Source: a virus
Taxonomy: Duplodnaviria; Heunggongvirae; Uroviricota; Caudoviricetes
Virus record (IMG/VR): IMGVR_UViG_2737471865_000001
Location: 1 to 34,668 of that record
Strand: one strand, 5' to 3'
Length of the DNA stretch: 34,668 nt
In this document: one piece after another, positions 1 through 34,668 of the stretch
Layout: each line of letters opens with the position of its first letter
Position numbering within the stretch: position 1 is the first letter of the stretch
Notes under the pieces: model-generated
What the model was told of the DNA's origin: nothing
Databases searched by the model: none
Seen by the model: the letters and a program-made list of their open reading frames with translations, nothing else
Made by a program: the position numbers and the translations under genes

Positions 1-93
1 ATAAATGGTGTCCCCTGCAGACATCTACTTGAAGCGGCAGGGGATTGATTAGAATGGTATTTTTTAGATGTGAGAAATATTTTACCCGCTATT

Positions 94-294
94 TTACCCA
101 TTGGCGCGGCTTAAGAGCTTATTTTTGAATTCACAATGGTCACGATATAACCATCTTGCTCGCCCGTGGATAACTTTGGCTTTTGGCAGGTCGCCGGACT
201 TAATCCGGTCATAGATGAAGGTTTTACCGAAGCCAGTATCAGCCATGATGAATTTCAAATCAACCAGTGAATCAGGCTGTAGTTCGTGTTGCAT
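94..294 (-). CDS. AlpA/Xis-family excisionase-like DNA-binding protein
   Basis: 66-aa ORF; the pattern L..L..I...TGF.K..IY..IK.G.LP......GR.RW is typical of AlpA/excisionase winged-helix proteins. It sits at the left end of a minus-strand early operon, where xis is expected next to int (int itself lies beyond the window start). Confidence 0.6.
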   Translation of the reverse strand: MQHELQPDSLVDLKFIMADTGFGKTFIYDRIKSGDLPKAKVIHGRARWLYRDHCEFKNKLLSRANG

Positions 295-335
295 GAGTGC
301 TATCTCCGAATAGGGAATCGAACCTGCAAATCAGG

Positions 336-360
336 CAATAAAAAACCGCCATCAGGCGGC
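336..360 (-). terminator. rho-independent terminator (minus strand)
   Basis: Hairpin CCGCC-atca-GGCGG at 346..359, followed on the minus strand by a T-run (plus-strand A-run 338..345). Confidence 0.5.
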
Positions 361-519
361 TTGGTGTTCTTTCAGTTCTTCAATTCGAATATTGGTTACG
401 TCTGCATGCGCTATCTGCGCCCATATCATCCAGTGGTTATAGCAGTCGTTGATGTCCTCTGCTTCGATAACTCTGTTGAATGGTTCTCCATTCCATTCTC
501 CTGTGACTCGGAAGTGCAT
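352..519 (-). CDS. hypothetical small protein (55 aa), not in the ORF track
   Basis: My own translation of the minus strand: MHFRVTGEWNGEPFNRVIEAEDINDCYNHWMIWAQIAHADVTNIRIEELKEHQAA. ATG at 517..519 preceded by GGAG; stop lies inside the terminator hairpin. Below the track's length cutoff. Confidence 0.35.
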   Translation of the reverse strand: MHFRVTGEWNGEPFNRVIEAEDINDCYNHWMIWAQIAHADVTNIRIEELKEHQAA

Positions 520-530
520 TTATCATCTCC

Positions 531-590
531 ATAAAACAAAACTCGCCGTAGCGAGTTCAGATAAAAGAAATCCCCGCGAATGCGAGGATT
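531..590 (-). terminator. tandem hairpins downstream of the DUF551 gene (minus strand)
   Basis: Hairpin ACTCGC-cgta-GCGAGT (541..556) followed on the minus strand by TTTGTTTTAT. A second hairpin around 572..587 (CCTCGCATTCGCGGGG on the minus strand) is followed by a T-rich tract; the same core motif recurs at 17120..17143 on the plus strand. Confidence 0.4.
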
Positions 591-693
591 GTTAGTTGCG
601 CTCTGCTGCTGCCTTAGCCATTACCATATCCACCCAATTTCACCAGACATGATTCTCGCAATCACTATCATCACCAAAGTGATAATCACGACT

Positions 694-1353
694 TTAACTG
701 ACGGCACATTCACCATCCTGCTGCGGTGGTTCAGGAATCGGCATCCATCTGATTACATCGCAATTACGTAGGCTGATGTCATCTCCAAGCCATCCTTGAC
801 CTTCAGACCAGCATTGCACGTAATACCCGTCTTCGGCGTCAACTACGCACCACTGCGCGTCGTTCGGCATTCGATCACTACAGCTTATCCAACTATCCGG
901 AGTTACCGGATAGTTGCGCATTGCGACCTTTAATGCCTCATAGAAGCAACCTTTCAGATTGCTGAACTGACGCCCATTTAGCGGGCCGTGTTCAGTCAGC
1001 ATGTTGTGTAATTTCCATGCCGCGTCGTTTACTTCGCTGGATGGCAGGGAAGGCAACTTGTAAGTTTGGCTTACAGGTTCGGCTTCCAGTTCTGCTATGC
1101 GTTTTTTTGCTGCCTCCAGCTCAACACGCAGCTTCCCTACCGTTAGCGCAATATCCTCGTTCTCCTGGTCGCGGCGTTTGATGTATTGCTGGTTTCTTTC
1201 CCGTTCATCCAGCAGTGCCAGCACAACCTGAGGTGTGACTTTCATACGAAATGCCAGCAATTTTTGAGGCGTTGCTACTGTTTCAATTGCTACTGCTGCC
1301 TCACGCAGTACCTGATAGTCAATCTTGCTCACTGGTTGCCTCCTTTGCGCCAC
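694..1353 (-). CDS. DUF551-domain phage protein with coiled-coil N-terminal half
   Basis: 219-aa ORF; C-terminal W...CSDRMP...WCVV...RWMPIPEPP matches the DUF551 signature common in enterobacterial prophage early regions. N-terminal half is charged and coiled-coil-like. Confidence 0.6.
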
Positions 1354-1492
1354 ATCGCATTCAGATATTTGTTGTCATTAACAGAACCGAAACTCTTTCT
1401 CTTAAGCAATTCCTCTCTCGATGGCATTGGCTTTACGCGTTGGCGAATAATCATTTCTGCCGGAAGAATGCCGGGATTGTATGCAAGTCCTC

Positions 1493-1783
1493 TCATGATT
1501 TACTCTCCACGAACTGGTCAATAGCCATGCTAAGTGACATACCTAAAGTCTCGATATGCTGCTGAATATCCTGTAGCGTCTGCGCCTGAGATAACAGGAT
1601 TTCACGGTTGCATAATTCTTTAACCAGATGCTCAAACTTGCTGTAATAACCGATACGGCTTAGTGTTTCTTTCCCTGCATTCTCACCTTCTTTGATAATT
1701 CCTCTTTCACTAAGAATCAGGTCGTGTTTGGTTCCGGTAATAACGTATTTGCCGAGGTCGATATTTAGCTTCATTGTTTTCAT
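1493..1783 (-). CDS. hypothetical protein (96 aa from Met52 of the track ORF)
   Basis: Track ORF 1493..1936 overlaps the upstream gene. An internal ATG at 1781..1783 is preceded by GAGGA at a good spacing, giving [17 protein letters not shown]...; I take this as the likely start. Confidence 0.45.
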
Positions 1784-1793
1784 TGTTAATTCC

Positions 1794-2090
1794 TCAGTCA
1801 TTACTGATAGCGCCATAGCGTGAGCGGTAATTACGCAGGCGCGGGTCGATATATTCAGGGAAGTGGGTATATGTGGCTTTGCGGAATGGTCGGATTGATG
1901 TCTGGTAAATGCGCTCGCGTTCTTCTTTCTCTGCAAGCCATATGCAATGGCGAAATTCCTTTTCCTCTTTCGTTTCCTGCGGTAGCGACATTATCCGATC
2001 GTAGTTTTTTCTGAATTTATCCAGCACCTCCGATACGGAATTGCCGGAACAGCGGCGCGGGTCATCCGCACCATACCGAGGCGCTGGCAT
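1794..2090 (-). CDS. hypothetical protein (98 aa)
   Basis: ORF packed directly downstream of ssb in the same operon; basic, no recognisable motif. Confidence 0.45.
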   Translation of the reverse strand: MPAPRYGADDPRRCSGNSVSEVLDKFRKNYDRIMSLPQETKEEKEFRHCIWLAEKEERERIYQTSIRPFRKATYTHFPEYIDPRLRNYRSRYGAISND

Positions 2091-2103
2091 GATTTTCTCC
2101 TGA

Positions 2104-2610
2104 TTAAATTGCGTGAATAGCGTGACGAGGGAAGGGGAGAGTTACTGGTGCAAAGGGTATATCGTCGTCAAAATCCATCGGAGGTTCGTTGTGTTGTGCT
2201 GGTGATGATTGCTGCTGTGGCTTCTGTGATTGCCTGCTGGCTGCTTGTTGTTTGCTGTCGCCAATGCCGCCAAGCATTTGCATCACGCCATTAATTCCGA
2301 CATGAACCTCGGTTGTGTAACGGTCTTGCCCTGACTGGTCTTTCCACTTTCTGGTTCTCAGCATTCCCTCGAAATAAATCTGATCACCTTTTTTCACATA
2401 CTGCCCCACGACCTCAGCCAGTTTCCCGGATACAGCAACACGATGCCATTCAGTCAATTCCTTTTGCTCGCCAGTATTTTTATCTCGCCATTGTTCTGAC
2501 GTGGCTATTGTCAGGTTAGCGAACGCTGTTCCTGATGGTGAGTATCGAACTTCCGGGTCTTGTCCTACCCGACCAAGGATAATCACCTTATTTACGCCTC
2601 TGCTTGCCAT
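2104..2610 (-). CDS. ssb: single-stranded DNA-binding protein (SSB) with a C-terminal extension past the DDDIPF tip
   Basis: OB-fold N-terminus [23 protein letters not shown]...; Gly/Gln-rich linker; acidic MDFDDDIPF motif. Unlike canonical SSB, the ORF continues for 15 more codons ([15 protein letters not shown]) before TAA at 2104..2106. Confidence 0.9.
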
Positions 2611-3318
2611 TTATGCCGCCTGTTTTAGTTCGTTAACTCTGATGTTCATTACCTGAACGCATTTAGCCTGCGCATCCTCATTGCCAGCCATTAATTGCCA
2701 GTCACGCTGATAACGCTCGATGAGTTTTTTCTTGTCAGTTTCTGTTGACGCATAATCGCTGAAGTCTTTCAGGATTTGTTCGCAGTCAACCGATGGAGAT
2801 TTCTGGTTGGTATTTTCTGGTGATGGTTTGTTATCTGATGCTGGGATTGCCCATCCCGGAAGCGATGGAGGGAGCCAGTAAAATCCTGTTCCATCCTTCA
2901 GTTTTGCCCTGTGCCACCCCTGCTTTTTATCGAGAGATGTTTGTGCGAAACCTTCCTCAAGGTTATACAGATACCGACCGATTCCCCACTGAACGGCAGC
3001 GCGCTTCATTGCACCGGAACGACCACCTTTGACGGCTTCTACCTGCGTGTTTTCAGCAGCATCCCATTTGGTTACCCATTCGGAATCAATCTTTATTGAT
3101 ATGCCGCATTCAACGCCGCCGTTGTTGGGAATATCGCGGTATTCATTGCGCCATCCTGCTTTGCCGCAAACATCGTCCAGGCGCTTCATGATTGCCCGGT
3201 TCGTGACATAAGCCAGCACCATAGCCCACACCTTGCCATCGCGTGTTTTACCGCTTTGCTGTATTCGCCATTCGATATCTTCAGGGCTGAATGGCTCATC
3301 GAATTTGTTCAAATCCAT
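2611..3318 (-). CDS. single-strand annealing recombinase, Rad52-like N-terminal domain with P22 Erf-like C-terminal tail
   Basis: N-terminal region has the Rad52/Sak-like motif KRAAVQWGIGRYLYN. The C-terminal ~60 aa (ILKDFSDYASTETDKKKLIERYQRDWQLMAGNEDAQAKCVQVMNIRVNELKQAA) closely resembles the C-terminus of P22 Erf as I recall it. Located next to ssb. Confidence 0.7.
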   Translation of the reverse strand: MDLNKFDEPFSPEDIEWRIQQSGKTRDGKVWAMVLAYVTNRAIMKRLDDVCGKAGWRNEYRDIPNNGGVECGISIKIDSEWVTKWDAAENTQVEAVKGGRSGAMKRAAVQWGIGRYLYNLEEGFAQTSLDKKQGWHRAKLKDGTGFYWLPPSLPGWAIPASDNKPSPENTNQKSPSVDCEQILKDFSDYASTETDKKKLIERYQRDWQLMAGNEDAQAKCVQVMNIRVNELKQAA

Positions 3319-3405
3319 AATTCACCTCAGAATGGACATGGCCCAAGGAAATAACGCTGATTTAATACTTCAGTCTTTGCCGCATTTAAAAATACGCGAA
3401 CACCT

Positions 3406-3576
3406 TCACGATCTCCCTTCTGGCGATACATTAACGCCTGCTGCGTGTACATGCGTCTCTGTAACTTGCTCTCCTTCACTGTGGTTGCAAGTGACATGAA
3501 TATCTCCTTCGTTACCGATTAATTCTTTCATCTGACGAATGAATTCTTCGTCTGACCAGTTATCTGTAAAACTCAT
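3406..3576 (-). CDS. hypothetical small early protein (56 aa from the ATG)
   Basis: Track ORF starts at a GTG; the ATG at 3574..3576 gives MSFTDNWSDEEF... and overlaps the upstream stop as ATGA (translational coupling). Confidence 0.4.
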   Translation of the reverse strand: MSFTDNWSDEEFIRQMKELIGNEGDIHVTCNHSEGEQVTETHVHAAGVNVSPEGRS

Positions 3577-3725
3577 TTCCTGCGATACCACGGAAGGTTG
3601 ATAGCTGATTTCATCGCTTTATTTGCTTCAAGCCACATTTTTGAATCACCAATAAATCTGGCTATTACTGCTTTGTTCTGTGCAGCACGAAGCATCTGGT
3701 GATTGATGGCTATTTCATTGCGCAT
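3573..3725 (-). CDS. Kil-like small protein (50 aa), not in the ORF track
   Basis: My translation: MRNEIAINHQMLRAAQNKAVIARFIGDSKMWLEANKAMKSAINLPWYRRK. The FIGD.KM core and position (between cIII-like and the recombination genes) resemble lambda Kil from memory. GGAGG RBS. Confidence 0.4.
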   Translation of the reverse strand: MRNEIAINHQMLRAAQNKAVIARFIGDSKMWLEANKAMKSAINLPWYRRK

Positions 3726-3844
3726 AACGCCTCCAGTTGTTTCTTTGCTGCTCTGATTAATTGTTTAACTCGGCGTGATAATTCAGATTCGTGCGGGTAG
3801 AAAGCGGACATGACGCCGCTACCCGCTAAAATATATTCATTCAT
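3710..3844 (-). CDS. cIII-like small protein (44 aa), not in the ORF track
   Basis: My translation: MNEYILAGSGVMSAFYPHESELSRRVKQLIRAAKKQLEALCAMK. Resembles the lambda cIII N-terminal and central region (M.YAIAG...ESLLERITRKLR) from memory. Start overlaps the HNH stop as TAATG. Confidence 0.4.
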   Translation of the reverse strand: MNEYILAGSGVMSAFYPHESELSRRVKQLIRAAKKQLEALCAMK

Positions 3845-4356
3845 TATTTGCTCCTGTAGAATTCGCCGTGATGCTTTCTGGCAAAGTCGCAGTAAGCTTT
3901 TTTGGCATCTTCTAATTCATTAAAGTACCCTAGATGTTTTTTCTTTCCGTTTAATTTCCCATAGGCAGCCCACTTTCTACTTTCCTTCTTCCATGTGACT
4001 CCTTTGCAACCTGATTTGTTGAGGGTGTTTATTTTACTATTCATTGAATTCTGTGAGTAAGTTGCAAGCCTCAGATTGCAAATTCTGTTATCTGTCTTAA
4101 TGCCATTTATATGGTCGATAATACCTTCAGGCTCAACACCGAAAGTGATAATCCATGCAAGTCTATGTGCAGCATAGTGTCTTCCGTTAATGAAAATCCT
4201 TAAGTAGCCGCTTGTTGTTATTGTTCCGGCAGTTCCACCTATCTTCCTTGCTCCATAAGATTTTAGCCATGTGAACTCACCAGAAATAGGGTTATATTTG
4301 ACAACATTATTAATCTCACTTAGGGAAATTAATTCAAGAATCTTTATAAATGCCAT
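3844..4356 (-). CDS. HNH homing endonuclease with AP2-type DNA-binding domain
   Basis: HNH_3-type motif GIIDHINGIKTDNRICNLRLATYSQN followed by an AP2-like GVTWKKESRKWAAYGKLNGKKKHLGYFNELEDAKKAY. AT-rich coding sequence. The track start is TTG at 4369..4371; ATG at 4354..4356 with an AGGA RBS is more likely. Confidence 0.8.
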   Translation of the reverse strand: MAFIKILELISLSEINNVVKYNPISGEFTWLKSYGARKIGGTAGTITTSGYLRIFINGRHYAAHRLAWIITFGVEPEGIIDHINGIKTDNRICNLRLATYSQNSMNSKINTLNKSGCKGVTWKKESRKWAAYGKLNGKKKHLGYFNELEDAKKAYCDFARKHHGEFYRSK

Positions 4357-4437
4357 TTTATATCCTATCAACTGCGTTCATTAATCAGCGTTTACGCTCA
4401 TGAATAAACACCTCTCGTGAAGCGTTATTGTTATGCA

Positions 4438-4466
4438 TATAAAAAAGCCCTCACATTGGAGGGCAA
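4438..4466 (-). terminator. rho-independent terminator (minus strand) upstream of the HNH gene
   Basis: Hairpin GCCCTC-acattg-GAGGGC (4447..4464), followed on the minus strand by TTTTTT. Confidence 0.6.
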
Positions 4467-4600
4467 AGAAGATTTCCAATAATCAGAACAAGTCGGCTCC
4501 TGTTTAGTTACGAGCGACATTGCTCCGTGTATTCACTCGTTGGAATGAATACACAGTGCAGTGTTTATTCTGTTGTTTATGCCAAAGATAAAGGCTACCA

Positions 4601-4801
4601 TCAGGCAGCCTTGTTGTTCTGTTTACCAAGTTCTCTGGCAATCATTGCCGTCGTTCGTATTGCCCATTTATCGACATATTTCCCATCTTCCATTACAGGA
4701 AACATTTCTTCAGGCTTAACCATGCATTCCGATTGCAGCTTGCATCCATTGCATCGCTTGAATTGTCCACACCATTGATTTTTATCAATAGTCGTAGTCA
4801 T
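4601..4801 (-). CDS. ral: restriction-alleviation protein Ral
   Basis: 66-aa Cys-rich protein MTTTIDKNQWCGQFKRCNGCKLQSEC... matching lambda Ral as I recall it, in the expected position between N and cIII. Confidence 0.6.
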   Translation of the reverse strand: MTTTIDKNQWCGQFKRCNGCKLQSECMVKPEEMFPVMEDGKYVDKWAIRTTAMIARELGKQNNKAA

Positions 4802-4983
4802 ACGGATAGTCCTGGTATTGTTCCATCACATCCTGAGGATGCTCTTCGAACTCTTCAAATTCTTCTTCCATATCTAACCTCAAATAAGTGGTTTGCTGCC
4901 TAATTTCATTTTCTGGCGACCAACACAAGTCACACCCATTTCACTGCGTGGCTTGCGGTAGTAAATTAGATTTGTTCAGACAA

Positions 4984-5006
4984 TAAAAAACCCACCGAAG
5001 TGGGCT
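4984..5006 (-). terminator. rho-independent terminator (minus strand, tL1-like)
   Basis: Hairpin CCCAC-cgaa-GTGGG (4991..5004), followed on the minus strand by TTTTTTATTG; immediately after the stop of the 114-aa gene. Confidence 0.6.
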
Positions 5007-5349
5007 ATGACCATTTTTTATTTGGATTTCGTTGGTGAGCGTGATTAACAACTCTGTGCATTACATCCTCATATTTTTCATCTTCAATTTTTTCGACATC
5101 GCGAGGAAATGGTGTTGCTAATGCTTTGTCAACTTTGTCCATTGGTTCTTCATTAATTTTATATTCAGGACCGTCATCTATAGCATTAAATCCAGGTGTT
5201 ACACCGTTTTTTAATGCATATGCTATCCTTTTTTCCCATCTCGCTATTCTCCTCCTGTCTCGAGATGTAAGACCTCTATCAGATACTTTTCTGTTTTGTC
5301 CGCGGTCAGGATTAACATAAATAGTCTTTTTCACCATAAGCATACTCAA
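5005..5349 (-). CDS. hypothetical hydrophilic protein (114 aa) between N and ral
   Basis: ORF whose stop region overlaps the N start codon as ATGA; no recognisable domain. Occupies the position where lambda carries sieB-region accessory genes. Confidence 0.5.
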   Translation of the reverse strand: MSMLMVKKTIYVNPDRGQNRKVSDRGLTSRDRRRIARWEKRIAYALKNGVTPGFNAIDDGPEYKINEEPMDKVDKALATPFPRDVEKIEDEKYEDVMHRVVNHAHQRNPNKKWS

Positions 5350-5651
5350 TAAGCACCGTACGGTAGTTTACTGTACAATTTTATTTTTTGGACTGCATGT
5401 ATTTTGTTTCCTAATGGGTTTGAATCTTTGTAATAAATACTTCTATTTTTTCGAACGACTTCTTCTTTCTTCTTGCAGCAAAGGCTTCCTAGTGATGCTG
5501 CTTTGTCTGCTCTGACGCAACCAGAGAGCTTTAGCGCAATTTTTCGCGCCAGTGCTTCATTACTGCGTCGCTCGGCAATAAGTTCTGCTCTGCGAGCTTT
5601 GTAGCGGCTTTTTGCCGTACCTTTGGATTCTTTCCAGACAATGGTTACCAT
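5346..5651 (-). CDS. N: N-like transcription antiterminator, phage-21 type
   Basis: Arginine-rich motif GTAKSRYKARRAELIAERR matches the phi21 N RNA-binding peptide from memory. ATG at 5649..5651 is preceded by AAGGAG. Sits immediately downstream of PL and nutL. Confidence 0.8.
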   Translation of the reverse strand: MVTIVWKESKGTAKSRYKARRAELIAERRSNEALARKIALKLSGCVRADKAASLGSLCCKKKEEVVRKNRSIYYKDSNPLGNKIHAVQKIKLYSKLPYGAY

Positions 5652-5761
5652 GATGGTCTCCTTTAAGTGGCTTTGGCGCATGACGCGTCGAGGTGCTTAT
5701 CTTCTCGATCGCTGTCTTGCAGCTGCAATTCGCGCCATCCCCAAAACCACTCAAGTTCTGG

Positions 5762-5801
5762 TCTCAACGGTTAGGTTGAGAGTCCGTCGATGTTAAAGAG
5801 C
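5762..5801 (-). promoter_or_regulatory. nutL: boxA plus boxB hairpin
   Basis: On the transcript strand, GCTCTTTAACA (boxA-like; plus-strand 5791..5801) is followed by the hairpin UCUCAAC-CUAACC-GUUGAGA (5762..5781). The loop CUAACC is the same as in the nutR hairpin. Confidence 0.65.
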
Positions 5802-5847
5802 CTGCCAATCTGTTCCGTTTGGCTTCCAGCGTCCTGCTGATGGCTTA

Positions 5848-5876
5848 AATTTAAGACTTCTTAATTTATTGGTCAA
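5848..5876 (-). promoter_or_regulatory. PL promoter with overlapping OL operator
   Basis: On the minus strand: TTGACC, 17-nt spacer, TAAATT. Overlaps the operator-like palindrome ATTTAAGACTTCTTAAT, which resembles the OR sites. Confidence 0.6.
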
Positions 5877-5940
5877 GTGCATTTTTGAAGAAAACTTAAT
5901 TTTATGGGCGTGAATTTAGTTTGTCTTTGATTTTTAACGG

Positions 5941-5966
5941 GAAATAAAAAAAGGGGCGAAAGCCCC
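5941..5966 (-). terminator. rho-independent terminator after c2
   Basis: Hairpin GGGGC-gaaa-GCCCC (5953..5966), followed on the minus strand by a T7 run; directly abuts the c2 stop. Confidence 0.75.
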
Positions 5967-6617
5967 TTAAGGAAGGTTTGCTAGCTTGGCATCAACGACA
6001 ACGCCAATGATTTTACAGTTCCCATTGATTTCAATCATTGGGTATTGTGGATTGAGTGGTTTCAGGAATTTTCTACCGGCATCAATAACTAACTTTTTGA
6101 ATGTCGCCTCGTTTTCTCCTTCAAGTTTGGCGACTACCAGCTTTCCATTACGTGGTTCGACTTCTGGGTCGACGAGAATAATCATCCCCTCAGGAATACT
6201 CAGTCCTGCCGGGGCAGTCATTGAATCGCCTTTAACGTCGAGCCAAAAAGAGTCTTCAGAACAATCTACCGTTGTGTCGTACCAGTTATCTATTGCACGC
6301 CTATGATATGGCTCTACAGCTTCCATCCAACATCCTGCGCTTACCCAACTAATTAGAGGATACGAACCTCTTGGATCATGCCTGCTGTGATAGGCAATGT
6401 TTGAAAGACTATCCTCTCCTTTCAACAGGTAATCAGGGGAGCACTGCAAAGCCTTGGCTAAGGCCAATAGGTTTTCGCCATTGGGCTCAGTTTCAGATCG
6501 CTCCCATTGGGAAATAGCAACATTAGACACGCCAACCATCTTGCCAAGGGCAGCCTGCCTAATCTTGAGTTCTTTTCTGCGAGCGCGAATACGCTCACCC
6601 ATCAGTTGTGTATTCAT
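5967..6617 (-). CDS. c2: prophage repressor C2 (CI-type; HTH plus LexA-like S24 peptidase domain)
   Basis: 216 aa: N-terminal HTH (QAALGKMVGVSNVAISQWER) and C-terminal autocleavage domain (GDSM...VVAKL). Essentially matches P22 C2 as I recall it. Confidence 0.93.
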   Translation of the reverse strand: MNTQLMGERIRARRKELKIRQAALGKMVGVSNVAISQWERSETEPNGENLLALAKALQCSPDYLLKGEDSLSNIAYHSRHDPRGSYPLISWVSAGCWMEAVEPYHRRAIDNWYDTTVDCSEDSFWLDVKGDSMTAPAGLSIPEGMIILVDPEVEPRNGKLVVAKLEGENEATFKKLVIDAGRKFLKPLNPQYPMIEINGNCKIIGVVVDAKLANLP

Positions 6618-6697
6618 AGTTAAGACATCTTAAATAAACTTGACTTAAGATTCCTTTGGTGGATAATTTAAGTGTTCTTTAATTTCGGAGCGAGTCT
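6618..6697. promoter_or_regulatory. OR region: PR/PRM divergent promoters with three operator-like sites
   Basis: PR has TTGACT (6640..6645) and GATAAT (6662..6667). Operator-like imperfect palindromes: AGTTAAGACATCTTAAAT (6619..6636), a TTAAGATTCCTT-containing site, and ATTTAAGTGTTCTTTAAT (6667..6684). Confidence 0.7.
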
Positions 6698-6883
6698 ATG
6701 TACAAAAAAGATGTTATTGACCACTTCGGAACCCAGCGTGCTGTTGCTAAAGCACTAGGCATTAGCGATGCAGCAGTCTCTCAGTGGAAAGAAGTTATCC
6801 CAGAGAAAGACGCCTATCGATTGGAAATCGTTACAGCTGGCGCCCTGAAGTATCAAGAAAGTGCTTACCGCCAAGCGGCATAA
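6698..6883 (+). CDS. cro: Cro repressor (P22 type)
   Basis: 61 aa MYKKDVIDHFGTQRAVAKALGISDAAVSQWK..., HTH protein directly downstream of PR; matches P22 Cro from memory. Confidence 0.92.
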   Translation: MYKKDVIDHFGTQRAVAKALGISDAAVSQWKEVIPEKDAYRLEIVTAGALKYQESAYRQAA

Positions 6884-6889
6884 GCAAAT

Positions 6890-6930
6890 TGCTCTTTAAC
6901 AGTTCTGGCCTTTCACCTCTAACCGGGTGA
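6890..6930 (+). promoter_or_regulatory. nutR: boxA plus boxB hairpin (phage-21 type)
   Basis: TGCTCTTTAACA (6890..6901) followed by the hairpin TCACC-TCTAACCG-GGTGA (6913..6930); matches the phi21 boxB sequence UCACCUCUAACCGGGUGA from memory. Confidence 0.7.
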
Positions 6931-6998
6931 GCAAACATCAGCGGCAAATCCATTGGGTGTGCCGCTATAACTCAATATCAATATAGGAAAATTAACAA

Positions 6999-7295
6999 AT
7001 GGCACAAGCAAGCTACAGCAAGCCAACACAGCGAGAAATTGATCGCGCTGAAACTGATTTACTCATCAACCTGTCAACGCTTACCCAGCGCGGTCTGGCA
7101 AAGATGATTGGCTGTCATGAATCGAAGATAAGCAGAACGGACTGGAGATTTATTGCTTCGGTCTTGTGTGCTTTCGGAATGGCATCAGACATCAGTCCGA
7201 TTAGCAGGGCTTTTAAGTATGCGCTTGATGGACTCACCAATAAAAAACGCCCGGCGGCAACCGAGCGTTCTGAACAAATCCAGATGGAATTCTGA
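6999..7295 (+). CDS. cII: CII-type transcriptional activator
   Basis: 98 aa; C-terminal [19 protein letters not shown] matches the lambda CII C-terminus; HTH in the centre ([16 protein letters not shown]). Confidence 0.85.
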
Positions 7296-7328
7296 GGTCA
7301 TTACTGGATCAATCCACAGGAGTCATTA

Positions 7329-7478
7329 TGACAAAACAACTCAGTCCTTACCAGGACAAAATTCACAAACACATACTACGTGATCGCTTCCTGTCCAGCT
7401 TCAAGCAGCCTGGTCGATTCCGGGCTGAGTTGGAAAAAGTGAAGCTGATGCAGAAGGAGAAAGGTCATGAGTAATCTT
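7329..7478 (+). CDS. hypothetical small protein (49 aa), not in the ORF track
   Basis: My translation: [55 protein letters not shown]; its stop overlaps the O start. Confidence 0.35.
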
Positions 7479-8327
7479 GCAACCGTAACACATTTAAGGC
7501 CTTCACAACGGCCTGTGGAGCGTCGTGTGGCAGAAGTTGAAGATGGTTATACCCGTCTTGCAAATGCCCTGTATGAAGAGCTTATCGGCGCAGATTTAAC
7601 GAAAAATCAGAGCAAGGTTGCCCACGCCATATGCCGTAAAACATACGGCTACGGTAAAAAGATGGATCGCATCTCTGATAGTCAGTTAGCTCAAATTACC
7701 AGGCTGCCAAGACAGAAGGTAAACAAGGCCAAGAATGAGCTTATCGCGATGAAGGTTATCCTTCGCGAAGGCCAGCAAATCGGGCCTAACAAGAACATCG
7801 AGGAATGGCAAATCGAAGGGTGTCACTACTCTGGTGATAATGTCACTGCATTGGTGACAAAAACTGTCACCAAAACGGTGACAGCGCTGTCACCAAAACA
7901 GGGACACACAAAAGAAACTATTACAAAAGAAAAAAGAAATAATAAAAACACTATGTCCGAAAGTGTTCGGACGGAGTGTGAAAAATCACATGACCGTCAC
8001 GAAGAAACCGACAAGGCATTCGAGGAAATATTCTGGTGTGCAGGCATGCGGAAAGCCGGGAAGAAAAACGCAGCTTCGGCATTCAGAACACAGTTCAGGG
8101 AATGGCGTAAAACTACCAGGGGTACGGCAAGCGAGTTTGCCACGATGCTGGCAGAAGACATCGCATGCAGGAATGGTAAGCAGTTCGGATTCGACAGGTT
8201 GTTACCATCGAGCTATCTGAACGGTCAGCGCTGGAACGACGAGAAGCCAGAAACTATTCAACCACAATCCAAACCATCATCCGCAATCACCGTATCGAAA
8301 ACTGGCTACGTGTTTTTCGACAGGTGA
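7467..8327 (+). CDS. O: replication initiator, lambda O-like N-terminal domain
   Basis: N-terminal [55 protein letters not shown] is the lambda O / Phage_rep_O DNA-binding domain. Internal linker [20 protein letters not shown] is encoded by iteron DNA. Confidence 0.85.
7819..7955. repeat. origin of replication: seven alternating GGTGACA/TGTCACC iteron motifs plus adjacent AT-rich tract, inside the O gene
   Basis: Motif copies at 7821, 7833, 7841, 7853, 7865, 7878 and 7889 at roughly 11-12 bp spacing, followed by an A/T-rich tract 7896..7955 (aaagaaactattacaaaagaaaaaagaaataataaaaac). Same architecture as ori-lambda. Confidence 0.7.
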
Positions 8328-8434
8328 ACCATGAAATCAAAAATCAAATCGCTACTGGTCGCTGGTTATAACCACGGCTGGTTAAGTATTTCGTTTGTCA
8401 ATTTCTGGTTTAAAAATCTCAATCTGAGGGAATC

Positions 8435-11341
8435 ATGACGCCAAGTGAACTTAGCGATCTGCTTTGGGTGCAGGTTGACAGGGTGGCTCCGCACCTGTTG
8501 CCAAACGGCAAGAAAGAGGGGCATGAGTGGGTTGCCGGTAACGTCAACGGTGACAAGGGAAACAGCCTTAAGGTCAACCTTAGCGGCAAGAAAAAATGGG
8601 CTGATTTCGCTGAGGGAGACGGCGGTGACATGCTTGATTTGTGGATGGCATGTCGTGGAATTAACCTGCATCAGGCGATGCATGAAGCGAAAGCATTTCT
8701 CGGAATCAAGGATGACGATCACCATTTCGATGCCAAACGTGAGAAGAAATTCTCCAGACCTGATCGCAAGAAGATCGCCCGCTACGTTACCAGAACAGAA
8801 TCCCATCTTGAGTACCTGCAATCGCGTGGTATATCGCCAGAAATCGTAAAGCGCTACGAGGTTGTCAGCGGCAAGGTGTGGAATGGAGAGCGGGAACTGG
8901 ATGCTCTGGTGATTCCGTACAAACGCGATGGTGAGTTGTTGCAGGTCAAGCGAATCAGCACTGAGCGCCCGGACGGGAAGAAAGTCATTATGGCAGAAGG
9001 TGATTGCGAACCTTGTCTGTTCGGATGGCAGGCTCTGGACGCTGGCGTGAGGGCGGTTGTGCTTTGCGAAGGCGAAATTGATTGTATGAGCTATGCGCAA
9101 TACGGCATCTCGGCGTTATCCGTGCCGTTTGGTGGCGGGAAAGGCGCTAAGCAACAGTGGATTGAGTTTGAGTATCACAACCTCGACAGGTTTGAGGAAA
9201 TATTCATCTCGATGGACGTTGATGATGTTGGTCGTGAAGCCGCAAGGGAAATCGCAAGCCGACTCGGTGAACATCGTTGCCGTCTTGTTACTCTGCCGTA
9301 CAAAGACATCAACGAATGCCTGATGAACGGTGTTACCGAGGATGAAATCTGGCAGTACATTGGCACGGCATCCTACTTCGATCCTGAAGAACTCTACAGC
9401 GCGCGAGAGTTTTACCATGACACTATCAACGCTTTCTACGGCAAGCAGCAGTATCTGTTTAATCCACCGTGGGAATCTCTGGCAGATAAATTCCAGTTCC
9501 GTGAGGCAGAATTGACGCTGGTCAATGGTGTGAACGGTCACGGAAAAGCCTGTCCACTTGATGAACCAATTCTGCTCGCTAATGGTGAATGGACTACTCA
9601 CGGGGATGTAAAAATTGGCGATCAGGTGGCATCAGTAGACGGCAATCCGTCAACTGTCACCGGGATATTCCCGCAGGGTGTTAGAGATGTTTACCGAGTC
9701 ACATTTGAAGATGGTCGTTATGTTGATTGCGCAGGCGATCACCTATGGGAGGTCACTAGTCGTGGATTCACGAAAGGCGAGAAGCGCCGCGTGATAGACA
9801 CCTTCGAGCTGAAACGGTTGAGTGAAACGAAGAGGCACAAAAATGGCGTCAGGATACCCGAAATAACTGGTGACTTTGGCGACCACTCAGAGCCATTAGC
9901 ATGGGTTATCGGCTCCCTTCTCGGGGATGGTAGTCTTAGCAATGGGAGCGTGAAGTTTTCAAACGTCGAGCCATACATGATCGAGCGTATGAAGGCTGAA
10001 CTGCCTGATTACAACTTCTCTGGAGATGGTAAGGACTGGCTGATATCAACGGCGCGTGGTCAGGTAAATCCACTCATGGAGACCCTGCGAGTTTATGGAC
10101 TAATGGGGTGCACAGCAAAAAACAAATTCATCCCTCGTGTGTTTTTTTCCGCAAACAAATCAACGCGTATAGGAATGCTGTGTGGTCTGCTTGAAACGGA
10201 TGGTTATGTCGAGAAGGATGGAACGCTTGTTTTTTCCTCAGCAAGTGAAGAACTGCGTAATGGGGTTGTTCAACTGGTTAACTCACTCGGCGGTTCATGC
10301 CGGACGCGAGTTAAAACTGGCGTGACATACACATACAAGGGCGATAAGCGGCATGGGATGGATTCATATGAGGCAAGGATACGACTGACAAGGGAAATCA
10401 GGGAGGCCATCCGTTCACCACGACTCAATGGCAGATTAACTGCGCATCGATTCGAGGGGTGTGGGGTATTCGTCAGGAATGTTGAAAAAATCGGCAATGC
10501 AGAATGCTTGTGTATCATGGTCGATCACCCTCGCCACCTGTATGTAACCAGAGGATATGTGGCAACGCATAACACCGAGGTTGTCGGGCATATGGCACTT
10601 GAGGCAATGCGTCAGGGTGTGAAGACGTGCATCGCGTCACTTGAGCTGAAGCCTGGTATTCTCCTTAAGCGCCTTACCCGTCAGGCGACGTGCTGCAAGA
10701 TGCCGCCAGTGCTGGAAATTGACTCTGCATTTAAATTTTATGACGAAAGACTTTGGGTGTTTGGTCTGACCGGAACGGCGAAAGCCGACAGGCTGATCGA
10801 AATATTCGACTACGCTCGCCGCCGATACGGCATCCAGTTATTCATCATCGACAGCCTGATGAAATGCGGCATAGGTGACGATGATTATAACGGGCAGAAG
10901 GCGTTTGTTGACTCGATTTGCGACTTCAAAAACAAAACAAACTCCCACGTCATTCTCGTTACTCACTCGCGAAAAGGAGACAGCGAAGAAAAACCAACCG
11001 GGAAAATGGACGTAAAAGGCTCTGGAGCGATAACAGACCTGACAGACAACCTTTTCATCATCTGGCGTAACAAGGCTCGCGAGAGAGCGTTACAGAGAGT
11101 TCAGAGTGGTGAAAAGATGTCAGAGAAGGACGAACAGCTACTGGCATCTCCGGCATCTGTTTTGATGCTTGAAAAACAACGTAACGGCGAAGGTTGGGAA
11201 GGTGGTGTCCCGTTGTTCCTTGACGAGCAATCGCACCAGTTCCTGCAACTTGAATCAGGGTCGCCATATAGCTACATCGCTAATATGCCGAAATCGGAAT
11301 ATGACGAGGCGTGGCGACAGGAAAACGTGACGGAGTATTAA
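8435..11341 (+). CDS. bifunctional DNA primase / SF4 (DnaB/T7 gp4-like) helicase, interrupted by an in-frame intein
   Basis: 968 aa. N-terminal primase region with TOPRIM motifs (VLCEGEIDCMS; ISMDVDDVGRE). P-loop NGVNGHGKA at residues 365..372. C-terminal helicase motifs LFIIDSLM (Walker B), HVILVTHSRKGD and KGSGAITDLTDNLFII align with T7 gp4 helicase motifs. Residues 373..713 are an intein. Confidence 0.88.
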   Translation: MTPSELSDLLWVQVDRVAPHLLPNGKKEGHEWVAGNVNGDKGNSLKVNLSGKKKWADFAEGDGGDMLDLWMACRGINLHQAMHEAKAFLGIKDDDHHFDAKREKKFSRPDRKKIARYVTRTESHLEYLQSRGISPEIVKRYEVVSGKVWNGERELDALVIPYKRDGELLQVKRISTERPDGKKVIMAEGDCEPCLFGWQALDAGVRAVVLCEGEIDCMSYAQYGISALSVPFGGGKGAKQQWIEFEYHNLDRFEEIFISMDVDDVGREAAREIASRLGEHRCRLVTLPYKDINECLMNGVTEDEIWQYIGTASYFDPEELYSAREFYHDTINAFYGKQQYLFNPPWESLADKFQFREAELTLVNGVNGHGKACPLDEPILLANGEWTTHGDVKIGDQVASVDGNPSTVTGIFPQGVRDVYRVTFEDGRYVDCAGDHLWEVTSRGFTKGEKRRVIDTFELKRLSETKRHKNGVRIPEITGDFGDHSEPLAWVIGSLLGDGSLSNGSVKFSNVEPYMIERMKAELPDYNFSGDGKDWLISTARGQVNPLMETLRVYGLMGCTAKNKFIPRVFFSANKSTRIGMLCGLLETDGYVEKDGTLVFSSASEELRNGVVQLVNSLGGSCRTRVKTGVTYTYKGDKRHGMDSYEARIRLTREIREAIRSPRLNGRLTAHRFEGCGVFVRNVEKIGNAECLCIMVDHPRHLYVTRGYVATHNTEVVGHMALEAMRQGVKTCIASLELKPGILLKRLTRQATCCKMPPVLEIDSAFKFYDERLWVFGLTGTAKADRLIEIFDYARRRYGIQLFIIDSLMKCGIGDDDYNGQKAFVDSICDFKNKTNSHVILVTHSRKGDSEEKPTGKMDVKGSGAITDLTDNLFIIWRNKARERALQRVQSGEKMSEKDEQLLASPASVLMLEKQRNGEGWEGGVPLFLDEQSHQFLQLESGSPYSYIANMPKSEYDEAWRQENVTEY
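9551..10573 (+). mobile_element. intein (341 aa) with LAGLIDADG homing-endonuclease domain, inserted in the helicase Walker A loop
   Basis: Begins with Cys immediately after GHGKA (CPLDEPILLANGEW, Hint block A). Two LAGLIDADG-type motifs (VIGSLLGDGSL and LCGLLETDGYV). Ends YVATHN followed by Thr as the +1 extein residue. Flanking exteins together form a contiguous helicase domain. Confidence 0.85.
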
Positions 11342-11370
11342 ATGACCATCTACATCACTGAGCTAATAAC

Positions 11371-11399
11371 AGGCCTGCTGGTAATCGCAGGCCTTTTTA
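11371..11399 (+). terminator. rho-independent terminator after the primase-helicase gene
   Basis: Hairpin AGGCCTGC-tggtaatc-GCAGGCCT followed by TTTTTAT. Confidence 0.75.
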
Positions 11400-11417
11400 T
11401 TTGGGGGAGAGGGAAGT

Positions 11418-11744
11418 GTGGCTGACTGGCAAATTCCAATCATCATTCTTGCCGGAGCTTCGCTGGTTGCTGGCTTTATCCTGCTGAAAAAGCATAAAGA
11501 CCGTGATCAAAAAGTCGAAGTTCTCTATGGGTATCCAGCGAACAGCACAACATGGCTGACCATTTACCACTACCGAAAATCAGGCCGCTGGGTATTCGAA
11601 TGGGATGATCTGTTCGCTGAAAAGCGACCAAAGTCATGGGGAGACATCAGCGAATGCATGATGTTTGAAGAAAGAAAATCCGGCGCAACTCGAGAAGAGT
11701 TTAACGAAGCGTGGAGGCGATTAAGTGAGAGAGGGTATCAATGA
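11418..11744 (+). CDS. hypothetical membrane-anchored protein (108 aa)
   Basis: N-terminal hydrophobic helix (IPIIILAGASLVAGFILL); track start is a GTG. Confidence 0.45.
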   Translation: MADWQIPIIILAGASLVAGFILLKKHKDRDQKVEVLYGYPANSTTWLTIYHYRKSGRWVFEWDDLFAEKRPKSWGDISECMMFEERKSGATREEFNEAWRRLSERGYQ

Positions 11745-11977
11745 GCAAAATTAAATCTGGTTATCCAGGGAATGGGGAATACCCGAAGCCATATTTACCT
11801 GTAACTGTGACCACTCAATCTAGGCATCCACATCATTTCAAGCAAAGTGGCACAGCTTATTGGAGTGGCAAGCGGTGGATAGGTATTGATGGGTTCAAAA
11901 TTGGGTATGCAAAGGTAATTAAATGGGAATTTAACATCACAAACTGGAGTTCATCCCATGAGGAAACTAACGTTTGA
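11741..11977 (+). CDS. hypothetical protein (78 aa)
   Basis: ORF overlapping neighbours by ATGA-type junctions; no recognisable motif. Confidence 0.4.
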   Translation: MSKIKSGYPGNGEYPKPYLPVTVTTQSRHPHHFKQSGTAYWSGKRWIGIDGFKIGYAKVIKWEFNITNWSSSHEETNV

Positions 11978-12398
11978 ACTAAGAAGCCCCATCCATCAGC
12001 AGAACGCCATTCAAGCTATCCAGCAAATCCTTCCAGACCCAACCAAACCAATCGTAGTAACCATTCAGGAACGCAACCGCAGCTTAGACCAGAATCGAAA
12101 GCTTTGGGCTTGCCTTGGTGACGTCTCTCGTCAGGTTGAATGGCATGGTCGCTGGCTGGATGCAGAAAGCTGGAAGTGTGTGTTTACCGCAGCATTAAAG
12201 CAGCAAGACGTTGTTCCTAACCTTGCCGGGAATGGCTTTGTGGTAATAGGCCAGTCAACCAGCAGGATGCGTGTAAGCGAATTTGCGGAGCTATTAGAGC
12301 TTATACAGGCATTCGGTGCAGAGCGTGGCGTTAAGTGGTCAGACGAAGCGCGAATGGCTCTCGAATGGAAAGCGCGATGGGGAGACAGGGCGGCATGA
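11958..12398 (+). CDS. ninB: NinB (Orf-family recombination mediator)
   Basis: 146 aa; [73 protein letters not shown] matches lambda NinB from memory almost residue for residue. Confidence 0.93.
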
Positions 12399-12571
12399 GA
12401 CGACAGCGACGAAGTATCACCGACATAATCTGCGAAAACTGCAAATACCTTCCAACGAAACGCTCCAGAAATAAACGCAAGCCAATTCCAAAAGAATCTG
12501 ACGTAAAAACCTTCAATTACACGGCTCACCTGTGGGATATCCGGTGGCTAAGAAATCGTGCGAGGAAATGA
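12395..12571 (+). CDS. ninE: NinE-family small protein
   Basis: 58 aa [58 protein letters not shown]; ATG overlaps the ninB stop as ATGA. I am unsure whether this is catalogued as NinD or NinE. Confidence 0.75.
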
Positions 12572-12975
12572 CAATGCTTTTAATTCAACCTGGATTTGGC
12601 CTTAGCATCAAAAAAGGGCACATGTTTGGCGAGAAAGAGTCTCAACGAAAAATGGTGTCGATACAGTTGCCATTTATCAGTATTTATTGGCTAAACAGGG
12701 AGGCAACAAATTATTGGTATACATGCGCCAGAGCAGCATTTAACGACCCTGACTGGTTTGTGAATAACCACCACGCAGTTCGTCAGGCAAAGAGAAAGGC
12801 CAATACGACATACATGAAGGCGTATCGAAAAGCATGGAAAGAACACCGCGATCGATACCAGCAAGACATGGAAAAGCTTGAATCAGAAAACATGGAATTA
12901 AGACGAAAGCTTGGTGAAGCAAAACGAGACATTGATGCTTACAAGCGACTTTTTAATGGTGAAAGCCATGCTTAG
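12568..12975 (+). CDS. hypothetical protein with C-terminal coiled coil (135 aa from the coupled ATG)
   Basis: ATG at 12568 overlaps the ninE stop; C-terminus [30 protein letters not shown] is coiled-coil-like. Confidence 0.45.
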
Positions 12976-13144
12976 TCCATCCCAATCTCTTCAATACCAG
13001 AAAGAAAGCGTCGAGCGGGCTTTAACGTGCGCTAACTGCGGTCAGAAGCTGCATGTGCTGGAAGTTCACGTGTGTGAGCACTGCTGCGCAGAACTGATGA
13101 GCGATCCGAATAGCTCAATGTACGAGGAAGAAGACGATGAATGA
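12968..13144 (+). CDS. ninF: NinF
   Basis: 58 aa [46 protein letters not shown]... with CxxC...CxxCC zinc-ribbon-like pattern; matches lambda NinF from memory. Confidence 0.88.
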   Translation: MLSPSQSLQYQKESVERALTCANCGQKLHVLEVHVCEHCCAELMSDPNSSMYEEEDDE

Positions 13145-13859
13145 GTTAATAAATGGCAATGCCATCAAAATGACAAGCATTGAAATCGCTGAGTTGGTTG
13201 GTAAGCGTCATGACAATGTGAAACGTACCATCGAAACGCTGGCTAAAAATGGTGTTATCCGGCTTCCTCAAATTGAGGTTTCCGAAAGAATCAATAACTT
13301 AGGGTTCAATGTTCAGTACGAGCATTACGTCTTCGAAGGCGAACAAGGTAAGCGAGACAGTATTGTCGTTGTTGCCCAGTTGTCGCCAGAGTTCACCGCT
13401 CGCCTTGTTGACCGCTGGCGAGAGCTTGAAGAAGCTGCGGTTAATATCCCCAAAACGCTACCGGAAGCGTTGCGCCTTGCTGCTGATCTTGCCGAGAAGA
13501 AAATGCAACTGGAAAACCAGCTCGCAATTGCCGCACCTAAAGTTGAGTTTGCCGATCGAGTTGGCGAGGCCAGCGGAATTTTGATTGGAAACTATGCAAA
13601 GGTTGTTGGTATTGGTCCAAACAAACTGTTTGCATGGATGCGCGATCACAAAATCCTTATTGCTTCAGGTTCCCGGCGCAATGCGCCAATGCAGGAATAT
13701 ATGGATCGCGGCTATTTCACAGTGAAAGAAACAGCTGTCAACACAAATCACGGAATACAGATATCGTTCACCACAAAAATCACCGGGCGTGGTCAACAGT
13801 GGCTGACCAGAAAGCTGCTCGATAACGGAATGCTGAAAGTAACCGGGGAGGCTGCTTAA
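13137..13859 (+). CDS. Rha / KilAC-type phage regulatory (antirepressor-like) protein
   Basis: N-terminal Rha-like winged-helix segment (MTSIEIAELVGKRHDNVKRTIETLAKNG) and C-terminal KilA-C/AntB-like region. Confidence 0.65.
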   Translation: MNELINGNAIKMTSIEIAELVGKRHDNVKRTIETLAKNGVIRLPQIEVSERINNLGFNVQYEHYVFEGEQGKRDSIVVVAQLSPEFTARLVDRWRELEEAAVNIPKTLPEALRLAADLAEKKMQLENQLAIAAPKVEFADRVGEASGILIGNYAKVVGIGPNKLFAWMRDHKILIASGSRRNAPMQEYMDRGYFTVKETAVNTNHGIQISFTTKITGRGQQWLTRKLLDNGMLKVTGEAA

Positions 13860-14149
13860 TGGCTAACCTACGCAAAGAAGCGCGCGGAAGAGAATGCCAG
13901 GTACGTATTTACGGCGTATGCAATGGCAACCCTGAAACTACAGTTCTGGCACATTACCGGATGGCTGGAATTTGCGGAACGGGAATGAAGCCTGACGACC
14001 TGATCGGCGCATGGGCTTGTAGCGACTGCCACGCGGAGATCGACCGACGCACCCATAATCTCGACAACAAAGACGCCAGACTTTACCACCTCGAAGGCGT
14101 GATCAGGACGCAGGCGATACTGCTGAAGGAGGGGAAGATTAAGCCATGA
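13859..14149 (+). CDS. YbcO-like (DUF1364) nin-region protein, putative nuclease
   Basis: 96 aa with Cys/His pattern GRECQVRIYGVCNGNPETTVLAHYR...CSDCHAEIDRRTH, resembling DLP12 YbcO. Confidence 0.65.
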   Translation: MANLRKEARGRECQVRIYGVCNGNPETTVLAHYRMAGICGTGMKPDDLIGAWACSDCHAEIDRRTHNLDNKDARLYHLEGVIRTQAILLKEGKIKP

Positions 14150-14508
14150 ACGAATATCAGTTTGTGCTTCCATACCCGCCGTCGCTGAACACCTACTGGC
14201 GAAGAAGGGGAAGCCAATACTACATCAGCGATAAAGGCCAGAAATACCGAAAAGACGTTCAGCAAATCATCCGCCAACTCAAGTTAGACATTTTCACCAA
14301 ATCACGACTCCGCATCAAAGTCATCGCAGACGTTCCAGACTCCCGCCGCCGCGACCTCGACAACATTCTTAAAGGTTTACTCGACTCCCTTATCCACGCC
14401 GGATTTGCGGAAGACGACGAGCAATTCGATGACATTCGCGTAATTCGTGGCGTGAAAGTACCAGGCGGAAGGCTTGGAATAAAAATCACCGAACTGGAGA
14501 ACGTATGA
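14146..14508 (+). CDS. rusA: Holliday-junction resolvase RusA
   Basis: 120 aa; motifs PYPPSLNTYWRR, PDSRRRDLDNILKGLLDSL and GGRLGIKITEL parallel E. coli RusA catalytic residues. Confidence 0.9.
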   Translation: MNEYQFVLPYPPSLNTYWRRRGSQYYISDKGQKYRKDVQQIIRQLKLDIFTKSRLRIKVIADVPDSRRRDLDNILKGLLDSLIHAGFAEDDEQFDDIRVIRGVKVPGGRLGIKITELENV

Positions 14509-14693
14509 ACGCCACAATTCAAACGATACCAGAGCTTCTTATCCAGACACGAGGCAATCAGACCGAAGTGGCGAGGATGCTTTCCTGCGCAAGAGGAACA
14601 GTGCTCAAGTACAACCGAGACAGCAAAGGCGAGCGTCATGTAATAGTTAACGGCGTCCTGATGGTCAAACAGGGCAAGAGGGGAAGACGATGA
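14505..14693 (+). CDS. ninH: NinH-like small DNA-binding protein
   Basis: 62 aa with TIPELLIQTRGNQTEVARMLSCARGTVLKY, resembling lambda NinH (Fis-like HTH). Confidence 0.75.
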   Translation: MNATIQTIPELLIQTRGNQTEVARMLSCARGTVLKYNRDSKGERHVIVNGVLMVKQGKRGRR

Positions 14694-15178
14694 GCATAAG
14701 AGAACTAAACCTCACCAAAGAGCAGCACGATTGGCTGAATGGCTGGCTTGAACTGTGGGGAGCATGGGTTTATTCAGGTCGTCTTGAAAAGCGCATGAGC
14801 AGCGTAATAGCGAAGTTCATGGAGAGCGTAGAGCCGGGAAGAGTTATGACAAGGCCGATGTGCAATGATGATGATGGAATGTTGATTTCTCAGGTCGTCG
14901 ATTCCGTCATGTACATTGACAAGAAAGCCTTTGGCATCCTCCTCAGCTACTACGCCCACGGTTCTTCCAAGCACGCCATTGCATCTTACTATCATCGCGT
15001 CGCAAGACCTCGCAAGATGTTATGCCGGGGCGGCGGGCGCATTCAAAAACCATCGCTCGCAACCTGTCGTCGGGAAGTTGACGAAATCCTCAATGCCTCG
15101 TTGTTTATGATTTACCCGGTTCTGGATAGTGCGTTTAAAAACCGGAAACGTGTAGAGAAAATTAAACATGTAGCGTAG
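14690..15178 (+). CDS. Q: late-gene antiterminator Q (non-lambda type, probably phage 21/82 family)
   Basis: Called mainly from position: last gene of the nin region, directly upstream of a strong -35 TTGACA and the lysis cassette. 162 aa, not lambda Q-like in sequence; the N gene and nut sites are phi21-type. Confidence 0.55.
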   Translation: MSIRELNLTKEQHDWLNGWLELWGAWVYSGRLEKRMSSVIAKFMESVEPGRVMTRPMCNDDDGMLISQVVDSVMYIDKKAFGILLSYYAHGSSKHAIASYYHRVARPRKMLCRGGGRIQKPSLATCRREVDEILNASLFMIYPVLDSAFKNRKRVEKIKHVA

Positions 15179-15334
15179 AACGTGTTGACATCATTGAGCA
15201 AATGAGCAACACTATTCGCATAAGCTGCCGTTAGTGACTCTTAAGTTGCAACGGTGGCTTTTTTTGTTTGCACAACAGGTAAGAGCATTCTCCTTTATGG
15301 GGCTTGGCTTAAATGCACCGAGTGCTCTTATCGT

Positions 15335-15464
15335 TGTGGTGAAGCTCAATGGCGAGCTAGCAGATAGGCGACAGTGAAAATACTAGTCATGTAGCTGACC
15401 GCCGCGCGTACTGCAATCGGCAGCGCACCGATGGAAGCCGGTTCGATTCCGGCCGCCACAACCC
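15335..15464 (+). ncRNA. tRNA-like element (non-canonical; possibly a degenerate or interrupted tRNA)
   Basis: Canonical T-arm GCCGG-TTCGATT-CCGGC (15437..15453) followed by CGCCACA, which can pair with TGTGGTG at 15335..15341. A D-arm-like GCTC-aatggc-GAGC at 15344..15357 and a 5-bp stem with 7-nt loop at 15416..15432. Total span ~130 nt, with ~58 nt between the D-arm and the anticodon-like arm; the loop lacks U33. Confidence 0.25.
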
Positions 15465-15553
15465 AAACTGAGCCGTAGCCACTGGCTATCCTGAATTCAT
15501 CAGTGATAGTTACGCTGCGGCCTTCTACACATGACCTTCGTGAAAGCGGGTGA

Positions 15554-15586
15554 CAGGAGGTCGCGCTAACAACCTCCTGCCGTTTT
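15554..15586 (+). terminator. hairpin plus short T-run upstream of the lysis genes
   Basis: Stem CAGGAGGT / ACCTCCTG (8 bp, 10-nt loop) followed by CCGTTTTG. Confidence 0.4.
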
Positions 15587-15706
15587 GCCCGTGCATATCG
15601 GTCACGAACAAATCTGATTACTAAACACAGTAGCCTGGATTTGTTCTATCAGTAATCGACCTTATTCCTAATTAAATAGAGCAAATCCCCTTATTGGGGG
15701 TAAGAC

Positions 15707-16030
15707 ATGAAGATGCCAGAAAAACATGACCTGTTAGCCGCCATTCTCGCGGCAAAGGAACAAGGCATCGGGGCAATCCTTGCGTTTGCAATGGCGTACC
15801 TTCGCGGCAGATATGATGGCGGTGCGTTTACAAAAACAGTAATCGACGCAACGATGTGCGCCATTATCGCCTGGTTCATTCGTGACCTTCTCGACTTCGC
15901 CGGACTAAGTAGCAATCTCGCTTATATAACGAGCGTGTTCATCGGCTACATCGGTACTGACTCGATTGGTTCGCTTATCAAACGCTTCGCTGCTAAAAAA
16001 GCCGGAGTAGAAGATGGTGGAAATCAATAA
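15707..16030 (+). CDS. S: holin S (lambda class I holin)
   Basis: 107 aa, [36 protein letters not shown]... with dual-start MKM and three TM segments; essentially lambda S. Confidence 0.96.
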
Positions 16031-16490
16031 TCAACGTAAGGCGTTCCTCGATATGCTGGCGTGGTCAGAGGGAACAGATAACGGACGTCAAAAAACCAGA
16101 AATCATGGTTATGACGTCATTGTAGGCGGAGAGCTATTCACTGATTACTCCGATCACCCTCGCAAACTTGTCACGCTAAACCCAAAACTCAAATCAACAG
16201 CCGCCGGACGTTACCAGCTTCTTTCCCGTTGGTGGGATGCCTATCGTAAGCAGCTTGGACTGAAAGACTTCTCTCCGAAAAGCCAGGACGCTGTGGCATT
16301 GCAACAGATTAAAGAGCGTGGCGCTTTACCGATGATTGATCGCGGTGATATTCGTCAGGCTATCGACCGTTGCAGCAATATCTGGGCTTCACTGCCGGGG
16401 GCTGGTTATGGTCAGTTCGAGCATAAGGCTGACAGCCTGATTGCAAAATTCAAAGAAGCTGGCGGAACGGTCAGAGAGATTGAGGTATGA
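16014..16490 (+). CDS. R: endolysin R (lambda-type lytic transglycosylase)
   Basis: 158 aa [49 protein letters not shown]... matching lambda R; start overlaps the end of S. Confidence 0.95.
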
Positions 16491-16945
16491 GCAGAGTCAC
16501 CGCGATTATCTCCGCTCTGATTATCTGCATCGTCGTCTGTCTGTCGTGGGCGGTCAATCATTACCGTGATAACGCCATTACCTACAAAGCCCAGCGCGAC
16601 AAAAATGTCAGAGAACTGAAGCTGGCGAACGCGGCAATTACTGACATGCAGAAGCGTCAACGTGATGTAGCAGAACTCGACGCCAGATACACAAAGGAGC
16701 TTGCTGATGCTAACGCGACTATCGAAAGTCTCCGTGCTGATGTTTCTGCTGGTCGTAAGCGCCTGCAAGTCGCCGCCACCTGTGCAAAGTCAAAGACCGG
16801 AGCCAGCGGCATGGGCGATGGAGAAAGCCCAAGACTTACAGCAGATGCTGAACTCAATTATTACCGTCTCCGAAGTGGAATCGACAGGATAACCGCGCAG
16901 GTTAACTACCTGCAGGAGTACATCAGGACGCAATGCCTTCGATGA
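16487..16945 (+). CDS. Rz: i-spanin Rz
   Basis: 152 aa with N-terminal TM helix and coiled-coil periplasmic domain; start overlaps the R stop. Confidence 0.9.
16701..16892 (+). CDS. Rz1: o-spanin Rz1 (lipoprotein embedded in the +1 frame of Rz)
   Basis: Lipobox LVVSAC followed by a Pro-rich mature peptide; entirely nested in Rz in a different frame. Confidence 0.8.
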
Positions 16946-17119
16946 TAGCGATAATTTTACTCATCATCCTTCACATCTGGCTCTGTAGACAGGGTGGTGA
17001 TCACTTCTGGAGTGAATCCAGATTAAACATCTCATTGCTGATGCTTGATATTGAGCATCAGGCGCGCGGTAAAGGGCTGCGTTGAGATAAGAGCCAGTCA
17101 TCACAAACACCAGGATTTA

Positions 17120-17143
17120 GCCTCGCATTCGCGGGGCTTTTTT
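17120..17143 (+). terminator. rho-independent terminator downstream of the lysis cassette
   Basis: Hairpin GCCTCGC-attc-GCGGGGC (one G-U pair) followed by TTTTTT. Confidence 0.7.
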
Positions 17144-17290
17144 ACATCTGCAGTAAACCGCGCATCGCAGCGCGTAACAATCCCGAGTCTTTCAGAAAGC
17201 TGAGCCTGAGAACTGCCGTATATGGTGGCGACCATCTCGGGGCGGCTTTTCTGTGCGAACAGGCTCATCTTTCTAAAAGGTAAAGACGCT

Positions 17291-17779
17291 ATGAACCAAT
17301 TAGAAGAAAAGCTTCAAAGAATGATTTCCTTATACAAGGAAGATAGCTGCCAAAAAGTTCCTGAAAACATCGCAGAGTTAATGGAATTGGCAAGTGAATT
17401 TTCTGGCATGCTTAAGTCGTCAGGTGTTCGGTCAGCGTTCTTTGTTGAAATGCTGATGCACGGCGGACTTATGGCAACAATGAGACGTGTAATGGAAGAC
17501 CAGAGAAAAGAACCTCCTCAGGTATACGTTTTGTCATCGAAGAAAACTGGGCTAACCAAAATTGGGTATTCATCCAACATTCCACAACGCATCAAATCGC
17601 TTGGCAACTCTGGACCAGACTGCTTGAAGCTTGAGTGCCTGATCCCTGGTGGAAGAGAAACTGAAAACATGCTTCATCGCAAATTTGCCGCAAAGAGAAA
17701 GCACGGTGAATGGTTCGCCCTGTCCAAGGATGACATTGAGGGATTGAAATCTGTAGCGATTACTTCCGATGGCTATTAA
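17291..17779 (+). CDS. T5orf172-domain (GIY-YIG-superfamily-like) protein with helical N-terminal extension
   Basis: C-terminal region VYVLSSKKTGLTKIGYSSNIPQRIKSLGN...ENMLHRKFAAKRKHGEWFAL matches the T5orf172/MUG113 signature (VYVL..G..KIG...N...R...L, then LH..F...R..GEWF). Start taken at ATG 17291 (MNQLEEK...). Confidence 0.6.
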   Translation: MNQLEEKLQRMISLYKEDSCQKVPENIAELMELASEFSGMLKSSGVRSAFFVEMLMHGGLMATMRRVMEDQRKEPPQVYVLSSKKTGLTKIGYSSNIPQRIKSLGNSGPDCLKLECLIPGGRETENMLHRKFAAKRKHGEWFALSKDDIEGLKSVAITSDGY

Positions 17780-17817
17780 TGCTTGTTTAGAGCAATTTTC
17801 ATAACAACTCTTCATTA

Positions 17818-17848
17818 CAAAGCCCATCTACTGGTGGGCTTGATAATG
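17818..17848 (+). repeat. conserved hairpin element, copy A (AAGCCCA...TGGGCTTGATAATG)
   Basis: Stem AAGCCCA / TGGGCTT followed by TGATAATG, immediately after the T5orf172 gene; a near-identical element recurs at 18726..18758. Confidence 0.5.
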
Positions 17849-18097
17849 AAACCGTGATTTACATCCCCACAATCCGGGTATGTAAAAGATAGTTCAGGCG
17901 AGAACAGATTTAACTAAATCTGTGCACCACCAGTTGCGGCAGTACAGCGAAACAACCCAAGCCAGTAAGTGGGGAAATAACACTGGCAGCCACTGAAAGA
18001 TGAACCTCCTGCCTGATGGCAAAAAAGATTCTTTGTGGTGGCGGACTGATGGAAAGACATCCGCTGAATCGATGATGAACAAGTGGAAGAGGTTGCG

Positions 18098-18268
18098 ATG
18101 GTTTCCGTGAACAAAGATCCGAAGGAAGGCGTTGAATACATCACTGGTGCTGATGGTGTGAAAAGGCCAATGGCTTATTACAAAGCGGCCGAAGAGAGGG
18201 CAAGAATGGAAAATCCCCCTAAATGCGGATCATTTTTCGACATGCTGGACCTTCAATGGAAGTTGTGA
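18098..18268 (+). CDS. hypothetical small protein (56 aa)
   Basis: ATG at 18098 preceded by GGAAGAGG; followed by a terminator. Confidence 0.4.
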   Translation: MVSVNKDPKEGVEYITGADGVKRPMAYYKAAEERARMENPPKCGSFFDMLDLQWKL

Positions 18269-18278
18269 ACAACTAACA

Positions 18279-18300
18279 GGTCGCTCAGGCGGCCTTTTTT
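18279..18300 (+). terminator. rho-independent terminator
   Basis: Stem GGTCGC / GCGGCC (one G-U pair), loop TCAG, then TTTTTT. Confidence 0.55.
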
Positions 18301-18345
18301 ATCGCCATCACAAAAACATCTTTAACAACCAACAAGGTCATAATT

Positions 18346-18717
18346 ATGAACGACCAGCAAATCGAAAAAGAAATCGTTGAGAAAGGCAAAACGGCACCGC
18401 GCGTTACGCCAGACCATATCGAAGGAATTATTGCTCAGGAGGCATATTTCACAGCAGAGGATGGTGCCTTTGGCAAAGCCATAAAAGCTAAACATACTGG
18501 CGGAGAGGTAAACTACCAGCCGCACGAATCACTTTCTCTGCTGACGTTCTGCGTCCTGGTGCTGCGCAACGGCTTCACCGTCACCGGAGAGAGTGCCTGT
18601 GCAAGTCCGGAAAATTTTGATGCAGAAATTGGTCGGAAGATTGCCCGGCAGAATGCTGTAAACAAAATCTGGATGCTCGAAGGTTACTTGCTGAAGCAGA
18701 AGCTAAGCGAACAGTAG
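18346..18717 (+). CDS. hypothetical phage protein (123 aa)
   Basis: ORF with a good start context; may belong to a small phage protein family found upstream of terminase genes, but I cannot place it confidently. Confidence 0.5.
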   Translation: MNDQQIEKEIVEKGKTAPRVTPDHIEGIIAQEAYFTAEDGAFGKAIKAKHTGGEVNYQPHESLSLLTFCVLVLRNGFTVTGESACASPENFDAEIGRKIARQNAVNKIWMLEGYLLKQKLSEQ

Positions 18718-18725
18718 TTATTACA

Positions 18726-18758
18726 AAAGCCATTCCCTACAGAGTGGCTTTGATAATG
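18726..18758 (+). repeat. conserved hairpin element, copy B (AAAGCC...GGCTTTGATAATG)
   Basis: Stem AAAGCC / GGCTTT followed by TGATAATG, immediately after the 123-aa gene; same flanking ATTACAAAGCC and TTGATAATG as copy A. Confidence 0.5.
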
Positions 18759-18820
18759 GCTTATACCCTACACGGGATAACTTAACTGATATCCCTTTTA
18801 ACGGATAAACGGAGCCAACA

Positions 18821-19063
18821 ATGGCAGAGATTATTCCCATGACTGAAGAACAGAAATTCCAGTTAGAGATTTACAAACTGGTCATGAACCAGAACGCAGC
18901 CGCAGAAGAAGCATTTCAATTCATTGGCACTGACGAACTGAAGCTTGAGCTATTCAAAATTCACTTCCAGTCAGGCGGCGCTAATTCGGATATCACGACC
19001 CGCACTATCGAAGCGGTGCGTAAATCGAAGGAAGCGTTAGACCTGTTCACCACCGGAGCATAA
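18821..19063 (+). CDS. hypothetical protein (80 aa)
   Basis: ORF immediately upstream of the terminase small subunit; no recognisable motif. Confidence 0.45.
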   Translation: MAEIIPMTEEQKFQLEIYKLVMNQNAAAEEAFQFIGTDELKLELFKIHFQSGGANSDITTRTIEAVRKSKEALDLFTTGA

Positions 19064-19065
19064 AC

Positions 19066-19506
19066 ATGGCGCGCCCAACAAAGTATCAAGAGGCGTATGC
19101 CGAACAGGCACGCAAACTGTGCTTGCTGGGCTATACAGACGCAGAACTTGCTGATTTCTTCGAAGTCAGTGAGTCAACTATTAACAAGTGGAAGCTTGAT
19201 TATCCTAAGTTTTCGGAGTCCATAAAAAAGGGTAAGGCCGTCGCTGATGCAGAAGTTAGTGACCGTCTTTATCAACGCGCTATGGGCTTCGTGGCTCCAG
19301 ACATCGATATTCGTGTTATTGAAAACAGAATTGTCGAAACTCCGCTTGAGAAGTATTACCCGCCTGATACAACCGCTGCCATCTTCTGGCTTAAGAATCG
19401 ACAGAAGGATAAATGGCGCGACAAGGTTGATCACGAGCTAACAGGCAAAGACGGCGGCGCAATCCAGATTGAAACATCACCGATGAGCACTCTATTCGGA
19501 AAATGA
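19066..19506 (+). CDS. terminase small subunit
   Basis: 146 aa with HTH-like GYTDAELADFFEVSESTINKWK; stop overlaps the TerL start as ATGA. Confidence 0.75.
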   Translation: MARPTKYQEAYAEQARKLCLLGYTDAELADFFEVSESTINKWKLDYPKFSESIKKGKAVADAEVSDRLYQRAMGFVAPDIDIRVIENRIVETPLEKYYPPDTTAAIFWLKNRQKDKWRDKVDHELTGKDGGAIQIETSPMSTLFGK

Positions 19507-20918
19507 CCTCGATTAATCCTATCTTTGAACCGTTCATTGAGGCGCATCGCTACAAAGTCGCCAAAGGCGGTCGAGGTAGCGGTAAATCATGGGCAATTGC
19601 GAGGCTGCTTGTTGAGGCGGCACGTCGGCAGCCTGTGCGTATTCTTTGCGCTCGTGAACTGCAAAACAGTATCAGCGATTCGGTAATCCGGTTGCTTGAA
19701 GACACCATCGAGCGGGAAGGGTATTCGGCCGAGTTTGAAATTCAGCGTTCCATGATTCGTCATCTCGGAACGAATGCTGAGTTCATGTTCTACGGCATCA
19801 AAAACAACCCGACGAAGATTAAATCGCTAGAAGGTATTGATATCTGCTGGGTGGAGGAAGCGGAAGCGGTAACGAAGGAATCATGGGATATCCTGATACC
19901 AACCATCCGCAAGCCGTTTTCCGAAATATGGGTGAGCTTTAACCCTAAGAACATCCTCGACGATACCTATCAGCGATTCGTCGTAAATCCTCCCGATGAT
20001 ATTTGCCTGCTGACGGTGAACTACACCGACAACCCGCATTTTCCTGAAGTTCTCCGTCTGGAGATGGAAGAGTGTAAACGCAGAAACCCGACACTGTATC
20101 GTCACATCTGGCTTGGTGAGCCAGTAAGCGCAAGTGATATGGCAATCATCAAACGTGAATGGCTTGAAGCCGCAACCGATGCGCACAAGAAACTCGGATG
20201 GAAAGCGAAAGGCGCTGTTGTCTCTGCGCATGACCCATCAGATACAGGGCCAGATGCTAAAGGTTATGCATCGCGTCACGGTTCGGTTGTTAAGCGCATT
20301 GCCGAAGGCCTGCTGATGGACATCAACGAGGGTGCTGACTGGGCTACTTCGCTGGCGATTGAAGACGGCTCTGACCACTACCTGTGGGATGGTGATGGTG
20401 TTGGTGCCGGGCTACGCAGACAGACAACGGAAGCGTTCTCCGGCAAGAAAATCACCGCCACGATGTTCAAGGGCAGCGAATCGCCATTCGATGAAGATGC
20501 GCCATATCAGGCCGGAGCATGGGCTGATGAAGTTGTACAGGGCGACAATGTTCGCACTATTGGCGATGTATTCCGCAATAAGCGAGCGCAATTCTATTAC
20601 GCGCTGGCTGACAGGCTGTATCTGACATATCGGGCGGTTGTTCACGGTGAGTATGCAGACCCAGACGACATGCTGAGTTTCGACAAAGAAGCGATAGGCG
20701 AGAAGATGCTGGAGAAGCTGTTTGCAGAACTGACGCAGATTCAGCGCAAATTCAATAATAACGGGAAGCTGGAGCTTATGACTAAGGTCGAAATGAAGCA
20801 GAAGCTCGGTATTCCATCTCCTAACCTGGCTGATGCGCTGATGATGTGTATGCATTGCCCGGAGTCGGCTGCGCAACCCGACTATTCCAGTTACTCAATT
20901 CCTTGTGGTGTAGGTTGA
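19503..20918 (+). CDS. terminase large subunit
   Basis: 471 aa; Walker A KGGRGSGKS, Walker B-like ICWVEEAE, C-terminal nuclease region. Confidence 0.93.
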   Translation: MTSINPIFEPFIEAHRYKVAKGGRGSGKSWAIARLLVEAARRQPVRILCARELQNSISDSVIRLLEDTIEREGYSAEFEIQRSMIRHLGTNAEFMFYGIKNNPTKIKSLEGIDICWVEEAEAVTKESWDILIPTIRKPFSEIWVSFNPKNILDDTYQRFVVNPPDDICLLTVNYTDNPHFPEVLRLEMEECKRRNPTLYRHIWLGEPVSASDMAIIKREWLEAATDAHKKLGWKAKGAVVSAHDPSDTGPDAKGYASRHGSVVKRIAEGLLMDINEGADWATSLAIEDGSDHYLWDGDGVGAGLRRQTTEAFSGKKITATMFKGSESPFDEDAPYQAGAWADEVVQGDNVRTIGDVFRNKRAQFYYALADRLYLTYRAVVHGEYADPDDMLSFDKEAIGEKMLEKLFAELTQIQRKFNNNGKLELMTKVEMKQKLGIPSPNLADALMMCMHCPESAAQPDYSSYSIPCGVG

Positions 20919-20919
20919 T

Positions 20920-23118
20920 ATGGCAGAAAAAAAGATGACTGACTGGCATCGCAAGGTGCTGTGCAACTTTGATAATGCCTGGTCAGCAACGCAGGATATG
21001 CGTGAGCAGATTATTGAGGCTCAACGTTTCGTCCGGGTATCCGGCGCACAGTGGGAAGGCAGTACAAACGCTGGTTACTCATTTGATGAAGGCAGGTTTG
21101 AGCATTATCCGCGTTTTGAACTGAATAAGATTGCCCGTGAATGTGATCGCATCATTGGCGAGTATCGACAGAATCGCATCAGCGTTAAATTCAGGCCGAA
21201 GGACGATAAGGCATCGGAAGCGTTAGCCGAAAAGATGAACGGCAAATTCCGCGCTGACTATCAGGAAACATCCGGTGGCGAAGCGTGTGATAACGCATTT
21301 GATGATGCTGTAACGGGCGGATTCGGTTGTTTCCGCATGTGTGCCGATTACGAAGATGAAATGGATCCGAGTAACGAGCAGCGACGCATCAGTCTTCTTC
21401 CTGTTTACGACCCAGCGACATGCGTCTTCTTTGATCAGGACAGCAAGCAATATGACCGCTCTGATGCTATGTGGGCTATGGAAATGTTCTCCATGACGCC
21501 CAAAGCGTTCGAGGCTGAATACCCTGATTCCATCGCGGCAAGTCTTTCTCGTGATGACACTGGCACTCAATATGACTGGTCAACTCCTGATGCTATCTAT
21601 GTTGGTCGCTACTACGAAGTTCGCATAGAGAAGGTGAAGCTCACAGCATGGCGTAACCCTGTTAGCGGAGAAACGGCAATCTATGATGAAGAGCAAATCA
21701 AAGATATTGTCGACGAGCTGACCGATGGTGCATTCGAACTGATTGGTGAGCGGACAGTGAAGAAACGCCGAGTTTATTGCGGTCTTCTGTCTGGCGCTGA
21801 ATGGCTGGAAGAACCGAAGCGTATTCCGGGCGAACATATTCCTCTCATCCCGGTATATGGGCGTCGTTCATTTGTTGATAATCAGGAGCGAATCGAAGGC
21901 CACGCAGCAAAAGCGATGGATGCACAGCGTCTTGAGAACCTGATGGTTTCCATGATTGCAGATAACGCTACTCAGGCTGGCGGTGATGGCATTCCTGTAG
22001 TTGATGTTGACATGATTCCTGGTCCTCTTGCCACTCATTGGGCGGAGCGCAACAAAAAGCGCCCGGCGTTCCTGCCGATGGTCAGTCTGAAAAACAAAAA
22101 CGGAGATATTACTGCGCAGGCTCAGGTCAGCAGTTATACACCTCCGACACAAATGCCTCCAGCTCTTGCCGGGCTATTGCAGTACACCGGAACGGCTATT
22201 CAGCAAATTACAGGTGCGTCGCAGCTTGAGAACATGCCGAGCAACGTCGCTACCGATACCGTTGATAGCATCTTTAATCGGATGGACACGCAGTCCTATA
22301 TCTACATGGACAACATGGCTAAATCCATGCGCCGCGCTGGCGTCGTGTGGCTTTCTATGGCGCGTGAAGTCTATGGCAGCGATACGCCAATGCGCATCGT
22401 TAATGAGGACGGCAGCGATGACGTGGCGCTGATGACTGGTGAAGTGGTTGACCGTCAGACAGGGCGGGTTATCGCGCTTAACGACCTTTCGCAGGGTAAC
22501 TATGAAGTGACTGTCGATGTCGGTCAGTCGTTCGCTACTCGCCGTGATGCAACGGTTAAGTCGTTACTTTCCATGCTGGCACTTATCCCACCAGGAACGC
22601 CGAAGCACGACCTTGTATCGTCGATGATTCTCGACAATATGGACGGCGAAGGGATGGACGACCTTAAAGAATACAACCGCAATCAGTTGCTTCTGTCTGG
22701 AGTTATCAAGCCGAGAACGCCAGAAGAACAGCAGATGGTTGAGCAGGCGAAACAACAACAGGCCAGTCAGCCAGATCCGGCTATGGTTGCTGCGCAAGGT
22801 CAGCTTCTTGCTGGTCAGGCTGAATTGCAGAAAGCGCAGAACGAACAGGCAGCCATTCAGGTTAAAGCATTCCAGGCACAGACTGATGCTCAGGTTGCAG
22901 CAGCAAACGTTGTGAAAATCCTCGCATCTGCCGATAGCCAGCAGAAATCTGATATCCGCGAGGCTCTGAAACTGCTCGGACAGTTCCAGCAACAGCAAGG
23001 AGACAATGCCCGTGCTGATGCAGAGCTTGTCCTGAAAAGTCAGGCACAGGGTCATGCGCAGCGCATGGACATCAGCAGCATCCTGCAAAAATCAACTCAG
23101 CAACAACCACAGCAGTAA
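20920..23118 (+). CDS. portal protein (P22 gp1-like)
   Basis: 732 aa; ERTVKKRRVY and the C-terminal Gln-rich barrel region (PEEQQMVEQAKQQQASQPDPAMVAAQGQLLAGQAELQKAQN) parallel P22 portal from memory. Confidence 0.93.
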   Translation: MAEKKMTDWHRKVLCNFDNAWSATQDMREQIIEAQRFVRVSGAQWEGSTNAGYSFDEGRFEHYPRFELNKIARECDRIIGEYRQNRISVKFRPKDDKASEALAEKMNGKFRADYQETSGGEACDNAFDDAVTGGFGCFRMCADYEDEMDPSNEQRRISLLPVYDPATCVFFDQDSKQYDRSDAMWAMEMFSMTPKAFEAEYPDSIAASLSRDDTGTQYDWSTPDAIYVGRYYEVRIEKVKLTAWRNPVSGETAIYDEEQIKDIVDELTDGAFELIGERTVKKRRVYCGLLSGAEWLEEPKRIPGEHIPLIPVYGRRSFVDNQERIEGHAAKAMDAQRLENLMVSMIADNATQAGGDGIPVVDVDMIPGPLATHWAERNKKRPAFLPMVSLKNKNGDITAQAQVSSYTPPTQMPPALAGLLQYTGTAIQQITGASQLENMPSNVATDTVDSIFNRMDTQSYIYMDNMAKSMRRAGVVWLSMAREVYGSDTPMRIVNEDGSDDVALMTGEVVDRQTGRVIALNDLSQGNYEVTVDVGQSFATRRDATVKSLLSMLALIPPGTPKHDLVSSMILDNMDGEGMDDLKEYNRNQLLLSGVIKPRTPEEQQMVEQAKQQQASQPDPAMVAAQGQLLAGQAELQKAQNEQAAIQVKAFQAQTDAQVAAANVVKILASADSQQKSDIREALKLLGQFQQQQGDNARADAELVLKSQAQGHAQRMDISSILQKSTQQQPQQ

Positions 23119-23208
23119 TTAACCCATAACGTGCAATGGCTGTCTTTATGAGGCCTGGCACCCTATTGCCTTCCGATGGGCTGAACATCGAGTAAACAGG
23201 GGTAACAA

Positions 23209-24102
23209 ATGGACCAGATGGCAGAAAACACACCAGAAGTTGAAATCGAAACCGACGCGTCAGAGCAGATTCCTGATGATGTCGAACTGGCTGAAGAAGT
23301 CGAAACAGAAGATGGCAGTGAGTCATCCGGCAATGATGTAGAGGAAGCTACTGAAACTGATGACGACGAATCAGAACAGGAATTCTACTTTGGTGACGAA
23401 AAGCTGGATTCGCCAACCAGCGAAGATGGCGCAGAGCATGGACTGGTAAAACACCTGCGCAAGACGATTAAAGAGAAAGACCGCGAGCTGAAAGAGCTGA
23501 TGCGTCAGTCACAGAAACCCGTCGAGCAGCAGCCGGTAATCACTCAACCACCGCGAATGCCAAAACTGGACGATGAGGACATCGGTTTCGATGAAGAAAT
23601 CTACCAGCAACGCATGGCTAAGTGGGCAGAGGATAACGGCAAGTACCAGCAACAGGAGATGGCTCGCAAGCAGAAGGAGCATGAGCTTCAGGCTGCCTAT
23701 CAAGAGCGATTATCCAAATATCAGCAACGTGTTAAGGCTCTCAAAGTTCCTGGCTATCAGGAAGCTGAGCAGGCCGTACTCGAGGAAATTCCCATCGAGA
23801 CACAAAACGCGATCCTGTTTGAGTCAGAGAAGCCGGAAATCGTTGTTCTGGCGCTCGGTCGCAACGCTGAACTGCGCAAGCAACTGGCAGAAGCTACCAA
23901 CCCCGTAGCAATTGGTCGTCTGCTGGAACGTATCGAATCGAAGGCCAGAATCATGCCAAAAGCAAAAACCACGGCAGCCACAACCCCGACAGTTAAGGGG
24001 AGCAACGGCGCAGTAATCAATAACCTCGACAAACTGAAAGCCAAGGCGCTGGAAACTGGTGACTGGACGCCGTATTTCGCCGCTAAAAAGGCAAAAAAAT
24101 AA
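23209..24102 (+). CDS. scaffolding protein (P22 gp8-like)
   Basis: 297 aa; acidic N-terminus, long charged coiled-coil, basic helix-turn-helix-like C-terminus; between portal and coat genes. Confidence 0.85.
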   Translation: MDQMAENTPEVEIETDASEQIPDDVELAEEVETEDGSESSGNDVEEATETDDDESEQEFYFGDEKLDSPTSEDGAEHGLVKHLRKTIKEKDRELKELMRQSQKPVEQQPVITQPPRMPKLDDEDIGFDEEIYQQRMAKWAEDNGKYQQQEMARKQKEHELQAAYQERLSKYQQRVKALKVPGYQEAEQAVLEEIPIETQNAILFESEKPEIVVLALGRNAELRKQLAEATNPVAIGRLLERIESKARIMPKAKTTAATTPTVKGSNGAVINNLDKLKAKALETGDWTPYFAAKKAKK

Positions 24103-24120
24103 CCTATCGGAGCATTAAGC

Positions 24121-25374
24121 ATGGCTAACCAATTAGCAAAAGACATTGAAATCATGTTCGAAAACTACGTTGAAGGCTTTGAGGCCGCCTGCGTAGTTTC
24201 CCGTAACGCTAAAAAATTCCGTCCCGGTGATACAGCAATGCAGAGAGCAGGTGATGTTCTGTATCGTCCGCAGCATTACCACATGAACATTGAGGAAGGC
24301 CTAGACCTCAGCGGAAAAACGCCAACAGCACTGGTTCAGCGCCTTGTTCCTTCTGTGTTCAAGGAGCCGAAAAACATTCTGTACACTCTGGATGCGCGTG
24401 AAATGCGTGACCCGGAACATAAAACTGAAGCTGGTCGAGCCGCAGGTATGCGCCTTGCTGCACAGATTGACTCTGACCTGATTTCCATGGTCACGCAGCG
24501 TGCTACTAACGTGATCACAATGGCTGACTCAACCACTGGTTCACAGGGCCGTGATTTGTGGAACTGTGCGGCAGGTATTGATGCCACCATGACGGCGATT
24601 GGTGTACCACAGGGTATCAACCGCCGCTCTTTCTGGAACCCCTTCAACTACAAAGACCTTGCTGGCGAGCTTGGTCACCGTGCCTATGCTCAGGGCGCAA
24701 CCCTGACAGCATACGAAAAAGCGCAGATCCCTCCGGTTGCTTCCTTTGATAGCTACAAGACCGATATTTCTGGTCGTGTTCCGAAGGGTACAGCAACTTC
24801 CATTACTCTGGCAGCAGCACCTGCGCACAAGGTTGAAGCGAAAGATGCTAACGATATGCCAGTGGATAACCGACAGGGGACCATTACGGTATCTGCTGAA
24901 GGTTTGCAGGTTGGCGATGCGTTTACCATCGCAGGGGTGAATTCCGTACACCAGATCACCAAAGATACCACCGGGCAGCCGCAGGTATTCCGCGTTCTGG
25001 CAGTTAGCGGAACGACAGTAACTATCTCCCCGAAAATTCTGCCGCCTGACAACGCGGATGTCGCCAGCCGTCCATATGCAAACGTTGATGCTAATGCGGC
25101 AAGTAGCGCAGCAATCACCATTCTCAACAAAAATGCCGCACCGGCTAACCTGTTCTGGGCTGATGGTTCTGTTGAACTGATGTACGGCAAACTGGCGTTC
25201 CCAACTGGTCAGGGGCCACAGGTAATGACGGCAACCACCGAGCAGGGCGCTACGCTGATCATGTCTTACGCCTTCGACCACATCAAAGGCGTAACCACTG
25301 CGCGTTTCACCACTCTGTACGGTTGCTCTGTACTGGTTCCTGAATATACGGGCATCGTTATTGCCGGGCAGTAA
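24121..25374 (+). CDS. major coat protein (P22 gp5-like)
   Basis: 417 aa with segments paralleling P22 coat (e.g. NLFWADGSVELM versus the P22 NVFWADD... region); followed by a terminator. Confidence 0.88.
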   Translation: MANQLAKDIEIMFENYVEGFEAACVVSRNAKKFRPGDTAMQRAGDVLYRPQHYHMNIEEGLDLSGKTPTALVQRLVPSVFKEPKNILYTLDAREMRDPEHKTEAGRAAGMRLAAQIDSDLISMVTQRATNVITMADSTTGSQGRDLWNCAAGIDATMTAIGVPQGINRRSFWNPFNYKDLAGELGHRAYAQGATLTAYEKAQIPPVASFDSYKTDISGRVPKGTATSITLAAAPAHKVEAKDANDMPVDNRQGTITVSAEGLQVGDAFTIAGVNSVHQITKDTTGQPQVFRVLAVSGTTVTISPKILPPDNADVASRPYANVDANAASSAAITILNKNAAPANLFWADGSVELMYGKLAFPTGQGPQVMTATTEQGATLIMSYAFDHIKGVTTARFTTLYGCSVLVPEYTGIVIAGQ

Positions 25375-25381
25375 TTTAGGT

Positions 25382-25403
25382 GGGGCTTCGGCCCCATTTT
25401 TAT
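25382..25403 (+). terminator. rho-independent terminator after the coat gene
   Basis: Hairpin GGGGC-ttcg-GCCCC followed by ATTTTTA. Confidence 0.8.
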
Positions 25404-25415
25404 TGGGAGAAGACA

Positions 25416-25604
25416 ATGGCACGAACAATGCTCTATAAGCCGGGCAACATGATCACCTGTGGTCAGTTTGCTGTCGATTACATCATTGTTGATGACGAAG
25501 AAGTTAAATCTCACCTGAAAAAAGGTTGGGTAAAAACTCCTGAAGAAACCGCAACGAAGCAAAAAGTGGCTAAGGCGGAAGAAGATGGCGAAAACGAAGG
25601 GTGA
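25416..25604 (+). CDS. hypothetical small protein (62 aa)
   Basis: ATG at 25416 with GGGAGA RBS, located just after the terminator hairpin; the track's upstream start would lie inside the hairpin. Confidence 0.45.
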   Translation: MARTMLYKPGNMITCGQFAVDYIIVDDEEVKSHLKKGWVKTPEETATKQKVAKAEEDGENEG

Positions 25605-26046
25605 TCTCGTTCTTAAGGCTTTACGAAAAGCCGGGCTGTATTCCAATGCCACGTTGACAGATGCTGACCCTCAGGCAATTGAAGATGCCATTAATGACCT
25701 CGAAGACATGATGGCAGCATGGCAGGCTAAAGGTATCGAGCTTGGATATCAGTTTGCTGATACAGAAAACGGCATCATGCCGTTACCTGACGATGATTCA
25801 GGTATCCCTGCATGGGCAAATGATGGCGTCGCTTTGAAACTCGCTGTGCAAGTGTGCATGGATAACGTCATTCAGCCGTCAGACGCTCTCCTTACCGCTG
25901 CTGACAGTGCATATCAGACAATCTGTATCGCTTTAACCAAAATACCACCACTTGAGCGGCGAAATGACATGCCTCGCGGTAGTGGTAACAAAAGCGCGTT
26001 TACGTGGAATCGGTTTTACATCGAGAAAGATGATCCGAGTACGTGA
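25585..26046 (+). CDS. head-completion / portal-closure protein (P22 gp4-like)
   Basis: 153 aa; [45 protein letters not shown] parallels the P22 gp4 N-terminus from memory. Confidence 0.85.
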   Translation: [153 protein letters not shown]

Positions 26047-26055
26047 GGTGAATAA

Positions 26056-26160
26056 ATGCCGATTCAGCAACTTCCGCTTATGAAAGGTGTCGGCAAAGAC
26101 TTCCGAAATGCCGACTATATCGACTATCTGCCAGTGAATATGCTGGCAATTTTGATATAA
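26056..26160 (+). pseudogene. orphaned 5' fragment of tail gene 10 (34 codons) left upstream of the HNH insertion
   Basis: MPIQQLPLMKGVGKDFRNADYIDYLPVNMLA then ILI and stop. The first 31 residues match the gp10 N-terminus, which restarts at 26729 as MAIQQLPLMKGLGKSAVNADYIDQLPVNLLATPKE. Confidence 0.75.
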
Positions 26161-26196
26161 TAAGTACATGAAAAATCGAAACTTTAAGGAGTAGAT

Positions 26197-26781
26197 ATGC
26201 TTTCTGAGAATGCTAAAGATATACCTGGATTTGAAGGTGTTTATGCCGTAACAGAAGATGGCAGGGTGTATTCTCACTCACGTGTTGTTAAGGCTGCGCA
26301 TGGCAGCACGCAACTCAGAAAGGGGCGCTGGTTAAAGCCTAAAATAAATCAGGGAAGGGTGCTTTATAATATCGGAGCAAAATGGACTTTTGCCCATCGA
26401 ATCGTTGCAATGACATTCCTGCCAAATCCTGAAAACAAGCCTCAGGTAAATCATATTGATGGCAATCCACTCAATAATAACGTCAATAATCTTGAGTGGT
26501 GCACTCAAAGCGAAAACATCAAACATGCATACGCCACAGGATTAAAGAAACCAATCAAGTTTTTCGGAACCAAGCACCCAAAACACAAGTTGAGTGATGA
26601 CGATGTTCTTGCAATCAAGTCATCAAAAGAAAGCTTGTCAGTAATTGCGGCTAAGTACGGGATATCTAAGACCTGGGCAAGTAGGCTAAAGCGTGATGCT
26701 AACTGGGTTCATATAAAGGTTGATTCCAATGGCAATACAACAACTACCACTAATGAAGGGATTAGGGAAAAGTGCGGTTAA
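26197..26781 (+). CDS. HNH homing endonuclease (NUMOD4-like N-terminus plus HNH_3 motif)
   Basis: GFEGVYAVTEDGRVYS (NUMOD4-like) and QVNHIDGNPLNNNVNNLEWCTQSEN (HNH). AAGGAG RBS. AT-rich; its 3' end overlaps the recoded start of gene 10. Confidence 0.85.
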   Translation: MLSENAKDIPGFEGVYAVTEDGRVYSHSRVVKAAHGSTQLRKGRWLKPKINQGRVLYNIGAKWTFAHRIVAMTFLPNPENKPQVNHIDGNPLNNNVNNLEWCTQSENIKHAYATGLKKPIKFFGTKHPKHKLSDDDVLAIKSSKESLSVIAAKYGISKTWASRLKRDANWVHIKVDSNGNTTTTTNEGIREKCG

Positions 26782-28147
26782 TGCTGATTATATAGACCAA
26801 CTTCCAGTCAATCTTTTAGCTACGCCCAAGGAGGTGTTGAATTCATCGGGATATCTTCGCTCATTCCCGGGCATTGCCAAACGTTCTGATGTGAACGGTA
26901 TATCGCGCGGCGTCGAGTACAACATGGCGCAGAGTGCTGTATATCGCGTGTGTGGCGGCAAGCTGTATAAGGGCGAAAGCGAGGTCGGTGATGTTGCCGG
27001 AAGTGGTCGCGTATCAATGGCACACGGTAGGACATCACAGGCAGTAGGCGTTAACGGTCAACTGGTCGAGTATCGCTATGATGGCACGGTTAAAACCGTC
27101 TCAAACTGGCCTACAGACAGCGGATTCACGCAGTATGAGTTAGGCTCAGTCCGCGATATTACGCGCTTACGTGGGCGTTATGCGTGGTCAAAAGACGGAA
27201 CTGATTCATGGTTTATCACTGACCTTGAAGACGAATCGCATCCTGACCGCTACAGCGCACAATATCGTGCCGAGTCGCAGCCGGACGGCATCATCGGTAT
27301 CGGCACATGGCGAGACTTCATCGTCTGCTTTGGTTCATCGACGATTGAATATTTCTCCCTGACTGGTGCAACCACTGTTGGTGCCGCTTTGTATGTCGCA
27401 CAGCCATCACTGATGGTGCAAAAAGGCATCGCCGGGACTTACTGCAAAACGCCGTTTGCTGATTCTTATGCATTCATCAGCAATCCGGCAACAGGTGCGC
27501 CGTCTGTATACATCATCGGCTCCGGTCAGGTATCACCAATCGCTAGCGCGAGCATTGAGAAAATCCTCCGCTCCTACACTGCTGATGAACTGGCTGATGG
27601 TGTGATGGAATCGCTGCGATTTGATGCGCATGAGCTGCTGATTATCCATCTTCCGCGCCATGTCCTCGTATACGACGCATCTTCAAGCGCCAATGGTCCG
27701 CAATGGTGTGTATTGAAAACAGGCCTGTATGACGATGTGTACCGCGCTATCGACTTCATTTACGAAGGCAATCAGATAACGTGCGGCGATAAGCTGGAAT
27801 CGGTTACTGGCAAATTGCAGTTCGATATCAGCAGCCAGTATGGGCTTCAACAGGAACACCTGCTGTTTACTCCACTGTTCAAAGCGGATAACGCCAGAGT
27901 GTTCGACCTTGAGGTTGAATCTTCAACTGGCGTTGCGCAGTACGCTGACCGCCTGTTCCTCTCTGCAACCACTGACGGAATCAATTACGGACGTGAGCAG
28001 ATGATTGAACAGAATGAACCGTTCGTTTACGACAAACGTGTTTTGTGGAAGCGAGTCGGGCGCATCAGGAAAAATGTCGGCTTCAAATTGCGCGTTATCA
28101 CGAAGTCACCAGTAACACTATCCGGGTGTCAAATTCGTCTGGAGTAA
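26720..28147 (+). CDS. tail accessory / head-completion protein (P22 gp10-like)
   Basis: 475 aa, collinear with P22 gp10 as I recall it (SGYLRSFPGIAKRSDVNGISRGVEYN...GCQIRLE). The native start is probably the ATG at 26729 (MAIQQLP...). Confidence 0.9.
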   Translation: MIPMAIQQLPLMKGLGKSAVNADYIDQLPVNLLATPKEVLNSSGYLRSFPGIAKRSDVNGISRGVEYNMAQSAVYRVCGGKLYKGESEVGDVAGSGRVSMAHGRTSQAVGVNGQLVEYRYDGTVKTVSNWPTDSGFTQYELGSVRDITRLRGRYAWSKDGTDSWFITDLEDESHPDRYSAQYRAESQPDGIIGIGTWRDFIVCFGSSTIEYFSLTGATTVGAALYVAQPSLMVQKGIAGTYCKTPFADSYAFISNPATGAPSVYIIGSGQVSPIASASIEKILRSYTADELADGVMESLRFDAHELLIIHLPRHVLVYDASSSANGPQWCVLKTGLYDDVYRAIDFIYEGNQITCGDKLESVTGKLQFDISSQYGLQQEHLLFTPLFKADNARVFDLEVESSTGVAQYADRLFLSATTDGINYGREQMIEQNEPFVYDKRVLWKRVGRIRKNVGFKLRVITKSPVTLSGCQIRLE

Positions 28148-28150
28148 AAT

Positions 28151-28789
28151 ATGGCAGACCCGTCACTTAATAAGCCTGTCGTGGTTCAGGCTACACGCAT
28201 TGATGCATCTATTCTCCCTCGCAACATATTCAGTCAGTCTTACCTTCTGTATGTCATAAATCAGGGTACTGATGTTGGCTCCATTGCAGAAAAGGCAAAT
28301 CAGGCAGGAGGCGGTGCTTATGATGCGCAGGTCAGAAATGATGAGCAGGATGTAATTCTTGATGAGCACGAAAAAAGAATTGCAAAAACAGAAGAGGATA
28401 TTTCAGGAATAAAAGTAAAGCTTCTTGAAATAGAGAATGATGTTAATGGTCTGAAAATAAAAGTTCAGGATATCGACGGTAAGGTATCAGAGATAATCGT
28501 TGATTATGTTTCACTCAGCAGAGCAGGAACTCAAACTCTTGCCTCATCCCTTAACGTATCAGGAAGTTATTCTGTTAACGGTACAAAAGTTGTTGGCGCT
28601 CGCCAGACTGGATGGACCGCGGCAACAGGTACGGCGAATAAAGGCGTATTCAATGCTGACCTGACATTCACCGTTAGCGATACTTACACGCAATCTGAAA
28701 TCCAGACTATAGCCAATGCTCTAATTGCTGAGCGTCGGCGCACTAAGGCTTTGGAAGACGCCTTGCGTGCACATGGGTTGATTGATTAA
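28151..28789 (+). CDS. tail needle protein (P22 gp26-like)
   Basis: 212 aa; N-terminus [25 protein letters not shown] and C-terminus [22 protein letters not shown]...[13 protein letters not shown] match P22 gp26 from memory; the central coiled coil is shorter. Confidence 0.9.
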
Positions 28790-29244
28790 TGATTACATTC
28801 AAACCAACGCGAAACATCGACCTGATAGAAGCAGTAGGAAATCACCCTGACATTATTGCCGGGAGCAACAACGGTGATGGATACGACTACAAACCTGATT
28901 GCCGTTACTTTGAGGTGAACGTGCACGGGCAGTTCGGCGGCATTGTTTACTATCAGGAGATTCAGCCGCTGACATTCGATTGCCACGCCATGTTCCTGTC
29001 AGAGATTCGCGGCTTCAGCAAGGAAATCGGGCTGGCGTTCTGGCGATACATTCTGACTAACACCACCGTTCAGTGCGTCACATCGTTCGCCGCACGCAAA
29101 TTCCGCCACGGGCAGATTTACTGCGCAATGATTGGCCTTAAGCGTGTCGGAACCATCAAGAAATACTTTAAAGGCGTGGATGACGTGACGTTTTACAGCG
29201 CCACACGCGAAGAACTAATCGACTTCCTGAATCACGGGAGATAG
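28789..29244 (+). CDS. P22 gp14-like virion assembly protein
   Basis: 151-aa ORF in the gp14 position between the needle and the ejection-protein genes. Confidence 0.7.
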   Translation: MITFKPTRNIDLIEAVGNHPDIIAGSNNGDGYDYKPDCRYFEVNVHGQFGGIVYYQEIQPLTFDCHAMFLSEIRGFSKEIGLAFWRYILTNTTVQCVTSFAARKFRHGQIYCAMIGLKRVGTIKKYFKGVDDVTFYSATREELIDFLNHGR

Positions 29245-29246
29245 CC

Positions 29247-29942
29247 ATGTTATATGCATTTAAGCTGGGCAGAAAACTGCGCGGCGAGGAACCTTGGTGC
29301 CCTGAAAAAGGCGGGAAAGGTGGTAGCTCTGATAAAAGCGCAAAGTATGCAGCAGAAGCTCAGAAGTATGCCGCAGACCTGCAAAATCAGCAGTGGCAGA
29401 CGATCATGAAAAACCTTGCTCCGTTCACGCCGCTAGCGGAGCAGTATGTTAACCAGCTTCAGAATCTTTCCAGTTTAGAAGGGCAAGGTCAGGCGCTTAA
29501 CCAGTATTACAACTCTCAGCAGTACAAAGACCTTGCTGGTCAGGCGCGCTATCAGAGTCTGGCGGCAGCGGAAGCAACAGGTGGATTAGGTTCCACCGCA
29601 ACCAGTAATCAGTTAGCAACAATCGCACCAACGCTTGGTCAGCAGTGGCTGTCTGGCCAGATGAACAACTACCAGAATCTGGCAAATATTGGTCTTGGCG
29701 CTCTTCAGGGGCAGGCAAACGCCGGGCAAACATATGCCAACAACATGAGCCAGATTTCACAGCAAAGCGCGGCACTGGCGGCGGCAAACGCTAATAGACC
29801 TTCCGGCCTTCAATCTGCAATAGGCGGGGCTGCCTCTGGAGCAATTGCTGGAGCACAGCTTGGCAGCATTGTTCCCGGTATTGGTACTGGTATTGGTGCC
29901 GCTGTTGGCGGCGGTCTTGGTCTTCTTGGTTCACTGTTTTAA
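29247..29942 (+). CDS. ejection (internal virion) protein, gp7-like
   Basis: 231 aa; Gln/Ala/Gly-rich with Gly-rich hydrophobic C-terminus; first of three consecutive ejection-protein genes. Confidence 0.75.
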   Translation: MLYAFKLGRKLRGEEPWCPEKGGKGGSSDKSAKYAAEAQKYAADLQNQQWQTIMKNLAPFTPLAEQYVNQLQNLSSLEGQGQALNQYYNSQQYKDLAGQARYQSLAAAEATGGLGSTATSNQLATIAPTLGQQWLSGQMNNYQNLANIGLGALQGQANAGQTYANNMSQISQQSAALAAANANRPSGLQSAIGGAASGAIAGAQLGSIVPGIGTGIGAAVGGGLGLLGSLF

Positions 29943-29952
29943 GGGTTAATCA

Positions 29953-31302
29953 ATGGCTACGTGGCAACAGGGTATTAATTCTGGTGGTTTTCTGGCTGGC
30001 ATTGGTGCGCAAAATGAGAATGCGCCAAAAGCAAGCGACATTAACGCAACGCTTGGTCTGATCCGCGAAAACAATGAACTGGCTCGATCAGGTGCAAATA
30101 ACGTTGGTCTGACCGCGTTACGTGGTCTGGCTGGAGTTGCTGATATTTACAATCAGGAACAGCAACAGAAAGCGATTAGTGCGTTCAATAAGGTTCACGC
30201 TGATGCATGGGCTTCTGGTGATCCATCGGGACTATTTAAGTTTGCCCAGGAAAATCCAGCGTTTGTTGCACAGGCACAACAGGCGTTTTCCGGTCTTAAT
30301 GATCAGCAACGCAACGATATGGGCGATTTAGCCATGAGGGCTAACGTCGCTCTTTCTCAGGGACCGGAAGCCTACAGTAAATTCATTACTGACAACAAGG
30401 ACAGGTTAAATCGCGTGGGGGCGAATGCTGACTGGATGATTCAGACAGGTATCCAGAATCCAGAGCAGCTATCACACATGCTGACTACTATGACGCTAGG
30501 GGCTGTTGGTCCGGATAAAATGCTGGATTATCAGGATAAGATGGTTGGTCGCCAACTAGAGAAAGGGCGATTGGATGAAAGCATCCGTCAGGCTGACATG
30601 GAGAACGCGAGAGGATGGGCAAATATCCAAAACGCTCAACTAGACAGGGCTCAGCGGGCACAAATGCATAATGATAACGTAGCCCTGAAGTTGCAGGAAT
30701 TAGGGATGAAACAACAGGAAAGCGGAAAGATTGACCCAAAACTTGTTCGAGATCTGAATAGTGATATTAATGGGTTCTCAAAGAATTATTCTGCAATGCG
30801 CAGTGCTTCTGACAACCTACAAGCCCTTGGGAAGCGCAACACTCCAGCCGCGCAGTTGGGAATGATTTTCAACTATATGAAATCGCTGGATCCGCAATCT
30901 GTGGTACGCGAGGGTGAGCAAGTGCAGGTAAAACGCACTGATGGAATATTCGGCACACTTGGTAACTATGTTAGCCAATTATCTAACGGCAAGATGCTGA
31001 ATAATGAGCAAGTCCAAGACTTAATCAACACCTCAAAACTGATGGCAAATACTGAAGGCGAAAAGTTTAACCAGCAAATGGATGATTATCTTTCAACTTA
31101 TGGAGATTCTCTCCCCAGCGGACTAACTAAGCAATTGCAATCCAGAAAAGCCAAGCTGTATGAAGATATTCAGCAGCCTGCGCAACAACAGACACAACAA
31201 GCAACATCTGGCGGTCAAACATTTCGAGAAGGTATGACCGCGAAAAATCCTAAAACTGGTCAGAAAATTATTTACAGGAACGGACAATGGCAACCAATGT
31301 AG
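29953..31302 (+). CDS. ejection protein, gp20-like
   Basis: 449-aa Gln-rich ORF in the gp20 position. Confidence 0.75.
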
Positions 31303-33455
31303 GTTTACCAGAGGGGTTTGTTCTGGATGAACAGCCTGATAACTCACAACTTCCTGATGGCTTTGTGCTTGATTCCCAACCAGAACAGCAGCAATCTCCT
31401 TTGGTTTCACCAGAGGAAAACTCCAGACAGGAAAATGTTGTTAATAATGCTAACGGTTTCGACCGTTTTATGTATGGCGTTCTCAGTGGATTGATGGATG
31501 TTGGTAAAGGTGTTGGCCTGTTTCAGGATATGACACCAGAAGAGCAAGCCGCAATTCAGTCTCTACAGCAGAAGTTAGCGGCAAAACCATCAACCGCACA
31601 AGATGTTGGTGAGTTTGTTGGACAAGCAGCGCCATTTGTTAGTGGTGGTGGGATTATTTCTCAGGTTCCGAAAGGGGCGGCAAGGCTGGCTGCCGCCGCA
31701 GGGCTTGGTGCGGTTGAAGGTGGTGTTGTTGCTAACGGAACCGGTGGCAATGTAACTACAGGGGCGGCTATAGGTGCTGCCGCTGGTCCAATTGCTGAAT
31801 TGGCATCTCCAGTGATTAGCAAAGCAGCCAGTGCGGTTACGAAGAGGTTTAGGCCTCCATCGGCAGAAATGTCTCAGGCATCTGAACTTAGTGGAATGGC
31901 GAGGGTTGCAACGAAAGCTACAGATGTGAATCCAATAACAGGAAACAGATCTGGTTTAAATGCTCTCGCGGAAGCTGTTTCACCAGATGATTCTGTGCTA
32001 CAGGCCGCCCGCAATCTTGGGATGGAGGATGCCTTAACTCCCGGCATGTACTCCAGCAACCCTTCTTACCGCGCGTTTGAAAATGCTTTAGCTGCAACCC
32101 CAGGGAATAAACTGTTCCACGCACAGCGAGAGGCCATTAGTAGGCTTGGAGAGCAGGCAGATAAATTTATTAATGATTTTGGTGGGAGCGTTGATAAGGA
32201 CTTTATCAATCAAAAGGTCAAAAGCTCTTATGAGGAGTTAAGATCAAACCTGAAGCGCCAAGAAGACACTCTATACAATCAAATTAGAGCAAAAATTCCA
32301 ACAAGAGCTACCGTAGATACCACCCATACCACTAACGCCATTGAGGATATTGCAGATGATGTCGGTGGGCTAGAAAAACTAAAATCGCTATATCCTCAAC
32401 TGTCAAAGACCTTGGAACAAATAGACCCAAACACCGCCCCGACTTATGGTCTTCTTGATGCAGTTCGACGGCAGGTTGGAAGGGCTCTTGGCAAAGAGAT
32501 GGATAAAGGGCCATATAGCGGCATCGACGCTCGGCACCTTGGAATTATTGAAAGCGCACTGATACAAGATCAGGGAGCCGCTGCTGCCAAATATGGTGCA
32601 GAGGATACATGGAATTTAGCTAGAGAGATCGGGAGAAAGAGATTCGCAGTGCAGGCAGCCGCTGTTCAAAATCTTGGCAGAGACTTGGATAAAGGAATAG
32701 TGCCGCAATTACAGCAAGCTATCGTCGATATGTCTCAAGGAAAGGGCGGTGATTTCCGTCGCCTAGTTTCAAATCTTCCTGATGACATGGTGCAACCAGC
32801 TGTTGCCACCGCAATGAATAGGGCTTTCACTACGTTCGCTAAATCTCCCGGGCAGTCACTTGGTGTTCCTGGATTTGTTAAGTGGTATGGAGGGCTATCA
32901 AGAAACAAATCAAATATGCAGGCATTGAGCCGGGCAATTGGCTATCAGGCTACGCGTAGGTTGAGAAACATCTATGAGGTGGCTTCTGGCATGCAAAGGG
33001 TGGGCAGCGAGAAGGTGTATTCCTCCTCTCAAATTGACCGGATGATGAATCAGTTCGCAGGAGAGAAGGGAATGCTTGGGCGTATATATGGAATAGGAAA
33101 AGACGTGGCTAAAGCAGAAGGGCTAACCACAGCCATCGGAGCGCCTGGAGCCGGTACGGCAGGGGTACTCTTTAGCCTCCTCCGTTCTGGTAAAAATTCA
33201 AGAATGGCTGCCGCTGATGAATTAATAGCATCTCCGGCTTTTAAAAATCTCTCAAAAAGGATTGCCGCAGGCCACGCCAGCACCCCAGCATCTAGGAAAT
33301 CGGTGGATGCTTCAATGCAGAAAGTGAAACCATATAGGGATTGGGTAAATACGCTATCAGCGGACGAGAAGAAAAATCTAGCCCGCGTTGGTATTGTCGC
33401 TTTTCTCAGTAGTAACGATTCTTTGCCCACAGAGCAACAAGCAGGGCAACAATAA
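31287..33455 (+). CDS. ejection / DNA-transfer protein, gp16-like
   Basis: 722-aa ORF in the gp16 position (longer than the ~600 aa I recall for P22 gp16); Ala/Gly-rich central region. Confidence 0.7.
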
Positions 33456-33500
33456 TCCAACCGACTGTTACCATATTAACCTCCAGATAGCCATGGATGG

Positions 33501-33800
33501 CTATTCTGACATCCTTTTTAATTTATTGTATGACTCTATAGAATCTGTGCACAACTTCATGAACTCTTGAAGTGACATTCCTAGGCGAGAAATTTCCGTA
33601 TTCAAAAAACGTTCAATAAATTCATCTCCGCCGGGCATCTGTGTTGCTTCTTGAAAAGCAAACATTTGTTTAAATGTTCCACACATACCAGCAACTTTAG
33701 CTGTAACTAACATGTCGTTAGCAAATTTCAGATCCTTATCTTGCGATTGTGCAAGACCACTAATTAGAAAACAGAATGCACCTATAACCCATCGCTTCAC
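33501..33800 (-). CDS. small secreted (signal-peptide) protein of unknown function at the sieA-position locus
   Basis: 99 aa; N-terminal signal peptide MKRWVIGAFCFLISGLAQS; mature ~80-aa part with two Cys; GGGAGA RBS; gene is visibly AT-rich. Confidence 0.55.
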   Translation of the reverse strand: MKRWVIGAFCFLISGLAQSQDKDLKFANDMLVTAKVAGMCGTFKQMFAFQEATQMPGGDEFIERFLNTEISRLGMSLQEFMKLCTDSIESYNKLKRMSE

Positions 33801-33825
33801 ACCAATCTCCCACTAAGGTAATAAT

Positions 33826-34011
33826 ATGACCATAGAAGAACGCCTGAACAACATTGAGTTGAATCAAACCCTGCTTGACCAGCGACTTTCAGATCTTGAG
33901 CTTAAAGATCTAGATGCGCAAATATCGGAAGCAGAAGCCAAGCTCTCCAGCCTAAACCACCGCAAGAAGCAAATCCGCAACAGAATTACTCAGGGACGCG
34001 GAAGCTGTTGA
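33826..34011 (+). CDS. hypothetical small coiled-coil protein (61 aa)
   Basis: ORF with AAGG RBS; charged, leucine-heptad-like; its start region lies within 30 bp of the divergent secreted-protein gene start, so one of the two may not be expressed as drawn. Confidence 0.3.
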   Translation: MTIEERLNNIELNQTLLDQRLSDLELKDLDAQISEAEAKLSSLNHRKKQIRNRITQGRGSC

Positions 34012-34195
34012 GGTGGGATGCAAGGTCTCTATCGTTAAAATCAAGGCTGCTAATCATTTCATTGTAAATAGCGTTTTTATCTTCCATTGGCAGTCTTGAG
34101 TAAACCAGACACAGAGCATATTTCAGGGAGTTTAGCTCTTTCTCTAGCTCTTCCTTGCTTGACGTTTTTGACTTAATAAACTGTTTTTTATTCAT
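33986..34195 (-). CDS. hypothetical small protein (69 aa) downstream of the mnt-like gene
   Basis: ORF whose start overlaps the mnt-like stop (operon-like coupling); AT-rich. Confidence 0.4.
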   Translation of the reverse strand: MNKKQFIKSKTSSKEELEKELNSLKYALCLVYSRLPMEDKNAIYNEMISSLDFNDRDLASHLNSFRVPE

Positions 34196-34443
34196 TTTGT
34201 ATCCTTACCATACATGGTTTTCAGCGTCTCAACATCGTGTTCAAGATCTATCAATCGTGATGCTATAGTTGCAAGGTCTAGTGCTTGAATGTGTTTATTT
34301 TTTTCTGTCCACGCTTCAAGTGCCGCGACCATCTCAGCATTTAATGAACGAGAATTAGCCTCAGCCAGTTCAATAAGACGTTCCTTTATCTCTACAGGAA
34401 GCCTCAGATTCACTTGAGGGTTTTTGTACTTACGATCAGACAT
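34192..34443 (-). CDS. mnt: Mnt-like ribbon-helix-helix repressor
   Basis: 83 aa from ATG at 34441..34443 (the track start is an upstream GTG). KNPQVNLRLPVEIKERLIELAEANSRSLNAEMVAAL fits the Arc/Mnt RHH fold, with a C-terminal helical oligomerisation tail; same length as P22 Mnt. Confidence 0.7.
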   Translation of the reverse strand: MSDRKYKNPQVNLRLPVEIKERLIELAEANSRSLNAEMVAALEAWTEKNKHIQALDLATIASRLIDLEHDVETLKTMYGKDTK

Positions 34444-34481
34444 CGGCACATCCTGAATAATTTTTTACCACAGGATATGTA

Positions 34482-34518
34482 GGTATCTATTGACTATCAA
34501 TGCGTACCTAAATACTAT
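34482..34518. promoter_or_regulatory. immI-like divergent promoter/operator region
   Basis: Plus-strand promoter TTGACT (34490..34495), 17-nt spacer, TACTAT (34513..34518) directed at the arc-like gene. The -35 is embedded in a 29-bp imperfect palindrome TAGGTA-tct-ATTGA-cta-TCAAT-gcg-TACCTA (34482..34510). ATGCGTACC occurs twice 22 bp apart. Confidence 0.6.
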
Positions 34519-34548
34519 GTATGCGTACCACATACAACGGAGAATGCA

Positions 34549-34668
34549 ATGAAGGTAAAAACACTGCGTATGCCAGAGAAGTTAGAAAAAATCCTTGAAG
34601 AGAAAGCAAAGGAAGAGTGTCGCTCATTTAGCGCAGAAGTAATTAAACGGTGTTCTTGCCCCCTAATT
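34549..34668 (+). CDS. arc: Arc-like RHH repressor, 5' partial (runs off the window end)
   Basis: My translation MKVKTLRMPEKLEKILEEKAKEECRSFSAEVIKR... shows the Arc-type pattern (basic beta-strand then ...RS.SAE/NSEI...); GGAG RBS; divergent from the mnt-like gene. Confidence 0.5.
   Translation, partial: MKVKTLRMPEKLEKILEEKAKEECRSFSAEVIKRCSCPLI

Follow-up and report, generated by a model that had tools for sequence, protein, structure and literature searches.

The SSB (single-stranded DNA-binding protein) of a tailed phage, encoded in the 34,668-nt stretch of DNA analysed here (the whole of IMG/VR record IMGVR_UViG_2737471865_000001, referred to below as the window), keeps the acidic tip of bacterial SSBs and buries it under 15 additional residues, and comparative data on the sequences indicate that this extension is a genuine, selectively maintained part of the phage protein. 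Within the literature searched, it is apparently an undescribed, although widespread, variant of the SSB tail. With somewhat better than even confidence, we favour a joint reading in which the extension is a selected tail variant, the internal position of the tip blocks the docking of host proteins, and the extension itself gives some partner other than the neighbouring recombinase a second place to dock.

Architecture of the ssb gene and its surroundings

In the 168-residue protein, an OB fold is followed by a Q/P-rich linker, the acidic tip and, before a TAA stop codon, the 15-residue extension (Table 1). The Pfam SSB model (PF00436) matches residues 6-104 (E = 1.6e-36), and the TIGR00621 ssb profile aligns with residues 4-153 at 166.9 bits (cut-off, 53.95 bits) and stops exactly at F153, the Phe of the tip, which leaves the final 15 residues beyond every curated SSB model. 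A beta-barrel was predicted at residues 8-113 by AlphaFold2, which was run on the SSB monomer with a 14-sequence alignment. The linker and the tip (D-F-D-D-D-I-P-F) are present, and the tail was modelled with a pLDDT of ~30 and no docking onto the OB fold, a low confidence that makes the model uninformative on docking. By every test the window protein is an SSB, save for the defining C-terminal tip with a free alpha-carboxylate on its last Phe: 15 residues follow F153. The sequence-only reading of this DNA, according to which the frame runs past ...MDFDDDIPF into 15 residues before a TAA stop, is borne out by the translation and by the SSBs of phages HK75 and mEp235, which are identical to the 168-residue protein of the window; the positions given in that reading, 2104-2160, take in the stop codon, the extension and the codons of IPF.

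Table 1. Features of the ssb region (window coordinates)
Feature	Position	Strand	Basis
ssb gene, 168-aa phage SSB	2104..2610	-	ORF translation, Pfam SSB, TIGR00621
Tip codons (MDFDDDIPF), internal instead of C-terminal	2152..2178	-	Sequence
15-codon post-tip extension	2107..2151	-	Sequence; outside every curated SSB model
TAA stop of ssb, a module joint followed by abc2 or a DnaQ-like exonuclease gene in relatives	2104..2106	-	Junction alignments
GCA (Ala154), point of endonuclease gene insertion in relatives	2149..2151	-	Comparison with L232; Sf6 alike
Tip + extension island, ~78 nt, near-identical between divergent ssb genes	2104..2181	-	Comparison with L242
erf-like single-strand-annealing gene (Rad52/22 family), directly upstream of ssb	2611..3318	-	Pfam Rad52_Rad22 E = 5e-26; HK75 annotation
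abc2 anti-RecBCD gene, directly downstream of ssb	1794..2090	-	Pfam Anti-RecBCD_p2 E = 4.6e-61; HK75 annotation

The window region is 98.5% identical in DNA to phage HK75. Its erf, ssb and abc2 genes are contiguous on the minus strand with no nuclease gene between them, in the same erf-ssb-abc2 order as in the lambdoid recombination module of the HK75 type (Abc2, SSB-1 and an annealing protein), as described in PMC12315714, and the abc2 start codon (2088..2090) lies 13 nt past the ssb stop. In the passages of that paper concerned with SSB, the C-terminal region, Abc2 and HNH, SSB-1 is treated as an ordinary SSB homologue, these SSBs are presented as experimentally unstudied, and a post-tip extension is not mentioned.

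Two other ORFs on the minus strand of the window deserve comment. A 147-aa, TTG-start ORF at 1493..1936 with a weak DUF5405 match overlaps abc2 by ~140 nt; its true start is probably an internal ATG, which would give a short gene just past abc2. A 175-aa ORF at 3844..4371 combines HNH_3 (E = 1.8e-15) and AP2 domains, has the look of a freestanding homing-type endonuclease, and lies just upstream of short ORFs that occupy the kil and cIII positions of HK75.

Distribution of the extension

Alignment of homologues, which the sequence-only reading had proposed as a check, revealed that the extension is conserved in hundreds of phages and in several protein families. It is the same in the SSB of phage epsilon34, which is 92% identical overall, and the 45-nt extension together with the stop codon recurs exactly in at least 119 IMG/VR contigs. 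The ssb region is matched by 409 of 5426 complete E. coli genomes (170 at full length), and the matches listed are annotated as ssb, their alignment continuing through the extension. Approximately 60 of the 79 IMG/VR relatives with an SSB ORF readable to a stop codon are extended. A scan of 80 loci from genome assemblies, nearly all of them chromosomal ssb genes that served as a control, yielded 77 SSBs ending in ...PF and only two extended ones (79 could be read to the stop), one of which adjoins a RecT gene. Variants of the extension are carried by SSBs 57-73% identical to that of the window in phages of Klebsiella, Citrobacter, Enterobacter, Pluralibacter, Phytobacter, Providencia and Proteus, and a protein search with a 46-aa tail profile, which returned mostly short fragments, added Proteus, Providencia, Serratia, Tatumella, Edwardsiella, Vibrio and Oceanisphaera.

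The most distant extended SSB seen is located on a Motiliproteus MAG chromosome (L154, 3001-3531), an Oceanospirillales genome, and ends in DDDIPF followed by ARLGMQWRGGELII.

A conserved motif under selection

The extended tails share a common motif, IPF-[AS]-P-hydrophobic-G/T-L-x-aromatic followed by 3-4 residues and a hydrophobic end, which has a fixed spacing after the tip and is predicted to be disordered. Its carriers are OB-fold SSBs from many temperate phages of enterobacteria as well as unrelated SSB-like phage proteins. Examples in diverged SSBs include APIGLPYPRHAIYVI, APVGLPYPRHCIYLI, APIGLQFSRHSIHAI, SPVGLQYGKHRVYAL and APIGLMHPTHAIFSI, and conservation with variation is further illustrated by APIGLQYPALLSVM and ARLGMQWRGGELII. 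The PVTLPF of the window is derived from the commoner form P-I/V-G-L-Q-Y.

The peptide itself is under selection, since third codon positions vary and synonymous changes are in excess. One allele encodes the same 15 residues through eight synonymous and no nonsynonymous differences, and the distinct codon changes found in the extension of the E. coli/Salmonella group comprise 14 synonymous and six nonsynonymous ones, against a neutral expectation of 27% for the synonymous share (binomial p = 7e-5). Across 14 diverse alleles, the codons of A-P-hydrophobic-G-L-x-aromatic are near-fixed at positions 1 and 2 and use all bases at the third (Gly is GGA, GGC, GGG or GGT; Leu is CTN or TTR). Pooled pN/pS was 0.32 in the extension and 0.20 in the OB domain, whereas the tip, at 0.09, is under the strongest purifying selection in the gene, and synonymous divergence in the extension is half that in the rest of ssb.

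In a lineage of Providencia/Proteus-type phages (L259-L284), drift has altered the acidic stretch of the tip (EPPQDWDDPIPF) but left IPF and the extension (APIGLPYPRHAIYVI) constant, a pattern which hints that the constrained unit in this lineage is IPF plus the extension and not the acidic run.

The same tail on unrelated proteins

When a profile of the tip and extension was searched against 1.84 billion representative proteins, the same tail was detected on proteins that are not homologous to one another. The carriers are SSBs of phrog_44 and phrog_743, a 389-aa protein of phrog_4477, a 406-aa protein of phrog_2544 and a 268-aa protein of phrog_3284, the phage locus of which also encodes a chimallin-family protein. 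In all these families (phrog_44, 743, 3284, 4477 and 2544), the family profile stops at IPF while members continue as [AS]-P-[IVFY]-G-L-Q-Y-x(3-4)-hydrophobic end, which makes the extension an optional add-on to SSB-type tails.

At the phage locus with the chimallin-family protein (L289:6807-7283 and L290), an endonuclease frame lacks a start codon before its first CxxC and is open through the extension codons, in a different frame. This frame may belong to a pseudogene, or frameshifting out of the SSB-like gene may allow its expression.

The tip/extension junction as an insertion site for mobile endonuclease genes

As comparison with close relatives indicates, mobile endonuclease genes insert where the tip meets the extension. 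The SSB of Sf6 and of many relatives ends in ...DSDIPF and a stop codon, directly after which an endonuclease gene follows. The ORF of this endonuclease (gp26 in Sf6) ends in 14 residues identical to those of the extension and encoded by the same 45 nt, because the gene has inserted at the junction; Sf6, ES18 and others accordingly match the window in two pieces, split around the insertion. The most informative relative is L232, whose ssb backbone is the same: a single mismatch to the window in ~440 nt is followed by eight clustered in the last 28 nt, which recode the tip from MDFDDDIPF to MNFDDEIPF, and a 438-nt insertion then stands in place of just the GCA codon of Ala154, with identity picking up at CCAGTAAC. 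A different relationship was observed with L242, the SSB of which is ~70% identical in protein: tip and extension together contain one mismatch, and the flanks are divergent on both sides. Endonuclease-carrying alleles have NFDDSDIPF or NFDDEIPF tips on differing ssb backbones, and all four combinations of the genes flanking the junction were seen. A third type of endonuclease, a 165-aa HNH_3 protein with a zinc-binding loop, follows ...NFDDEIPF and its stop in two loci (L240:2734-3231 and L258:2212-2709), where the extension has been lost and the N-terminus of abc2 is changed (MPKPLFDYNNPLRC vs MPAPRYGADDPRRC).

Endonuclease genes are hence present or absent between near-identical alleles at a precise point, and substitutions cluster beside the insertion in the alleles that carry them. 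Judging by the sequences, this combination of presence/absence, precise insertion and a short conversion tract is the pattern left by freestanding homing endonuclease genes, as known from the intronless homing of the seg/mob type in T4, and homing and conversion at the junction would account for the near-identical ~78-nt island and for the halved synonymous divergence of the extension. The insertions produce the canonical-tip alleles of Sf6 and its relatives, in which the extension stays behind as the last part of the endonuclease ORF. Its changes there (nine synonymous to five nonsynonymous) do not differ in ratio from those in SSB (14 to six; Fisher p = 1), a comparison that is uninformative as to whether selection is relaxed on the endonuclease ORF. 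The literature searched for endonuclease genes beside ssb contained nothing specific.

The gp26-type endonuclease (L004:905-1384 in our set) belongs to phrog_2340, a family for which no Pfam or PDB relative was found and which shows only weak endonuclease VII-like similarity; in contrast to the T4 genes, its putative homing is suggested here by the sequence pattern. In 73 of 80 IMG/VR loci (L292-L371), a phrog_2340 gene starts 2-80 nt after an ORF ending in an acidic ...[IVL]PF tip, with the stop codon immediately after PF in 70 of these, compared to 4/80 in a control on the reverse complement and 1/80 in a control downstream. The upstream ORFs represent at least six different, unrelated SSB or SSB-like PHROG families; since the tip is the feature common to them, the tip-coding DNA is the likely target of this endonuclease, which may nevertheless have a working partnership with SSB or act as a working recombination nuclease.

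A conserved spacer of ~41 nt separates the IPF stop from the endonuclease start in a subset of these loci (L327, L329, L339, L344-L346, L349-L353, L357, L358, L365 and L371). A palindrome is made up of the tip codons plus the stop (ATACCNTT-TAG-AATGGTAT), and behind it come a direct repeat of the tip DNA (CATACCTTTTT) and AAGGAG; the spacer could be a hairpin, a terminator or an endonuclease recognition site. A derivation of the extension from this spacer of environmental loci was considered and rejected, as the likeness, judged by eye, is too weak. Travel of the extension together with the endonuclease gene, both of which are found in L288 and L289, was also rejected as a general rule, given that a downstream endonuclease is missing from five further non-lambdoid extended tails.

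How the extension may act

In the solved structures, the pockets that bind the SSB C-terminus grip the last Phe by its side chain as well as by its alpha-carboxylate (PMC10238739). When GFP is joined directly to the C-terminus of E. coli SSB, the protein shows normal ssDNA binding, cannot bind ExoI or sustain strand-displacement synthesis by Pol III, and is dominant negative (PMC7293020); in this engineered protein, as in the phage SSB, added residues block the carboxylate of the terminal Phe, whereas the phage extension is natural, phage-encoded, 15 residues long and conserved in a sequence of its own. Because host partners hold the free alpha-carboxylate, the extension, by making the tip internal, is predicted to prevent the docking of ExoI, chi, RecQ and PriA. 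Phage ssDNA intermediates would thereby be shielded from host nucleases and helicases, and this shielding would come from a module that also contains abc2, the anti-RecBCD gene. Of the earlier proposal that the extension is a real variant that changes partner binding, the first half stands, the variant being real and selected; the change in binding is what we infer from the solved pockets (PMC10238739).

A mere block needs no conserved sequence, and for this reason the motif probably binds something. Its hairpin-like pattern of alternating hydrophobic residues would then form a second docking element for a partner other than the neighbouring recombinase, the likeliest candidates being SSB itself and a host protein that Gammaproteobacteria have in common. 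The very strong conservation of the tip (pN/pS 0.09) counts against a simple mask and would be odd if the tip were inert; the tip could work internally, or the extension could be removed by proteolysis. Phages whose ssb has lost the extension to the inserted endonuclease (Sf6, ES18 and others) are common and viable and share Erf and Abc2 with the extended ones, which makes the extension dispensable and likewise counts against a simple mask, as does the disorder of the tail in the AlphaFold2 model.

Sliding clamp-binding peptides follow the consensus QL[SD]LF or QLxLxL, with Gln at position 1 and hydrophobic residues at positions 2, 4 and either 5 or 6. The P-V-T-L-P-F of the extension (P-I-G-L-Q-Y in relatives) has a clamp-like hydrophobic pattern, but P, R or S always takes the place of the Q at position 1, and the resemblance may serve as a lead only. 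A more specific version of the favoured reading, which we advance tentatively and hold to be possible at most, is that SSBs with a blocked tip coat ssDNA, perhaps as mixed tetramers with host SSB, skip the host interactome and engage a different hub partner, with the sliding clamp as a candidate, through A-P-hydrophobic-G-L-x-aromatic, and that endonuclease insertion toggles the tip between blocked and free.

Alternative explanations

A sequencing error, a frameshift or a true stop codon that this isolate has lost has a negligible probability: nothing speaks for it but the unusual position of the tip, the same protein recurs in phages that were sequenced independently and in genomes and contigs by the hundred, the reading frame is unbroken by any frameshift, and purifying selection is evident in the extension. 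Wide conservation and this selection refute the decaying gene or one-off frameshift that the sequence-only reading had offered as its other option. It might also be supposed that the constraint lies in the nucleotides, as a conserved RNA structure, a regulatory site of abc2 or an endonuclease recognition site to which the peptide is incidental, considering that 45 nt are 100% identical among ssb genes differing elsewhere, that synonymous divergence is halved and that the site adjoins the endonuclease insertion point. This supposition is highly improbable: the mRNA fold around the extension was no better than that of shuffled sequences (z = +0.96), the region gave neither an Rfam match nor any site resembling a promoter or a terminator, diverged alleles keep the amino acids while third positions change freely, and the downstream gene differs among relatives. 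An origin of the 14-15 codons as the former 3' end or flank of the endonuclease gene, fused to ssb by a deletion and without a role in SSB, would agree with the identical end of the Sf6-type endonuclease ORF, with the ~78-nt island and its lowered synonymous divergence, and with L288 and L289, where a homologous endonuclease gene comes straight after the extended tail. The comparisons nonetheless indicate insertion into an extended ssb and not an extension made by deletion, because distant endonuclease homologues end in ...PIY(xx) without the extension, because the diversity of the extension far exceeds that of its endonuclease-linked copies, which extended SSBs also seem to predate, and because extended tails without an endonuclease nearby are found in five non-lambdoid loci (L291, L372, L374, L375 and L376). 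The alignment of the window with L232 likewise has the form of an insertion into an extended ssb, and amino-acid selection is clear in the ssb frame, all of which makes a passenger origin rather improbable.

The remaining alternatives accept that the peptide has a function and differ as to which. The extension could be a docking site specific to Erf, as the sequence-only reading had suggested in supposing that it favours the adjacent recombinase; ssb does lie between erf and abc2 in a single operon, and phage annealing proteins do use SSB tails, for example Sak4 with the HK620 SSB (PMC5928155). Extended SSBs adjoin a Rad52-like Erf in the window, L124, L128 and L264, but the same motif stands beside AAA_24/Sak4 in L127 and L259, RecT in L133 and RdgC-FtsK-gamma in L287 and L372, and the downstream gene may be abc2, a DnaQ-like exonuclease, an Rv2179c-like exonuclease, RdgC or none. 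Moreover, the motif is found on non-OB proteins of unrelated phages, and Sf6 has a 95%-identical module with a free-tip SSB. The varied recombinases and downstream neighbours are evidence against tuning to Erf, which these comparisons do not support and which we consider clearly improbable; they seem to point to a partner common to many gammaproteobacterial hosts or to an effect on SSB itself. The main rival to the favoured reading, though unlikely in its turn, is a pro-peptide or degradation tag, in which the nonpolar end would target the SSB to a host protease, so that the DDDIPF tip is freed or the protein is short-lived. C-terminal degradation tags of the ssrA kind are recognised by cytoplasmic proteases through nonpolar last residues, and some variants of the extension resemble the end of the ssrA tag (YALAA). 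The tip is as conserved as in canonical SSBs, as would be expected if it were eventually exposed, all variants end in hydrophobic residues (AIHAI, AIYVI, IYVI, IYAL, LYALA and LLNCM), and free-tip alleles are viable; a C-terminal degron, however, leaves unexplained why the extension is best conserved in its N-terminal half (A-P-hydrophobic-G-L-x-aromatic).

Relation to known SSBs

The window protein shares with E. coli-type SSBs (PF00436, TIGR00621) the OB-fold domain for DNA binding and tetramerisation and the Q/P-rich disordered linker, and its 11-residue acidic tip is identical to that of E. coli SSB; it differs in that the tip is not C-terminal and 15 conserved residues lie beyond it. The SSB of phage HK620 is likewise encoded in a recombination module, and its tail mediates partner choice and stimulates the cognate Sak4 (PMC5928155). 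The tail of that protein, NDYPPF, is divergent yet terminal in ...PPF, whereas the window SSB keeps the canonical tip and then extends. Searches of literature full text with extension motif strings retrieved no relevant paper, and the PDB contained no solved chain with the extension.

Implications

The insertion of endonuclease genes at the junction offers an explanation for a 20-year-old annotation oddity in Sf6 gp26. The extended tails also matter for recombineering, which depends on matching SSB tails to phage annealing proteins. More generally, the free C-terminal Phe of SSB is regarded as a universal handle for recruiting the genome-maintenance proteins of bacteria to ssDNA, and a widespread, selected class of phage SSBs keeps this handle and buries it under a conserved 15-residue motif. 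Such burial implies a previously undescribed rewiring of the SSB interaction hub during infection or prophage induction, from which it can be predicted that binding of ExoI, chi and PriA would be lost, that the phage protein may act in a dominant-negative manner, and that a new partner would be engaged.

Follow-up and report, generated by a model that had tools for sequence, protein, structure and literature searches.

A Rad52/Sak-type annealing core with a P22 Erf-type C-terminal domain in the recombination module of a lambdoid Escherichia coli phage

The window analysed here, that is, the whole 34,668-nucleotide stretch of the Caudoviricetes record IMGVR_UViG_2737471865_000001, contains the early-left operon of an E. 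coli phage or prophage resembling P22 or CUS-3. From a CI-type repressor gene (5967-6617, opposite a cro-like gene), the order runs via an N-like gene (5346-5681, a weak match below the Pfam cut-off) and ral, an HNH endonuclease gene (3844-4371, minus strand; phrog_99, E 1e-68), cIII and kil, and two overlapping small ORFs to the gene of an annealing protein (2611..3318, minus), followed by ssb (2104..2610, minus; PF00436, E 1.6e-36) and abc2, encoding anti-RecBCD protein 2 (1794..2090, minus; PF11043, E 4.6e-61). Such a module of an anti-RecBCD protein, an SSB and an annealing protein with no nuclease has been termed "HK75-type" (PMC12315714). The HNH gene, located between cIII and the upstream early-left genes, resembles a mobile insertion, and mEp235 carries a different gene in this region. 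The two small ORFs (3327-3497, minus, phrog_1723, and 3406-3591, minus, phrog_2123; both labelled "recombinase") immediately precede the annealing-protein gene and are predicted in different frames with an overlap of about 90 nt; they are 100 % identical to HK022_42 and HK022_42.1.

The annealing-protein gene comprises 235 codons plus a stop codon and coincides exactly with the ORF put forward in an original prediction for this locus, in which the (minus) strand was left unstated; both strings quoted there are present in the protein, with KRAAVQWGIGRYLYN corresponding to residues 105-119 and ...STETDKKKLIERYQRDWQLMAGNEDAQAKCVQVMNIRVNELKQAA forming the C-terminus. A ribosome-binding site (GAGGTG, 3323-3328, minus) lies 4 nt 5' of the ATG at 3318 and overlaps the stop codon of the small ORF upstream, while the TAA directly abuts the ATG of ssb. 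The family phrog_1097, which bears the PHROGs label "Erf-like", matches the protein over its full length (E 3.9e-130), and NCBIfam holds no model for it. The gene is found in 402 of 5426 complete E. coli genomes (392 at ≥80 % coverage), where PGAP names the product "Rad52/Rad22 family DNA repair protein". Furthermore, about 5600 homologues from many Enterobacterales genera were retrieved, with full-length coverage in nearly all of the top 120.

The N-terminal part of the protein (residues 1-159; 2842..3318, minus) represents an annealing domain of the Rad52/Sak type, as had been proposed. Pfam Rad52_Rad22 (PF04098) matches residues 4-136 with an E-value of 5.1e-26 and 91.9 bits against a cut-off of 20.3. 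Conversely, ERF (PF04404) gave no match with the whole protein, nor with residues 1-170 alone at E ≤ 10. Residues 6-159 are 59 % identical to Sak of Lactococcus phage Q33, and the similarity ends at LPGWAIP. The segment KRAAVQWGIGRYLY at residues 105-118 constitutes the conserved basic motif of the main helix; the pattern KRAAVxxGxGRYLY is invariant in ten sequences from Enterobacterales, Lactococcus, Vibrio, and Pseudoalteromonas phages, including K105, R106, G112, G114, R115, and Y116. Its K-R-A...G... portion is what we take to be the equivalent of human RAD52 K152/R153. This correspondence can also be found in PMC2896510 (Fig. 2). In the AlphaFold2 (AF2) model, the core consists of strands and helices with pLDDT values mostly of 80-95, in keeping with the fold of Rad52-type annealing proteins, for which a three-stranded sheet on a long helix is characteristic. 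When the full model was compared with the PDB by Foldseek, the top 16 matches were all yeast Mgm101 or human RAD52 (probability 0.75-1.0; E-values 7e-4 to 2e-2), albeit at low TM-scores of 0.2-0.43. Judging from characterized relatives and from the 59 % identity to Sak, the core would oligomerize into rings or filaments, bind single-stranded DNA, and anneal complementary strands. Within the phage collection, cores of this type extend to Lactococcus, Vibrio, Pseudoalteromonas, and Rhodothermus phages. For phages whose hosts belong to different bacterial phyla, 59 % identity between the core proteins is unusually high, and ssb follows directly in both cases; at the DNA level, the E. coli phage core (2842-3318, minus) and that of an L. 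lactis phage (L007:1971-2465) are 69 % identical over 270 nt.

The C-terminal part is of a different origin. Only residues 157-235 align with P22 Erf (residues 134-205; sequence taken from NC_002371) in BLASTP, with 65 % identity over 79 residues and an E-value of 3e-31, which bears out the earlier assertion that the last ~60 residues match the C-terminus of this protein. Identity rises to 75 % over the last 57 residues, which make up the C-terminal domain (CTD; residues 179-235, 2614..2784, minus), and tblastn of the phage collection returned E-values of 1e-22 to 8e-25 for P22; at the level of sequence, the similarity is thus far beyond chance. P22 Erf itself matches Pfam ERF (PF04404) at residues 5-146, and its CTD lies outside the Pfam ERF model. 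A Pfam scan of the C-terminal piece assigned no family, and with respect to the ERF family the annealing protein lacks the ERF-type N-terminal annealing domain but possesses the CTD of P22 Erf. Between core and CTD, a flexible linker (residues 160-178; 2785..2841, minus) is predicted, the length and sequence of which vary among homologues. The full AF2 model (42 homologues, mean pLDDT 80.6) drops below a pLDDT of 50 at residues 162-176, indicative of a disordered linker, and then displays helices at 179-192, 196-209, and 214-234. Modelled alone from 27 diverse sequences, the CTD was again predicted to form three helices, with a pLDDT of 86 overall and above 90 for 54 of 70 residues. Structure prediction hence yields a core, a disordered linker, and a confident three-helix CTD. 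PDB sequence searches with full-protein and CTD profiles matched nothing meaningful. In the last CTD helix, the conserved polar residues R227, E230, and K232, beside I226 and L231, offer an obvious surface for mutation.

A swap between "unrelated recombinase families", as originally worded, is not an accurate description. Rad52_Rad22 and ERF are separate Pfam families, and hhalign of the Rad52-type against the ERF N-terminal domains gave a probability of only 0.04 %, although with shallow profiles. In the literature, however, Sak/Rad52, Erf, and Redbeta have been united in one Rad52 superfamily of annealing proteins on the basis of iterative profiles and AlphaFold-based comparison (PMC2896510, PMC9870868). 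The swap therefore took place between very distant homologues that agree in fold and in task. This shared fold and function of the ERF and Rad52 cores helps to explain why the swap is tolerated.

The junction itself is visible at the nucleotide level. In local BLASTN comparisons, the window resembles P22 only in abc2 (89 %) and over 2611-2781 (78 %), the latter corresponding to the last 57 codons of the gene and ending exactly at the stop codon. Phage L, by contrast, is 91 % identical across the whole gene (3335-2611), breaks off at the stop codon, carries abc1 where the window has ssb, and becomes similar again at abc2, while the stretch that phage L shares with P22 (87 % identity) begins at about codon 179 of erf and includes abc1 and abc2. 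HK022 matches the window at 99.5 % upstream, up to just before the start of the annealing-protein gene, where it has an ERF-type gene that is followed by a different neighbour; the match resumes at abc2 with 95 %. These breakpoints define the upstream ORFs, core plus linker, CTD, ssb or abc1, and abc2 as exchangeable units. The one junction inside the gene, at about codon 180, coincides with the predicted linker (162-176 in the AF2 model), supporting a domain boundary as the point of exchange. The original prediction of a chimera created by domain swapping is hence substantiated, with a Rad52/Sak core on one side and a P22 Erf-type CTD on the other.

The CTD was found only on ERF and Rad52 cores among the proteins examined. 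ERF cores carry it in P22, HK022, Klebsiella RCIP0034, and Erwinia EhrS_49, all four of which match PF04404, as well as in P0023 and P0025; Rad52 cores carry it in the protein studied here, Yersinia 21.09, and P0017. CTD sequences cluster by subtype and not by core. Identity between subtypes reaches only 38-52 %, yet it amounts to 89 % between the CTDs of P22 (ERF) and a Salmonella Rad52-core protein, 87 % between those of P0023 (ERF) and P0073 (Rad52), and 75 % between those of EhrS_49 (ERF) and an Erwinia Rad52-core protein. Since the closest relative of a CTD thus sits on the other core in three subtypes, the CTD comparison indicates at least three separate exchanges and not one ancient event. 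In contrast to the core, the CTD family is small and confined almost entirely to Enterobacterales phages. An exhaustive HMMER search of 1.84 billion representatives retrieved 17 matches at E ≤ 1e-3, a number that is an underestimate because each cluster is represented by one member; this search replaced a word-indexed search with the 62-aa CTD, which had returned short fragments only and was uninformative on architecture. The phage matches belong almost without exception to phages of Salmonella, Escherichia, Klebsiella, Shigella, Erwinia, Yersinia, and Morganella. Among the database proteins with this CTD, P0016, P0021, and P0027 are evidently frameshifted or fused gene calls (P0016 consists of a DUF1980_C fragment joined to the last ~90 residues of the annealing protein), and database counts of "architectures" accordingly need care.

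A protein of this layout is not new, but already described, common, and an ordinary phage recombination protein. "Erf domain swaps" were described in the genome papers of Sf6, ES18, epsilon34, and L, with only the C-terminal ~55 residues resembling P22 Erf (PMC2629481, PMC8022706); the epsilon34 paper treats gene 36 as a called homologue and notes the swap (PMC2629481), and the phage L paper agrees, explaining the pattern by the horizontal transfer of a single domain (PMC8022706). Our protein is 99.6 % identical to mEp235_032, annotated as "Rad52/22 family double-strand break repair protein", and shares 99 % identity with its counterparts in mEp235, mEpX2, HK75, and IME10 and 92-93 % with ES18 gp49, ST64T, and epsilon34 gp36, while phage L is 91 % identical in nucleotides and Sf6 gp28 98.6 % identical over the last 70 residues. 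In length and two-domain layout, it is essentially no different from the "Erf" of Sf6, ES18, ST64T, epsilon34, L, HK75, and mEp235. The gene downstream does vary, being ssb in the window, HK75, Sf6, and ES18 but abc1 in L and ST64T.

With P22 Erf, the protein has in common the CTD, the arrangement of an N-terminal ring domain, linker, and small CTD, and a place in the early-left operon that is flanked by abc2 on one side and, on the other, by the small ORFs following kil (arf in P22); it differs in its N-terminal domain, which is of another Pfam family and without detectable sequence similarity, and in the ssb that occupies the place of abc1. The lactococcal Sak proteins (ul36 ORF252 and Q33 Sak) are biochemically studied phage Rad52 homologues. 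They share the Pfam family of the N-terminal domain (59 % over residues 6-159 for Q33 Sak) and the ssb directly downstream, but come from phages of another host phylum, and their C-terminal ~90 residues are unrelated to the Erf-type CTD. Lambda Redbeta is likewise built from an annealing domain (about 180 residues) that a linker connects to a small CTD of three helices, and both proteins end in -AA; its core, however, is of the RecT/Redbeta type, and the module in the window lacks an exonuclease partner.

Alternatively, the protein might not be a chimera at all, but a highly diverged Erf with a drifted N-terminus and a C-terminus conserved by descent. The common superfamily of ERF and Rad52/Sak (PMC2896510) and the PHROGs label of phrog_1097 would be compatible with such a history, which is nevertheless extremely improbable and already contradicted by the data: the core is 59 % identical to lactococcal Sak without similarity to ERF cores, the nucleotide similarity to P22 starts abruptly at about codon 180, and CTDs on the two core types are 87-89 % identical. 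Likewise contradicted is an assembly or annotation artefact, the likelihood of which we regard as negligible. While a few database entries with the CTD are clearly frameshifted or fused (see above), an intact ORF of 235 aa is present in many independent phage genomes as well as in the 392 complete E. coli genomes covered to at least 80 %, and nearly all of the top 120 of some 5600 homologues are full length. The best explanation is therefore that the annealing protein arose by horizontal exchange at the linker and that such exchanges have occurred repeatedly between ERF and Rad52 cores in Enterobacterales phages. Taken together, we consider it very probable that the gene encodes the single-strand annealing protein of an "HK75-type" module in a lambdoid (P22-like) E. 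coli phage and that it was formed by linker exchange; docking to a partner is the most likely role of its CTD.

In such a mechanism, the N-terminal ~160 residues would, by comparison with relatives, provide the Rad52/Sak annealing domain with its ring or filament, and the C-terminal ~57 residues would be tethered to it by the flexible linker as a three-helix bundle like that on P22 Erf. Architecture and analogy suggest that the most likely function of the CTD is to dock the annealing ring to a partner that the core would fail to recognize alone, either a factor of the host or a protein shared by these modules; candidates include RecBCD modified by Abc2 and a small upstream protein. A precedent is the CTD of Redbeta, also a three-helix bundle; it interacts with lambda Exo as well as with the SSB tail, and recombination depends on it (PMC6393309; see also PMC9870868). 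In the Erf homologue Gp77, a flexible three-helix CTD is positioned above the ring (PMC13017515), and according to the current view annealing proteins need a match to the tail of the host SSB (PMC12054835). The analogy appears to be architectural only: hhalign of the CTD detected no sequence similarity, with probabilities of 0.6 % against the Redbeta CTD (a weak test, with a single sequence on the Redbeta side) and 0.2 % against the NinB (Orf) protein of the window, and fold comparison gave no clear specific match to the Redbeta CTD (6M9K) or lambda Orf. As to the partner itself, the SSB tail is a tentative choice that may well prove wrong, another partner such as Abc2-modified RecBCD or a small upstream protein appears somewhat doubtful, and a role of the CTD within the protein itself seems rather improbable.

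The original prediction regarded the CTD as a conserved partner-interaction module consistent with the neighbouring ssb. The first part of this view is plausible by analogy, but gene contexts do not support binding to the phage-encoded SSB. A dedicated docking module for this SSB is favoured insofar as ssb lies directly downstream and is translationally abutted to the annealing-protein gene, annealing proteins generally depend on SSB C-terminal tails (PMC12054835, PMC5928155), and the phage SSB carries a DFDDDIPF motif. However, P22, phage L, and Erwinia phage EhrS_49 possess the CTD without any phage ssb, EhrS_49 even without an anti-RecBCD gene (also PMC12315714, Table 1), whereas in Lactococcus phage Q33 ssb adjoins a Sak whose C-terminus differs from the Erf-type CTD. 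Each core type is found with either kind of downstream gene, which makes four combinations: Rad52 core and ssb in the window, Rad52 core and abc1 in phage L, ERF core and abc1 in P22, and ERF core and the SSB-like gp40 in HK022. The CTD is hence not co-inherited with a phage ssb, and if SSB is the partner, the host SSB must be sufficient. As the IPF of the phage SSB is moreover not terminal but followed by 15 more residues, dedicated docking to this protein is quite improbable. A purely intramolecular function, in which the CTD would control how rings or filaments assemble, or how DNA is released, without recruiting a partner, draws on passages about Redbeta, said there to need "intra- and inter-molecular interactions" of its C-terminal region (PMC5052646), and about Mgm101, the C-terminal tail of which is described as affecting DNA binding and ring stability (PMC3655812). 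It is difficult to reconcile with CTDs that are 75-89 % identical on two cores without detectable sequence similarity, as the same CTD on dissimilar cores leaves little room for a specific CTD-core contact, and the CTD of Gp77 makes no contact to other subunits (PMC13017515); we thus deem it improbable. Docking of the annealing ring to a partner by way of the CTD accordingly remains our preferred reading.

Several observations concern the neighbouring genes in their own right. The canonical IPF tip within the DFDDDIPF motif of the phage SSB (2104-2610, minus) is internal, with the 15 additional residues located at about 2107-2151; the match to the TIGR00621 ssb model stops at residue 153 of the 168. 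As partner proteins of the host usually recognize the free carboxylate at the terminal Phe of SSB, the C-terminal extension should change partner binding. Vibrio, Proteus, and Hafnia phages have SSBs with the same pattern of IPF plus extension (AP[VI]xL[PQ][FY]xR..xH.I; 62-76 % identity), and it likewise forms the C-terminus of a 406-aa "hypothetical protein" from large myophages of Klebsiella, Cronobacter, and Salmonella; no paper on the extension was found in the literature searched. For HK022 gp40 (L003:2695-3078), the annotation reads "likely analog of P22 Abc1", but its match to the SSB family phrog_44 (E 1.8e-28) and its DDSIPF terminus mark it as SSB-like and not Abc1-like; it fits the "SSB-1b" class defined from HK97 gp40 (PMC12315714). 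Regarding the small upstream ORFs, 3406-3591 (minus) has only the N-terminal SDEEFI (DEEF) motif in common with P22 Arf, and homology is not established; P22 Arf and an ORF of Klebsiella RCIP0034 are homologous (phrog_2445). An Arf-like small upstream protein as co-inherited partner was rejected, because the upstream ORFs track neither core nor CTD, being identical in HK022 with its ERF core and divergent CTD.

The C-terminal -AA of the annealing protein is a feature of several proteins in the window. Six apparently real genes end in this manner, with far fewer than one expected from alanine frequency: those of the annealing protein (2611-3318, minus; KQAA), the cro-like protein (6698-6883, plus; RQAA), NinB (11958-12398, plus; DRAA), a Rha/Ant-like protein (13137-13859, plus; GEAA), Ral (4601-4801, minus; NKAA), and a 55-aa ORF (352-519, minus; HQAA). 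Within the annealing-protein family, 33 of 42 homologues have the -AA end, even with preceding residues of variable length, and lambda Redbeta ends in KVAA. The terminal -AA may represent a putative ssrA-like ClpXP tag.

In a more far-reaching interpretation, the CTD would be a portable adaptor of Enterobacterales phages that has moved at least three times between unrelated-looking cores and is the sole carrier of the contact to a factor of the host clade, which could be the SSB tail or Abc2-modified RecBCD. We regard this as unlikely; if true, a core swap would let a phage escape a core-sensing defence (AbiK- or RAZR-like) while the contact is kept, and the strongly conserved terminal -AA of the adaptor might also act as a ClpXP-type degradation tag. 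The grouping of CTDs by host clade could instead reflect separate phage gene pools and not adaptation to a host partner.

Beyond confirmation, the finding is of little importance in itself, but it provides a clean textbook case of lambdoid mosaicism with an in-gene junction at a domain linker, to which the present analysis adds the repeated swapping revealed by the subtype comparison of CTDs. The recurrent natural swaps suggest that such core/CTD chimeras are functional. If the CTD proved to set host or partner specificity, this would be useful for recombineering, as new annealing cores combined with a host-matched CTD could then make annealing proteins portable between hosts.

Follow-up and report, generated by a model that had tools for sequence, protein, structure and literature searches.

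To our knowledge, homing endonucleases have been studied mainly in lytic phages such as T4, SPO1 and ICP1, and we know of no characterised homing system in lambda-like phages. Lambda-like temperate phages are the classic model of mosaic genome evolution. The nicking endonuclease I-HmuI nicks both alleles. HNH-AP2 proteins constitute an established homing-endonuclease family (Magnani, Sjolander & Hake 2004, as cited in PMC10448857), to which the 'IPA-HNH' genes of vibriophage ICP1 are assigned (Barth et al. 2023, PMC10448857), and HNH-AP2 genes are also described in the Xanthomonas phages Xp10, OP1 and Xop411 (PMC2248197).

The window, that is, the whole stretch of 34,668 nucleotides analysed here, comes from a P22-like lambdoid prophage that has its early-left (pL) operon on the minus strand (Table 1). 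The packaging genes of this prophage lie at 19066-20918, far from the HNH-AP2 gene found in the pL operon. Based on sequence comparisons, we propose that this gene is probably a free-standing homing-endonuclease gene whose lineage is specialised for the cIII-leader/cIII-start junction of lambdoid phages.

Table 1. Positions of the features discussed in the text, in window coordinates
Feature	Position	Strand	Remarks
SSB gene	2104-2610	-	pL operon
Rad52-type annealing protein gene	2611-3318	-	pL operon, downstream of the HNH gene
Small ORFs		-	pL operon, downstream of kil
kil	3573-3725	-	Pfam Lambda_Kil 1.7e-20; conserved downstream backbone gene
cIII, HK022 type	3710-3844	-	44 aa; Pfam cIII 6.8e-26
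Insertion cassette	3827-4405	-	579 bp; set by comparison with empty-site alleles; replaces 49 bp
HNH-AP2 gene	3844-4356	-	Between ral and cIII
cIII Shine-Dalgarno AGGAG	3851-3855	-	Within HNH codons Arg168-Ser169, 6 nt before the cIII ATG
cIII-leader hairpin	4407-4426	-	Homologous to lambda 33492-33522
Intrinsic-terminator-like hairpin and U6	4441-4464	-	Scan and fold; backbone feature
ral	4601-4801	-	Pfam Ral 1.6e-48; upstream backbone gene, 97.9% identity to lambda
114-aa ORF, then orf28-like ORF		-	pL operon, between the N-like antiterminator gene and ral
N-like antiterminator gene	5346-5681	-	Weak Pfam N_peptide match, arginine-rich N-terminus
LexA-type repressor gene	5967-6617	-	pL operon
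Toprim primase/helicase gene with LAGLIDADG intein	8435-11341		Intein aa 373-713 (341 aa), in the Walker-A loop
MUG113/T5orf172 protein gene	17222-17779		Possible fourth homing-type element
NUMOD4 and HNH_3 gene	26197-26781		Between the P22-like gp4 and gp10 genes

The HNH-AP2 ORF is intact and encodes 170 amino acids from an ATG at 4356. A first-pass annotation had described it as an AT-rich HNH_3 and AP2 gene between ral and a cIII-like ORF, with a stop codon that overlaps the next start as TAATG, and this description is borne out. The two neighbors match the Pfam Ral and cIII families, and the protein matches Pfam HNH_3 (PF13392; E=1.7e-15, 56.8 bits) above the cut-off of 24.8 bits and Pfam AP2 (PF00847; E=1.1e-6, 29.2 bits) just under the cut-off of 33.3 bits. 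It also matches PHROG 99 'HNH endonuclease' at 1.5e-68. The GC content is 37.4% in the ORF and 36.4% in the cassette; the flanking genes reach ~42%, and the window as a whole has 47.5%. The last base of the HNH stop TAA (3846-3844) is also the first base of the cIII ATG (3844-3842).

In an AlphaFold model built from 39 homologues (pLDDT 91.4), the protein adopts a beta-beta-alpha-metal fold and, in its C-terminal part, an AP2/ERF fold consisting of a three-stranded sheet on a C-terminal helix; Foldseek agrees on the AP2 DNA-binding domain, which spans about residues 116-166. The N-terminal part is an I-HmuI-like His-Me finger, and among PDB sequences I-HmuI is likewise the closest match. D81, H82, N94 and N103 align with D74, H75, N87 and N96 of I-HmuI and are invariant across the 39 homologues of the family alignment. 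The protein has the general-base histidine of the catalytic site as well as the Asp and Asn residues for metal binding and structure. As judged from the predicted fold and the conserved residues, the protein is an intact His-Me-finger nuclease joined to an AP2 domain. The dN/dS ratio is 0.08-0.29 where it is computable, synonymous sites being saturated elsewhere than at the 3' end, and the comparison indicates that the gene is under purifying selection as a protein. A pseudogene or decaying element was ruled out: the dN/dS ratio is far lower than 1, no catalytic residue varies, and each of the eight full-length copies covers the complete 579-bp cassette with at least 99% identity. The four copies with RefSeq records that were examined are all annotated as intact 513-nt genes, and the only damaged copies are those interrupted by IS1. 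A defence-system component was likewise ruled out, given that PADLOC returned only its generic 'homing endonuclease' model.

The gene has its own Shine-Dalgarno sequence, AGGA, at 4366-4363. No promoter-like site was found upstream of it on the minus strand at 4357-4470, the 49-nt 5' UTR is as stable as shuffled sequence (z=0.03), and a search of 3300-5400 for known RNA families gave chance-level matches only. NCBIfam has no model for the protein. RefSeq already holds the exact protein as 'MULTISPECIES: HNH endonuclease [Escherichia]' on 370 contigs, and it is the CDS WP_000874115.1 in the RefSeq records of three HNH-bearing genomes; a literature search for WP_000874115 returned no mention. 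Thus, as an annotated protein of a known family, the HNH-AP2 gene is otherwise ordinary, and what is new is its strict linkage to cIII and its built-in ribosome-binding site.

Comparison with relatives lacking the gene, which had been suggested as a means to define the insertion boundaries, locates them to the base. The empty allele of E. coli 7/2 matches the window at 3573-3826 (99.2%) and 4406-4871 (97.4%) and carries 49 bp in place of the 579 bp of the window; since the two matches stop at 3826 and 4406, the cassette is 3827-4405. It contains the 49-nt 5' UTR, the HNH ORF, a replacement Shine-Dalgarno sequence and the first six cIII codons. In transcription order, with slashes at the junctions, the empty allele reads terminator – ...AACGCTTCACTCGAGGCGTTTT / CGTTATGCAATCAAATATAAGGAGTTACCCATGATGCACTTTCAGCTC / GCGGGTAGCGGC..., and the HNH allele reads ...GAGGTGTTT / ATTCATGAGCG...HNH...AGGAGCAAATAATGAATGAATATATTTTA / GCGGGTAGCGGC.... 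Therefore, cIII starts with MNEYIL in the HNH allele and with MMHFQL in the empty allele. A 49-nt junction query found the MNEYIL 5' end of cIII only beside the HNH gene and detected no footprint allele, i.e. no MNEYIL start without the HNH gene; in ~349 genomes that have the same cIII, the match to this query begins only at codon 7.

The flanks carry polymorphisms that are common to alleles with and without the HNH gene. The sole diagnostic SNP is at window position 4410, five bases outside the cassette, and it travels with the cassette, as do the first six cIII codons. Because the other flank SNPs are shared freely, the moving unit is essentially the cassette itself, and the recombination breakpoints fall within a few bases of it in every backbone. 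Downstream, kil is 99% identical between alleles with and without the gene and has no SNP diagnostic for its presence. The flank SNP comparison revealed no immunity-conferring polymorphism outside the replaced 49 bp, so any immunity must stem from the replacement itself. The flanks of a second lineage, with an HNH protein of 67% identity, are absent from the complete E. coli genomes.

The cassette is sporadic and its surroundings vary. Of 5,426 complete E. coli genomes, 2,275 contain at least part of the interval between kil and ral, and the cassette occurs in eight full copies and two IS1-cut copies, all of which adjoin cIII and are at least 99% identical (99.1-100% across differing backbones). 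These ~10 genomes are part of 357 with this cIII type (~3%). The gene was found at this locus in none of 50,697 phage genome records, though 385 of them hold the flanks. The gene is thus not uniformly present at this position, and empty-site alleles are abundant; sporadic presence at one site, with intact empty-site alleles in close relatives, is the pattern of a homing gene. The recombination genes of the HNH-bearing prophages differ (ERF with anti-RecBCD, Rad52 with SSB, or RecT with Gp157), as does the gene upstream of the cassette (ral, ea10, a 252-nt ORF or a 183-nt ORF).

Two structural elements precede the cassette on the minus strand. The first-pass annotation had placed a strong terminator immediately upstream of the HNH gene. 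A stem-loop, GCCCUC-CAAUGU-GAGGGC (4464-4447), is indeed followed by U6 (4446-4441) and has the features of an intrinsic terminator, with a fold of -11.1 kcal/mol (z=-3.3 vs shuffles). The HNH start codon lies 84 nt downstream of its end, and 'strong' is generous for a 6-bp stem with five G-C pairs and a 6-nt loop. The connection of this terminator to the HNH gene did not survive comparison, and a role as part of the HNH insertion was ruled out: the hairpin is a backbone feature that also occurs in HNH-free lambda, mEp506 and E. coli 7/2, and a rho-independent terminator is annotated at it in the HNH-free phages 21 and HK106. We take it to belong to the lambda tL2 group of terminators. Closer to the gene, window 4406-4436 matches the cIII leader of lambda (33492-33522), and the 5' boundary of the cassette sits in the U-run directly after the leader hairpin. 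In the empty allele, this hairpin folds with -14.5 kcal/mol (z -4.0) and is followed by UUUUCGUU; in the HNH allele, it is weaker (-10.2 kcal/mol, z -1.8) and the U-run is interrupted.

The HNH gene had also been assigned to the position of ea10-type cargo in lambda, and this assignment proved incorrect. Window 4436-4871 corresponds, at 97.9% identity, to lambda 33920-34357, a segment that begins just upstream of ea10 and takes in ral and orf28. The two lambda matches meet at window 4436, which implies that lambda ea10 is itself an insertion. Its insertion point, at 4436/4437, is 31 bp from 4405/4406, where the HNH cassette begins, and the terminator hairpin is situated on the ral side of that insertion point. 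Moreover, ea10 (DUF2528), the HNH gene and cIII follow one another in E. coli 2017-02-2CC. HNH as a replacement of ea10 was ruled out on both grounds.

How far does the association with cIII extend beyond E. coli? All relatives of at least 48% identity with a readable downstream sequence lie directly 5' of cIII or, in one lineage, of a 56-aa ORF that takes the place of cIII but has no match to the cIII profile. Homologues of 64-69% identity are found directly upstream of cIII in the pL operon of two E. coli lineages and Atlantibacter. Those of 48-56% identity have cIII directly downstream in Yersinia, Serratia ficaria, Cedecea, Pantoea latae, two metagenomic lineages and Hafnia phage Meifeng, whose cIII-like ORF is unannotated. 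The position before cIII is constant across the lineage although the cIII genes, recombinases and upstream genes differ. Distant homologues show no such association: among the matches listed, a cIII-like ORF within 500 nt downstream was found at none of 75 loci of 51% identity or less in the GTDB scan and at none of 79 distant loci in the IMG/VR scan, and the single IMG/VR locus of 53% identity does have cIII downstream. These matches are samples, ~155 distant loci in all, and serve only as a distant comparison set, as the nearest relatives are not among them. In a neighbor-joining tree that also contained 77 other proteins, the 12 that are linked to cIII group as an exclusive clade (bootstrap 144/200). 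The main new result is that, as far as genome comparison indicates, the HNH lineage as a whole is linked to the start of cIII.

The junction with cIII takes two forms. Junction type A was observed in nine lineages, including the window, and has an ORF end of ...HHGE(F/Y)YR(S/N)K followed by a stop that overlaps or abuts the cIII ATG as TAATG or, in one lineage, as TGA-ATG. In the window, the last HNH codons and the cIII start read TAC AGG AGC AAA TAA-TG. The spacing between AGGAG and the cIII ATG in type A is six nucleotides, the same as in lambda. The embedded cIII Shine-Dalgarno sequence is kept in seven of eight type A lineages, and the arginine codon is always the rare AGG. Type B, found in Cedecea, Serratia and Pantoea, has a different ORF end and a cIII Shine-Dalgarno sequence of its own 17-25 nt downstream. 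The identity of codons that encode the same amino acid is 0.35-0.55 over most of the gene and rises to 0.73-0.91 in the last 20 codons, and this synonymous constraint indicates that the 3' end of the HNH gene is under added selection as the cIII translation-initiation region. Consistent with this arrangement, cIII translation would be coupled to HNH translation in the carriers. Immediately beyond the 3' end of the cassette lies a GC-rich tract, AGCGGCGTCATGTCCGC, that does not vary among four lineages with HNH proteins of only 64-69% identity. AP2 domains reportedly favour GC-rich DNA (PMC10448857); on this basis, one may speculate that the tract is a candidate AP2 site, and it is equally a candidate for constraint on cIII. 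A bolder extension, which we consider tentative and rather doubtful, is that an old, site-faithful homing lineage has become fused to the cIII translation start and that cIII synthesis in the carriers depends on HNH translation. If so, a selfish nuclease gene would have taken over the ribosome-binding site of the host gene that it invaded, the lysis-lysogeny decision could also hang on the translation of that gene, and the locus would be the first homing system of lambda-type temperate phages that is amenable to genetics.

The view that the early-left operon carries a free-standing homing-type endonuclease, already expressed in the first-pass annotation, is supported by several lines of comparative evidence. 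Between flanks of 97-99% identity, the gene is either present or absent at precisely one site, and the cassette is at least 99% identical amid different recombinases (ERF, Rad52 with SSB, RecT) and upstream genes. The breakpoints hug the cassette, and a single flank SNP, 4410, is diagnostic. The gene is rare, both among genomes with this cIII allele (~10/357) and among phage records (0/50,697). Relatives of at least 48% identity with a readable downstream sequence always precede cIII or, in one lineage, an ORF in its position and form an exclusive clade in the neighbor-joining tree, and the ~155 distant loci listed never do so. Furthermore, purifying selection, the invariant catalytic residues, the PADLOC homing model and membership in the established HNH-AP2 family all point to homing.

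In the mechanism that we propose, the HNH gene would be transcribed as a delayed-early gene from pL through N-antiterminated read-through of the backbone terminators, following the lambda paradigm, and translated from the AGGA sequence read at 4366-4363. Its product, as predicted from fold and conserved residues, would act as a His-Me-finger nuclease of the I-HmuI kind that is joined to an AP2 DNA-binding domain. On an encounter between a phage that bears the HNH gene and a relative that lacks it, be it a co-infecting phage or a resident prophage, the empty cIII-leader allele would be nicked or cut. Recombinational repair would then copy the 579-bp cassette and, with it, cIII codons 1-6. The repair would probably be aided by the single-strand-annealing recombinase that is encoded just downstream in the operon. 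At the sequence level, harm to the carrier would be limited, as the last HNH codons recreate a Shine-Dalgarno sequence at lambda-like spacing with cIII directly behind the HNH gene.

The same distribution could be read without any self-drive. A passive accessory gene, or 'moron', might spread only by the usual homologous recombination in its conserved flanks, cIII/kil on one side and leader/terminator on the other, and be kept for a benefit of its nuclease to the phage, such as an attack on competitor or host DNA. Both flanks are highly conserved in lambdoid phages and are known mosaic joints, and ea10 was inserted only 31 bp away; indeed, recombination in such flanks could alone spread a cassette bounded by the leader and cIII. 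The low prevalence fits this explanation, which is plausible for a recent spread, and ~3% argues against a strong drive. A survey of lambdoid early-left operons notes sporadic HNH genes and urges caution about their role (PMC12315714). However, passive carriage leaves unexplained why the position is fixed in a clade that has diverged to ~48% identity, as opposed to the ~155 distant loci listed, which are never beside cIII, and why the breakpoints lie a few bases from the cassette in every backbone. We therefore regard it as unlikely, with the qualification that the conserved position could equally reflect inheritance of HNH and cIII as one module.

Two other roles would connect the gene to its neighbors. 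As a nuclease of the recombination module, it would make DNA ends together with the downstream annealing protein and SSB, as proposed for the HNH gene of ES18. The Rad52-type annealing protein and SSB genes belong to the same operon, ~0.5 kb downstream of the HNH gene, and the survey deems HNH genes in some lambdoid Rec modules genuine members (PMC12315714). Yet cIII, kil and small ORFs separate the HNH gene from the Rec module, it occurs with four unrelated types (ERF, Rad52, RecT and DUF3799/PD-(D/E)XK), ~97% of otherwise similar prophages do without it, and a sequence-specific AP2 DNA-binding domain suits site-specific cutting rather than end processing, all of which renders this role very improbable. 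A domesticated regulator, in which the output of cIII is set by translation of the HNH gene or by AP2 binding close to the cIII start, with an influence on the lysis-lysogeny decision, while nuclease activity is secondary or lost, would account for the cIII Shine-Dalgarno sequence inside the HNH ORF, the stop/start overlap and the synonymous constraint on the last 20 codons. It would also accommodate the 5' end of the cassette, which breaks the U-run after the leader hairpin, and the weakening of that hairpin in the HNH allele. On the other hand, the catalytic residues are invariant across the clade, Cedecea, Serratia and Pantoea keep a separate native cIII Shine-Dalgarno sequence 17-25 nt downstream so that coupling is not obligatory, and most phages with the same cIII lack the HNH gene. 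Domestication in place of homing is accordingly improbable, and a regulatory role may still exist as an added layer over homing.

The HNH-AP2 gene is not the only homing-type element of this prophage. The NUMOD4 and HNH_3 gene and the LAGLIDADG intein (Table 1) bring the number to three, in agreement with the earlier count, and the MUG113/T5orf172 protein may be a fourth. The gp4/gp10 HNH gene occurs in 7 of 920 genomes, the intein in 79 of 296 and the cIII-side HNH gene in ~10 of 357; since each is individually uncommon, their combination in one prophage is rare, and the earlier judgement that it is unusual stands. The presence of three, possibly four, such elements together is statistically unusual and mechanistically unsurprising.

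The exact boundaries, the abundant empty-site alleles, such as that of HK106, and the excellent genetics of these phages would allow direct tests of homing, of co-conversion and of what the carrier gains or loses. In addition, the embedded cIII ribosome-binding site illustrates how an element can insert beside a dosage-sensitive regulator without silencing it.

Like other members of the HNH-AP2 family, the protein has an N-terminal HNH nuclease and a C-terminal AP2 domain, and its gene is free-standing, phage-borne and sporadic. Unlike them, the cIII clade resides in temperate lambdoid prophages of Enterobacterales, is locked directly 5' of cIII and carries the ribosome-binding site of its host gene. 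I-HmuI (PDB 1U3E), a nicking endonuclease of Bacillus phage SPO1, is encoded inside a group I intron, whereas the HNH-AP2 gene is free-standing, and the C-terminal module of I-HmuI is a helix-turn-helix in place of AP2.

The Seg and Mob endonucleases of T-even phages, which are associated with 'intronless homing' and marker exclusion, resemble the HNH-AP2 gene in their intergenic location between conserved genes and in their presence or absence among close relatives. They are also similar in the expected mode of spread, through cleavage of a nearby endonuclease-free allele and co-conversion of adjacent sequence. However, Seg proteins are GIY-YIG enzymes, T-even phages are lytic, and the cassette described here extends over the translation start of the next gene and reconstitutes it. 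The ea10/tL2 region of lambda shares with this locus the variable pL interval between ral and cIII, the terminator and the cIII-leader hairpin, but ea10 encodes a DUF2528 protein and was inserted 31 bp upstream of the HNH cassette boundary and thus is not an alternative occupant of the site. Finally, the HK97-like terminase-associated HNH proteins of the gp74 type also place an HNH (His-Me finger) motif in a lambdoid-type phage. In contrast to the HNH-AP2 gene of the early-left operon, the gp74-type genes adjoin terminase, encode proteins without AP2 and act in cos cleavage.

Two further nuclease elements of the prophage occupy sites that are polymorphic among E. coli genomes. The intein interrupts a Toprim primase/helicase at its Walker-A loop, with the junctions GHGKA|C...HN|T. 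The intein-bearing allele is found in 79 of 296 E. coli genomes, and the primase/helicase allele of the others is 1026 nt shorter. The free-standing HNH gene between gp4 and gp10 is present in 7 of the 920 E. coli genomes that have these flanks, and the remaining genomes carry an allele shorter by ~673 bp. The prophage also encodes a MUG113/T5orf172-domain protein. In work on ICP1 phages, the T5orf172 class is counted among the homing-endonuclease families (PMC10448857), and the gene is possibly the fourth selfish nuclease gene of the prophage. The YbcO-family gene of the nin region is ordinary content for lambdoid phages.

Nuclease genes and terminator-like hairpins of the window
Feature	Coordinates	Strand	Remarks
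Terminator-like hairpin	4591-4612	-	Overlaps ral end; upstream of 4441-4464 terminator on pL transcript
Terminator-like hairpin	4989-5006	-	3' of 114-aa ORF; upstream of 4441-4464 terminator on pL transcript
Intein, 341 aa	9551-10573 (within ORF 8435-11341)	+	LAGLIDADG motifs; in Toprim primase/helicase
YbcO-family putative nuclease	13859-14149	+	nin region; Pfam 1.4e-43
MUG113/T5orf172-domain protein, 185 aa	17222-17779	+	Domain match
NUMOD4 + HNH_3 gene, 194 aa	26197-26781	+	Free-standing, second in window; between P22-like head-completion genes gp4 and gp10

Is the cIII side the only place where HNH genes enter early-left operons? In two compared loci, a separate HNH_3 gene adjoins a recombinase gene (RecT or ERF; L007 249-716 and L013 1129-1599) in the same early-left operons as the HNH-AP2 gene. 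HNH genes therefore insert at no fewer than two different places in lambdoid pL operons. The 33 weak matches at 72% identity in the cassette search of E. coli genomes may represent this recombinase-side gene. At the cIII side, Hafnia phage vB_HpaM_Meifeng (MW749008) has an unannotated cIII-like ORF (locus L103, 2959-3115; MTPCLSGCPFMGAS...), whose start forms a TAATG overlap with the HNH-AP2 gene MIFENG_38. In E. coli WP8-S18-CRE-02 and GSH8M-2 (locus L008, 2518-3569), an IS1A insertion truncates the HNH gene at its 5' half, and an additional IS3-family element adjoins the truncated gene in both genomes.

On the pL transcript, two terminator-like hairpins precede the 4441-4464 terminator upstream of the HNH-AP2 gene. 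Comparison of lambda with the window, the HNH-free phage mEp506 and the empty-site allele of E. coli 7/2 reveals the boundaries of ea10. In lambda (33522-33920, against window 4436/4437), ea10 behaves as a separate inserted unit, with the terminator of the ral side on one flank and the cIII leader on the other.

Follow-up and report, generated by a model that had tools for sequence, protein, structure and literature searches.

The early-control region of a P22-like Escherichia coli phage sequence is very probably the native imm21 block of coliphage 21

Sequence comparison of the DNA examined here (hereafter the window, the whole stretch of 34,668 nt that was analysed, from IMG/VR record IMGVR_UViG_2737471865_000001) points with high probability to the native imm21 early-control region of coliphage 21, located in an E. 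coli phage or prophage of P22-like (Lederbergvirus) type, with the N/nut system and the repressor descending together from an ancestor resembling phage 21. The original prediction had described a phage-21-type N/nut system wrapped around a P22-type c2/cro core. This is not so, as positions 5739-6960 are those of phage 21 but for one base; no such hybrid is present here, because the repressor and Cro are 100% identical to those of phage 21 and there is no step in identity at the nut sites. The region is the textbook phage 21 arrangement, already known, and not a new hybrid. The “P22-type” repressor and Cro are phage 21’s own alleles, which amounts to an annotation correction, and nothing in the window speaks for a new swap of N/nut and repressor modules. 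Apart from its proper annotation, the region itself has little significance.

A megablast query with window positions 5300-7300 against a phage collection gave matches at 98.6-99.6% with Escherichia phage 21 (OL657228), lambda imm21, DE3, HK629, mEp235 and Kapi1. The OL657228 record annotates nutL, boxA-L, pL, OL1-3, cI, the OR operators, cro, boxA-R, nutR, tR1 and cII, and the order N - nutL - pL/OL - cI - OR/pR - cro - nutR - cII is the same in the window, in phage 21, in lambda imm21 (OM418625) and in prophage DE3 (EU078592). Positions 5429-7335 are colinear with phage 21 at 98.6% nucleotide identity over 1.9 kb. In a three-way alignment, a single 1-nt indel (poly-A length) separates the two within the 1222 nt of 5739-6960, and the 50-nt bins across this interval present 98-100% identity, all but one of them 100%; the level of identity does not change at nutL or at nutR. 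Of 5426 complete E. coli genomes, 228 contain the block from N to cII at a coverage of at least 80%, and the same region is present, again at 80% coverage or more, in mEp235, Kapi1, DE3, lambda imm21 and HK629. Elsewhere the window resembles P22, with portal, coat, terminase and DNA-transfer genes, and the replication genes downstream of cII differ from those of phage 21. A laboratory origin from DE3 or lambda imm21 was considered and rejected, the rest of the window being a P22-like phage with other replication genes. No record covering the whole window was found; the best phage records cover approximately 48-74% of the window halves.

The prophage repressor gene is located at 5967-6617 (minus strand) and encodes a 216 aa protein with the HTH_3 and Peptidase_S24 domains (Pfam). 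It has 100% amino acid identity with phage 21 cI when the latter is translated from the same ATG, and 93.5% with P22 c2. The cro gene at 6698-6883 (plus strand) encodes a 61 aa protein of the Pfam P22_Cro family, which is 100% identical to phage 21 Cro and 98.4% (60/61) to P22 Cro. Both proteins match P22 structures (1ADR and 1RZS). The match to P22 on which the original prediction relied is thus real at these amino acid values, with the qualification that phage 21’s own cI and Cro match completely. The cII activator at 6999-7295 (plus strand) is a 98 aa protein with the Phage_CII domain (Pfam) and is 96% identical to phage 21 cII. The pL promoter (TTGACC, a 17-nt spacer and TAAATT) is located at 5848-5876 on the minus strand and overlaps OL1; the annotated pL start of phage 21 maps to about position 5841. 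A promoter pattern for pR lies on the plus strand, with TTGACT at 6640-6645 and GATAAT at 6662-6667. The operators were mapped from the phage 21 annotation at 100% identity, with OL1 at 5849-5866, OL2 at 5884-5901 and OL3 at 5913-5930 on the left and OR3 at 6618-6635, OR2 at 6643-6660 and OR1 at 6666-6683 on the right. An intrinsic terminator is predicted at 5951-5968 (minus strand), just 3' of the repressor gene, where a terminator is annotated in phage 21. Concerning the deposited phage 21 record, cI is annotated there (OL657228, 2038-2610) as a 190 aa protein starting at Met27, which would leave out helix 1 and a portion of the HTH domain. The CDS as deposited is probably too short at its start, because the full 216 aa frame, beginning with the P22-like MNTQLMGER, is uninterrupted in both phage 21 and the window (5967-6617) and does not differ between them.

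Repressor, Cro and operators belong to a family common to phage 21 and P22 immC (BK000583), and by the identities given above the allele here is that of phage 21. Compared with P22, the operators have no mismatch in OL1 and OR1, one each in OL2 and OR3, two in OR2 and four in OL3, while the DNA-binding domain of the repressor differs from that of P22 c2 (PDB 1ADR, 2R1J) at 3 of 68 residues, none of them in the helix-turn-helix. We infer an imm21 immunity specificity for this repressor from its identity to phage 21. Botstein and Herskowitz are said to have reported in 1974 a common immunity specificity of phage 21 and P22 immC. A search of the literature at hand did not find an explicit statement of this shared specificity; the identical helix-turn-helix and the near-identical operators are the computed support that would speak for it.

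The gene of the N antitermination protein is located at 5346-5651 (minus strand), outside the segment to which the original prediction had been assigned, and encodes a basic protein of 101 aa starting with MVTIVWKESKGTAKSRYKARRAELIAERR. Residues 11-29 form the arginine-rich motif (ARM) GTAKSRYKARRAELIAERR, and N is identical at 22 of 22 positions to the phi21 N peptide of the solved structure (PDB 1NYB, chain A), so that the phi21-type peptide announced beforehand is present. Up to residue 57 it does not differ from phage 21 N. Over its full length it has 75.5% identity with phage 21 N, 21% with P22 gp24 and 20% with lambda N, and it scored 18.4 bits against Pfam N_peptide (PF25694), below the gathering score of 27.9. 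The boxB hairpin of nutL is located at 5762-5781 (minus strand; UCUCAAC-CUAACC-GUUGAGA, a 7 bp stem) and is identical to the “nutL” stem_loop annotated in OL657228, while that of nutR is located at 6913-6930 (plus strand; UCACCU-CUAACC-GGGUGA) with a stem of 6 pairs. The CUAACC loop, which is the phi21 boxB loop in 1NYB (PMC12550061), is present in both, as had been predicted; the hairpin drawn previously for nutR is real, except that its 8-nt loop was wrong, because a U-G pair closes the loop and leaves the CUAACC hexaloop. Each boxB is preceded at a short distance by a boxA with the core GCTCTTTA. For nutL, the boxA (GGCTCTTTAACA) is at 5791-5802 on the minus strand with the core at 5794-5801, and for nutR (TGCTCTTTAACA) at 6890-6901 on the plus strand with the core at 6891-6898. 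Both sites occupy their canonical positions, nutL between pL and N and nutR between cro and cII. Stretches of 61 nt (nutL) and 66 nt (nutR) agree at every position with the sites annotated in phage 21 (OL657228), which bears out their assignment as phi21-type. Alignment of N and boxB with phi21, P22 and lambda gave a match to phi21, and clustering with P22 gene 24 and the P22 nut sites was not seen. These comparisons support the placement of N and both boxB elements in the phi21 specificity class and not in that of P22 or lambda.

Could the two hairpins be chance inverted repeats, or terminator stems, with no function in antitermination? They are short, and a scan of the whole window at the Rfam gathering thresholds matched no family, the nut/boxB elements here having no curated model. 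Taken as isolated hairpins they fold more stably than shuffles (nutL -7.3 kcal/mol, z = -5.8; nutR -7.1 kcal/mol, z = -2.85), and the significance is confined to the isolated hairpins, since in a context of 56-61 nt the folding energies do not stand out from those of shuffles (z = -0.11 and -0.46). Their number and placement make a chance origin hardly credible. Across the whole 34.7-kb window, nutL and nutR are the only hairpins that combine a CTAACC loop with a stem of 5 pairs or more, while mononucleotide shuffles contained 0.15 of them per sequence on average, and 20 of the 2000 shuffles (about 1%) had at least two. Both hairpins lie at a fixed distance 3' of a boxA in the nutL and nutR positions, both are identical to the annotated phage 21 sites, and they are conserved together with the ARM of N in phages VT1-Sakai and PA28 despite unrelated repressors. 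A terminator role is further contradicted by inspection of the sequence, where no T-run follows either of them.

An alternative of more substance, yet also very improbable, is a recent recombinant in which a phi21-type N, nutL and nutR were joined in this genome by two crossovers to a P22-derived core of c2, cro and operators. The resemblance of the repressor and Cro to their P22 counterparts, in sequence and in structure, and the P22-like character of the portal, coat and terminase genes would fit it, as would the fact that homology to P22 ends in the boxA-boxB spacers on both sides, where the similarity of P22 to phage 21 drops from about 83% to about 40%. Against it, the core is that of phage 21 in protein and lies 1 nt from phage 21 in 1.2 kb, identity to phage 21 runs past both nut sites without a step, and the combination was already present in phage 21, isolated in the 1950s. 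The distance from P22 is also large: positions 5787-6901 have 83.6% nucleotide identity with P22, an alignment of c2, cro and operators has 927 of 1113 nt identical, and c2 alone differs from the repressor gene of the window at 123 of 651 nt, with 96 synonymous against 14 non-synonymous codons. Differences that are mostly synonymous point to alleles that diverged long ago and stayed under purifying selection, and not to a recent donation from P22, and on these comparisons the recombinant is already refuted as a recent event. The window has neither the P22 immC allele itself (83.6% nt) nor flanks with gene 24 and P22-type boxB elements. Its homology to P22 immC covers the repressor, Cro and the operators (identical in OL1 and OR1) and boxA is shared, but P22 differs in its N protein (gp24, at the 21% identity given above) and in its boxB elements, GCGCUGACAAAGCGC and CCGCCGACAACGCGG, which have pentaloops and are unrelated to those of the window; the lambda boxB sequences are likewise unrelated.

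Inheritance of the whole imm21 block therefore stays the preferred reading, and the wider idea contained in the original prediction, that the N/boxB pair segregates as a module apart from the repressor and operators, has to be placed elsewhere. It holds across phages, as an old event that splits the 21 and P22 lineages, while this genome presents no new exchange. The Stx phages VT1-Sakai and PA28 both have a phi21-type N-terminus of N and a nutL with the CUAACC loop, and the nutR loop is CUAACC in VT1-Sakai and CUAACA in PA28. Their cores are unrelated to that of the window, with a repressor at 38.5% and a Cro at 18% identity in VT1-Sakai and at 23.5% and 25%, respectively, in PA28. The C-terminus of N differs in VT1-Sakai, whereas PA28 has that of the window; the VT1-Sakai record already reads “similar to bacteriophage phi-21 N”. 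Phage mEpX1 (JQ182727) has the same N and nutL as the window, followed by a nun-like ORF, with a different repressor (38.6% identical). In this comparison the boxB-ARM specificity pair travels independently of the repressor/operator core and of the C-terminal domain of N. The modularity of N/nut against the repressor in lambdoid evolution is a correct and long-known principle; the structure of the imm21 N-boxB pair has been solved, and the relation of the imm21 region to P22 immC belongs to the history of lambdoid mosaicism. As a separate observation, the nutR boxB of PA28 (minus strand, near 1743) combines the CUAACA loop with an N ARM that differs from phi21 at one position (RRAELI to RREELI), a possible natural variant of the RNA-peptide pair.

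By its identity to phage 21, the region would work according to the established lambdoid model. Repressor bound at OL1-3 and OR1-3 would shut off pL and pR. Upon induction or infection, pL would transcribe nutL and then N, while pR would transcribe cro and then nutR. The arginine-rich helix of N would bind the CUAACC hexaloop of boxB on the nascent RNA and boxA would recruit the host NusB/NusE, and together with NusA and NusG this would render RNA polymerase resistant to termination, so that neither tR1 nor the pL-operon terminators would stop it. Near 6977 the window has the same sequence as the tR1 annotated in phage 21, and within the pL operon terminators were recognized at pattern level at 4989-5006 and 4447-4464. 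The contact of this N with RNA polymerase could differ from that of phage 21 N, because its last ~40 residues are those of another allele.

The mosaic joints proper of the window lie inside N and after cII. The phi21 ARM and NusA-binding N-terminus of N is found joined to three C-terminal types, with the switch around residues 57-63, namely a lambda/21 type, an HK022-leader type (this window, mEpX1 and PA28) and a P22 type (VT1-Sakai), and these C-terminal segments (5346-5480 of the window, minus strand) are unrelated or diverged. A modular build has likewise been described for the N-type protein gp24 of P22 and L (phage L paper, PMC8022706). Directly downstream of N, where phage 21 has no such insert, the window harbors nun, an HK022-type transcription termination factor (5005-5343, minus strand), with 107 of 109 aa identical to PDB 6ALG chain N. 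Its ARM is identical to 1HJI at 26 of 26 positions, and the C-terminal RNA-polymerase-arrest segment (...NPNKKWS) is present. Inside the 3' end of N, positions 5370-5398 (minus strand; -35 at 5393-5398, -10 at 5370-5375) are identical to the nun promoter, and identity to the HK022 annotation suggests a promoter role for them; an intrinsic terminator is predicted after nun at 4989-5006 (minus strand). The interval 4967-5463, which spans the last ~38 codons of N, the nun promoter, nun and the terminator, has approximately 98% identity with the nun region of HK022. Beyond it, at 4880-4966 (minus strand), the 3' end of an N gene of phage 21 type has been left as an orphan (IYYRKPRSEMGVTCVGRQKMKLGSKPLI*; 28 codons and a stop), and next follows ral (4601-4801, minus strand; 97.9% identity to phage 21). 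This orphaned end identifies the cassette at 4967-5463 as an insertion or replacement within a phi21-type N gene: carrying its own N-type C-terminus, it was recombined into the 3' third of the ancestral gene. The variant C-terminus is a genuine N allele, because the same allele is present in PA28 without nun.

The same N allele is found, at 99-100%, in mEp235 (JQ182731), mEpX1 and vB_EcoP_Kapi1 (MT813197), and mEp235 and Kapi1 also share the imm21-type region at 98.9-99.6% nucleotide identity. In mEp235 the ORF after N bears the annotation Nun or Nun-like, and in mEpX1 it is described by its similarity to the HK022 termination factor, while the homologous ORF of Kapi1 is annotated as hypothetical. 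The arrangement of N next to Nun is already on record through mEp235, and through the HK022 Nun similarity noted for mEpX1, and any novelty might lie only in how it is read in evolutionary and functional terms. The boxB bound by HK022 Nun is that of lambda (PMC5386594), and the phage’s own phi21-type boxB would not be expected to be a Nun target. As judged from its genes, the phage encodes an antiterminator of phi21 specificity together with a termination factor directed at lambda boxB. Tentatively, and with more doubt than confidence, we suggest that N is a chimera of the phi21 ARM and NusA-binding part with a C-terminus from DNA like the HK022 nun leader, that the nun leader of HK022 is a relic of an N gene, and that some phages pair N antitermination on their own nut sites with Nun arrest on lambda-type nut sites. 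If true, N and Nun, both of which use the same Nus machinery, would be combined in natural phages. A separate proposal, that putL lies within the N relic, was prompted by a tblastn hit between N residues 22-101 and the putL region of HK022 and was dropped, as solid nucleotide homology starts only ~117 nt upstream of nun, downstream of putL.

Two further genes of the window were recorded. The ORF at 8435-11341 (plus strand) encodes a 968 aa Toprim primase/helicase interrupted by a 341 aa intein (Hint and LAGLIDADG) at about 9551-10573, which is apparently inserted at the helicase P-loop motif (GVNGHGKA|C...HN|T). Alleles with the intein (96-99%) are found in the Stx2 phages 24B and Min27 and in phiKp_30, while alleles lacking it (66% coverage, 97.5% identity) are found in mEp043 and Sf101. 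Finally, a 175 aa ORF at 3844-4371 (minus strand), located in the pL operon, contains the HNH_3 and AP2 domains and is typical of a free-standing homing endonuclease.

Follow-up and report, generated by a model that had tools for sequence, protein, structure and literature searches.

Among the origins closest to the one described here, that of phage lambda is placed inside the initiator gene, between the regions that encode the N and C domains of O. Its four annotated 19-bp dyad-symmetric iterons are spaced at 20, 24 and 23 bp and are experimentally defined O-binding sites (PMC6022878, PMC7466680). Dimers of O occupy each of the iterons and assemble into the O-some, which stresses the adjoining A/T-rich region; the minimal unwinding unit consists of the A/T tract and its two adjacent iterons, and O contacts DNA with its N-terminal part and P with its C-terminal part (PMC6022878, PMC7466680, PMC2629481, PMC8022706). 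Origin binding has been assigned to the N-terminal 162 aa (PMC2629481). P is a loader that borrows the DnaB helicase of the host. The origin of P22 (gene 18, gene 12) also has an O-family initiator, four iterons at 20/24/23 bp and a ACACAAAAGA box, and P22 has its own replicative helicase (PMC8022706). The replication genes of phage epsilon34 are very similar to those of ES18 (PMC2629481). In the GenBank record of ES18 we find a rep_origin described as "similar to lambda ori" and a gp61 described as "putative primase/helicase; similar to phage T7 gene 4", and the record of epsilon34 likewise annotates an origin beside a primase-helicase. Phage T7 itself is not known to have an O-like initiator or an iteron origin, and its primase-helicase gp4 needs no origin-binding initiator.

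The window, that is, the whole stretch of 34,668 bp that was analysed, is a P22-like lambdoid E. coli prophage with a canonical early-right operon. We consider it probable that positions 7821-7979 act as its vegetative origin, which would follow the ori-lambda plan and lie in the linker of the initiator; this judgement takes the location, the mechanism and the modular composition proposed below jointly. An earlier note on this DNA had implied that such an arrangement is novel, which it is not, since it is already annotated in the ES18 and epsilon34 records and the latter phage has been described (PMC2629481). The operon around the initiator gene contains the following features.

5967-6617, minus strand: S24-family repressor
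6640-6667, plus strand: pR-like promoter, TTGACT-16-GATAAT, from a consensus scan; upstream of cro, at the position of pR in the P22 and ES18 records
6698-6883: P22-type cro
6999-7295: cII
7467-8327, plus strand: O-like replication initiator gene, 286 aa, with a Phage_rep_O N-domain, an origin-bearing linker and a predicted partner-specific C-domain
11958-12398: ninB

Rightward transcription from the pR-like promoter would cross cro, cII, the O-like gene and the origin.

The probable origin region in the initiator gene

Judged by its sequence, the O-like gene is a true O homologue. The Pfam domain Phage_rep_O covers aa 20-114 of the product (E 1.2e-37), the TIGR01610 model (phage_O_Nterm) gives 105 bits against a curated cutoff of 45.5, the PHROG assignment is 'replication initiation O-like', and 62 of 116 residues of the N-domain are identical to lambda O. 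The open reading frame at 7467-8327 continues without interruption through the iterons, the A/T tract and the inverted repeat. The earlier note was right to place the repeats in frame within this gene, and the peptide TKTVTKTVT comes from iterons 2 and 3 and their spacer. The Pfam domain stops at aa 114 and the iterons begin at aa 119, so that the origin is located in the linker, as in lambda, P22 and ES18. The individual elements are listed here.

7821-7839, no strand: iteron 1, TGTCACTACTCTGGTGATA, one mismatch, codon phase 1 (CHYSGD), over lambda iteron 1 in the alignment
7841-7859, no strand: iteron 2, TGTCACTGCATTGGTGACA, perfect half-sites (no mismatch), codon phase 3 (NVTALVT)
7865-7883, no strand: iteron 3, TGTCACCAAAACGGTGACA, perfect half-sites (no mismatch), codon phase 3 (TVTKTVT)
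7888-7906, no strand: iteron 4, TGTCACCAAAACAGGGACA, one mismatch, codon phase 2 (LSPKQGH)
7907-7950, plus strand: A/T-rich, A-skewed tract of 44 bp directly after iteron 4, predicted DNA-unwinding element
7948-7979, no strand: right-hand inverted repeat, ACACTATGTCCGAA / TTCGGACGGAGTGT, with arms at 7948-7961 and 7966-7979; part of the C-module described below

We see four 19-bp dyad-symmetric iterons in 7821-7906, each of which deviates by at most one mismatch from the consensus TGTCAC-N7-GTGACA. Their start-to-start distances are 20, 24 and 23 bp, equal to the lambda spacing, and neighbouring half-sites are mostly 11-12 bp apart. Seven GGTGACA/TGTCACC motifs had been reported in the earlier note; their location, their alternating orientation and the spacing of about 11-12 bp stand, but the count has to be corrected to eight half-sites, which form four dyads.

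The clustering of these units is far from what is expected by chance. With up to one mismatch, TGTCAC-N7-GTGACA matches four times in the 34,668-bp window, always within the same 86 bp, while 0.075 matches are expected; none of 300 sequences simulated with a first-order Markov model contained a cluster or more than one match. The array also has the top Tandem Repeats Finder score in the window. A scan of the whole window at up to one mismatch gave no further iteron outside the array, and neither a second iteron cluster nor a similarly A/T-rich tract is present elsewhere in the 34,668 bp. At up to three mismatches, 13 matches in the window compare with 12.9 expected by chance, and the heptamer GGTGACA alone is not enriched (88 observed vs 82 expected in the window). 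Minus-strand terminator-like hairpins at 7885-7863, 7895-7876 and 7972-7955 were treated as artefacts of the dyads and the palindrome beside A-runs.

Relatives with diverged O N-domains have four dyads in the same place, but with different half-sites. For example, the half-site is TCCCTC in lambda, TTTACC in P22 and TTAGCC in the Klebsiella phage RCIP0114, which has the spacing 20/24/23. In the Erwinia phage phiEt88 (TGTTACC) and the Citrobacter phage Omnitron (TGTATCC/GGGAACA) the last three units are 24 bp apart.

Could the repeats be a mere by-product of a low-complexity protein linker, with no role of the DNA as such? They are located in the inter-domain linker, after all, and iterons 2 and 3 do give the peptide repeat VT..VT. 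However, iterons 1 and 4, with their other phases, yield the unrelated peptides CHYSGD and LSPKQGH, and coding does not explain why each unit is an inverted repeat. Furthermore, relatives keep four units at 20/24/23 bp while linker peptide and half-site change completely, and the homologous lambda units are the very sites to which O has been shown to bind. We regard a pure linker effect as extremely unlikely. Selection acts on the iteron DNA rather than on the encoded protein, because iterons 1-4, a single type of 19-mer, use all three codon phases between them, because the dyads have no rationale at the protein level and because half-sites are swapped among relatives. As to the units themselves, iterons 1 and 4 are imperfect, an observation that counts against the reading as an origin that we prefer.

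The tract that follows iteron 4 (7907-7950) has 18% GC, compared with 47.5% for the window, is 70% A on the plus strand and belongs to the 44-mers of lowest GC content in the entire window. An A/T-rich tract after the repeats had been noted before, with a length of 60 bp; the tract is there, but it is only about 44 bp long. Over 7907-7939 (CACAAAAGAAACTATTACAAAAGAAAAAAGAAA), 32 of 33 bases equal the A/T-rich region of the lambda origin. In six different O-type specificities a ACACAAAAGA box follows iteron 4 and is in turn followed by an A-rich tract. The window iterons align position for position with those of lambda, and they align over the rep_origin and protein_bind features of P22, ES18 and epsilon34, which, together with the A/T tract, bears out the proposed likeness to ori-lambda.

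Immediately to the right of the A/T tract there is an inverted repeat, absent from the earlier note, with the core GTCCGAA-N4-TTCGGAC at 7955-7972. Lambda has a palindrome in the equivalent place but of another sequence. The repeat is retained in ES18, epsilon34, phi24B-type and LMessi origins; the LMessi version reads GTCCGAT-N4-ATCGGAC and is found just past an A-rich run. Between the window, the phi24B-type phages and LMessi, two base pairs are altered on both arms (C:G to T:A and A:T to T:A), and these paired changes coincide with changed encoded amino acids. They are suggestive of a constraint on the inverted repeat, a hint that comes from two events only. In summary, the region has every part of the ori-lambda architecture that can be read from sequence, namely the linker location, four phased dyads, an A/T tract and a right-hand inverted repeat.

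Next, we looked at variation among copies of the window's O allele. The 58 such copies comprise 49 distinct sequences and have 68 variable sites. No variable site falls between 7865 and 7962, a segment made up of iterons 3 and 4, the A/T tract and the left margin of the palindrome, and among the 48 half-site positions one is variable in the 49 distinct alleles, compared with 3.8 expected. The low polymorphism of the origin is modest evidence for constraint, and only modest because the N-domain also has an invariant run, of 81 bp. In the spacer that separates iterons 2 and 3, position 7864 is a C in the window alone; the other distinct alleles (48/48) have G.

The C-terminal domain and its proposed primase-helicase partner

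The region to the right of the origin encodes the remainder of the initiator and its putative partners.

8001-8252, plus strand: core of the O C-terminal domain (aa 179-262), predicted primase-helicase adaptor
8274-8324, plus strand: C-terminal 17-aa tail of O, found upstream of every close primase-helicase copy, also behind another C-domain body
8331-8438, plus strand: 35-aa ORF, homologue of ES18 gp60 (phrog_21848, E 2.7e-25), with a stop that overlaps the primase-helicase start (ATGA)
8435-11341, plus strand: T7 gp4-like bifunctional primase-helicase, a 968-aa precursor with Toprim_2, AAA_25, Hint and LAGLIDADG domains
9548-10573: intein of 342 aa, which interrupts the primase-helicase in frame at the Walker A motif

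The C-part of the initiator shares 122 of 128 residues with ES18 gp59 and 113 of 116 with the 'O' of phi24B. To the P-binding part of lambda O it has no significant similarity, only a local match of 12/43 (score 36). The C-domain is related to that of the LMessi initiator (60% identity over 85 aa, E 2e-38). No Pfam family was found for it even at E <=10, a sequence search of the PDB gave nothing meaningful, and the only family matches are PHROG 33384 and 270. The different initiator-helicase interaction that the earlier note had suggested gains support from this domain swapping: the contact would differ from that in lambda, because the C-part is shared with ES18 gp59, which adjoins the same type of primase-helicase.

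The claim that the partner is a self-encoded primase-helicase holds up as well. The gene belongs to PHROG 239, 'DNA primase/helicase', and Toprim_2 is located at aa 209-296. With the intein-less homologue from Sf101, the PDB entries 5ikn, 6n7i and 1q57 (T7 gp4) are matched at E ~1e-23, and Twinkle is matched as well. The alignment with T7 gp4 spans aa 192-539 of the intein-less form, which includes TOPRIM and helicase, and the Walker A motif reads GVNGHGKT. As in T7 gp4, a TOPRIM primase and an SF4 helicase are thus predicted in one chain, although the N-terminal 190 aa differ; by this fusion and its Walker A motif the protein is a member of the T7 gp4/Twinkle family.

Class 3 inteins have a non-nucleophilic residue at position 1, Trp at block B:12, Cys at block F:4, Thr at block G:5 and Thr or Ser at +1 (PMC2807308). 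In the window intein we find Ala1, His65-Leu-Trp67, ..CLC*IMV.. and ..ATHN|T, where block F was assigned by its spacing to an aromatic residue and to the C-terminus. Every residue that we read as a class 3 hallmark is retained, and splicing is predicted. Phi24B and Min27, both deposited as Stx2 phage isolates, have the same gene with the intein; Sf101, mEp043 and SEN22 have a primase-helicase without intein.

An intein in Walker A raises the question whether the origin is intact but silent, the prophage copy being defective through an unspliceable intein or through damage elsewhere. The 342-aa insertion in the Walker A motif and the private substitution at 7864 would fit such a case. On the other hand, the intein is in frame with all its hallmark residues (PMC2807308), isolated phages carry the same intein-bearing gene, and the window O differs from that of Sf101 at only 5 of 861 nt. 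A silent origin is, in our view, unlikely. As a separate remark, the prophage may be defective elsewhere.

How closely does the initiator follow its partner? A search for relatives with the primase-helicase itself gave only 99-100% identical copies, and distant relatives were taken from tblastn. Of the records in the phage collection, 39 match the primase-helicase, and as many, 39, match the junction from the O tail to the helicase. Of these junction records, 31 have the complete window-type C-part, and the remaining eight, of S107 and SI8 types, have another C-domain body but keep the same last 17 residues. Wherever the identity of the primase-helicase reaches about 90% or more, S107 and SI8 included, the tail does not vary; no clear conservation is seen in the initiators of LMessi or the Vibrio phage. 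A docking peptide is our hypothesis for this tail and hitch-hiking is also compatible, the two being inseparable because the tail is not clearly kept in LMessi or the Vibrio phage. LMessi, with a primase-helicase that is 61% identical and an initiator N-terminus that is unrelated, nevertheless retains the C-domain, a homologue of the 35-aa ORF and the palindrome beside its primase-helicase. A linker repeat array is present in every initiator that we found beside this primase-helicase family, namely those of the window, ES18, phi24B, S107, the Vibrio phage 1.133.O and the Pseudomonas phage P7869. We also conclude from S107 and SI8 that the window-type C-domain core is not strictly required beside this primase-helicase. 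Co-inheritance of neighbouring genes also arises from proximity.

A different reading is that the origin is of lambda type by descent only, with the primase-helicase loading elsewhere and the iterons being vestigial or serving to regulate O. It can draw on T7 gp4, which works with no origin-binding initiator, and on S107 and SI8, where the primase-helicase tolerates another C-domain body. What speaks against it is that the repeat array persists in the linker of each initiator found next to the family, that 49 alleles show no variation from iteron 3 to the end of the A/T tract, and that the window offers no other iteron cluster or comparable A/T-rich tract. We find loading elsewhere quite unlikely. 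In principle, a gp4-like helicase could load at another place, for example at a site opened by transcription as in T7.

Natural hybrids and the two modules

The origin reading is further characterised by natural hybrids between initiators, which are given below as N-domain and iterons, C-part, and partner.

Lambda: N-domain and iterons of lambda type; C-part of lambda type; P
PhiR12_2: N-domain of window type (145/146) with the same iterons; C-part of lambda type (143/143); P
ES18 and epsilon34: N-domain and iterons of lambda type (ES18 122/126); C-part of window type (122-124/128); gp4-like primase-helicase
Window, Sf101 and mEp043: N-domain and iterons of window type; C-part of window type; gp4-like primase-helicase

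In all of these, the iterons track the O N-domain and the partner gene tracks the O C-part. Up to 7939, base 7864 is the only difference between the window and PhiR12_2, and from 7940 on the two are unrelated. Similarity of the window to the phi24B-type Stx2 phages begins at about 7943. Window positions 7960-8800 are covered in full (100%) by ES18 at 94.4% identity. Breakpoint mapping with PhiR12_2, phi24B and ES18 puts the junction of the N-module and the C-module at 7939/7940, inside the common A/T tract, because the similarity of the window to PhiR12_2 and to the phi24B-type phages switches there. The A/T tract, being shared among lambdoid phages, is a natural substrate for homologous exchange. 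We propose that iterons and N-domain form one module and C-domain and helicase another, that each can be exchanged without the other, and that recombination in this tract would join them.

The origin is common in E. coli. Of 5426 complete genomes, 174 have the window-type N-module, which runs into a window-type C-part in 173 of them; about 120 more complete genomes have the window-type C-part behind a phi24B-type HTH N-domain. Among isolated phages, the O/ori allele of the window is carried by Sf101, mEp043 and vB_EcoP-720R6 (99.4% identity over 534 nt) and by SEN22 (99.1%). All four also share the primase-helicase of the window. The origin feature is unannotated in the Sf101 region that was examined and under the matches in the mEp043, 720R6 and SEN22 records. 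In our literature search, we found no paper on TGTCAC-type iterons and nothing on PhiR12 phages or the Sf101 origin; phi24B, Min27, iterons and the intein were not found in the 'Eru' papers on Stx-phage replication regions.

Proposed initiation and comparison with known systems

By homology, and given that iterons co-vary with the N-domain, dimers of the O-like protein would bind the four iterons through the Phage_rep_O domain and form an O-some. The wrapped complex would then destabilise the adjacent 44-bp A/T tract, as its 32/33 identity to the lambda unwinding element suggests. At the step where the lambda O C-domain captures the P-DnaB complex, the unrelated C-terminal domain may bring the T7 gp4-like primase-helicase of the phage itself to the melted DNA, once this enzyme has matured through splicing of its class-3-type intein. 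The right-hand inverted repeat may be part of a loading or priming site. We infer the steps of recruitment, splicing and loading site because the C-domain, the 35-aa ORF, the palindrome and the primase-helicase are strictly co-inherited. Direct recruitment of the primase-helicase by the O C-terminal domain seems the most likely route, on the basis of genetic linkage only, and from the sequence we likewise infer iteron binding, origin firing and independence of host DnaB.

A more specific version is offered tentatively, as a possibility that may well prove wrong. Residues 179-262 could be a portable adaptor which, together with the 17-aa tail and the 35-aa ORF, delivers the primase-helicase to the origin melted by the O-some. 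GTCCGAA-N4-TTCGGAC could then be the site of loading or first priming, and initiation would be loader-free and independent of DnaB, DnaC and DnaG. In the literature that we searched, no biochemical work turned up on an SF4 primase-helicase that initiates at a specific origin and needs no loader. The natural domain swaps define which half of the initiator pairs with which helicase system, and they make the handover of a melted origin from an O-type initiator to a gp4-type primase-helicase directly testable.

Compared with lambda, the window has the same plan of the origin and a T7 gp4-like primase-helicase in place of the loader P; with an unrelated C-domain and no P-type loader downstream, it falls outside the lambda O/P-type module. 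P22 differs in its C-domain and in its helicase, which is of DnaB type and has no primase domain. The closest match is the ES18-type module, of which the window has all parts in order, that is, a gp59-type C-domain, a gp60-like ORF and a gp61-like primase-helicase. Between ES18 gp61 and the Sf101 primase-helicase, which has no intein, the identity is 94%. ES18 and epsilon34 share with the window the right-hand palindrome, the 35-aa ORF and an origin annotated at the homologous position, but have lambda-type N-domains and iterons and, unlike the window, a primase-helicase without intein.

The 'O' and 'P' of phi24B and Min27 share with the window the C-part, the palindrome, the region of the 35-aa ORF and the intein-bearing primase-helicase. 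This module is also the one by which these medically relevant Stx2 phages replicate. Their N-domain is of HTH_36 type and not Phage_rep_O, and their repeats are G+C-rich units of 21-24 bp (GGGGCAGGAGCTGCCC), apparently variable in number because related initiators span 243 to 272 aa.

In summary, the TGTCAC-type origin is an unannotated specificity within the textbook lambdoid family, to which it adds the binding specificity TGTCAC-N7-GTGACA, common in E. coli. Four dyads at 20/24/23 bp, a ACACAAAAGA box and then an A/T tract make an annotation rule that can be automated. The architecture of the origin and its pairing with a primase-helicase are those already annotated in ES18 and epsilon34.

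A private substitution and a shared tail in the initiator gene

We compared 49 distinct alleles of the window-type O, the one in the window included. At position 7864, in the A-tract spacer that separates iterons 2 and 3, the window has a C (Thr133) whereas all of the other 48 alleles examined have a G (Ser). This C is a substitution private to the window.

The last residues of the same gene have counterparts outside the window type, in the initiators of two Salmonella phages.

Window 8274-8324: C-terminal 17-residue tail of O (sequence not shown), with counterparts in the initiators of S107 (L011 1850-2560) and SI8 (L012 1922-2554)

Both Salmonella initiators have a phi24B-like HTH in the N-domain and a weakly DnaT-like C-domain body that differs from the window type, and both end in the same 17 residues as the window O, upstream of the same primase-helicase. 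The segment may be a docking tail. Alternatively, it may merely be linked to a recombination boundary.

Upstream, in the early region, we see a pR-like promoter (TTGACT-16-GATAAT, 6640-6667, + strand) in front of cro and a strong terminator-like hairpin (7244-7271, - strand) that overlaps the cII 3' end, where lambda and P22 have their oop antisense RNA terminator. In the early-left region there is also a 175-aa ORF (3844-4371, - strand) whose product, judged by eye, resembles a homing endonuclease of the HNH kind that also has an AP2-like DNA-binding domain.

The small ORF and the intein of the primase-helicase

Window 8331-8438: hydrophobic 35-aa ORF, MKSKIKSLLVAGYNHGWLSISFVNFWFKNLNLRES, homologue of ES18 gp60 (phrog_21848)
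Window 9548-10573: intein of 342 aa with a LAGLIDADG endonuclease, residues 372-713 of the primase-helicase (8435-11341), read from sequence

The stop of the 35-aa ORF overlaps the start of the primase-helicase (ATGA), and its conservation reaches the distant phage LMessi.

The intein, which splits the Walker A motif (GVNGHGK|...|TEVV), begins with Ala, contains His65-x-Trp67 and a block F Cys, and ends in Thr-His-Asn followed by Thr at +1. By sequence, these residues are the hallmarks of a class-3 (WCT) intein, as described in mycobacteriophage Bethlehem for its DnaB intein (PMC2807308). In the three phages Sf101, mEp043 and ES18 an intein-size insertion is absent from the primase-helicase; phi24B, Min27, other Stx2 phages and phiKp_30 share the same insertion of intein size.

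Repeats in other initiator genes

In the phi24B-type initiators, the O-type iterons are replaced by G+C-rich repeats of 21-24 bp with the core GGGGCAGGAGCTGCCC (locus L003, 4398-4463; IMG/VR loci L015, L032, L033, L035, L046 and L056). These initiators are 243, 250, 251, 258, 265 and 272 aa long, lengths which suggest that prophages differ in how many repeat units they have. In every case, the window-type O has 286 aa. Short tandem repeats also occur in the inter-domain linkers of initiators adjoining more distant relatives of the primase-helicase.

Linker repeats in initiators
Vibrio phage 1.133.O, L094 1831-1874: 11-bp units
Pseudomonas phage P7869, L095 1692-1728: 10-bp units, GTCACGCAAT
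Salmonella phage S107, L011 2119-2229: 21-24-bp units

Going by these repeats, it seems that in this primase-helicase family the origin generally lies within the initiator gene.

Follow-up and report, generated by a model that had tools for sequence, protein, structure and literature searches.

An intein in the gene analysed here is already known from near-identical Stx phages. Smith et al. (2012, BMC Genomics 13:311; PMC3430580) described it in Stx phage 24B, as residues 372-702 of protein P; they named only a HintN domain and gave neither a splicing class nor an endonuclease. The same gene with the same insertion occurs in Min27, Stx2a_F403/F451 and phiXuzhou21. The 24B gene matches the analysed copy in length (968 aa) and in its junctions (GK/ACPL...THN/T; slashes mark insertion points or splice junctions throughout), and the two are 97.7% identical in gene DNA and 96.3% identical in the intein, with 6 amino-acid differences in the latter. 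However, the genome that carries the analysed copy is a P22-like (Lederbergvirus-type) mosaic and not that of an Stx phage, and the copy's nearest relative is the one in Klebsiella phage phiKp_30 (97.6%). The InBase database appears to list an 'EP-Min27 Primase' intein; a literature search for that name gave no match, and further searches yielded no other relevant paper on inteins in lambdoid or Shiga phage primases.

The two solved comparators are the mycobacterial class 3 inteins Msm DnaBi1 (6bs8) and MchDnaB1 (6rix/6riy), in which the roles of the catalytic residues have been described (PMC6195587, PMC7664689). Both interrupt their host protein at the same point as the analysed intein, between the Walker A Lys and the following Ser/Thr. 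Ala1, His65 and Trp67 occupy identical positions, and the block F Cys and the terminal Thr-His-Asn are also shared. In the PDB no sequence matches better than these two (E 5e-10 to 1e-7), and the class 1 intein gp41-1 comes after them. However, the mycobacterial examples are mini-inteins of 139-145 aa that have lost the endonuclease, which the analysed intein keeps, and identity over the HINT part is only ~25%. They also have Ser at +1, DxxH in block B and a cellular DnaB host, whereas here these are Thr, AGDH and a phage gp4-like protein. According to descriptions cited in PMC3196547, the prototype class 3 inteins (mycobacteriophage Bethlehem DnaB, MP-Catera gp206 and Dra Snf2; Tori et al. 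2010, Tori and Perler 2011, Brace et al. 2010) likewise carry no nucleophile at position 1, have Trp B12, Cys F4 and Thr G5, and are phage-associated with helicase or ATPase hosts. The block F branched thioester intermediate of this class is credited there to Brace et al. 2010 and Tori et al. 2010.

A third set of relatives resembles the analysed intein in architecture. In PI-SceI (yeast VMA1), PI-PfuI and TliVMA the HINT domain is also interrupted by a double-motif LAGLIDADG domain, and these give the best fold matches to the model as a whole (TM 0.72-0.77, E 1e-17). They differ in being class 1 inteins (Cys1), in sharing only ~15% identity and in their host protein and insertion site. PI-SceI also has an additional DNA-recognition region and is larger.

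The wider family is extensive. A word-indexed protein search with the intein returned 5 proteins and missed the full-length orthologues; the family became visible in an exhaustive search of representatives, which gave 16,779 proteins. The host proteins found among these relatives are P-loop NTPases (DnaB, PhoH, SNF2 and PriCT+AAA_25 primase-helicases), SNF2 being the host type of one of the prototypes as well. P-loop inteins of this class 3 family number in the thousands, and the element described here is an ordinary one. What is gained is mainly a correction of its first residue, its predicted splicing product and its likely nucleophile, which bears on the annotation of these phage genes, on the design of splicing mutants and on the use of the intein as a tool. 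The locus would also offer an endonuclease-bearing class 3 intein in a tractable E. coli phage system.

The interrupted primase-helicase gene

The window, a 34,668-nucleotide stretch of a Caudoviricetes genome, contains a 968-aa open reading frame at 8435..11341 (this and all further coordinates are on the plus strand unless noted). The translated frame combines a Toprim primase domain (Pfam Toprim_2, residues 209-296) with an SF4 helicase domain of the T7 gp4 / Twinkle-like type (AAA_25), the latter being split by the intein. The intein-less orthologue aligns with T7 gp4 (5ikn) at E 2.7e-23 and also with Twinkle, and in this form Toprim_2 is detected at E 3e-12 along with DnaB_C and AAA_25. 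The order of domains, Toprim followed by a RecA-type helicase with GxxxxGK[ST], is that of SF4, T7 gp4-like primase-helicases. The Walker A sequence GHGKT of the intein-less protein aligns with GMGKS of T7 gp4 (motif GSGMGKS), which places the insertion at the equivalent of GK/S in that protein. These phage genes are currently annotated only as 'toprim domain-containing protein' or 'P'.

Translation and alignment with intein-less alleles divide the frame into three parts. The N-extein (residues 1-371, 8435..9547) ends partway through Walker A, after GVNGHGK (9527-9547), and the C-extein (10574..11341) begins with Thr714, which would serve both as the +1 nucleophile and as the Walker A Thr. Of 140 aligned family members, 128 have Thr and 10 have Ser at this position, and 128 have Lys at -1. 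An insertion inside the Walker A P-loop, with Thr at +1, had been proposed in a first-pass annotation made from the sequence alone, and both points hold in the translation, the empty alleles and the family alignment.

Intein boundaries and splicing class

The boundaries are set by five intein-less alleles (mEp043, Sf101, EH2086, 720R6 and SEN22), which are 87-98.6% identical to the analysed gene, mEp043 being among those at ~98%. Each lacks exactly 1026 nt, corresponding to 9548..10573 or 342 codons, and reads GVNGHGK/TEVV at the site. The insert is thus in frame and missing from near-identical orthologues, as is characteristic of an intein. The DNA on either side of the insertion point in the empty alleles is GGTCACGGAAAA and ACGGAGGTTGTC, respectively, and in mEp043 the empty site reads GGTGTGAACGGTCACGGAAAA followed by ACGGAGGTTGTCGGGCATATGG. 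At the Thr714 codon, base 10576 is C (ACC) in all four intein-containing alleles compared and G (ACG) in all five empty ones, a synonymous difference. The possibility that the insert is a structural element conserved across the helicase family was also considered and is ruled out, as most alleles are without it.

The 1026-nt gap therefore defines the intein as Ala372..Asn713, 342 aa in length, rather than Cys373..Asn713. The first-pass annotation had listed residues 364-372 as NGVNGHGKA, followed by Cys373 and then CPLDEPILLANGEW, and these residues are all present; the 3' boundary it placed at Asn713 is also upheld. However, the start it gave, Cys373, is one codon off. Although the P-loop insertion survives comparison with intein-less homologues, the claimed first residue does not, since these read GHGK/TEVV. 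Similarly, the 627-aa spliced product it expected, from removal of residues 373..713, would carry GKAT, which is seen in no natural allele. Natural intein-less alleles encode 626 aa, and from the sequence the spliced product should likewise be 626 aa (~71 kDa) with a canonical GKT and the junction peptide NGVNGHGKTEVVGH.

The splicing blocks are well preserved. Block A (ACPLDEPILLANG, 9548..9586) opens with the non-nucleophilic Ala1, which is Ala in 104 of the 140 family members and Cys in only 3. Cys2 (protein Cys373) is specific to this clade: 132 of the 140 have Gln or Leu at this position and a single one has Cys. Because of this distribution, Cys2 is not a conserved catalytic residue. Block B (VDCAGDHLWEVT, 9722..9757) contains His65 (9740-9742; 139/140) and the class 3 Trp67 (9746-9748; 140/140). 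Its AGDH places Ala at the position of Msm DnaBi1 Asp62 (DxxH), but the family varies here (Cys 74, Gly 21, Asp 20, Thr 11, Ser 10 and Ala 4; n=140). Block F (ECLCIMVDHPRHLYV, 10502..10546) contains Cys322 (10511-10513; protein Cys693), present in 139 of 140 and the predicted initiating nucleophile. Block G (GYVATHN, 10553..10573) supplies Thr340, a class 3 signature residue (138/140), together with His341 and Asn342 (each 139/140). The block B His, the C-terminal His-Asn and the Thr at +1 are those of a splicing intein.

The register agrees with that of Msm DnaBi1 (6bs8) at the key positions. Position 1 corresponds to Ala372, Trp67 to Trp67 and Cys118 to Cys322, and both sequences end in THN; Cys322 also aligns with the catalytic Cys124 of MchDnaB1. 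The Ala first residue in place of Cys, Ser or Thr, the complete Trp-Cys-Thr signature (Trp B12, Cys F4, Thr G5) and this register therefore argue for a class 3 intein. On this evidence, it is very probable that the P-loop of this lambdoid / P22-like gp4-type primase-helicase carries, between Lys371 and Thr714 (GVNGHGK/T), a class 3 intein of 342 aa bearing a LAGLIDADG homing endonuclease. The splicing initiator is then likely to be the block F Cys693, and not the junction-adjacent Cys373.

The first-pass reading, in which a Cys opens the Hint block, implies a class 1 route. Here a canonical intein of 341 aa would use Cys373 for the N-S acyl shift and leave Ala372 in the P-loop. Inteins most often begin with Cys, a Cys adjoins the junction here with a block A-like sequence next to it, and 3 of the 140 relatives do have Cys at position 1. 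However, Ala372 is missing together with the rest of the insert from all five intein-less alleles (GKT), and its retention would put an extra residue (GKAT) within Walker A GxxxxGK[ST]. The Ala1 of Msm DnaBi1 aligns with Ala372 rather than with Cys373, Cys373 itself sits where nearly all relatives have Gln or Leu, and the class 3 signature is complete. A class 1 intein thus appears highly improbable.

For the class 3 intein, the steps of splicing can be projected from the published mechanism (Tori and Perler; Kelley 2018; Beyer 2020). After translation, Cys322 would attack the Lys371-Ala372 bond to give a block F thioester branched intermediate, and the N-extein would then be transferred to the side chain of Thr714. 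Cyclisation of Asn713 would free an intein of ~38 kDa, and an O-to-N shift would restore the GKT P-loop in an active 626-aa (~71 kDa) primase-helicase. Before splicing the ATP site would stay split, so phage replication would depend on this reaction.

An alternative is that the element is a splicing-dead pseudo-intein, such as Arsp-FB24 Arth_1007, with phage replication carried out by host DnaB/DnaG or by a helper phage. One decayed class 3 intein is on record (PMC3196547), and prophage genes may decay. However, His B10 and Cys F4, both absent from that example, are intact here, and dN/dS across the whole intein is 0.04-0.08, indicating that purifying selection acts on it. The 968-aa frame is also unbroken in E. 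coli prophages and in the complete-genome phage records 24B, Min27 and phiKp_30, the last from sewage. Given the intact catalytic residues and the low dN/dS, a decayed pseudo-intein was rejected as exceedingly unlikely.

By analogy with Msm DnaBi1, for which redox gating of splicing has been shown, Cys322 might pair reversibly, through a disulfide, with Cys2 (specific to this clade and next to the scissile bond), with Cys320 or with the family-conserved Cys61. Such gating is a speculative and rather doubtful proposal for this intein. If true, maturation of the primase-helicase would pause in oxidative stress. Stx phages are induced by H2O2, and in these phages the timing of replication would be coupled to host redox state.

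Endonuclease domain and predicted fold

The central part of the intein (approximately intein residues 105-300, 9860..10447) is assigned to a LAGLIDADG homing-endonuclease domain by Pfam LAGLIDADG_3 (34.9 bits, above the 22.5-bit cut-off) and by fold matches. Both motifs quoted in the first-pass annotation are found in the translation: VIGSLLGDGSL at 9905-9937, with Asp127, and LCGLLETDGYV at 10178-10210, with Asp218. The YVATHN given there as the end of the element finishes at 10573, directly before Thr714. Asp127 is conserved in 48 of 58 sequences, and Asp218 and Lys193 (10124-10126) in all 58.

An AF2 model of the intein (pLDDT 96.4, pTM 0.93) gives a HINT domain split by the endonuclease domain. 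Its top Foldseek matches are the PI-SceI (TM 0.75), TliVMA and PI-PfuI inteins; the class 3 DnaB inteins match the HINT part, and further HINT matches include the gp41-1 and Prp8 inteins and Hedgehog HINT domains. In the inserted domain the model has two helices, each with an acidic residue followed by Gly, in an alpha-beta-beta-alpha-beta-beta-alpha pseudo-dimer, and the matches for this part are PI-SceI, I-DmoI, I-Tsp061I and I-OnuI. The detection of the intein is far beyond chance, and the earlier proposal of an intein with a LAGLIDADG domain is borne out by the Pfam score, the PDB matches (best E 5e-10), the model and the presence/absence polymorphism described below.

Distribution of occupied and empty sites

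Of complete E. coli genomes, 79 have the intein and 210 an empty site; the corresponding numbers for phage records are 9 and 30. With occupied and empty sites at ~98% identity in E. coli, this provides a natural test of intein homing among pathogen prophages. Of 35 informative extein sites, a single one, 3 nt away from the junction, tracks the presence of the intein. The presence/absence polymorphism is thus uncoupled from the extein background, an independence that fits active homing. In such a cycle the freed intein or the precursor would work as a site-specific endonuclease and cut empty alleles, carried by phages or prophages in the same cell, within the conserved sequence that encodes the P-loop; repair would then copy the intein into the cut allele. 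However, phage recombination or precise loss, instead of endonuclease-driven homing, could account for the polymorphism in part.

The intein copies are 96.3-97.6% identical to one another, compared with 98.0-98.4% for the exteins, and this greater divergence speaks against one very recent sweep. The GC content of the intein (~0.50) is the same as that of its flanks, so composition is uninformative on the time of acquisition.

The divergence of the intein copies (2.4-3.7%, more than that of the exteins) might also be expected if the splicing domain works and the LAGLIDADG domain is no longer active, with the intein persisting only by vertical descent and ordinary recombination among mosaic lambdoid phages. 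Lambdoid phages recombine widely, and incompatible site patterns in the exteins show that recombination has occurred here. However, the domain keeps the invariant Lys and its two catalytic Asp residues, and dN/dS in the endonuclease segment (0.05-0.09) is no higher than that in the N-extein (0.09-0.12). Occupancy is uncoupled from the extein background, and, as an indirect indication, the summary counts suggest that none of the E. coli genomes is mixed for empty and occupied sites, though ~12 hold two copies. Based on these observations, loss of endonuclease activity seems unlikely, if less so than the class 1 or pseudo-intein readings.

The intein was described in the first-pass annotation as the third selfish endonuclease in the window. 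Two other open reading frames resembling HNH homing endonucleases are present, at 3847-4371 (minus strand) and 26197-26781 (plus strand), and the description is therefore a reasonable one.

Host gene and boundaries of the intein

The intein is held by a primase-helicase ORF of 968 aa (8435..11341, + strand). Translation recovers all of the sequence strings quoted in the first-pass annotation: NGVNGHGKA, which ends at residue 372, with the codon for Cys373 following from base 9551; CPLDEPILLANGEW; VIGSLLGDGSL (9905-9937, +); LCGLLETDGYV (10178-10210, +); and YVATHN, which closes the segment at 10573, directly before Thr714. Profile searches also bear out its reading of an intein with a LAGLIDADG endonuclease. 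Pfam matches comprise Toprim_2 (residues 209-296), LAGLIDADG_3 (exceeding the curated cut-off), Hom_end_hint and a weak AAA_25, and the NCBIfam matches fall only in the intein regions of intein-containing DnaB, RecA, GyrA and RNR models. The quoted pattern is therefore genuine and not a product of chance.

T7 gp4 primase-helicase (E 2.7e-23) and Twinkle both align with the intein-less protein, whose GHGKT falls over GMGKS of T7 gp4. This alignment upholds the proposed P-loop location and identifies the host, at the level of sequence, as a gp4-type Toprim primase / SF4 helicase, with the intein inserted between Lys and Thr of Walker A. An insertion of this type occupies what Kelley et al. term the 'classic' P-loop intein site (PMC5050341).

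The boundaries follow from intein-less alleles. A megablast search of phage genomes with the gene matched 39 records. Nine of these cover 100% of the gene, including the Stx2 phages 24B, Min27, Stx2a_F403/F451, phiXuzhou21 and Stx2_16002, as well as Klebsiella phage phiKp_30; the other 30 cover 65% of it, split in two pieces. Alignment with the mEp043 gene (98% identical) leaves a single gap of exactly 1026 nt, corresponding to window positions 9548..10573 (+), and the 626-aa mEp043 protein reads NGVNGHGK|TEVVGH. The identical gap is found in four more intein-less alleles (Sf101, Stx2_EH2086, 720R6 and Salmonella SEN22), so the inserted element consists of 342 aa, Ala372..Asn713. The span of 373..713 originally assigned is thus one residue short at its N-terminal end: comparison with intein-less homologues confirms insertion at the P-loop, but one codon earlier than claimed. 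Likewise, excision does give a contiguous helicase with a canonical GxxxxGKT when 372..713 is removed, whereas removal of 373..713 leaves GKAT, with an extra residue in Walker A.

Class 3 signature and predicted splicing

Among solved structures, two class 3 DnaB inteins give the top sequence matches, that of Mycobacterium chimaera (6rix/6riy) at E 5e-10 and that of M. smegmatis (6bs8) at E 1e-7, and the endonuclease part is matched by PI-PkoII and PI-SceI. With four extein residues added to the intein query, position 1 of the 6bs8 chain (139 residues) aligns to Ala372 (Ala1 of the intein), its Trp67 to Trp67 and its Cys118 to Cys322 (Cys693 of the protein). Msm DnaBi1 (6bs8) and the window intein thus have in common Ala1, Trp67, the block F Cys and a C-terminal Thr-His-Asn. 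In the mycobacterial inteins, which are inserted in the DnaB P-loop after SVGK, the corresponding residues are Ala1, His65, Trp67, the initiating nucleophile Cys118 (Cys124 in Mch) and Thr137-His138-Asn139 (PMC6195587, PMC7664689). Class 3 is defined by the absence of a nucleophile at position 1 together with Trp B12, Cys F4 and Thr G5 (PMC3196547). All four features are present in the window intein, and its signature is that of a class 3 intein.

An AlphaFold2 model of the intein, built from an input alignment of 58 sequences, has a mean pLDDT of 96.4 and a pTM of 0.93. Foldseek comparison of the whole model with the PDB returns PI-SceI (E 1e-17, TM up to 0.77), TliVMA, PhoVMA, PI-PfuI and PI-PkoII. 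The splicing part matches class 3 DnaB inteins, gp41-1, Prp8 and Hedgehog HINT domains, and the endonuclease part I-DmoI, I-Tsp061I and I-OnuI.

Searching 1.84 billion representative proteins exhaustively with the intein (phmmer) gave 16,779 matches at E<=1e-3, of which 3,021 reach E<=1e-30. The proteins that host related inteins are mostly DnaB, with PhoH, SNF2 and a PriCT + AAA_25 primase-helicase among the others. In an alignment of the query with the 139 top matches spanning the whole intein (n=140), Trp67 is invariant (140/140), His65, Cys322, His341 and Asn342 are each present in 139, and Thr340 in 138. The upstream extein positions are typically Gly (-2, 126/140) and Lys (-1, 128/140), and +1 is Thr (128/140) or Ser (10/140). 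Position 1 is Ala in 104 of the 140 sequences, with Glu (13), Gly (6), Pro (4) and Cys (3) in others; position 2 is Gln in 106, Leu in 26 and Cys in the query only. The implied role of Cys373 as the catalytic opener is therefore not supported, as this residue occupies position 2, which is Cys in 1/140. Among the 140 sequences, this Cys (window 9551-9553) is confined to the enterobacterial-phage clade. One 357-aa ENA metagenome protein, an intein-like ORF 35% identical to the window intein, lacks recognisable exteins, ends in THC and has Arg where Cys would stand at block F position 4; it could have arisen from the family by decay or as a free-standing form.

By analogy with the class 3 literature, Cys322, helped by His65 and Thr340, would attack the Lys371-Ala372 bond to form a block F thioester branch. 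The N-extein would then be transferred to Thr714, followed by cyclisation of Asn713 and an O-to-N shift, yielding a free 38-kDa intein/endonuclease and a 626-aa enzyme of ~71 kDa whose GKT loop is intact. Because the P-loop is split in the precursor, splicing should be required for the ATPase activity of the helicase and, through it, for phage replication, as shown for other P-loop inteins such as that of RadA in work cited in PMC6195587 / PMC7664689. Cys2, Cys61 and Cys320 of the intein neighbour the catalytic Cys322. Redox-gated splicing, with disulfide control through these cysteines as in Msm DnaBi1, is possible.

InBase probably has an entry 'EP-Min27 Primase'. Smith et al. (2012) reported the same intein in protein P of Stx phage 24B (range 372-702), noted its HintN domain, and named Min27 and a Shigella flexneri prophage as carrying orthologues of protein P (PMC3430580). 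The class 3 P-loop family (DnaB-b, PhoH, Snf2, phage DnaB) is also well described (PMC3196547, PMC6195587, PMC7664689, PMC5050341). The intein is therefore already known, and the gain here is the correction of its boundary and mechanism; neither a class 3 assignment nor a LAGLIDADG domain was found stated for the enterobacterial-phage intein in the accessible literature.

Mobility and constraint

The intein occurs in 79 of 5,426 complete E. coli genomes at 96-97% identity, always on the chromosome and annotated merely as 'toprim domain-containing protein'. A 200-nt probe across the empty site is contiguous in 210 E. coli genomes, and 289 carry the gene altogether. Since 79 and 210 sum to 289, no genome seems, by summary counts only, to hold both forms; place counts imply two gene copies in ~12. 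Efficient homing among prophages that share a genome may explain this apparent absence of mixed genomes.

Extein identity among eight close alleles is 98.0-99.7%, independent of intein status. Only one of 35 parsimony-informative extein sites tracks the intein. This site, base 10576, is the third position of the Thr+1 codon and lies 3 nt from the junction; it is C (ACC) in 4/4 occupied alleles and G (ACG) in 5/5 empty ones. It may belong to the recognition site of the endonuclease or mark a co-conversion tract of minimal length. The remaining informative patterns are mutually incompatible, indicating that the intein moves among extein backgrounds, or that backgrounds move around the intein. 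The pattern is consistent with homing in which co-conversion covers a very short tract, and phage recombination could contribute to it. Around the insertion point, a stretch of about 18 nt on the upstream side and 30 nt on the downstream side stays conserved even in the Salmonella allele (87% identical), as would suit a homing site. Intein copies are 96.3-97.6% identical, slightly more diverged than the exteins, which argues against a single very recent invasion.

The 968-aa ORF is intact and the junctions identical in every intein-bearing copy examined (window, 24B, phiKp_30 and two E. coli prophages). Compared with phiKp_30 or 24B, the window intein differs at 24-36 codons, only 3-6 of them non-synonymously. 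NG86 dN/dS is 0.04-0.08 for the whole intein and 0.05-0.09 for the endonuclease segment, not above the N-extein (0.09-0.12), and the invariant Lys193 is kept, as are the acidic residues D127 and D218 of the LAGLIDADG motifs. These observations, although the difference counts are small, suggest that the splicing and the endonuclease function are both under selection.

Near window 10924-10943, the C-extein carries two single-base insertions in Min27 and a 19-nt insertion in 720R6, so that the gene is split and annotated as two CDSs ('P' + 'DNA primase' and two 'DNA primase/helicase', respectively). These are probably sequencing errors or real disruptions.

Genome context and other nucleases

The phage genome in the window is a P22-like / lambdoid mosaic, with vB_EcoP-720R6, CUS-3, Kapi1 and phiKp_30 as its nearest overall relatives. 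Directly upstream of the primase-helicase gene, in the replication module, lies a lambda O-like initiator (7467-8327). Elsewhere in the window, one T5orf172 ORF and two ORFs resembling HNH-type homing endonucleases support the earlier view that it holds several selfish nucleases. The first HNH-type ORF (3847-4371, -, 175 aa) pairs HNH_3 (E 1.8e-15) with an AP2 DNA-binding domain, a predicted combination typical of free-standing phage homing endonucleases. It sits in the early left region, in a low-GC stretch (0.36-0.41). The T5orf172 / MUG113 ORF (17222-17776, +, 185 aa), just downstream of the lysis genes, has domains that we take to be GIY-YIG-related and may be an additional selfish nuclease. 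The second HNH-type ORF (26197-26781, +, 194 aa) contains NUMOD4 and HNH_3. It is inserted between head and tail morphogenesis genes, within a GC 0.41 island, and runs past the start of the next ORF (26720).

Follow-up and report, generated by a model that had tools for sequence, protein, structure and literature searches.

Results

Location and neighbourhood of the roi gene

The window, that is, the whole 34,668-nucleotide (34.7-kb) stretch of DNA that was analysed, corresponds to a P22-like (Lederbergvirus-type) E. coli phage and is a mosaic of CUS-3, Kapi1 and 720R6. Within its nin region we found an ATG-initiated open reading frame of 240 codons, preceded by genes for NinB, NinE, an additional ORF and NinF, and followed by a YbcO-family gene, RusA, NinH and Q. 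A sequence-only reading of this DNA had described a 240-aa, two-domain product encoded between ninF and a YbcO-like gene, and the ORF, its Pfam matches and its neighbours bore this out. The three genes at the locus are:

13137..13859, plus strand, roi coding sequence, 240 aa (identity and gene order shared with annotated roi genes)
12968..13144, plus strand, ninF, upstream neighbour (Pfam NinF; its stop overlaps the roi start)
13859..14149, plus strand, YbcO-family gene (HkbD / HK97 gp66-like), downstream neighbour (Pfam YbcO, 147 bits; PHROG 131 'HNH endonuclease')

The ATG of roi overlaps the stop codon of ninF by 8 nt, and the stop codon of roi overlaps the ATG of ybcO by 1 nt, indicating that the gene is translationally coupled on both sides within the pR delayed-early operon. 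No promoter-like site was detected directly upstream of roi in a promoter/terminator scan, the nearest one on the plus strand being located at 12400-12429, and a LexA-box scan, whose total was at the chance level, gave no box within 2.5 kb of the gene. The protein had no match to any anti-phage defence model of PADLOC. The additional ORF between ninE and ninF (12532-12975, plus strand, at most 147 aa) matched PHROG 1511 and had no Pfam match; this segment is absent in HK620, where the nin-region alignment breaks.

Identity and distribution of roi

The similarities found identify the ORF at 13137-13859 as roi, an already known accessory delayed-early gene of lambdoid phages, an identity that the sequence-only reading had missed. 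Amino acid identity of the product was 98% with HK620 Roi and 87% with HK022 Roi. The DNA, at a level of similarity well above chance, was 98.1% identical to the annotated roi of HK620, 97-98% identical to its counterpart in CUS-3, HK140, HK633 and several Stx phages, and about 90% identical to HK97 roi. The gene order ninB-ninE-ninF-roi-HkbD(ybcO)-rus-ninH-Q was common to HK620, HK022 and HK97. The position in the nin region upstream of Q, the length of about 240 aa, the presence of Rha and KilAC domains and the identity to the HK022 protein place the product in the Roi orthologous group. The gene is annotated also in HK97, HK620, CUS-3, H-19B and many Stx phages; to our knowledge it is carried neither by lambda nor by P22.

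At the DNA level roi was present in 220 phage records, against 439 that matched some portion of the flanking nin region, in agreement with the earlier proposal that it lies outside the minimal nin set. At the protein level, relatives of Roi were detected in 1630 phage records, and the gene was found in 1110 of 5426 complete E. coli genomes, with a maximum of four copies per genome. Some relatives had N-terminal extensions (P0001 and P0002, 304 aa; P0006 and P0007, 294 aa), and two of these, P0006 and P0007, had a NinB domain instead of a recognised Rha domain; the extensions may be gene-calling artefacts or real fusions within the nin region.

Domain organisation and predicted structure of Roi

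The two domains proposed by the sequence-only reading, an N-terminal Rha and a C-terminal KilA-C domain, were both recovered above the Pfam cut-offs. Phage_pRha (PF09669) covered residues 12-99 with 36.7 bits (cut-off 29.9), and ANT/KilAC (PF03374) covered residues 126-228 with 111 bits (cut-off 25.3; E 4.6e-32). The NCBIfam model of the Rha subfamily, TIGR02681, gave 17.9 bits against a cut-off of 45.95, although the cut-off of PF09669 was passed. Roi also matched PHROG 63, 'anti-repressor Ant', with an E value of 8.8e-98, and its KilAC half shared 66% identity with the C-terminal part of P1 KilA and 55% with P1 Ant1.

The protein was modelled with AlphaFold on the basis of 62 diverse homologues (mean pLDDT 89). 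The model predicts, from the N-terminus, a strand (residues 11-13), a helix (14-21), a recognition helix (25-37), a wing formed by a beta-hairpin with strands 45-52 and 58-67, and two further helices (68-82 and 84-101). In the C-terminal half a long helix (108-144), which might possibly serve as a dimerisation element, is followed by a compact KilAC unit predicted to consist of two short helices, a beta-hairpin and a helix. Searches of the solved structures by sequence gave no matches, the Foldseek search of the PDB gave none that was significant (best E 0.03), and the matches obtained with Foldseek among viral models all belonged to Roi's own family. The domains are located as follows:

13170..13433, plus strand, N-terminal Rha-type winged helix-turn-helix domain, aa 12-99 (Pfam PF09669; AlphaFold)
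13458..13568, plus strand, predicted long linker helix, aa 108-144 (AlphaFold; two sequence types among alleles)
13512..13820, plus strand, C-terminal KilAC/ANT domain, aa 126-228 (Pfam PF03374)

A hypervariable cassette in the DNA-binding domain

Comparison of the roi genes of 119 loci separated the alleles into six sharply distinct types, which differed almost only in residues 22-66. The KilAC half was nearly invariant and the linker occurred in two types. According to the structure model, the variable segment falls on the recognition helix and the wing.

13200..13334, plus strand, hypervariable specificity cassette, aa 22-66: turn, recognition helix and wing (119-locus allele comparison)

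In four loci (L054, L102, L118 and L122) the roi alleles end after 53 codons (...FEKNQ*), the apparent cause being one additional A in the A6 run directly 5' of the IHF core described below; this run could be a recurrent frameshift hot spot or a slippage site.

An IHF consensus within roi

The only perfect match to the IHF consensus WATCAANNNNTTR in the 34.7-kb window was located inside roi, about 1.9 being expected anywhere in a window of this length.

13289..13301, plus strand, IHF core consensus AATCAATAACTTA (perfect match to WATCAANNNNTTR)

HK022 roi and four more allele types, making five of the six types, had this consensus at the identical position (gene nt 153-165), where it forms an island of identity amid DNA that is otherwise only about 55% identical among types. 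On this consensus match roi of the window would carry an intragenic IHF site, as is the case for the Roi group. The 933W type was the only one that had no IHF consensus. In these genes of Stx phages (for example L107, L022, L008 and L009) the ORF and the KilAC half were intact, while both the IHF consensus and the dyad described below were lost, the corresponding position of the dyad reading CCTTCAATGCAAA, with three of six pairs; the control of roi in 933W-type Stx phages may differ.

A class-specific 13-nt dyad next to the IHF core

Ten bases upstream of the IHF core we found a perfect palindrome, located within the DNA that encodes the first strand of Roi's own wing.

13266..13278, no strand assigned, perfect 6+1+6 dyad CCTCAAATTGAGG, gene nt 130-142, codons 44-48, candidate Roi operator (covariation, frozen synonymous sites)

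Palindromes centred on the same nucleotide were present in HK022 (CCTGCATTGCAGC, five of six pairs), in a new type F (CCTGCATTGCAGG, six of six) and in the HK629 type (CCCCCAATGGTGG, five of six). In a scan of the initial 175 nt of roi, which offer 334 possible centres, the centre at gene nt 136 had 17 of 18 pairs over three divergent types, the runner-up having 13, and it was the only register of the variable region that was symmetric in all three. The IHF core started 23 nt after the start of the dyad in each of the 12 core-bearing sequences examined. A natural variant, CCTCAGATTGAGG, which breaks the innermost pair, occurred in four loci.

The dyad was also detected outside the close relatives. 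Homologues of 45-60% identity, including those of the Klebsiella phages KpV79 and ST11-OXA48phi15.1 (ST11-phi15), had exactly CCTCAAATTGAGG at the same codons, while other homologue lineages had CCCCCAATGGGGG, CCACCATTGGTGG, CCACCAATGGTGG or CCTGCAATGCAGG there, and in most of these genes it was the sole perfect 13-nt dyad of the entire gene. Remote Rha proteins with another helix and wing had no dyad at these codons. Altogether four classes of dyad could be recognised, each one paired with its own recognition-helix motif:

helix motif HDNV[KR]RTI, dyad with CTCAA
helix motif HDKVKQSI, dyad with CCCCA
helix motif HDSVKRTV, dyad with CACCA
helix motif xxNVK[IV]SI, dyad with CTGCA

Since the classes of helix and dyad are physically linked, lying 20-60 nt apart, this correlation could reflect descent alone.

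Conservation at the nucleotide level

Synonymous codon usage was analysed in nine class-1 lineages with a mean amino acid identity of 72% over the N-terminal domain. Outside the dyad, all 38 amino-acid-invariant codons used more than one synonymous codon, whereas the four dyad codons (Pro CCT, Gln CAA, Ile ATT and Glu GAG) were each represented by one codon in all nine lineages; the difference between 4/4 and 0/38 frozen codons gave p of about 9e-6 in our own calculation with the Fisher exact test. Class 2 showed the same synonymous-site pattern.

Pairing was examined in 29 distinct sequences against 500 shuffles. The cells of the dyad were paired in 92% of cases versus 75% in the shuffles, and the covariation score was 0.436 versus 0.144; none of the 500 shuffles reached either value. 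Slid registers were 33-47% paired. Compensatory double changes had occurred in three of the six pairs, including one between the third (synonymous) base of Pro44 and the second base of codon 47. The frozen synonymous sites and the covariation together indicate that the dyad is a functional element selected at the nucleotide level within the coding sequence.

A second perfect 13-nt palindrome, ATGGCAATGCCAT, is located at 13153-13165 (gene nt 17-29), within the 5' portion of roi that is invariant. It was present in most of the compared alleles and absent in Lahn2, the 933W type, one HK629-type allele and the distant homologues; because the region does not vary, the covariation test cannot be applied to it.

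Dyad-like sequences elsewhere

Elsewhere in the window, the scan for this dyad gave a few cores with one mismatch and a single site with two mismatches, none of them beyond chance. The latter, TCTCAATCTGAGG at 8417-8429, is one nucleotide off the variant CCTCAGATTGAGG, is likewise at the chance level, and overlaps the Shine-Dalgarno region of a primase/helicase gene. The product of that gene (8435-11341, plus strand) is a replication protein of 968 aa that combines Toprim and AAA_25 (helicase-type) domains. Hint and LAGLIDADG domains interrupt it, and this insertion appears to represent an intein carrying a homing endonuclease.

The roi-flanking DNA of other phages, about 1 Mb in all, showed no enrichment of additional cognate dyads over non-cognate ones. 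A recurrent upstream CCCCCAATGGGGG falls inside the replication gene O and has no relation to Roi. This perfect palindrome lies in the gene O segment that encodes the motif ...TPLPPNGGGDG..., 3-6.6 kb upstream of roi and whatever the roi class (L027, L028, L038, L047, L056 and other loci), and may belong to the origin region. As no further cognate sites were found in the flanking phage DNA, the visible target is roi itself, and no regulon is visible.

Discussion

Roi as a probable regulator that binds its own gene

HK022 Roi is reportedly a helix-turn-helix DNA-binding protein whose binding site lies within roi itself, closely linked to an IHF site, and IHF is said to stabilise the binding. 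The protein reportedly blocks lytic growth in IHF-deficient hosts, and single amino acid changes in it are said to allow HK022 to grow on such hosts; its C-terminal half has also been reported to resemble P1 Ant1 and KilA. Applying this phenotype to the Roi of the window is an extrapolation, given that its recognition cassette is another one.

What is new here is the presence inside roi of an IHF consensus together with a class-specific dyad that co-varies with the recognition helix. Three features make the dyad at 13266-13278 the probable Roi operator: a palindromic form that would suit a dimer, its place next to an IHF site, and a sequence that changes along with the recognition helix. On the other hand, 13 bp is short for a palindrome bound by a helix-turn-helix dimer. 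The literature search for the dyad sequences returned unrelated primers only, and the searchable papers made no mention of a class-specific intragenic dyad or of an exchange of helix, wing and site as a cassette, although the 1996 HK022 study may place the site there. The title of that study (Clerget and Boccard, J Bacteriol 178:4077) is cited in PMC3430580 and PMC4587872.

Taking these observations together, we consider it probable that roi encodes an IHF-linked regulator that binds its own gene, with the dyad as the likeliest target and an autogenous brake or roadblock as the outcome. The N-terminal Rha-type winged helix would bind a DNA target inside roi, most likely the 13-bp dyad, and host IHF would bind 10 bp downstream (13289-13301), stabilising the Roi complex in the way reported for HK022. 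The predicted helix 108-144 could supply dimerisation. Since the complex would be situated within the pR operon, upstream of Q, it would most plausibly function as an autogenous brake or roadblock, limiting the synthesis of Roi and perhaps also the read-through towards Q. Without IHF this control would fail and the activity of Roi, with the nearly invariant KilAC module as its presumed effector, would block lytic growth; a throttling of Roi synthesis by the Roi/IHF complex would thus explain why Roi inhibits lytic growth when IHF is lost. We infer both the step from dyad to operator and the step from operator to roadblock or autoregulation.

A wider reading, which seems to us about as apt to hold as to fail, is that throughout the subfamily the DNA encoding the helix and wing of Roi/Rha-type proteins also carries the operator, so that specificity and site would be exchanged as one cassette. 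The dyad would then have the 13-bp form CCxyzAWTz'y'x'GG at codons 44-48, with at least four matched classes of helix and dyad, and the enterobacterial roi genes would have added an IHF site at a fixed offset of 23 nt. There is also a suggestive but speculative correspondence of residue 27 with base pair three of the half-site (N/T:A, K or H/C:G, S/A:T, D/G:C).

Alternative explanations

The compensatory changes that preserve the pairing of the dyad would also be expected if it acted not as a DNA site but as a hairpin of the roi mRNA with an effect on translation or stability. Hairpins of -4.7 to -11.3 kcal/mol were predicted in all four dyad classes, and five of the 19 unpaired or wobble cells were G-U. 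However, with only one base at the centre of the dyad, its innermost A-T pair could not form in RNA, and this pair was nevertheless retained in 24 of the 29 sequences by means of a synonymous third-position A; moreover, a hairpin would not explain why the dyad follows the recognition-helix motif, and HK022 Roi reportedly binds DNA in its own gene beside the IHF site. For these reasons an RNA hairpin seems to us quite improbable. A different possibility, rather doubtful but complementary to the preferred reading of Roi as a self-binding regulator, is that the KilAC module acts on a host protein, by dampening RecA/SOS as AriS does or by inhibiting growth as KilA does, and that the part played by the Rha domain and the intragenic site is limited to setting the dose. 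A conserved host target would predict the near invariance of the KilAC half that we found despite the swapped N-terminal cassette, and the 66% identity to the P1 KilA C-terminus points in the same direction. For AriS, the KilAC domain is sufficient by itself to inhibit the SOS response, and the N-termini of AriS-like proteins are of the AntA/B, Bro-N or pRha kind (PMC9043618); the AriS data, however, come from Firmicutes and from over-expression, native levels having no effect on SOS (PMC9043618). At the sequence level no link of the Roi KilAC to RecA binding is known, its predicted fold could equally represent a second DNA-binding unit, and no solved structure resembles the modelled KilAC.

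The database label of the Roi family is 'anti-repressor', and the sequence-only reading had proposed that Roi, as a second antirepressor of this phage, mediates cross-talk with other resident prophages. Such a protein would inactivate CI/C2-type repressors of its own phage or of other prophages. P1 Ant1, to which the C-terminal half of Roi is 55% identical, is an experimentally defined antirepressor; in some Stx phages a P22-type Ant adjoins roi in the nin region and aids induction, and in Salmonella trans-acting antirepressors coordinate prophages (PMC3121763). Antirepressors of induction and cross-talk have a controlled promoter of their own, as in the Gifsy family (PMC3121763). Independent control of expression, through an own promoter under LexA or Mnt/Arc or through an antisense RNA, is a hallmark of antirepressors, but roi has neither a promoter directly upstream nor a LexA box within 2.5 kb, and because it is translationally coupled in the pR operon, Roi would be made only after repression has been lifted. 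The proposed cross-talk is therefore left unsupported, and without this independent control roi should not be filed as an antirepressor gene. In addition, the resident repressor (5967-6617, minus strand) has an S24 self-cleavage domain, and Roi is not of the families that contain the proven antirepressors of the P22 and Gifsy types, the P22_AR_N and P22_AR_C domains being absent in Roi according to Pfam. P1 KilA, which is no antirepressor, contains the KilAC module too. The published activity of Roi is said to be DNA binding, and we know of no Roi-type protein with demonstrated binding to a repressor. The KilAC homology shared with P1 Ant1 and the database label appear to be all that links Roi to antirepressors, and we regard an antirepressor function as very improbable. 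The other role that the sequence-only reading had offered, that of a host-dependent modulator of lytic growth, agrees with what is reportedly known of HK022 Roi.

The same reading had placed the true antirepressor locus of this phage past the right edge of the window, which is plausible. A ribbon-helix-helix gene of the Mnt/Arc family (34192-34449, minus strand; Mnt-like) faces a divergent Arc-like ORF (34549-34668, plus strand; MKVKTLRMPEKLEKILEEKAKEE...) that continues off the right edge, indicating that an immI-like region begins there, and at the immI position the relative Kapi1 has arc and an antirepressor with Bro-N and P22_AR_C domains.

Significance

The roi gene itself is ordinary, being annotated in hundreds of phages and present in one fifth of the complete E. 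coli genomes. Rha/KilAC proteins are among the phage proteins most commonly annotated as 'antirepressor'; for Roi this database label has no experimental backing, and the protein is better read as an IHF-linked regulator that binds its own gene. An intragenic element whose position is precisely defined, and that is selected at the nucleotide level and class-specific, offers a direct handle on the binding targets of Rha/KilAC proteins, and the dyad also allows the encoding and the exchange of their specificity to be tested. If the operator reading were true across the subfamily, it would provide a concrete, testable handle on one of the most common families of uncharacterised phage regulators.

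Comparison with known systems

HK022 Roi is like the Roi of the window in its position (ninF-roi-ybcO/ninG), its length, its two-domain architecture and the position of the IHF consensus. In contrast, its recognition helix and wing (aa 22-66) are of another type and its intragenic dyad is CCTGCATTGCAGC, that of the window being CCTCAAATTGAGG, so the DNA specificity of the two proteins probably differs.

P22 Ant is, like Roi, labelled 'antirepressor' in the databases and occurs in P22-like phages, but its domains are unrelated to those of Roi, the immI homologue of Kapi1 having Bro-N and P22_AR_C and being controlled by Mnt/Arc. Ant1/Ant2 and KilA of P1 share the C-terminal KilAC module with Roi and differ from it in their N-terminal modules, which are KilA-N in KilA and none that is recognised in Ant1. 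The ant gene of P1 is controlled by the c4 antisense RNA within immI, whereas roi lacks a separate control region.

AriS of the Listeria phage phi10403S resembles Roi in that a regulatory domain of variable type at the N-terminus is combined with KilAC at the C-terminus, and versions with pRha and KilAC exist among the AriS-like proteins (PMC9043618). It is a distant relative in sequence, from a phage of a Gram-positive host, with a compatible architecture.

The founders of PF09669, phi80 Rha and P22 orf201, have a Rha-type winged-helix N-terminal domain as Roi does, but their genes are located in the late operon and not in the nin region. We take the position of P22 rha to be the late-operon slot between Rz and the terminase genes. 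[quoted passage not shown] The Rha products of phi80 and P22, from whose genes the family takes its name, inhibit phage growth in IHF-defective hosts, which is the phenotype class of Roi (PMC4936722).

What the first reader, a model, noticed from the sequence alone, without database searches (positions are those of the whole stretch)
15335..15464. Non-canonical tRNA-like element between Q and the holin
Seen in sequence: a textbook T-arm (GCCGG-TTCGATT-CCGGC) and a 7-bp acceptor pairing (TGTGGTG with CGCCACA) bracket ~130 nt, with a D-arm-like stem-loop and one 5-bp/7-nt stem-loop, but ~58 extra nt after the D-arm and no U33 in the candidate anticodon loop. Established knowledge: lambdoid phages often carry tRNA genes between Q and the lysis genes. 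Inference: a degenerate or interrupted tRNA, or a tRNA-like structured RNA in the late leader that could influence late transcription or serve as a recombination target.
Basis: partly seen in the sequence, partly recalled or inferred. Interest (0 to 1): 0.45.

Follow-up and report, generated by a model that had tools for sequence, protein, structure and literature searches.

The report
Unannotated dimer-forming tRNA-mimic RNA in phages
The odd tRNA-like stretch between the phage's late-gene activator and its lysis genes is a real, conserved but never-annotated RNA gene: a tRNA-shaped molecule with an extra arm that looks built to pair with a second copy of itself. It sits where related phages keep tRNAs that defeat bacterial tRNA-cutting defences.

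Summary
Window 15333-15462 (+) folds as acceptor stem, D arm, a 55-nt extra arm, a 5-bp/7-nt hairpin and a textbook T arm. No tRNA or tmRNA finder or Rfam family accepts it.

It is not a decayed tRNA. I found 137 copies (about 60 distinct, 124-127 nt) in lambdoid, P22-like, Skate/Akira-like and Pantoea phages. 94.7% of cells pair, and 23 of 40 pairs show two-sided changes.

Family features:
- a 9-bp closing stem
- an anticodon-arm copy of tRNA-Arg(ACG) carrying A33 and C37
- an 18-nt loop whose central hexamer changes but always stays self-complementary, which suggests a kissing-loop homodimer

It is one of several interchangeable interiors carried in a conserved socket (a P0 hairpin plus the 9-bp stem). 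In other phages the element sits on the lambda N-leader RNase III stem. Some arrays also hold a tmRNA-like tag frame (ANDDVVLMAA).

In Sf6, BTP1 and HK446 the same Q-S slot holds tRNA-Asn and tRNA-Thr(UGU), which are known counter-measures to the PARIS and OLD tRNases.

Best reading: a processed, trans-acting tRNA mimic. Its structure is well supported; its function is inferred. Expression has not been shown.

The parts
15185..15213 (+). Context: late promoter pR' (phage-21/Sf6 type), inside the end of gene Q. It is the only evident source of transcription for the element.
   Evidence: Mapped by alignment A1 from the pR' features annotated in HK75 and Sf6. The simple sigma-70 scan does not call it, and finds no promoter inside the cassette.
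15223..15264 (+). Context: tR' terminator hairpin plus U-tract of the late leader. The element lies downstream, so it is expected to be transcribed only on Q-dependent read-through (inference).
   Evidence: Mapped from the Tr' feature of HK75 and the terminator and qut features of Sf6.
15271..15276 (+). CACAAC box. It repeats the 3' strand of the closing stem. It can pair with GUUGUG (15333-15338) to lengthen P0 to about 19 bp. In multi-module arrays this sequence is the 3' strand of the preceding module.
   Evidence: Conserved at the left edge of all type A/C copies. The variants CAUAAC, UGCAAC, CGCAAC and CACAAU keep pairing, wobble included. For arrays.
15278..15290 (+). P0 helix, 5' strand (GGUAAGAGCAUUC).
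   Evidence: The MFE fold pairs it with 15320-15332. Compensatory variants are seen in L137, L036 and L128.
15291..15319 (+). Variable insert capping P0. It is unrelated in sequence and 24-60 nt long in other copies. In L173/L182 the insert contains a hammerhead-like core.
   Evidence: No antisense match elsewhere in the window.
15320..15332 (+). P0 helix, 3' strand (GAGUGCUCUUAUC). It abuts the closing stem with no spacer.
   Evidence: The sequence AGUGCUCUUUCCG + UUGUGGUGAA is also found in front of other interiors in many phages.
15333..15341 (+). Closing ('acceptor') stem, 5' strand: 9 nt GUUGUGGUG. The canonical 7-bp part starts at 15335.
   Evidence: Pairs 1-9 with 124-132 of A3 are 97.6% paired. 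Pair -1:73 occurs as UA 19, GC 16, AU 8.
15344..15357 (+). D arm, GCUC-AAUGGC-GAGC, with the GG of the D loop. The residue at the position equivalent to 8 is A, not U.
   Evidence: Invariant across the family. The D-loop Y (alignment column 18) and the T-loop Y (column 117) are U/U in 22 and C/C in 24 of 46 sequences.
15360..15414 (+). Extra long arm. Helix L1 is 15360-15363 with 15411-15414. The conserved internal loop is AUA (15364-15366) opposite GCGCGUA (15404-15410). Helix L2 is 15367-15375 with 15394-15403. The apical loop is 15376-15393.
   Evidence: L1 has 3 of 4 pairs, and L2 8 of 10 pairs, with two-sided changes. It occurs as two or three main 'alleles', so the number of independent events is limited.
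15382..15387 (+). Self-complementary hexamer ACUAGU in the centre of the apical loop. Proposed kissing-loop dimerisation site.
   Evidence: Self-complementary in 46/46 distinct sequences and 99/99 full copies. The forms seen are ACUAGU, UCUAGA, UCUGGA (with a U.G wobble), UCGCGA, GCUAGC, ACCGGU and UCCGGA.
15416..15432 (+). Anticodon-arm mimic AUCGG-CAGCGCA-CCGAU. It shares 13 of 17 nt with the anticodon arm of E. coli tRNA-Arg(ACG), but has A33, G34 and C37.
   Evidence: Alignment with argQ. The stem covaries: AUCAG/CUGAU and AUAGG/CCUAU. The loop is YWKCGCA. With the long arm deleted in silico, ARAGORN of 46 members tRNA-Arg.
15437..15453 (+). T arm GCCGG-UUCGAUU-CCGGC.
   Evidence: 99.6% paired, with 3 of 5 pairs showing two-sided changes. 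Stem variants are CCGG, CAGG, UAGG, AUGG, CAUG, UUGG and GUGG.
15454..15465 (+). Closing stem, 3' strand CGCCACAAC (15454-15462), followed directly by CCA (15463-15465).
   Evidence: N-leader (type B) copies have the 9-bp stem followed by ACCA. Skate-like and type C copies have no CCA.

Best explanation
WHAT IT IS (well supported). Window 15333-15462 is one copy of an unannotated family of phage RNA genes. The RNA is a 126-nt tRNA-derived molecule with five helices:
- a 9-bp closing stem
- a D arm and a T arm with an intact GG / UUCGA elbow
- an anticodon-arm mimic of tRNA-Arg
- an extra 55-nt arm inserted between the D arm and the anticodon-like arm

The element is the interior of a conserved 'socket' made of the P0 hairpin (15278-15332) plus the closing stem. 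In other phages the same socket holds other interiors.

HOW IT MOST LIKELY WORKS (inferred).
1. It has no promoter of its own. It would be transcribed with the late operon when Q reads through tR'.
2. It would then be cut out of the long transcript the way tRNAs and rRNAs are. RNase III would act on the long helix next to it (P0 extended by the CACAAC box here; the roughly 20-bp leader-trailer stem in N-leader copies). RNase P and 3' trimming would act at the closing stem.
3. The released stable RNA pairs with a second copy through the palindromic hexamer in its long-arm loop.
4. The dimer acts in trans as a tRNA mimic. It presents two tRNA elbows and two non-decoding tRNA-Arg-like anticodon loops to a tRNA-binding factor.

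The most plausible partner is a host tRNA-targeting defence nuclease or tRNA-handling enzyme, with the mimic as decoy or inhibitor. It does not decode.
For: Shown here:
- Family and structure: 137 copies, one per locus, 124-127 nt. 94.7% of cells pair and 23 of 40 pairs show two-sided changes; none of 500 shuffles reaches any measure and slid controls pair at 30-47%. The covariance model is specific: real tRNAs of Sf6 and BTP1 and the lambda N leader do not hit at E<=1.
- Selection on unpaired parts, which a mere cleavage site would not need: the loop bases CGCA, the internal loop AUAG // GCGCGUA, and a hexamer that is always self-complementary in seven sequence forms, one with a U.G wobble.
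- Not a decoder: A33, C37, A8, a 9-bp stem, a variable residue 73 and an inconsistent CCA. ARAGORN of 46 full-length members.
- tRNA-Arg ancestry or mimicry.
- Processing context: 26 distinct N-leader-type copies carry a covarying 10-12-bp leader-trailer helix that extends the stem to about 20 bp with one bulged A. In L010 and L071 this helix and its flanks are those of the lambda nutL-N leader hairpin. From memory, that hairpin is the classical RNase III site.
- Autonomy: the same element occurs in unrelated phage backbones and slots, often beside tRNA genes.
- Slot logic: Sf6, BTP1 and HK446 hold tRNA-Asn(GUU) plus tRNA-Thr(UGU) exactly here. These are targets of the PARIS nuclease AriB (PMC12409363). 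HK446 tRNA-Thr(UGU) restores plating of OLD-sensitive phages against P2 OLD (bioRxiv 10.64898/2026.07.10.737580).
Against: - No expression, processing, dimerisation or binding data exist for any member. Every mechanistic step after 'conserved structure' is inference.
- HK75 carries the element in this slot and is reported as sensitive to P2 OLD. It therefore does not protect against that tRNase.
- No tRNA-Arg-directed phage-defence nuclease is known to me.
- The hexamer variants and the long-arm helices fall into two or three lineage-linked alleles. The independent compensatory events number perhaps five or six, not dozens.
- Copies were collected with sequence patterns, which inflates the apparent invariance of the pattern regions. 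Two different patterns were used as a cross-check.
- The family is compact: at least 73% identity, Enterobacteriaceae phages only.
Confidence: 0.4

Rival explanations
1. A cis-acting processing or insulating module. The tRNA shape only recruits RNase P (and the adjoining long helix recruits RNase III), so that the leader carrying the nut or qut region is cut away from the downstream mRNA. In N-leader copies this would relieve N autorepression. The excised RNA itself has no function.
For: Most copies sit in 5' leaders of long antiterminated operons: after tR' (types A and C) or between nutL and the N ribosome-binding site. 32 of 34 type B copies are followed by a Shine-Dalgarno sequence and a start codon. 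In lambda, an unrelated interior sits on the same stem, so the stem works without this cargo.
Against: A cleavage signal does not need an invariant anticodon-like loop, a conserved internal loop, a length-constrained extra arm or a palindromic loop. The element also occurs in tRNA clusters of virulent Skate/Akira-type phages and in Pantoea phage PdC23, away from any such leader.
Confidence: 0.22
2. A working, if eccentric, tRNA-Arg. It would be charged by ArgRS and would decode CGN, with a tolerated expansion arm. It might be a variant resistant to an anticodon nuclease.
For: C35 and G36 are invariant. Position 34 varies only between G and U, and both give Arg anticodons. With the long arm deleted, ARAGORN of 46 members tRNA-Arg. 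The arm shares 13 of 17 nt with argQ. CCA follows the stem in the window and in type B copies. Phage tRNAs are known to escape nucleases through anticodon-arm changes (PMC12409363).
Against: A33 in nearly all members and C37 in all break two near-universal rules for decoding (established tRNA knowledge). A8 replaces U8. The 9/5 acceptor/T stack is 14 bp, against the 12 bp that EF-Tu accepts (established knowledge). Residue 73 varies among A, C and U, and many members lack CCA. The A20 identity element for E. coli ArgRS is absent (from memory).
Confidence: 0.07
3. The tRNA-like domain, or a partner, of an unusual phage tmRNA-like system. In some phages a tag-coding RNA (ANDDVVLMAA) lies about 190 nt upstream in the same array. 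The window would then carry only the tRNA-like half.
For: The tag frame has a tmRNA-like resume context, a double stop and only synonymous or conservative variation. It lies upstream of the element in Akira (L008/L087), L075 and L137. There are sub-threshold tmRNA model matches. The window element's only Rfam match is to tmRNA.
Against: Only 4 of about 137 tRNA-like copies have the tag module. Most tag modules are followed by other interiors. The window has no tag frame. There is no G3.U70 pair for AlaRS. ARAGORN calls no tmRNA in these loci. The tag lies 5' of a complete tRNA-like unit, an order that fits neither one-piece nor permuted tmRNA.
Confidence: 0.08
4. Degenerate or interrupted tRNA pseudogene with no function.
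For: No tRNA finder accepts it. It has non-canonical 8, 33 and 37 positions.
Against: Strict length conservation, compensatory changes in every helix, and spread across unrelated phage lineages.
Confidence: 0.03
5. Primarily a DNA-level element: a recombination or homing site, or an attachment-site mimic. The inverted repeat (GTTGTGGTG / CGCCACAAC) and the palindromic hexamer would be protein-binding sites.
For: Interiors are swapped at the conserved stem strands. Direct CACAAC repeats flank the cassette. Free-standing HNH or homing endonuclease genes lie nearby in several contexts.
Against: G.U wobble pairs are tolerated where DNA palindromes would be broken (U6.G67 in 11 of 46 sequences; hexamer UCUGGA; box variants). 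Covariation runs through five separate helices, and the motifs are strand-specific tRNA motifs.
Confidence: 0.05

Closest known systems
Canonical bacterial and phage tRNA, in particular tRNA-Arg(ACG) and class II (long-variable-arm) tRNAs
   Same: Acceptor-like stem, D arm with GG, T arm with UUCGA and a G53-C61 closing pair, and a five-helix junction as in class II tRNAs. The anticodon arm shares 13 of 17 nt with E. coli argQ. It occupies the genomic slot used by tRNA-Asn and tRNA-Thr in Sf6, BTP1 and HK446.
   Different: 126 nt. The extra arm lies between the D arm and the anticodon arm, not in the variable region. 9-bp stem, A8, A33, C37, variable N73 and inconsistent CCA. Rejected by ARAGORN and by the Rfam tRNA model.
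Phage T4 species 1 RNA (rnaC, 139 nt), a stable RNA of unknown function at the end of the T4 tRNA cluster
   Same: A phage-encoded RNA of about 130-140 nt inside or beside tRNA genes. It has a canonical T arm next to a terminal closing stem and a long irregular internal arm. Function unknown (from memory).
   Different: No detectable homology: the covariance model gives 13 bits. T4 rnaC has no D arm, no anticodon-arm mimic and no palindromic loop.
RNase III hairpin of the lambda N leader (between nutL and the N ribosome-binding site)
   Same: In L010, L071 and other type B copies the element sits on that very stem. The flanks CATTCAAAGCAGAAGGCTTTGGGGTGTG ... CACACCACCAAAGCTAACTGACAGGAGA match, and lambda N follows.
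   Different: Lambda's 88-nt interior is unrelated and does not match the model. The window copy is in the late leader and uses the P0 hairpin instead of a leader-trailer stem.
tmRNA tRNA-like domain
   Same: It gives the only Rfam match: 20.2 bits over the T arm and acceptor strand. A long helix leaves the tRNA-like core. A tmRNA-like tag module occurs in the same arrays in some phages.
   Different: A full D stem and an anticodon-like arm are present. There is no conserved reading frame inside, no pseudoknots and no G3.U70 pair. The score is far below the gathering score of 47.
Kissing-loop dimerisation sites (HIV-1 DIS) and homo-oligomeric phage-associated RNAs (phi29 pRNA; ROOL and GOLLD, PMC12286853)
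   Same: A 6-nt self-complementary sequence displayed in a hairpin loop, whose sequence drifts while its self-complementarity is kept. Phage-borne and located near tRNA genes.
   Different: Dimerisation is only inferred here. The loop is 18 nt, not 9. There is no sequence or fold relationship to those RNAs.
Counter-defence phage tRNAs (T5 tRNA-Lys/Thr/Asn against PARIS; T4, Bas32, Bas33 and HK446 tRNA-Thr against P2 OLD)
   Same: Same genomic slot as HK446 tRNA-Thr(UGU). tRNA shape with an altered anticodon arm.
   Different: Those are functional tRNAs that replace cleaved host tRNAs. This RNA cannot plausibly decode, and HK75, which carries it, is OLD-sensitive.

Membership tests
tRNA (Rfam RF00005 / ARAGORN) | Recognised by tRNA gene finders or the covariance model at threshold | tested here: not met
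   ARAGORN finds 0 genes in the window and 0 of 46 family members. No Rfam match at gathering score. At E<=10 the best match in the clan is tmRNA at 20.2 bits.
tRNA (Rfam RF00005 / ARAGORN) | 7-bp acceptor stem, D arm with G18 G19, and T arm with the T54-Psi55-C56 motif | tested here: met
   All present and conserved or covarying. The stem is in fact 9 bp.
tRNA (Rfam RF00005 / ARAGORN) | Anticodon loop with U33 and a purine at 37; U8; total length 73-95 nt | tested here: not met
   The loop is YWKCGCA, with A33 in all but one variant and C37 always. A8. Length 124-127 nt.
tRNA (Rfam RF00005 / ARAGORN) | Aminoacylation and decoding | not testable with these tools
   Needs acid-gel or ArgRS assays.
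tmRNA | tRNA-like domain plus internal tag reading frame and pseudoknots; G3.U70 | tested here: not met
   ARAGORN finds no tmRNA. Rfam tmRNA scores 20.2 bits against a gathering score of 47. No frame is conserved in the long arm across members. Pair 3:70 is U-A.
Lambda-type N-leader RNase III hairpin | A leader-trailer helix of about 20 bp between nutL and the N start codon | tested here: not met
   Met by type B relatives. Not met by the window copy, which lies after tR' and has P0 instead.
The new family itself (model R1) | Five helices with the spacing of alignment A3, the CGCA loop, AUAG // GCGCGUA, and a self-complementary hexamer | tested here: met
   Window 15333-15462 scores 148.8 bits, E 1e-31, over the full model length.
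Kissing-loop homodimer RNAs | A self-complementary loop sequence kept through compensatory change | tested here: met
   46/46 distinct sequences and 99/99 full copies. Pair 52:57 is UA 25, AU 18, GC 3. Pair 54:55 is UA 32, GC 10, CG 2, UG 2. Lineage linkage reduces the number of independent events.
Kissing-loop homodimer RNAs | Physical dimer formation | not testable with these tools
   Needs native gels, SEC-MALS or cryo-EM.
Y RNA-like (YrlA) and other curated tRNA mimics in Rfam | Match to the family model | tested here: not met
   No match at E<=10 in 15150-15720.

The most novel reading that the evidence does not exclude
Enterobacterial phages carry a previously unrecognised system of modular 'RNA gene arrays'. 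Each module is a conserved socket (the P0 hairpin plus the stem GUUGUGGUG / CRCCACAAC) that holds one of several interchangeable structured RNAs. The RNAs seen so far are this homodimerising tRNA-Arg mimic, an RNA whose D/T elbow is replaced by a 6-bp loop-loop kiss, and a mini tmRNA-like RNA encoding ANDDVVLMAA. Sometimes a hammerhead-like ribozyme sits in the P0 cap. On this reading the tRNA mimic in the window is an RNA-only counter-defence agent: a dimeric decoy or inhibitor of a tRNA-directed host nuclease. That would be a new class of anti-defence molecule, sitting in the same hotspot as the anti-PARIS and anti-OLD tRNAs.
Probability: 0.25. Interest if true: 0.85.

Novelty: new variant of a known kind. 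Interest (0 to 1): 0.68.

Why it matters
Lambdoid and P22-like phages are among the most closely studied genomes. Yet this RNA is unannotated in every record I examined:
- 92 phage records and 175 of 5,426 complete E. coli genomes carry it. In every record listed it is unannotated or covered by a spurious feature ('polyubiquitin-A', 'hypothetical protein', a 58-nt 'tRNA-Ser').
- It is absent from Rfam 15.
- I found no mention of it in the searchable literature.

If the inference holds, three things follow.
1. It adds a non-decoding, dimeric tRNA mimic to the arms race over host tRNA cleavage (PARIS, OLD, PrrC, retron-Septu, Schlafen). That is directly testable with HK75 and existing defence-system panels.
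2. It shows that the classical lambda N-leader RNase III hairpin is, in many relatives, a docking site for an RNA gene.
3. It gives structural biologists a compact natural RNA with a tRNA core, a fifth arm and a probable symmetric kissing interface.

Practically, the covariance model built here would let annotators stop calling false ORFs across it.

Tried and rejected
- A tmRNA-type reading frame inside the long arm. The window reads GCG ACA GUG AAA AUA CUA GUC AUG UAG, but the frame is not kept in other members. Rejected.
- Homology of lambda's own N-leader interior to the element. Only a shared 9-mer (CGATTCCGG) and a 7-mer, in the wrong order, and no model hit. Rejected.
- The P0 insert as an antisense guide. 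No second match in the window at up to 3 mismatches. No support.
- Pairing of the loop hexamer with the invariant CUAG at the D-arm/L1 junction. Not kept in the CGCG, CCGG and CUGG variants. Rejected.
- Tertiary pairing of the GCGC in the 7-nt loop with the GCGC of the internal loop. Both are nearly invariant and the rare variants are uncompensated. Undecidable.
- Distant relatives. The first pattern was mis-spaced and found nothing. A pattern forcing a different closing pair of the anticodon-like stem gave 10 loci, none matching the model. The scan of one genome per species gave only 5 hits, four in Enterobacteriaceae and one in a Cellvibrionaceae MAG whose copy scores the same as the window's.
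- Literature. Searches for sequence strings, tag strings and combinations of 'tRNA-like' with lambdoid, N leader or Q-holin found nothing relevant. The Pas sRNAs near holin genes are unrelated.
- Promoter and terminator scan of 15100-15760: nothing called. tR' has too large a loop for that scanner, so its position is taken from homologous annotation.
- The weak model hit at window 7851-7896 (14.9 bits). It lies in the repeat array inside ORF 7467-8327 and is unrelated.
- T4 rnaC as a homologue: 13 bits only. Kept as an analogue, not a relative.
Full report
**1. The observation**

- TGTGGTG at 15335-15341 pairs with CGCCACA at 15454-15460.
- The T arm GCCGG-TTCGATT-CCGGC lies at 15437-15453.
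- The D arm GCTC-AATGGC-GAGC lies at 15344-15357.
- The 5-bp/7-nt hairpin ATCGG-CAGCGCA-CCGAT lies at 15416-15432. It has A where U33 should be.
- About 56-58 extra bases separate the D arm from that hairpin.

ARAGORN reports no tRNA or tmRNA anywhere in the window. Rfam reports nothing at gathering score. At E<=10 the only relevant match is 20.2 bits (gathering score 47) of the tmRNA model on the T arm and 3' strand.

The minimum-free-energy fold gives the five-helix shape, but it is not exceptional against shuffles (z = -1.74). Taken alone, the sequence could be dismissed.

**2. Genomic setting**

The element lies between Q (14690-15178, phage-21/Sf6 type) and a lambda-type holin S (15707-16030), followed by R and Rz. 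HK75 and Sf6 carry annotated pR' and tR' features. By alignment these map to about 15185-15213 and 15223-15264.

In Sf6, BTP1 and HK446 the stretch right after tR' holds tRNA-Asn(GTT) and tRNA-Thr(TGT). In the window and in HK75 that cassette is replaced by a different one, 15271-15465. The right-hand junction falls exactly at the tRNA 3' end. No sigma-70-like promoter is found inside the cassette. Expression is therefore expected from Q-dependent read-through; this is inference.

**3. It is a family**

- BLAST finds the element in 92 phage records: HK75, vB_EcoP-611R6, S.Inf 5-2, the PDP110 phages, the Salmonella Skate/Akira/seszw group, Pantoea phage PdC23 and P22-like BIS08P22.
- It is in 175 of 5,426 complete E. 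coli genomes, always chromosomal.
- In every record listed it is unannotated or covered by a spurious feature. These are 'polyubiquitin-A', 'hypothetical protein', and a 58-nt 'tRNA-Ser' in vB_CECAV_048.
- Altogether I extracted 137 copies, about 60 distinct, all 124-127 nt. There is exactly one copy per locus in 100 loci.
- Among one genome per species, the exact pattern occurs in Klebsiella pneumoniae, Enterobacter, Superficieibacter, one Enterobacteriaceae MAG and one Cellvibrionaceae MAG. The last scores identically to the window copy and may be contamination.

**4. Structure**

On 46 distinct sequences (alignment A3) the named structure gives 94.7% standard pairs, against 30-47% when partners are slid by 1-3 columns. 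23 of 40 pairs show changes on both sides. None of 500 shuffles reaches any measure.

Helix by helix:
- Closing stem: 9 bp, not 7. Pair -1:73 occurs as U-A 19, G-C 16, A-U 8. Pair -2:74 occurs as G-C 40, A-U 3, U-A 1.
- D stem: nearly invariant.
- Long arm L1 and L2: 3 of 4 and 8 of 10 pairs with two-sided changes.
- 5-bp hairpin: AUCGG/CCGAU changes to AUCAG/CUGAU and AUAGG/CCUAU.
- T stem: seven variants.

Unpaired features that are nearly invariant:
- GAAGCU.A..GG.GAGCUAG
- the internal loop AUAG opposite GCGCGUA
- the loop YWKCGCA
- the linker GGAA
- UUCGAYU

The D-loop pyrimidine and the T-loop pyrimidine are U/U in 22 sequences and C/C in 24, on several T-stem backgrounds. From memory, this fits their proximity in a tRNA elbow. 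It could also reflect linkage of the outer shell of the molecule.

A covariance model built from A3 scores the window copy at 148.8 bits and finds nothing else in the window. It does not hit the real tRNAs of Sf6 or BTP1, or lambda's N leader, at E<=1.

With filters off, the model aligns T4 tRNAs weakly (20 bits or less). It does so by deleting the long arm and laying the 5-bp hairpin on their anticodon arm.

**5. The anticodon-like arm**

Aligned with E. coli argQ, AUCGG-CAGCGCA-CCGAU matches CUCGG-CUACGAA-CCGAG at 13 of 17 positions. This includes C32, C35, G36 and A38. It differs at 33 (A), 34 (G, sometimes U) and 37 (C).

Deleting the long arm in silico makes ARAGORN of 46 members tRNA-Arg: GCG in 14 and UCG in 1. 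It calls none of the full-length sequences.

Several features make ordinary decoding very unlikely by established tRNA rules: A33 and C37, A8, the 9-bp stem (a 14-bp acceptor/T stack), a variable residue 73 and an inconsistent CCA.

**6. The palindrome**

The 18-nt apical loop of the long arm carries a central hexamer. It reads ACUAGU, UCUAGA, UCUGGA, UCGCGA, GCUAGC, ACCGGU or UCCGGA in different members. It is self-complementary in 46/46 distinct sequences and 99/99 full-length copies.

A hexamer cannot pair with itself within one molecule. UCUGGA keeps complementarity only through U.G, which points to RNA rather than DNA. The simplest reading is an intermolecular loop-loop (kissing) homodimer.

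Caveat: the variants are linked to two or three long-arm alleles. The independent events number only a handful.

**7. Context types and processing**

Type A (the window, about 79 copies):
- The element is preceded by a conserved CACAAC box and a 12-13-bp hairpin, P0 (GGUAAGAGCAUU / AGUGCUCUUAUC).
- P0 caps a hypervariable 24-60-nt insert and abuts the closing stem with no spacer.
- P0 covaries. L137 has GGUAAUGGCACUG / CAGUGCCAUUACC, and L036 and L128 have other pairs.
- The box can pair with GUUGUG to give a helix of about 19-21 bp. Box variants keep that pairing through wobble.

Type C (about 23 copies): the same layout with a different P0. It again lies between a Q-like gene (plus an HNH endonuclease) and the lysis genes.

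Type B (about 35 copies, 26 distinct flank pairs):
- Leader and trailer form a covarying 10-12-bp helix. It extends the closing stem to about 20 bp with one bulged A.
- 32 of 34 copies are followed by a Shine-Dalgarno sequence and a start codon.
- In L010 and L071 the flanks are lambda's own: nutL boxA/boxB, then CATTCAAAGCAGAAGGCTTTGGGGTGTG ... CACACCACCAAAGCTAACTGACAGGAGA, then lambda N. Lambda itself carries an unrelated 88-nt interior on that stem.
- From memory, that stem is the RNase III site of the N leader, cut near +88 and +197.

I therefore infer RNase III entry at the long helices and RNase P/exonuclease finishing at the tRNA-like stem, as for tRNAs embedded in rRNA operons.

**8. 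The socket is more general than this cargo (found late, only partly followed)**

Many E. coli hits covered only the box and P0. In strain GB089 (L164) the Q-holin region holds two modules.
- The first has the same P0 insert as the window. After GTTGTGG, however, it continues CAGCACAACGATAG... instead of the tRNA-like interior.
- The second has box, P0 and UGUGGUGAA, then a different interior ('cargo 2'), then CGCCACAAU.

Cargo 2 also occurs in HK629, HK633, EC.P3, Klebsiella phages ZCKP8 and Magnus (157 kb) and Erwinia phage Gungnir39. It has a 5' hairpin and a 3' hairpin whose loops are complementary (GCUGAU / AUCAGC). This is an intramolecular kiss where the D and T loops would meet. Further interiors exist: L173/L182 with stem GUUGUGCUG / CAGCACAAC, and L172/L192.

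Between modules, 41 IMG/VR contigs carry a tmRNA-like reading frame:
- The sequence is ...AGAUAAAU GCA AAC GAU GAU GUU GUU CUG AUG GCG GCG UAA UAG CCUG, encoding ANDDVVLMAA**.
- Variation is only synonymous or conservative.
- tmRNA model matches are sub-threshold.
- ARAGORN makes no tmRNA call.
- There is no literature hit for the tag strings.
- In four loci (Akira L008/L087, L075, L137) it lies about 190 nt upstream of the tRNA-like element.
- The window has none.

The P0 insert of L173/L182 contains a hammerhead type I core at 24.7 bits, E 0.002, against a gathering score of 34.

The picture is of arrays of modules, each a P0 hairpin, a 5' strand, an interior and a 3' strand, with interiors swapped at the conserved strands. 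On this view the window's CACAAC box is the 3' strand of a lost preceding module, or a recombination scar.

**9. Function**

Nothing here measures function.

The conserved single-stranded motifs, the fixed length and the palindrome argue for a trans-acting RNA with a specific partner, rather than a bare cleavage site. The occurrence in tRNA clusters of virulent phages points the same way.

The slot argues for a role in the conflict over host tRNAs:
- P2 OLD is a tRNase. tRNA-Thr(UGU) of HK446 restores plating of OLD-sensitive phages (bioRxiv 10.64898/2026.07.10.737580). I confirmed that this tRNA sits in the Q-S slot.

Against a role in that particular conflict, the same preprint reports HK75 as OLD-sensitive, and HK75 carries the tRNA-like element there.

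I therefore commit, with modest confidence, to a dimeric non-decoding tRNA-Arg mimic acting as a decoy or inhibitor for a tRNA-directed factor not yet identified.

The main rival is a purely cis-acting processing module. Smaller rivals are an eccentric but working tRNA-Arg, a partner of the tag RNA, a DNA-level site, and a pseudogene.

**10. Comparison and novelty**

The element is not a member of tRNA, tmRNA or any Rfam family; the tests are listed in the membership table.

It resembles T4 species 1 RNA in kind: a stable tRNA-like RNA of unknown function in a phage tRNA cluster. There is no detectable homology between them.

I rate it a new variant of a known kind (tRNA mimics). If confirmed, the surrounding socket/array system would be further from anything described.

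**11. Limits**

- Homologues were gathered by patterns, so invariance in the pattern regions is partly circular.
- The shuffle control ignores phylogeny.
- The family is shallow (at least 73% identity).
- Statements about the RNase III sites, ArgRS identity elements, EF-Tu helix length and T4 rnaC biology come from memory, not from tools.

Noticed in passing
L164 893-1375 (E. coli GB089 prophage, Q-holin region); also L165, L166, L167, L168: The P0 hairpin plus the stem GUUGUGGUG / CRCCACAAC also carries other interiors. 'Cargo 2' (HK629, HK633, EC.P3, Klebsiella ZCKP8 and Magnus, Erwinia Gungnir39) has two hairpins whose loops are complementary (GCUGAU / AUCAGC), in place of the D/T elbow. 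Its middle part varies from 50 to 230 nt. No Rfam family matches it.
   Followed up: partly
L008 1320-1355; L164 1037-1072; L167 267-302; 41 IMG/VR contigs (L169-L206): A tmRNA-like tag reading frame, GCA AAC GAU GAU GUU GUU CUG AUG GCG GCG UAA UAG, encoding ANDDVVLMAA**. The resume context is E. coli-like and variation is only synonymous or conservative. It sits inside these RNA arrays and in tRNA clusters of large phages. ARAGORN calls no tmRNA and the Rfam matches are sub-threshold. No G3.U70 acceptor is evident. The window does not contain it.
   Followed up: partly
L173 7921-7967 (- strand); same sequence in L182: A hammerhead type I catalytic core (CUGACGAG-stem II-CGAAAC-stem III-GUC) sits inside the variable insert of a P0 hairpin. 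Rfam gives 24.7 bits against a gathering score of 34, E 0.002. This suggests that P0 caps can hold self-cleaving ribozymes.
   Followed up: partly
L145 (lambda 35381-35501, - strand) versus L010 7898-8028 and L071: The stem base of lambda's N-leader hairpin, and its flanks, are identical to those carrying the tRNA-like element in lambda-immunity relatives. Lambda has an unrelated 88-nt interior. The classical RNase III hairpin therefore behaves as a docking site with exchangeable cargo.
   Followed up: yes
window 7828-7900: A run of GGTGACA / TGTCACC repeats inside ORF 7467-8327. They look like replication-origin iterons within the initiator gene. They caused a weak spurious hit of the RNA model (14.9 bits).
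   Followed up: no
L153 1098-1253 (HK446, NC_019714.1 35097-35252): ARAGORN finds tRNA-Asn(GTT) and tRNA-Thr(TGT) between pR' and the holin gene. The RefSeq feature table for this stretch lists no tRNA.
   Followed up: yes
GenBank records ON470589/ON470594, PQ186186, MH321493, OP745620/1, NZ_CP060061: The element is overlaid by false annotations: a 'polyubiquitin-A' CDS, 'hypothetical protein' CDSs, and a 58-nt 'tRNA-Ser' that covers only the hairpin and T arm.
   Followed up: yes
window 15466-15706: The 240-nt leader upstream of S is shared almost unchanged with Sf6, BTP1 and HK75, whichever cassette precedes it. It contains a conserved hairpin (CAGGAGGU...ACCUCCUG, about 15555-15582) and the stem-loop over the dual start of S. 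It was not examined for covariation.
   Followed up: no
window 17222-17779: A 185-aa ORF after Rz has a C-terminal half that looks like a T5orf172 / GIY-YIG-type domain by eye. It was not searched against any library. Free-standing HNH or homing endonuclease genes lie near the element in BIS08P22, Akira, PdC23 and type C prophages.
   Followed up: no
L148 4321-4450 (Cellvibrionaceae MAG contig JAUVQU010000080.1): An element copy with the same model score as the window's (148.8 bits) on a 9.7-kb contig of a non-enterobacterial MAG. It is probably a mis-binned enterobacterial phage contig.
   Followed up: no
A3 columns 18 and 117 (window 15350 and 15447): The D-loop pyrimidine and the T-loop pyrimidine are always the same base (U/U in 22, C/C in 24 of 46 sequences), on several T-stem backgrounds. 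This is either a tertiary contact in the elbow or linkage of the outer shell of the molecule.
   Followed up: partly
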